Source: Promethearchaeota archaeon Loki_b32
GTDB lineage: Archaea > Asgardarchaeota > Lokiarchaeia > Sigyniarchaeales > SOKP01
NCBI GenBank assembly: GCA_005223125.1
Contig: NJBH01000054.1
Span: forward strand, 1 to 17,383
Length of the DNA: 17,383 nt
Direction of reading: 5' to 3'
Positions 1 through 17,383 of this stretch are shown in pieces. The first letter of the stretch is position 1. Each line of letters opens with the position of its first letter. Both the position numbers and the translations under genes were made by a program. The notes beneath the pieces were generated by a model that was not told the origin of the DNA, searched no databases, and saw only the letters and a list, made by a program, of their open reading frames with translations.

Positions 1-235
1 CATAAATTATATTATGTTTTGGATCCCAAAATAATTGTAAATAATTATAAATATAACCTTCAAATATTGGAAATATCGATTCACGTGGATTCTCAAATAT
101 ATATTTATCTACCATTGCTAAGGCTTCAACAAAAGTAGCATCATCTTTTACTTGAACAGTATATTCTTTCCCTTTTTGTAGACCCATCGACGGTATACTA
201 ATTTTAAATATAATTTTCTTAATTTTAATAATCAC
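1..235 (-). CDS. Hypothetical protein running off the left edge; possible MoaD/ThiS/SAMP-like beta-grasp (ubiquitin-like) fold
   Basis: Hand translation from GTG at 235 is open to the edge: VIIKIKKIIFKISIPSMGLQKGKEYTVQVKDDATFVEALAMVDKYIFENPRESIFPIFEGYIYNYLQLFWDPKHNIIY. The segment KEYTVQVKDDATFVEALAMV resembles the beta2-alpha1 region of MoaD/SAMP proteins. The C-terminus is not visible. Confidence 0.6.
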   Translation of the reverse strand, partial: MIIKIKKIIFKISIPSMGLQKGKEYTVQVKDDATFVEALAMVDKYIFENPRESIFPIFEGYIYNYLQLFWDPKHNIIY

Positions 236-271
236 CCCACAAAAAATTAATAAAAATAATATTATTAATGT

Positions 272-562
272 CTAAATTAGACCTTTATTTTTAAGAAGTT
301 TTGGTAATTCTTTCTTGAGAATAAATGATGAACTAAATTTTTTCTCTCCATCAATTACAACACAATTATTCCGTAGGTTGAGCTTTCTAGCTTCTTCTGA
401 ATTAAGATTCTTAGTGTCATAATCAATGTGTTTTATATAGGGTGTAAGCTCAACAAAAACTCGGTTCATGAATTTGTCCCATTCACACGCACAAGCGTCT
501 AAGGGAACATAGATATCTACCTTTAATTTTTCTGAAGCTTTATTATCACTAATCTTTATCAC
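272..562 (-). CDS. Small thioredoxin-fold-like protein with CxC motif, downstream of acr3
   Basis: 96 aa. Strand-Cys motif-helix layout (KVDIYVPLDACACEWDKF) and a C-terminal CVVIDGEKKF segment like the PxxxIdG strand of glutaredoxin/ArsD-like folds. Co-oriented with acr3. Confidence 0.6.
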   Translation of the reverse strand: MIKISDNKASEKLKVDIYVPLDACACEWDKFMNRVFVELTPYIKHIDYDTKNLNSEEARKLNLRNNCVVIDGEKKFSSSFILKKELPKLLKNKGLI

Positions 563-576
563 ACCTAAGAATTATT

Positions 577-756
577 TTAATCTATATTATGAAGTCCTTT
601 ACATCTATCGGTACCACAATGAATACGTCTTGGTTCATAATCTGGACTATCCTTATTACAATGTGATTCCGAGTTATTACAGCTTGAGTGAGACATATTT
701 CCAATAGCTTCTCTTATTATCTTGGCAATTTGTTCATTCATTTCTTCTTCATTCAT
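577..756 (-). CDS. 59-aa Cys/His-rich small protein, not in ORF track
   Basis: Hand translation ATG(756) to TAA(577): MNEEEMNEQIAKIIREAIGNMSHSSCNNSESHCNKDSPDYEPRRIHCGTDRCKGLHNID. Has 4 Cys and 4 His, fills most of the gap between acr3 and the CxC gene on the same strand, and ends 14 nt before the next gene. Confidence 0.7.
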   Translation of the reverse strand: MNEEEMNEQIAKIIREAIGNMSHSSCNNSESHCNKDSPDYEPRRIHCGTDRCKGLHNID

Positions 757-833
757 AACTATTCAGTAAAATTGTTGATAATTTTTCAAGATTTCTATTC
801 TTTAATTAATAATCTATTTCAAAATTAAAAATA

Positions 834-1856
834 TTAGGATTTCCAAAATCCTTTTTTTTGTAGAAATCTGCCTAAATAAACCATCGAAAGCATCACAGGA
901 ACTTCCCAGAAAAGGCCCATCGTAGTTCCTAAAGCAGCAATTGAACCAATTCCATACATAGCAATAGCAGTAGCAATAGCAATTTCAAAATGGCTTGATG
1001 AACCAATTATTACTGTAATAACAGCTTCTTTGTACTTAAATTTAAATACTTTTGTAATGAGAATATTATATCCAACAACAATAAAAAATCCAACTAAGAG
1101 CGGAATTGATATTAATAGTAAGAGATCTGGATTATTTAGTATGACTTCACCACTCATAGAGAAAAGAACTACCAATGTCGTTAGTAGAGCAGCAATTGAT
1201 ATTTTACCAACTATTGGTCTATATGTATTATCAAACCAATCTTCACCCTTCGAAGATATCAATAATCTTTTGCTAATTATACCGAATAGAAGTGGAAGGC
1301 CTATAAAAATAAAAATCGAAACCAATAACAATATCCAATCAACTGGTATATTTTGAATACCTGTTAACAATGTTACCATCGGGGCATAACCAAATATTAT
1401 AGTTATCGTATTAAGGCTTGTGTTTACTACATTTTGCTCTTGATTTCCTTTTGCCATCCATCCCCACACTAAAACCATTGCTGTGCATGGACTTGAACTT
1501 AATAATATAATTGCAACTATTAATTGTTCATAACCCGGTACAAATATTCGCGCCATAAGTAATCCAACAAATGGAGCAATTAACCAATTAGAGATAAGTG
1601 TTAAAATTATAGGTTTAGGGTTTTTTCCTAATTTTTTTAATTCTGAAACTTGTAGATTTAACATTGCTGGATACATCATTAAGAATAAACAGATCCCAAT
1701 TGGTATAGAAATTTGACCAATGCTAAAAGCATCTATAGCTTGACCTATTCTAGGAATAATCTGTGAAAAGAGGATTCCAATAAAGATGCAAAGTGCAACC
1801 CACAATGGCAGAAACTTCTCGAAAAAGCTAATTGATCTACCTTCTTCCTCACTCAT
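834..1856 (-). CDS. acr3: Acr3-family arsenite efflux transporter
   Basis: 340-aa polytopic membrane protein with Acr3 motifs LFLMMYP, NWLIAPF, PCTAMVLVW (conserved Cys), SSHFEIAIA and EVPVML. Divergent from arsR. Confidence 0.95.
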   Translation of the reverse strand: MSEEEGRSISFFEKFLPLWVALCIFIGILFSQIIPRIGQAIDAFSIGQISIPIGICLFLMMYPAMLNLQVSELKKLGKNPKPIILTLISNWLIAPFVGLLMARIFVPGYEQLIVAIILLSSSPCTAMVLVWGWMAKGNQEQNVVNTSLNTITIIFGYAPMVTLLTGIQNIPVDWILLLVSIFIFIGLPLLFGIISKRLLISSKGEDWFDNTYRPIVGKISIAALLTTLVVLFSMSGEVILNNPDLLLLISIPLLVGFFIVVGYNILITKVFKFKYKEAVITVIIGSSSHFEIAIATAIAMYGIGSIAALGTTMGLFWEVPVMLSMVYLGRFLQKKGFWKS

Positions 1857-1912
1857 AATGTATCATACTTTATGTTCTTAATTTTGTTGTAAATATTTAA
1901 TTTAGGGAATAA

Positions 1913-1932
1913 ATAGACAAATTTAAATCTAT
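1913..1932. promoter_or_regulatory. Putative ArsR operator (inverted repeat ATAGA-N10-TCTAT) in the divergent acr3/arsR promoter region
   Basis: ATAGACAAATTTAAATCTAT lies centrally in the 121-bp intergenic region and overlaps a TATA-like TTTAAA. ArsR/SmtB proteins bind hyphenated inverted repeats of this kind. Confidence 0.5.
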
Positions 1933-1977
1933 CGATATGATAATATATTATTAATAAGTACTTGTTTTATCATAGAA

Positions 1978-2328
1978 ATGACTGAGAATAACAAAGAAGA
2001 TATTAAAGCATTAATTGAATGTATTGGATTAGATGTAGATGTTTCTGACTACATTAAAGAATTAGAAAAAAACAGAGATGAGATATTATTAAGAAAAGAT
2101 TTTAAAGAAAATGTTATTTCTCATAAAGCTCTTGGTCATGAATCAAGATTTTTGATTTATAATTTGATTAAGAAAAAAGAAATGTGTATATGTGAACTCT
2201 CTACCATATCAGATTTAACTCAACCAACAATTTCTCACCACGTAAAGATACTAGAACAGGCGGGTTTGATAGTTGGAGTAAAGAGTGGAAAATTTATTCA
2301 TTACCAAATAAAAGTAGATGATTATTGA
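1978..2328 (+). CDS. arsR: ArsR/SmtB-family metalloregulatory repressor
   Basis: ALGHESRFLIYNLI, EMCICEL (ELCVCDL-type As(III) site) and TQPTISHHVKILEQAGLI helix-turn-helix. Adjacent to acr3. Confidence 0.93.
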   Translation: MTENNKEDIKALIECIGLDVDVSDYIKELEKNRDEILLRKDFKENVISHKALGHESRFLIYNLIKKKEMCICELSTISDLTQPTISHHVKILEQAGLIVGVKSGKFIHYQIKVDDY

Positions 2329-2469
2329 AATAAAGGTTATATTTTCATTTCTTTTCAGTATGAATTAATAGTTTATAATTATTAAATTTAAAAATGTATC
2401 TGCTTATTTCTATTTTAATTAAAATTATTTTTAAAATAGTCTTAAAATCTAAAAAATTAAGTGAAAATT

Positions 2470-2748
2470 ATGCCATTACCTGTACCAGATACAGAGGAAA
2501 GTATGCAAGAATGCCGTAAACATATTAGATAACCTAATCTGTCGTCAGAATTCTGCGGACCTTGCCCCTCGTTTAAACCAAATCAACTCAATGAATTTGA
2601 GCCACATGCGTTATTTTGTTCAAGAGGACAATCAACAAAACCTAAAGAACAGATAGAAAATAAAGGTTGTAGTTGTTTTGGCTGCGGATTGTTCCCAAAA
2701 TATGAATTAGAGAAAGGATACTTTTGTATGCCATGGGAACAAAAATAA
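2470..2748 (+). CDS. Cys-rich DUF2769-like small protein, split by a 30-nt candidate BHB intron (exon 1 2470-2518, exon 2 2549-2748)
   Basis: Spliced translation (82 aa): MPLPVPDTEESMQECRKFCGPCPSFKPNQLNEFEPHALFCSRGQSTKPKEQIENKGCSCFGCGLFPKYELEKGYFCMPWEQK. It matches the archaeal DUF2769 pattern VPDT..C..CxxCPS..LFCxxGxS..GCxCxxC..YxL..YFC. SD-like GTGA lies 5 nt before the ATG and a poly-T follows the stop. Unspliced, the frame hits TAA at 2530-2532. Confidence 0.8.
2519..2548 (+). other. Candidate 30-nt bulge-helix-bulge (EndA-type) intron in a protein-coding gene
   Basis: Exon stem AGAAU(2508-12)/AUUCU(2550-54); central helix GCCG(2513-16)/CGUC(2543-46), 3 of 4 pairs; 3-nt bulges UAA(2517-19) and AGA(2547-49); intron stem ACA-U-AUUAG/CUAAU-C-UGU with loop AUAAC. 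Cutting after the second nucleotide of each bulge removes exactly 30 nt, including the stop. Confidence 0.75.
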
Positions 2749-2755
2749 TCTAATC

Positions 2756-2765
2756 TTTTTTTTTT
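2756..2765 (+). terminator. Oligo-T archaeal terminator candidate after the DUF2769-like gene
   Basis: Run of about 10 T starting 7 nt after the TAA stop. Confidence 0.5.
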
Positions 2766-2900
2766 ATATTATCTATTTTATTAATGATATGTGTGTATAA
2801 CTTTTAGTCCTCAATTTAATTTTTAATTCTCTTCTTTTAAAATACGATTTTATAAAAATTACGGTTTTTGTCGGAGATCTAGTTATCGCTAACTATGACT

Positions 2901-2918
2901 ACCGCTAAATATATATTT
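2901..2918 (+). promoter_or_regulatory. Possible BRE/TATA promoter for the AAA-like/SMC/kleisin operon
   Basis: ACCGCTAAATATATATTT lies about 55-70 nt upstream of the first gene. The AT-rich background limits confidence. Confidence 0.3.
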
Positions 2919-2971
2919 GTTAAAAGTCATGTAATTTATGTTCATAAACTTAAGGAAGAATTAAGGGAAAT

Positions 2972-4228
2972 TTGTATATGAAAGAATTAAGCGACATTCC
3001 GGAATTTTCAAAGTATTTTCAAGTAATTTCACCATCAGAAATTAATATTGATAAAGATAATATTTTTTATCGGGATAAATATAATGATATTATTAATTTT
3101 CTTAAGGTCATGTTAACAAATCATCACGATACTACTTTAAATGGATATATCGAACCAAAAGGAGCTGTTTTAATTAATGTAAATCCTGGAACGGATATAT
3201 TAGATTATTTAAAACTAATTACTAAAAATTATTACTTAGATCTAATTGAATTTAATGATAATGAAATTATTAAAGCTCCAAATAGATTTTTAAAAAGTTT
3301 TATATCTATTCTAGAAGATTTTGGAAGAGGATTAGAAAAAGAAGATGAAATTGAAATAAGCAAGAGGGAATCTGATAAAAAACATGAAAAAAAATTGTTA
3401 TTGATTAACCAACAATTGCGATTTAAGCATAAATTTGAAGAGATTAGTTTATTAGAGATATTTTTGAATGCTCGTGAAAATAAGAGTTTTAATTTTAAAT
3501 TTATTGACTCAAATTTAATTTTGGTTTGGTTAAATTATGATATTCAAGATATTAACAGTATTTCGGACAAACTATATAAAACATTTGATCTATTCATTAA
3601 AATCCCATTATTGAATAAAATCGAGCGAGAAACCGTATTAAAAGATTTTTTGGAAAAGAATACTAAAATTGTATTTGATATTAATGATATCGTAAATTAC
3701 ACAGAAAATTGGGAGGTAAAGGATATATTGCAACTGTTAAAGGTTGGAATATTCAAACATTTTTTAAACTCAGAATTAAATGACACAAGTAATGAAATTA
3801 CAGATGTTTTGATTGATTTAATTGTATCAGGTGAATTTATTCCTAATATTATTACTCCTAATTCAAATAATAAATCAAAGGTAGAATTAAAGGAAGAATA
3901 TAATCAAAATAAACAAGTTTTTTCACCTCAAGAACCTATTGATAATTACAATTTTAAAGATGTAAGCGGAATTATTCAAGGAATTCGCGAATCCCGTATT
4001 TCAGATTTCATGTTAAATCAATTATATGAAAATGCGGCTTCTAAGAATTATACTGAGCTTGTATTGATCATTGATAAATTGGCTAAAAAAGAACCTTTAG
4101 AAGAAAACGAAATGAAAATGATTGCAAAATATCCATTTATTTTAAATGATTCTCCAAATAGGGCTCAGATAAACTTAGAAAAGGCAAAGAAACGAGTGGA
4201 CCTTATAAAACAGGCATTTGGAAAATAA
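2972..4228 (+). CDS. Degenerate, probably inactive, AAA+ ATPase-like protein (likely start ATG 2978)
   Basis: EPKGAVLINVNPGTDILD aligns with the AAA Walker A region PKGILLxGPPGTGKT but lacks GKT. FDLFIKIPLLNKIERETVLK aligns with FDxxIxIPLPdxxxRxxIL, and YTENWEVKDI with the lid motif TxGxSGxDI. LLINQ occupies the Walker B position. Confidence 0.6.
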   Translation: MYMKELSDIPEFSKYFQVISPSEINIDKDNIFYRDKYNDIINFLKVMLTNHHDTTLNGYIEPKGAVLINVNPGTDILDYLKLITKNYYLDLIEFNDNEIIKAPNRFLKSFISILEDFGRGLEKEDEIEISKRESDKKHEKKLLLINQQLRFKHKFEEISLLEIFLNARENKSFNFKFIDSNLILVWLNYDIQDINSISDKLYKTFDLFIKIPLLNKIERETVLKDFLEKNTKIVFDINDIVNYTENWEVKDILQLLKVGIFKHFLNSELNDTSNEITDVLIDLIVSGEFIPNIITPNSNNKSKVELKEEYNQNKQVFSPQEPIDNYNFKDVSGIIQGIRESRISDFMLNQLYENAASKNYTELVLIIDKLAKKEPLEENEMKMIAKYPFILNDSPNRAQINLEKAKKRVDLIKQAFGK

Positions 4229-4250
4229 TATAATATAAGATGATTTAAAT

Positions 4251-7200
4251 TTGGCAACTCGAACACGTTTAGATATGGAAAAGGATGGTTTTACTTCAAA
4301 GGAAAATACAAGAGTATTTATAAGGAAAGTTATTTTAGAAAACTTTCTATCTTTCCAAAAGGATGAAGTTGATTTCGGGAAATCAAAATTCGTTATTATA
4401 GTAGGGCCAAATTGGAGTGGGAAAACCTCAATATTTCAAGCAATTAAATTTGCTTTAGGCAGCAATGAAAGAGATGAGCGATATAAAAAATGGTCAGAAT
4501 TTATTCGGAATGGCCAAAATCATGCGATGGTCGAAGTCCATATTCAAACTGAAGAAGAAATAATCAAATTAAGAAGATATGTCATTAGAGGTCAATCTCC
4601 ATTCTTCAAAATTCAGAGAAAGGATGATGGAGACTTTAAAAAGATTTCAGTTCATGAAGTTCAAAAATTAATTTCTGAGTTTAATATTAACCCAGATAAT
4701 CAATTTGCTTTTGTTAGTCAAGGTAAAATTGACGCCATTAAAAATTTAAAACCAACACAATTATGTTCATTTCTCGAAGAGGGAATTGGCATAAAAACCT
4801 TGAGAGAAGAGATTTTACAGCAAAAAAATAATGTTCTCAATTTGAATAATGATCTTCATTCATTGAAGAGTCGAAAAACTACATTAAATGTAAGCCTAGA
4901 ACTATTAAATCCTAAATTAGAGCGCTTAAAAAAGAAAAATAAATTATTGGATATTAAAAAGAAATTCAATGACGAACTACTTTGGGCAAATAGGGATAAA
5001 CTAGAAAAGGAAATTATCACATTTGAAGAAATTGTTAAAAATGTCAAATTAGTCTTGGAAGGAATTAAAAAAAAAAAAGAGAGTTCCGATAAAGAAATAA
5101 ATGCGTTATCTAATAAAATTTCAAGTAAGGAACATAACATAAACAAGCTTTCAAAACAATTAGGCGAGTTGGGTTATAAAAAGCAAGATTTAATCGCTAA
5201 AATTCAAAATTGGCAAAAAGACAAAATCCTCGCTAAACAAGAATTAGATTCATTATCAAATAAGATTGATGAGATTCAAAAATTAGTCAATAATTTCGGA
5301 CAACAAAAATCCAGTCTGGAAAATGAAATAAAAGTAATAAAGACAGAAAGTAGAAATGCTGGTCTACAAATTGATAAATTAATAACTGAGCAAAACCAAC
5401 TAATAAAAAAAATAAAACAGAATAAAGTTCTTCTAGATAAATATGATCAAATAAATTCTGAGAAAAAAGAAAGATTAACAAATATACAAGAAAATGAAAA
5501 ATCAATAAAAGCATACAATAATGAAATTAATCAGTTATTTCAGAGTTTTAAAGATATTGAACATAAACTTGAGAAGAATAAATGGTTCTTAGAAAATCCT
5601 ACTAAAGATTTACTAATTCAGCTTGATAGAGAATTGAAAAGAACATCATTAAAAGTATATGAGATTGACTCAGAGATAAAACAATTAGAAATCACAATTT
5701 CAAAGAAATTCAAAAAATTAAAAGTATTACAAGCTTCACTTAGAGAACGTCGTGTAGTTCTTCCACCGAATATAGCAGTTCTTAGGGATGAAATAAGAAA
5801 AAGGGGTTTAAAAGTAAAGGGGCCAATTATCGATTATTTAAAATATAAGGATGAATTAAGTTATGCTATTGAATCCGTTCTGGGTGAAAAATTACTCTAT
5901 AGCTTTGTAGCTAAAGATTGGGATACTTTAAACTTATTAAAGAGACTAAAAGAAAAATATGGAGCATACTGTAATATTTATCTACCTAAAAATGTAGGTC
6001 TTAAACCTATGATTAAGATATCAGCTAATGGTATCCTTGGTTATTTGGCAGAATTGATCACTTTTATTGATGATGACATTGATATTAAAAAAGTAATTTA
6101 TTCAAAAGTTAAGAATTGTATTGTTGCTGTTGATTATCGTTCTGGAAGAGAACTTTATAGTACACATGATTTTAAAGGAAAATGTGTAACATTAAAGGGA
6201 GAACAGATAATATCTTATAAATATGTGTATGAAACACCTTTTATAAAAAGATTAAAAGGATTATTAAGTGCTGGTACACAAAAAGAACAATCTGATATCC
6301 TAGAGTCGGAAATCACATCATTAAATGAAAGAGTTTCAGAATTAAAAGTTGAGCAAGCAAAGTTGGATGCTATACAAAAAGATATATTTAAAAAGAAAGA
6401 GTCTTTTAATGATCTTCTCTATAACTTTAACCAAAAACAAAGAATCACCTCAAAAAAGAATCAGTTATATGATCAAATGCATGAACTAGAAAAGATTAAT
6501 GCCGTTATTAAAACTGAGATTAAAGAATTAAATCATCAAATAAAAGATTTAGAATCTAAAACAGATCCAGAATTTTTCAAGTGGAATGATAGAGTAAAAG
6601 AAATTCCTAATGAGTTAGCTAATCTGAATGAAGAAAAGAAGAAATGGGATATAAGATTAAGCGAGAATTTAGATATTCTGAAAGAGGTAAAAAGTGAATT
6701 AACTGAGCACTCATATGAAAAAAATGCCTTACAGAAGGAATTTGAGACAAAACGGGAAGCTTTTCAAAAAGCAGATAAGACTGCTTTTAATATATATCGT
6801 CAGTTAGAGAATGTTGAAGAAGAACTGGGTATAACAGAAAAAGAGATTTCAGATTTAAAAGGAGATATATCGTCATTACAGAACAAGAAAAGTGAATTAG
6901 AGAGGAAGTATATTCAAATTATATTAAGTTTTGAACAAGAAAATATCAAATTAAATTCTTATAATCAAGATCTGGAATCTAAAAAGAATGATTTAGATAG
7001 AATTAATTATGAAATAAGTCCCTTAGTCTTAAAAGAAGTAATAAGCATTCGTCCAATTGAGGATATTAAAACAGATATCTCAGAAGTAGATAAGAAGTTA
7101 ATAAAATACTTAGATGTTGATGATTCTATTCTAATTGAAAAAGACCAGATATTAGTATCTCTTAAGGAAATCTCAAAAAATCAAACAAACTTGGAAAAAG

Positions 7201-7718
7201 ATATAAAAGCTGCTATTAGAACGGAAAATAAAATGGAAAAAACATATTATGATAAATTTAGTGTTTTGCTTGAAAATCTCCAAAAGAAAGTTAATCAAAA
7301 ATTTGAAGATTCACAGATTAAATCCTTTTGTTCACTTAAATTAATCGGCAATTTTGAAGAATTAGGGGTTGAAATTAAGGCAGCTACCTCAAAAGAGCAA
7401 TTAAAATCTTTCACCGCTCTTAGTGGAGGTCAAGTTTCTTTAGTATCAATCTGTTTAATTTTATCTCTTCAAGAGATTAAGCCTTCTGCACTTTCTATGC
7501 TTGATGAACCTGGGATGTTCTTAGATGAAAAAAACTCAGAAGTAGTTTATCAATTGATTAAATCAACATTAGAGCAAAATCCAATTCAATTATTCATGTT
7601 TTTACCAAAATCCTCAAATTCTTTGTTTTTATTAGCAGAAAAGTTAATTGGAATTGCGAGAGTTGGAAAAAAAGAAATTTCTTCTGTATTTAAACCGAAA
7701 ATCGTGAAAAAGAAATAA
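4251..7718 (+). CDS. smc: SMC-family ATPase with SMC5/6-like motifs
   Basis: 1155 aa. LENFLSF, Walker A GPNWSGKTS, Q-loop FVSQG, coiled coil, hinge (VKGPIIDYL..YAIESVLG..CVTLKGE), coiled coil, signature LSGGQ, Walker B/D-loop MLDEPGMFLD, switch region QLFMFLPK. Confidence 0.92.
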   Translation: MATRTRLDMEKDGFTSKENTRVFIRKVILENFLSFQKDEVDFGKSKFVIIVGPNWSGKTSIFQAIKFALGSNERDERYKKWSEFIRNGQNHAMVEVHIQTEEEIIKLRRYVIRGQSPFFKIQRKDDGDFKKISVHEVQKLISEFNINPDNQFAFVSQGKIDAIKNLKPTQLCSFLEEGIGIKTLREEILQQKNNVLNLNNDLHSLKSRKTTLNVSLELLNPKLERLKKKNKLLDIKKKFNDELLWANRDKLEKEIITFEEIVKNVKLVLEGIKKKKESSDKEINALSNKISSKEHNINKLSKQLGELGYKKQDLIAKIQNWQKDKILAKQELDSLSNKIDEIQKLVNNFGQQKSSLENEIKVIKTESRNAGLQIDKLITEQNQLIKKIKQNKVLLDKYDQINSEKKERLTNIQENEKSIKAYNNEINQLFQSFKDIEHKLEKNKWFLENPTKDLLIQLDRELKRTSLKVYEIDSEIKQLEITISKKFKKLKVLQASLRERRVVLPPNIAVLRDEIRKRGLKVKGPIIDYLKYKDELSYAIESVLGEKLLYSFVAKDWDTLNLLKRLKEKYGAYCNIYLPKNVGLKPMIKISANGILGYLAELITFIDDDIDIKKVIYSKVKNCIVAVDYRSGRELYSTHDFKGKCVTLKGEQIISYKYVYETPFIKRLKGLLSAGTQKEQSDILESEITSLNERVSELKVEQAKLDAIQKDIFKKKESFNDLLYNFNQKQRITSKKNQLYDQMHELEKINAVIKTEIKELNHQIKDLESKTDPEFFKWNDRVKEIPNELANLNEEKKKWDIRLSENLDILKEVKSELTEHSYEKNALQKEFETKREAFQKADKTAFNIYRQLENVEEELGITEKEISDLKGDISSLQNKKSELERKYIQIILSFEQENIKLNSYNQDLESKKNDLDRINYEISPLVLKEVISIRPIEDIKTDISEVDKKLIKYLDVDDSILIEKDQILVSLKEISKNQTNLEKDIKAAIRTENKMEKTYYDKFSVLLENLQKKVNQKFEDSQIKSFCSLKLIGNFEELGVEIKAATSKEQLKSFTALSGGQVSLVSICLILSLQEIKPSALSMLDEPGMFLDEKNSEVVYQLIKSTLEQNPIQLFMFLPKSSNSLFLLAEKLIGIARVGKKEISSVFKPKIVKKK

Positions 7719-7731
7719 TTTTTGATATATA

Positions 7732-8379
7732 ATGGAATATAAAGATTTCTCTGAAGAAATAAATAATAAGATTGAAAGCATTAAAAATAGAGTTCTTGCA
7801 GGAGAAATCTCACTTTTAGATATTGATTTAGTACCTATTTTTGAGAATATAAAAGATTCCCTCACTATTTATAACATTAGTAAGTATTCGAGCACATATA
7901 TAAGTGCATTTCAGCTTCTCAGCCAAAAATTTGAAGAATTAAAAATATTCCTCAGTTATTTAGATAATCAAGATAAGTTTTTAAAATTCTTAAAGTCAAA
8001 TCCAAAAGATATTGAAATTTATCAACTATTTGAGGATTGTTGGAGAGACCCATTTATTATTGATGCCCTTTCTTTGAAATTTCTTGAATATTCTAAAGAT
8101 AGATTAGTAACTGAGAAACCAGAACCTTTAAAGATTGAACATCTTGATAAAATTAATTTAAAAGAGACCTTTTTATTAGAAATACCTGAAAAAAGATTTA
8201 CTGACAAAATGCTGGCTTTTTTTAACGTTATAAAGGATAAATTACCATGTTCATACGAAGAAATTTTTGAAAATGAACGTGATCAAATAAAAATTTTTGA
8301 AAATTTCGTATATTTATTGCATCTTTTACAGTTAAATAAGATAAAATATGAAAAAAATACTAATATGCTATACTTATAA
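7732..8379 (+). CDS. scpA: ScpA-like kleisin subunit
   Basis: Starts 13 nt after the SMC stop. N-terminal GEISLLDIDLVPI resembles the ScpA idPwDIdi motif, and C-terminal SYEEIF..IFENFVYLLHLLQLNKI resembles the kleisin winged-helix FlalLeL motif. Confidence 0.75.
   Translation: MEYKDFSEEINNKIESIKNRVLAGEISLLDIDLVPIFENIKDSLTIYNISKYSSTYISAFQLLSQKFEELKIFLSYLDNQDKFLKFLKSNPKDIEIYQLFEDCWRDPFIIDALSLKFLEYSKDRLVTEKPEPLKIEHLDKINLKETFLLEIPEKRFTDKMLAFFNVIKDKLPCSYEEIFENERDQIKIFENFVYLLHLLQLNKIKYEKNTNMLYL
8096..8257 (+). repeat. Copy 1 of a 162-bp direct repeat, internal to the kleisin gene
   Basis: Ungapped match to 10594-10755 with 16 mismatches by hand count (146/162, about 90%). Confidence 0.95.
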
Positions 8380-8385
8380 GGTAGA

Positions 8386-8546
8386 ATGAATGGAAAATAT
8401 AATATAGGTGTAACTAAAAAAGATTGTAGAGTACTCTCAAATTTGATTTAACTGTTGAAGGAATTGAAGAAGCGATGGATTATCTTCGAAAGTGTGGAAA
8501 AGATATGTATACTACTGTCAAGCATTTTAAAGGATTAAATTATTAA
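8386..8546 (+). pseudogene. Possible frameshifted small ORF directly after the kleisin gene
   Basis: MNGKYNIGVTKKDCRVL starts 6 nt after the kleisin stop. Removing one TC from GTACTCTCAAA lets it continue as KFDLTVEGIEEAMDYLRKCGKDMYTTVKHFKGLNY*. No family recognised. Confidence 0.3.
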
Positions 8547-8918
8547 AAATAAATTATTTCAAAAAAGATATTCTCAATTCTTATTTAATGTTAAATAAAT
8601 GAAAACAATTCATTTCTATTTAAAGTTTTTAATGAAAATCTTTGTCAACAAATATATTTAGTAATCAATTATAATTAGGAGTCTTGTTAATTTTTACAGA
8701 ATAGAATTTAAAAAAAAAAATTATTTTTGTTTGAACTATTGTATCATAAATTAGTCACTTAAGATAAAATTAAATTTCTGAATTATCTTCATTATAATAC
8801 TCTTTGAATTTCTCTCATATTAAAAAAAGTGTTGTCATAGATTTGATCCAATTTTATAGAAAGAGCTTAATTTCTAATTTTAATGGTTTTAGATAAGATG
8901 TATTAAAAAAGAGTTTAA

Positions 8919-10427
8919 GTGATGAGTAAGTTAATTGATGAATTAAAAGAATCTGAAATGAGATATTTCAATCTCATAAATAGTATTTTAGATATATTAT
9001 TAGAATTAAGTTTAGATTTAACTATTACATATATTAATACTCAAGGTTTTGACTTACTTGGTTATACATCGAAAGAAATAATGGGAAAAAGATTTATTGA
9101 TTTTATACATCCTGATGATACGTTGAGAATAATAGATGTAATTAATAAAGCAATAAAAAAAAAAGATAATCTCTCTACTGAACTAAAAATACAACACAAA
9201 AAAGGATATTACATCCCAATTTCTGCTAATGGCCGTCTGTTGGAGTATAATAATCAAGCCAAAATAGTGATATTGTTAAGAGATATAACTCAAATGAAAG
9301 AAGCTCAACAAAAATTAATGGAATCTGATAAAAAGTATAGAGAAATCATTGAAAATATTGAGGATGGATACTTTGAAGTAGATCTAAAGGGAAATTATAC
9401 TTATGTAAACGATTATATTTGTAGATACTTAGGAATTTCGAAAAAAGAACTATTAGGGAAGAGTTATACTTATAACTTAGATAAGAGCACTATAAATGAT
9501 GTATTTGAAATCTTTAATAATGCATATAATAATAATCTTCCAAAAGGTTCTTTTGAAAGTCAAGTTATGAGAAGTGATGGGGAAATGCGAACTATGGAAG
9601 GATCTTTTTACTTAAGATTTGACTTTAGAGGAAGAAAAGTCGGCTTTTATGGATTTACTCGAGATATTACTGAAAAAAAAGAAGCAGAAAAGAAATTAAA
9701 GCAATCAGAGAAACAATTTCGAGAAGCATACAATCGAGCTGAACTTTATAAAGATTTGTTCTATCATGATATCAATAATATATTTACTAATATAGGTTTC
9801 TCAATTGAACTTAGTGAGAAATATCTAAATAAACCAGAGAGAGAAAGTGATATTAAAGAATTTTATGAAATAATTAAAAGACAATTCGCAAGGGGAACAA
9901 AATTGATTGCTAATGTCCAAAAATTATCTTCTTTAGATAGCTCAGAAAAATCATTTAAAACTATTGAAGTGATCAAAATACTAAAAGACGCGATAAATTT
10001 TATTATAGCTAACAAGAGAAGAAGAGATATTGATATTTCTATAGATTCATTTCAAGATGAAATTTTTATCCAAGCAAATGATCTCTTAATTGATGTTTTT
10101 GAAAATTTATTAATTAATGCTTTAAATTATAATAATAAGCCTAAAGTAGAGATTCTCATAAAAATATCCAAAGAATTACAGAAAAACATAAATTTCATTA
10201 AATTTGAATTCATAGATAATGGTATTGGAATTTCTGAAAAAAAGAAAAAAATTATTTTTCAAGAAAAATTCAAAAAAGAAAAAGGATCAAAAGGTTTGGG
10301 ATTTGGTTTAACACTTGTAAAAAAAATATTAGAAAGTTATGGAGGGAAAATTTGGCTTGAAGATAGGGTAAAGGGAGATTATACTAAAGGTACTAAATTC
10401 ATTTTTCTAATCCCTGATATCAAGTAA
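8919..10427 (+). CDS. Cytoplasmic PAS-PAS sensor histidine kinase
   Basis: Two PAS domains (FIHPDD..RDIT; GNYTYVN..RDITE), H-box FYHDINN, N-box FENLLINALNY, G1 DNGIGI and G2 GLGFGL. No transmembrane segment and no adjacent response regulator. Confidence 0.93.
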   Translation: MMSKLIDELKESEMRYFNLINSILDILLELSLDLTITYINTQGFDLLGYTSKEIMGKRFIDFIHPDDTLRIIDVINKAIKKKDNLSTELKIQHKKGYYIPISANGRLLEYNNQAKIVILLRDITQMKEAQQKLMESDKKYREIIENIEDGYFEVDLKGNYTYVNDYICRYLGISKKELLGKSYTYNLDKSTINDVFEIFNNAYNNNLPKGSFESQVMRSDGEMRTMEGSFYLRFDFRGRKVGFYGFTRDITEKKEAEKKLKQSEKQFREAYNRAELYKDLFYHDINNIFTNIGFSIELSEKYLNKPERESDIKEFYEIIKRQFARGTKLIANVQKLSSLDSSEKSFKTIEVIKILKDAINFIIANKRRRDIDISIDSFQDEIFIQANDLLIDVFENLLINALNYNNKPKVEILIKISKELQKNINFIKFEFIDNGIGISEKKKKIIFQEKFKKEKGSKGLGFGLTLVKKILESYGGKIWLEDRVKGDYTKGTKFIFLIPDIK

Positions 10428-10593
10428 TTCTTATAGTATTTTTAAAATATAATATAATTATCTTTAGCATTATCCCTATGTTTGATTTAACTGTAAGGAA
10501 AAGAAATACATTATCTGCTAAAGTTTATAAAATTACCTCTAAAATAAATGATATTTTCTTTAGTCCTGAAAAGGAATACAGAGACATTTTATT

Positions 10594-10755
10594 AAGATAG
10601 ATTAGTATCTGAAAAAGTAGAACCCCTAAAGATTGAACCCATTGAAAAAATTAATTTAAAAGAGAACTTTTTATTAGAAATACCTGAAAAAAGATTTACT
10701 GACAAAATGCTAGCTTTTTTTCAAATTATTAAGGATAAATTACCATGTTCATACG
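10594..10755 (+). repeat. Copy 2 of the 162-bp direct repeat: orphan internal fragment of a kleisin gene
   Basis: Translates without stops as DRLVSEKVEPLKIEPIEKINLKENFLLEIPEKRFTDKMLAFFQIIKDKLPCSY, versus DRLVTEKPEPLKIEHLDKINLKETFLLEIPEKRFTDKMLAFFNVIKDKLPCSY in copy 1. Neither end of the gene is present. Confidence 0.95.
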
Positions 10756-10756
10756 T

Positions 10757-10957
10757 GCTGACGGAATTGTGTTTGTAGGCAATTCCGATCCAGAAAAATT
10801 AGAGTAGAATAAACGAAGTTATAGAGAACTAGTGAGTTTTGCTACGACTAAGAATATTCCTCACCTAGTCCAGTTAAAGAAAAGAGATTTGAAAAACCCA
10901 ATTACTGTTGAAAAATTTAAGATCGCGCTCGGACAGCCTCGTGATAAGGATTTTTAA
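10757..10957 (+). pseudogene. Internal fragment of an MglA-like small GTPase gene
   Basis: ADGIVFVGNSDPEKLE*NKRSYRELVSFATTKNIPHLVQLKKRDLKNPITVEKFKIALG matches the MglA pattern GADGIVFVADS..N..S..EL..IPxVVQxNKRDL. It has an internal TAG (10805-07), NKxD changed to KKRD, and no G1-G3 boxes. Confidence 0.8.
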
Positions 10958-11093
10958 TAAGATACATCTCAAAGCCTTTTAAGAAATCTACTATTGAGCT
11001 AAGTAATCCCCCACTTTTATAATGTCGAGAGAGATTTGCTACTACAAACTTCATTTCATAATGAAACCCAAAGATTGCGTTTAAATATTTCAT
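10917..11093 (-). pseudogene. Probable gene fragment of unknown family
   Basis: Open frame MKYLNAIFGFHYEMKFVVANLSRHYKSGGLLSSIVDFLKGFEMYLIKNPYHEAVRARS*, open a further 13 or so codons upstream. Protein-like composition; abuts the GTPase fragment tail to tail. Confidence 0.35.
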
Positions 11094-11517
11094 AAATTTT
11101 TCCCTAATTACCTCATTGTAAAATAGAGGACTTCAAAATCAACTCTATTTCTTTAATTTATTTCATAAAAAAATCAAAAAAATTTTGAAGCAAAATTATT
11201 TTAACTATATTTAAACAAAAAATGCAGTTGCAGAACGATTTATCAGTAAAAATTAAGACTCAACAGATCGGCAAATTGCCAGCTTCTACTACCATTTCAT
11301 AAGGAAAAATTTTCTTCACAATTTTCCAGTATATTTTTTGCAAAAATCATAAACAAAATAAAAAAAATTGACATTATTAAAAGATCATGATTTTTAATGA
11401 ATGGTCTCGGGAAATATGAATTAAACAAATAAAAAAATGTTCTGTTTAATGCATTGCAAAAACCTTATACTATCTAGCACATATTTCTTTTGGGTAGTGA
11501 TACAATTTTGGCAAATA

Positions 11518-12768
11518 TTAAAAAACAATAATTCCTTTTTGATTTTCAATTATAGAAATTACTTCCTCCTTTATCAATTCTCCATTCCATATTTTCAATA
11601 GAGAATTATATAGCTCCCACGTTGACAATAAACCCCAATCATGAGATTCAGCAATTTTAATAACTTTTTGATCAAAAAAATTCCCTCTTTCTCCTAGTTT
11701 TTTATTTCTATATGCATTACAAATGAAGATTTGCTTAATCCTTTTTACATTTTCTTCTTCTTTATTTAATTCCTCAACACGCCATTTATACATCTGTTTT
11801 ATGTTTCTTTCATGAGCAATATCTTTTAACCCTTTGATTTCTGCTATTATTTTTATATTTTCTGTTTCACATAATAAATCTGCGCGATCTACTGATTGTG
11901 TTATGTTTTGGAACCCTAATAATGAGAAAATTGTAGAAATACTATTTTCCAAAGGTTTACCATATCCATATAACAAGATTTCAAATTTTTCTATTTTCTT
12001 TATTTTTTCTTCAATTGTATGTAATTCATCAATCAACCTTTTTTTTTTAAAAGGATCATAATCCTCTAACCATTTAGGTCTTTTAATTGTAAAATCCAAA
12101 CCTTTCTTGTATAACTCAAGCCAAAATTTATCGATATTCTCTAAACATGTTTTAATAAAATCTAGTTTATTTTTAGGATGTGGTAAAAAAATTAAAAAAT
12201 TATTTTCGATCCTAACAATTAATGATATAATATTCCCTTTTTTGTTTTTAGCTAATGTATAAGAATTATTTGGTAATTCTTCTGATTTAATAGCCCAATT
12301 CCAACAAAATTGTTGATTTTTCTCATTAAAAATTAACTTAGAGAGAGTGTAATCAGGATTTATTATAATGATTTTATTTCCTTTTTTATTAGTTGATTTA
12401 GGAATACCTTCCCATAAAGAAGATATGAGGTCAGGAGTTTTATGTTTTTTCTGATTAGCAAGTATAATTTCACAAAAAATCTTAGTAGTAAAAATAAATT
12501 TAATTTGTTTTAATTCTCCAGATTTTAATGTAAGTAATTTTTTTGTCTGATTATAATCAAAATCCCTGTAATCCTCGAACTTGATAAAAAAGATATCAAA
12601 ATCTTCAAGGTTGTGGGTTTTAAAATTATTCCAATTTGTGATTTCTACTCTTATTTCATCAGGAGTTTTTAATATATCTTCATTTTCATTATTATTTATT
12701 GGATCATCTATAACTAAACAATTCCATTTATTCATAATTATTTTAATCCGAAAAGTTTTTTTTATCAA
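11518..12768 (-). CDS. Hypothetical protein with C-terminal PD-(D/E)xK restriction-endonuclease-like domain (likely start ATG 12735)
   Basis: C-terminal LENSISTIFSLLGF..RADLL..IIAEIKG..NIKQ gives a D..ExK..Q Mrr-like catalytic pattern, preceded by a short coiled coil. Confidence 0.7.
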   Translation of the reverse strand: MIKKTFRIKIIMNKWNCLVIDDPINNNENEDILKTPDEIRVEITNWNNFKTHNLEDFDIFFIKFEDYRDFDYNQTKKLLTLKSGELKQIKFIFTTKIFCEIILANQKKHKTPDLISSLWEGIPKSTNKKGNKIIIINPDYTLSKLIFNEKNQQFCWNWAIKSEELPNNSYTLAKNKKGNIISLIVRIENNFLIFLPHPKNKLDFIKTCLENIDKFWLELYKKGLDFTIKRPKWLEDYDPFKKKRLIDELHTIEEKIKKIEKFEILLYGYGKPLENSISTIFSLLGFQNITQSVDRADLLCETENIKIIAEIKGLKDIAHERNIKQMYKWRVEELNKEEENVKRIKQIFICNAYRNKKLGERGNFFDQKVIKIAESHDWGLLSTWELYNSLLKIWNGELIKEEVISIIENQKGIIVF

Positions 12769-13177
12769 ATTTTCTTTCTAGTAATTTCATTATTAACCTT
12801 GAAAAATGATAGTTTATCCATTTAAAAATAAATTTTTAGCCAAACTTTTATTTTGTCTTGATTTTGGTCGAAAGAGACTCAAATCTAGCCTCCCTCCTAA
12901 TTTTCTATTTTACGCTTTATATCTTCATATTTTTTTTAATTCCTAATTATTTTTAGTGGGATTTGTGGTATAGTATCTATTTTCAAGAAGTAATTACCCT
13001 TACAGATTTAATTGAGAGATAAACTATTTATTATTATTTTAGGCTTTTTATTTATCCCAAGATGATATATTAAAAAAACTTTTTTAAAAGATCTCAATAA
13101 AACTTATTTAGGAGTCTTTCCACTATTTATTTGAAGAAGAAAATCGAGGAAATTATTATTAATAAGGGAATTAATAA

Positions 13178-14545
13178 ATGAAGTTACCACAAAATAAAAA
13201 AAATTTGACATATGGTAATGATACAATTGATATTAATGAAGCACTAACAAAATTTTCGAACCTTTTAATACTATTTCCATATCATCCTCAGAAATCTAAA
13301 ATTGAGAATATTGGGTGGTTAACTCCTAAAAAATTCTTAAGTAAAAGTGATATTCCAAAAAAACCTTTTTGCAATCTTATTGAAATATGCCATAGAAAAG
13401 GTTTTTCAGTGTTTAAAGATTGGCTTAGTTATATTGAAAACAAAAGTCTTAATAAAAGGGAAATCGTAGAAATTAGAAAAAAATTGGTAAATCATCTAAA
13501 CGAGCTTACAAAAAATATTGATTATAAAGAAGAAAGTGATAGATTAATTCTAAATAATCAATTTAAGGAGTTGAATATATGGATTAAAAAAATGTATGAT
13601 AAAATTAACTATCTAAAGAATAAGGGGGGTTGGAGTTCAGCATTCTTAAAGCAATTAAGAAGAAGAAAAGAAATTGGGGATGCTTACAAACAATATCGTG
13701 AGGTAAAGGCTAAAAAGAGGATAAAAAAGATTGAACAATATAATCAAAGAAGGAAAGAATTAATGAACGAAGATAAATTTGAATTTAATCTTTATAAACT
13801 ATTTCCAATGAGTTATACTGGATATAAGATAGAAAGAAAACTTCCCAAAAATCCTTCAGAAAAGGAAATTCTAAAATCTAAATTACTGAGATTAGAATAT
13901 AATTCACATGTTGCTAATTCTCTCTATAATGAGGAACTTCCTTTAGAATTAGAATTCACAAAAATTTTTCACTTTAAACATAACCTAAAAGAATTTAATA
14001 TCTTAACTCCTCAAGAATTTGATAATTCTATTAATGAAATATTACAATTAATGGGCCATAATTGGGTTTCCTGTATTAATGGGGAGTTAATGCTTATAGG
14101 ATATAGCACTGAGGAAAAAGAGGAAAAAGAAGTCTTTATATATTTAAAGGAACATCAAAAAGTAATTGAAAATCTTGAAAAAGCTAAACAGCATATAATG
14201 GAAGCCGACTGGAATAGTGTCCCTCTATATTGTTGTAAAGCTATTGAACACTTTTACAAAGACATATTAGGACAAAAAAATGTATTTGAGAAATATTCAA
14301 TATCTCAATTAACTCAAAAATTAATAAAAGATATTAACACAAATTCTCTCTTTAAAAATTCACCTATTGGTATTAACGACGGAATTAAATATCTATTACT
14401 ATCAGGGGTAAATTTAATTGGAACTCTTAGGAATAGGAAGGATTCAGCTCATGCTAATCTCCTTGATGTAGAAGATTGGGAAGCCAAATTAGGTTATAGT
14501 TATACTATTTTGTTATTGAAGTCATTAATGATAATTAAAATTTAA
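13178..14545 (+). CDS. Hypothetical protein with C-terminal Abi_C/HEPN-like helical domain
   Basis: C-terminal LEKAKQHI..DWNSVPLYCCKAIE..GTLRNRKDSAH..WEAKL resembles abortive-infection C-terminal (LRNxxxxAH) HEPN-like domains. Confidence 0.6.
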   Translation: MKLPQNKKNLTYGNDTIDINEALTKFSNLLILFPYHPQKSKIENIGWLTPKKFLSKSDIPKKPFCNLIEICHRKGFSVFKDWLSYIENKSLNKREIVEIRKKLVNHLNELTKNIDYKEESDRLILNNQFKELNIWIKKMYDKINYLKNKGGWSSAFLKQLRRRKEIGDAYKQYREVKAKKRIKKIEQYNQRRKELMNEDKFEFNLYKLFPMSYTGYKIERKLPKNPSEKEILKSKLLRLEYNSHVANSLYNEELPLELEFTKIFHFKHNLKEFNILTPQEFDNSINEILQLMGHNWVSCINGELMLIGYSTEEKEEKEVFIYLKEHQKVIENLEKAKQHIMEADWNSVPLYCCKAIEHFYKDILGQKNVFEKYSISQLTQKLIKDINTNSLFKNSPIGINDGIKYLLLSGVNLIGTLRNRKDSAHANLLDVEDWEAKLGYSYTILLLKSLMIIKI

Positions 14546-14968
14546 TTAAAAATATTGAATGTCTTTGAAATTTAAAAAAAAGTCTATCGTAAATCTATTT
14601 AAAAAGATTACTTATTACTAATCTTCTCTTTAATCAAAATTGCTCCAAATGGGGATATATATCGATTGACTTTTTCTAATTCTCTTTAAACCAAGATTAA
14701 GCCTCATGAAAAAGCTCTTTTGTTTTTTCCTCCGTTTTAAGAGACACAGGGTTCGAGTCTTTTTAAATTTTGTCCAAATTTCATTTGAAATTGGGTTGGA
14801 AAGGTAAATTCAGAGTCTGAGTTCAATGAAAATCCATTGAAAAATCAAGAATTTCTACATTTTTTTTCTAAATTTATGGAATTTCCATTTACTAATGGAG
14901 AATATTCTTGAGTATTATTTTTATATCTTTCTTTCCTATTTTTCCTCTAAATAGATCTTATGTTATAG

Positions 14969-15640
14969 TTGTTTCTAATGGAATTTGAAGAAAGACTTAC
15001 AGTTATCTTTTTAGAATTTATTAAACAGTCAATCGATTTTAAACATTTTATAGATGATATAACAAAACAAATTGAAATTCAGAGAAAGGATGGAATTTGG
15101 AGTGATCTTTTTAATTCAATTATTAAAAATCAAAACTCTCTTTTTTCAAAAATTGTTCATATATATAGTATTACTATATTTGAAACTTTTAGTCGAGAAT
15201 TTTTTGATGAATTAAATAAAGAAAAAAATTTGTCAAAAAAGAGATTTAAGACTACTCCCTCTAAAATATTGAAATTCTTCGAAAGTAATTTTCAAATAAA
15301 CCTTGAGAATGAATTTAAATTATGGGAGGATTTAAGAGAAAATATTTGTAGAAGGAATGTTATCGCTCATAATTTGGGTAAAATCGATCAACATTATATA
15401 GATTGTATGAATTATCCTAATTCTGTTCTAATAGATAAAATGATTGGGACAGATCTTGAACATAATTTACTCTATATAAAGAAGTCGAACGATACTGTTG
15501 GTAAATACATTGCTTTTACGTTCAAAAAAATTGCAGAGTTTTATAATTTTATTGATATCGAATCCACAGTAAGAAGTATAGCAGAAAATGATTATTTTGA
15601 TGACGTTAATCCAAACTTTCTTGATGATGTAGAAATTTAA
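14969..15640 (+). CDS. Stand-alone HEPN-domain protein, putative RNase (likely start ATG 14978)
   Basis: Canonical RxxxxH motif in RRNVIAHNLG, plus the upstream conserved acidic helix ITIFETF. Confidence 0.75.
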   Translation: MFLMEFEERLTVIFLEFIKQSIDFKHFIDDITKQIEIQRKDGIWSDLFNSIIKNQNSLFSKIVHIYSITIFETFSREFFDELNKEKNLSKKRFKTTPSKILKFFESNFQINLENEFKLWEDLRENICRRNVIAHNLGKIDQHYIDCMNYPNSVLIDKMIGTDLEHNLLYIKKSNDTVGKYIAFTFKKIAEFYNFIDIESTVRSIAENDYFDDVNPNFLDDVEI

Positions 15641-15705
15641 TTGTGTATTTAGAATGAGACGTGAAAGATTATGCTCTTGTTTCTTAGGTCACCATTTATC
15701 ATTTT

Positions 15706-16959
15706 TTAAATTGATATCTCTCCTTTAAATTCTAAGTGTATCTTAAATTCATCCTGAACAAATTCAATTAATTTTTTAAAAAATTTTGGTAGGATTTCTT
15801 TTATAGTATCTGGAGGATAATCTTTTTTTAACATAATTTCGTATTTATCATTTTTTTCAATATCCCAAGTTAAATGAGCATAATTGGGAATTAACTTGAA
15901 TCTTTTATAATTAAAATAAATTGGGAGATCATCGAAATCACTTCCGGGAGGTGCAGATTCCTTTATAGAAATACCGAAATATTTCTGCATTTCCATTGAA
16001 TCTCGAATAGTTCTGGAGAATAACATTGATGTTCCTGCTTTAGATTTATACAATCGAATAAAAAGTCTCGTTAATTCATCAAATAATTGTTGTATTTTTT
16101 CTTTTTCATTACTTAATCTAATTTCATCAGGATCAGATTCGGTTATAGTCATAATATTAAAATTTCCTTCTTTTAACCAATTGGTTCCATCCTTTTTTAT
16201 AAGGCATCCAGCTGAAGCTAATCTATTAGCTAAGTTTTTCCGGGCTTCAGAAGAGCCATCAAAACGAAGGAGGTGTCTGCCAGAGATATCGCTAAATTTC
16301 CTTACTTGACCAATCTCAATTAGGACAGTTCTATCGGGATCTCTTCCATAAGCCATCCCTGCTTCGAACAATACATTAGGTCGAGACTGACCTGTAAATT
16401 TTTTCTCAAAATCAGGATCCTCCTCTCTCTGAAATTCCAGTTTTAACCTGACTTCATCATCTGGAGTAAATATTACGAGAATTGCTTGAACATTATTATA
16501 AGCTTCAATTAAAATCTCATCTATATGAGGATTTGGTTTACCGGTCATTTTTATTGCTTCTTCCCATTCAATGGGATTCAAATCGATAGCTTTTAAAAAT
16601 TTAAACATTGCGTTTCTGTTATCCTTATCGCGCCCATGAACAACAAAAACAGACCTTTTGTTAATATCCTTGAAATTGTCGTTTGTATTCTGTTCTTGCT
16701 TAATTTCATTAATTGAAATATTTAATGATTCCTGAAGTATTCTATCTCCCAAAGGTTTTAATACATCCAAACATTCTTCTAAAATTTTACTGTGAATATG
16801 ATGTTTATAACCGTATGAATCCCATACCCCATATTCAGAGTTCTCTCTATAAATTTTTTTTCCTAATTCAATAATTAATGGTAAATTTTTAATATCTCTG
16901 ACAGCTTTATCATCTAATCCATAATTTACTAATTTTATTCCTCTATTTATCCTTTCCAT
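15706..16959 (-). CDS. Cap12/Pycsar-type TIR-like domain protein (putative NADase) with uncharacterised N- and C-terminal domains
   Basis: VFVVHGRD, IEWE, AILVIFTPDD, QSRPNVLFEAG (catalytic Glu) and FSDISG are hallmarks of the TIR-like nucleotide-binding family. Confidence 0.88.
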   Translation of the reverse strand: MERINRGIKLVNYGLDDKAVRDIKNLPLIIELGKKIYRENSEYGVWDSYGYKHHIHSKILEECLDVLKPLGDRILQESLNISINEIKQEQNTNDNFKDINKRSVFVVHGRDKDNRNAMFKFLKAIDLNPIEWEEAIKMTGKPNPHIDEILIEAYNNVQAILVIFTPDDEVRLKLEFQREEDPDFEKKFTGQSRPNVLFEAGMAYGRDPDRTVLIEIGQVRKFSDISGRHLLRFDGSSEARKNLANRLASAGCLIKKDGTNWLKEGNFNIMTITESDPDEIRLSNEKEKIQQLFDELTRLFIRLYKSKAGTSMLFSRTIRDSMEMQKYFGISIKESAPPGSDFDDLPIYFNYKRFKLIPNYAHLTWDIEKNDKYEIMLKKDYPPDTIKEILPKFFKKLIEFVQDEFKIHLEFKGEISI

Positions 16960-17349
16960 ATATTCTAATACTTCGGTAATTAAGATTGAAAATTTTATTT
17001 GAATTAGTTGCTTTTTAATGCAAATTCACCAAGTCTATGTAATAACGATATAATTTTTCTATTTTCTTATAGAAACAATAGTAATAAAATGATAAAAACA
17101 TATATTTTTTCAAAAAAATATTTTTGATACTAATGCCAAAAGGTTACAAAAGATAATCTGGAGGTTATTTAGACATATTTTAAATTTCTAAAAATCCTAT
17201 GTCTAAATATTAATTTCAATCATTTGATTTTTAAACTTTTTTTTCGGTTTTTTTTTCTTTAGTGTCAAACAACACTCACCCGACAAAAATAAATAGGCTC
17301 GTTAAGCTTAATAGAAAGATTTATCTTCGTTAAATCCTTATCTTATTTA

Positions 17350-17383
17350 ATGCCAGCAAAACCTTCTGAAATTAAAAAAGCTA
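17350..17383 (+). CDS. Start of a gene running off the right edge (MPAKPSEIKKA...)
   Basis: ATG at 17350 open to the edge. Only 11 codons; weakly reminiscent of HicA-type toxin N-termini. Confidence 0.3.
   Translation, partial: MPAKPSEIKKA

Follow-up and report, generated by a model that had tools for sequence, protein, structure and literature searches.

The DUF2769 gene of the archaeon Loki_b32 contains a 30-nt insert with an in-frame stop codon, which raises the question of whether the insert is an intron removed by the tRNA splicing machinery or a defect of the gene. The analyzed stretch of DNA (hereafter, the window) comprises 17,383 nucleotides and is contig C28 of a 4.13-Mb assembly that is 95.5% complete. 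In our analysis, the insert is very probably an mRNA intron spliced by EndA and RtcB, and probably a near-neutral one. The features on which the argument relies are listed in Table 1.

Table 1. Coordinates of the DUF2769 gene, elements of the predicted BHB fold, neighboring genes and other introns or inserts of the same genome
Feature	Coordinates	Strand	Remarks
DUF2769 gene	2470..2748	+	ATG 2470; stop TAA 2746-2748; one in-frame TAA, within the insert
Exon 1, DUF2769 gene	2470..2518	+	16 codons and base 1 of the Lys codon; has Cys15
BHB intron (predicted)	2519..2548	+	30 nt; in-frame TAA 2530-2532; hairpin 2520-2542
Exon 2, DUF2769 gene	2549..2748	+	7 of 8 Cys and stop codon; Pfam DUF2769, E=5.9e-12
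Exon-exon stem, 5' strand AGAAU	2508..2512	+	helix 1; 95% of cells paired
Central 4-bp helix, exon strand GCCG	2513..2516	+	covaries with intron strand
5' bulge UA^A	2517..2519	+	BHB rule, predicted cut 2518/2519; boundary matches intron-less orthologs
Central helix, intron strand CGUC	2543..2546	+	one C-U mismatch
3' bulge AG^A	2547..2549	+	BHB rule, predicted cut 2548/2549
Exon-exon stem, 3' strand AUUCU	2550..2554	+	5 bp with AGAAU
ORF without ATG	2-235	-	runs off contig end; no family match
96-aa CAC-motif protein	272-562	-	no family match
59-aa Cys/His protein	577-756	-	no family match
acr3	834-1856	-	ACR3 equivalog; sole family match in divergent run 2-1856
arsR-family regulator	1978..2328	+	Pfam HTH_5; conserved neighbor, context and not part of the intron
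418-aa protein	2972-4228	+	no Pfam or NCBIfam match; preceded by the DUF2769 gene at 37 of 50 loci with full flanks
SMC-like gene	4251-7718		after the 418-aa protein gene
215-aa unknown gene	7732-8379		after the SMC-like gene
GlcD-like FAD-linked oxidase intron	C27:21006-21037 (L137:507-538)	+	32 nt, frameshifting, strict BHB; 10 of 29 orthologs
Metal-dependent hydrolase intron	C64:72108-72137 (L138:409-438)	-	30 nt, stop-containing; 10 of 30 orthologs
EF-2 (P-loop) insert	C3:75804-75833		BHB/BHL-type; examined in this genome
rpl11 insert	C57:12438-12465		BHB/BHL-type; examined in this genome
gyrB insert	C56:37007-37059		BHB/BHL-type; examined in this genome
psmA insert	C4:22685-22713		BHB/BHL-type; examined in this genome
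Histone gene insert	C27:38059-38088		BHB/BHL-type; examined in this genome

The interrupted gene and its orthologs

The identity of the gene is evident from its second exon, which matches the DUF2769 profile (PF10967) with 46.4 bits, above the Pfam gathering cut-off of 22.8, and is 82-94% identical to nine orthologs from the same genus. In an intact ortholog, the Pfam match starts at Cys15 and covers profile positions 1-57; all eight cysteines are invariant in 24 uninterrupted orthologs. In silico removal of the 30 nt yields an 82-aa DUF2769 protein with eight cysteines that reads E-C-R-K-F-C-G-P-C-P-S at the junction, the predicted joined exons being GAATGCCGTA followed by AATTCTGCGG. The product is ortholog-like, with 95% identity to the closest uninterrupted ortholog, and the original prediction that this excision restores both the frame and a compact cysteine motif (E-C-R-K-F-C) is thereby upheld. 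Cuts at 2520-2549 or 2521-2550 give an identical product, reflecting a 2-nt terminal redundancy, and cuts shifted one or two nucleotides leftward place Glu where the orthologs have Lys. The BHB rule, that is, a cut after the second bulge base on both sides, reproduces the uninterrupted ortholog sequence. Upstream of the gene, the SD-like motif amounts to GTGA; downstream, the "terminator" is a T-run without a hairpin. AlphaFold2 modeled the intact ortholog with an unusably low pLDDT of 49, and the literature searched contains no function for the DUF2769 protein.

We gathered 100 homologous loci, including the window; some of them are repeats of one organism, and 97 span the insertion site. The insert is precisely absent in 89 of these loci, whereas the other eight have a 30-31-nt insert at exactly the same site as in the window. 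The carriers are the window allele, L044, L052, L085, L105, and L128 (30 nt), and L057 and L120 (31 nt). In all of them the insertion point follows the first base of the Lys codon, and in all of them the frame is broken, by TAA or TAG at differing places or by the frameshift that accompanies a 31-nt insert. Intron-less loci mostly read C-R-K-F-C-G-P-C-P-S, as had been anticipated for them, and none of the orthologs encodes about ten ordinary residues at this site, the pattern that the original prediction had set against splicing. Because related inserts share one site in separate assemblies, the assembly error that it had also considered is ruled out. About 92% of the alleles lack the intron; therefore, the protein does not need it. 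Two Loki-type DUF2769 loci came from bins labelled Ignavibacteriaceae (L057, on a 2.3-kb contig) and Nanopelagicaceae (L046), and these contigs are probably mis-binned.

The gene neighborhood is conserved: arsR adjoins the DUF2769 gene in 45 of the 50 loci with full flanks, and acr3 is found in 36 of them. Given these neighbors, it is probable that the DUF2769 protein binds metal(loid)s through its thiols. No arsC was seen within the window. Farther along the window, positions 11518-16959 may be a defence island, with two unmatched ORFs, a weak match to HEPN (MAE_28990-like) at 14969-15640, and, at 15706-16959, a TIR-domain protein of the CAP12/Pycsar kind.

Fold and covariation of the insert

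The RNA pairing that had been proposed for this region agrees with the sequence letter for letter. The intron stem has eight of nine pairs around a 5-nt loop. At the E-C-R-K-F codons, the joined exons fold into a 5-bp stem closed by a 7-nt loop, just as an anticodon arm of a tRNA does, and the insert lies between loop bases 6 and 7, that is, at the equivalent of position 37/38. BHB geometry is present in all eight carrier alleles. The central helix of the window allele has three of its four pairs (a relaxed motif); a single mismatch in this helix is found in six of the eight carriers, the window allele included, and all four pairs are formed in L120 and L128.

By itself, the folding energy of the window allele is unremarkable (z = -0.99). 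The full BHB has -6.3 kcal/mol and lies 2.2 kcal/mol above the minimum-energy fold, in which the central helix is open. When the insert was shuffled against the fixed exon, an equally good helix and stem arose in approximately 1.5e-4 of the trials for the window allele, and in 5e-5 to 2e-3 for the other seven carriers. An Rfam search gave no credible match, and a group I or group II intron was rejected: the insert has just 30 nt, whereas a catalytic core of some hundred nucleotides would be expected.

Covariation was analyzed in an alignment of the eight carriers with 18 pairs, with the kinship among the sequences left in. In total, 88.9% of the alignment cells pair (95% in the exon helix and 89% in the intron helix). 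Compensatory pairing had been predicted for the intron-bearing alleles and was indeed observed: two-sided changes occur in eight of the 18 pairs (13 cells), a number reached in none of 500 shuffles, and controls with a slid register have zero to two such pairs. Six of the nine pairs of the intron stem show two-sided changes, and two pairs of the central helix covary between exon and intron. Thus, alleles with the Arg codon AGA (L120 and L128) have GUAG in the exon and CUAU in the intron, and alleles with the Arg codon CGT have GCCG or GUCG in the exon and CGUC, CGUU, CUGU, or CAGU in the intron. Since it ties the sequence of the insert to the BHB register, the exon-intron covariation is the strongest evidence.

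Splicing machinery, other introns, and intron history

The Loki_b32 genome contains two EndA-domain genes, one at C18:184174-184782 and the other on C2 near position 78500, and one RtcB gene, all with open frames. One EndA subunit, the catalytic one, is closest to EndA of Aeropyrum pernix (E=2e-35) and keeps Tyr143, His151, and Lys182; a lysine in the N-terminal loop of the EndA subunit aligns with A. pernix K44. A loop with such a lysine is credited with broad, relaxed-motif cleavage and is found in the two-subunit EndA of Asgard archaea (PMC5829648), and the cbf5 intron, also with an unconventional motif, has been tied to the hetero-oligomeric EndA type (PMC2738675). The host EndA is of the two-subunit type with the broad-specificity loop.

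The most probable scenario is that this Promethearchaeia (Lokiarchaeia) archaeon transcribes the DUF2769 gene of its arsR/acr3 locus into a pre-mRNA from which the 30 nt are removed as a BHB intron of the tRNA type. In the fold, the 3' end of the intron pairs with four exon bases, leaving two opposed 3-nt bulges, and the two-subunit host EndA, acting by its established chemistry, would cut after the second base of each bulge. RtcB would then join the exons, producing the C-x3-C-x2-C motif and the 82-aa protein; on unspliced RNA, translation would stop after 20 codons. The intron itself is probably a near-neutral passenger, kept removable through selection on its fold.

The same genome appears to contain further introns of this kind. 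A reference-free BHB scan cannot count them, because real and decoy geometries were matched equally often (108 vs. 135, then 27 vs. 28 matches); the window intron is among its top matches. Seven top candidates were translated, and the two that were taken to ortholog comparison, in the FAD-linked oxidase and the metal-dependent hydrolase genes, were both confirmed. The oxidase intron is precisely absent in 19 of 29 orthologs, and eight of its carriers fall into one well-supported clade of ten. The downstream frames of the oxidase carriers are intact (451-452 aa) and have low dN/dS (0.05-0.17), which is left unexplained if these copies are taken for pseudogenes. The hydrolase intron directly follows the His of the IPMH motif and shows compensatory stem changes among carriers. 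The genome scan for further BHB-interrupted genes suggested in the original prediction thus yielded two ortholog-confirmed cases. In addition, inserts were verified in the genes for EF-2, rpl11, gyrB, psmA, and a histone, all five with central helices of four out of four pairs. Overall, such a complete helix is found in six of the seven other introns examined in this genome. The rpl11 and gyrB genes are broken by their inserts and have no second copy in the assembly. Judging from these broken single-copy genes and the two ortholog-confirmed introns, the organism seems unable to do without mRNA splicing, and splicing of the DUF2769 intron becomes more plausible a priori.

On the gene tree, carriers of the DUF2769 intron are scattered among intron-less copies (seven rows and seven changes, at least four of them forced by well-supported branches), a patchiness that suggests that the intron was lost repeatedly, spread laterally, or both. 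All eight inserts can be aligned as a single family with 70% column identity, and near-identical inserts of the window type, with 25-28 of 30 positions shared, reside in gene copies that differ at dS 1.1-1.7. In three of four carriers, differences from the intron-less sister concentrate within 15 nt of the site (p 0.005-0.02). Two histories would fit these patterns: the intron may have been transferred along with short flanking stretches, or it may be old and have been lost precisely several times while selection acted on the exon half of the BHB, which would mimic mobility. Among 77 distinct alleles without the intron, 46 already have four or more pairs of the anticodon-arm-like stem, so that the codons offer a ready target for an intron. 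It is conceivable, if on balance doubtful, that Loki-type Asgard archaea routinely splice many mRNAs with the tRNA machinery and that ORF-less 30-nt introns move between alleles together with a few flanking codons and without a homing nuclease of their own.

A donor of the insert was sought in several ways. In transposed tRNA introns of the Thermoproteales type, copies of nearly the same sequence reside in tRNA genes or at other sites of one lineage. In an ungapped scan of the genome, the best other match to the insert has 21 of 30 positions, and two covariance models run over 54 and 39 genomes of the genus found the DUF2769 site alone and no donor. Weaker covariance matches, including G019:C109 (E=0.003), were rejected, as they are devoid of the central helix and join no ORFs. 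Neither this genome nor 38 relatives yielded a tRNA intron resembling the insert in sequence, among tRNAs that were incompletely recovered (15 by ARAGORN); the low-threshold output of ARAGORN was noise. At C48:118159-118320 (minus strand), ARAGORN called a tRNA (anticodon TTA, 78-nt intron) that is probably a mis-parsed multi-intron tRNA. Contig C68, with a higher GC content of 33.5%, adjacent tRNA-Ile and tRNA-Ala genes, and bacterial-looking genes, is a possible contaminant.

Alternative explanations and known introns

An unlikely explanation is that the BHB-type element is real but poorly spliced in a dispensable gene, its mismatched helix making the allele an effective null or a hypomorph. 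The mismatch in the central helix and the weak energy agree with poor splicing, and the gene is dispensable: it was found in only 18 of 54 genomes of the genus, and the intron-less alleles L049 and L055 carry nonsense changes. One carrier, L044 (1501-1779), sits on a long branch, has Pro replaced by Leu or Ser at three near-invariant sites, and may be decaying. However, the compensatory changes of the stem, like those that link exon to intron, presuppose that removal remains under selection. The insert is also better conserved among carriers (25-28 of 30) than the third codon positions (48-52 of 77). The window allele keeps all eight cysteines and differs from its intron-less sister L071 by 19 base changes and three residue changes, all of the latter at variable sites. 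When carriers are compared over the region after the stop, dN/dS is 0.03-0.13, with dS of 0.45-1.8; because carriers are scattered on the gene tree, these low values may partly reflect intron-free time. Regulation is quite unlikely as well. A switch, in which splicing gates a metal(loid)-binding protein in an arsenic-response locus, is compatible with the intron interpretation and adds a function to it. Linkage to arsR and acr3 speaks for such gating, and the marginal helix could render splicing condition-dependent, but most alleles at the same locus, including the closest sisters of the carriers, lack the intron, which makes a regulatory role unlikely, and similar introns reside in housekeeping genes of the same genome.

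Translational recoding instead of splicing, be it stop readthrough, insertion of Sec or Pyl, or ribosomal bypassing of the hairpin, is very improbable. Six of the eight inserts do have the in-frame length of 30 nt, and a hairpin follows the junction. On the other hand, the stops vary both in identity (TAA or TAG) and in place (insert codon five or ten), the two 31-nt inserts shift the frame, matching take-off and landing codons are not consistently present, and the covariation between exon and intron would be left unexplained. A chance insertion, a nonsense mutation, or an assembly artefact has hardly any probability. In an AT-rich genome where decoy and real BHB matches are about equally frequent, the motif alone is weak evidence; yet the same site and fold recur in eight loci from separate assemblies, shuffling gives p of about 1e-4, and the pairs covary. 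Of two RNA runs, neither of which contains the window allele, one gave nothing and the other a single contig without the insert. This contig was considered as evidence of splicing and rejected: in its upstream letters and its differences, it agrees with a distant clade, and since the DNA alleles of that clade are themselves intron-less, the contig is uninformative on splicing.

The preferred interpretation, a spliced mRNA intron, has few precedents. In the papers searched, confirmed splicing of archaeal mRNA is limited to a single coding sequence, cbf5, and a single 5' UTR (PMC7714728, PMC2738675), and Yokobori 2009 (PMC2738675) speaks of introns in genes beyond cbf5 as predictions only. No paper on mRNA introns of Asgard archaea was found in the literature searched, a search with subscription journals mostly outside its reach; a preprint on Asgard tRNA introns does not treat mRNAs (bioRxiv 10.64898/2026.10.13.758758). 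The closest analog is the cbf5 intron of Desulfurococcales and Sulfolobales (Watanabe 2002; Yoshinari 2006; Yokobori 2009, PMC2738675), likewise a short BHB intron in a coding sequence (16-44 nt there vs. 30-31 nt here). Both have an unconventional motif, a host with hetero-oligomeric EndA, a patchy pattern of gain and loss, and a position after the first codon base in a conserved motif. In contrast to cbf5, which encodes a tRNA-modifying enzyme, the host here is a non-essential DUF2769 gene in an arsenic locus of a different phylum (Asgard); its intron is one of at least several such introns in the genome and is polymorphic within one genus. Splicing of cbf5 was seen in cDNA, whereas the DUF2769 intron is known from DNA sequence alone.

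Other relatives in mechanism are archaeal tRNA introns at position 37/38 (hBHBh' motif; Marck and Grosjean 2003), which have the same 5-bp stem and 7-nt loop and a similar size, and the introns of intron-rich Asgard tRNAs, likewise gained repeatedly at BHB-competent sites (bioRxiv 10.64898/2026.10.13.758758); the difference is that the host RNA here is an mRNA. The HVO_1309 transcript of Haloferax volcanii also contains an EndA-processed mRNA intron, of 46 nt (Schwarz 2020, PMC7714728), but that intron resides in the 5' UTR and does not gate the frame, is cut by a homodimeric EndA, and was demonstrated by circRNA-seq and in vitro. Membership in the cbf5 intron family, which occupies the catalytic Asp codon of cbf5, was rejected, the host gene here being DUF2769. 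Nevertheless, the DUF2769 intron is predicted to work like the cbf5 intron, and each property of a BHB intron that a sequence can reveal was found in it.

In eukaryotes, a short frame-changing intron of HAC1/XBP1 is removed by a protein endonuclease, IRE1, after which a tRNA ligase (in animals, RtcB) rejoins the exons. EndA and IRE1 are unrelated; the latter cuts two stem-loops rather than a BHB and is regulated by stress. The two systems have only their logic and the ligation by RtcB, as found in animals, in common, and any relevance of the DUF2769 intron to the origin of eukaryotic non-spliceosomal mRNA splicing is speculative.

The locus provides a compact test system for the arrival and departure of introns, with eight natural carriers and close intron-less sisters, exon-intron covariation, a target that mimics an anticodon arm, and a substrate (window 2505-2556) that can be assayed directly, its length being about 52 nt. 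An intron of conserved structure in such an ordinary gene, together with the broken rpl11, gyrB, and EF-2 genes, implies regular mRNA splicing in the closest prokaryotic relatives of eukaryotes. If this is true, the annotations of Asgard genomes would contain false pseudogenes and truncated proteins.
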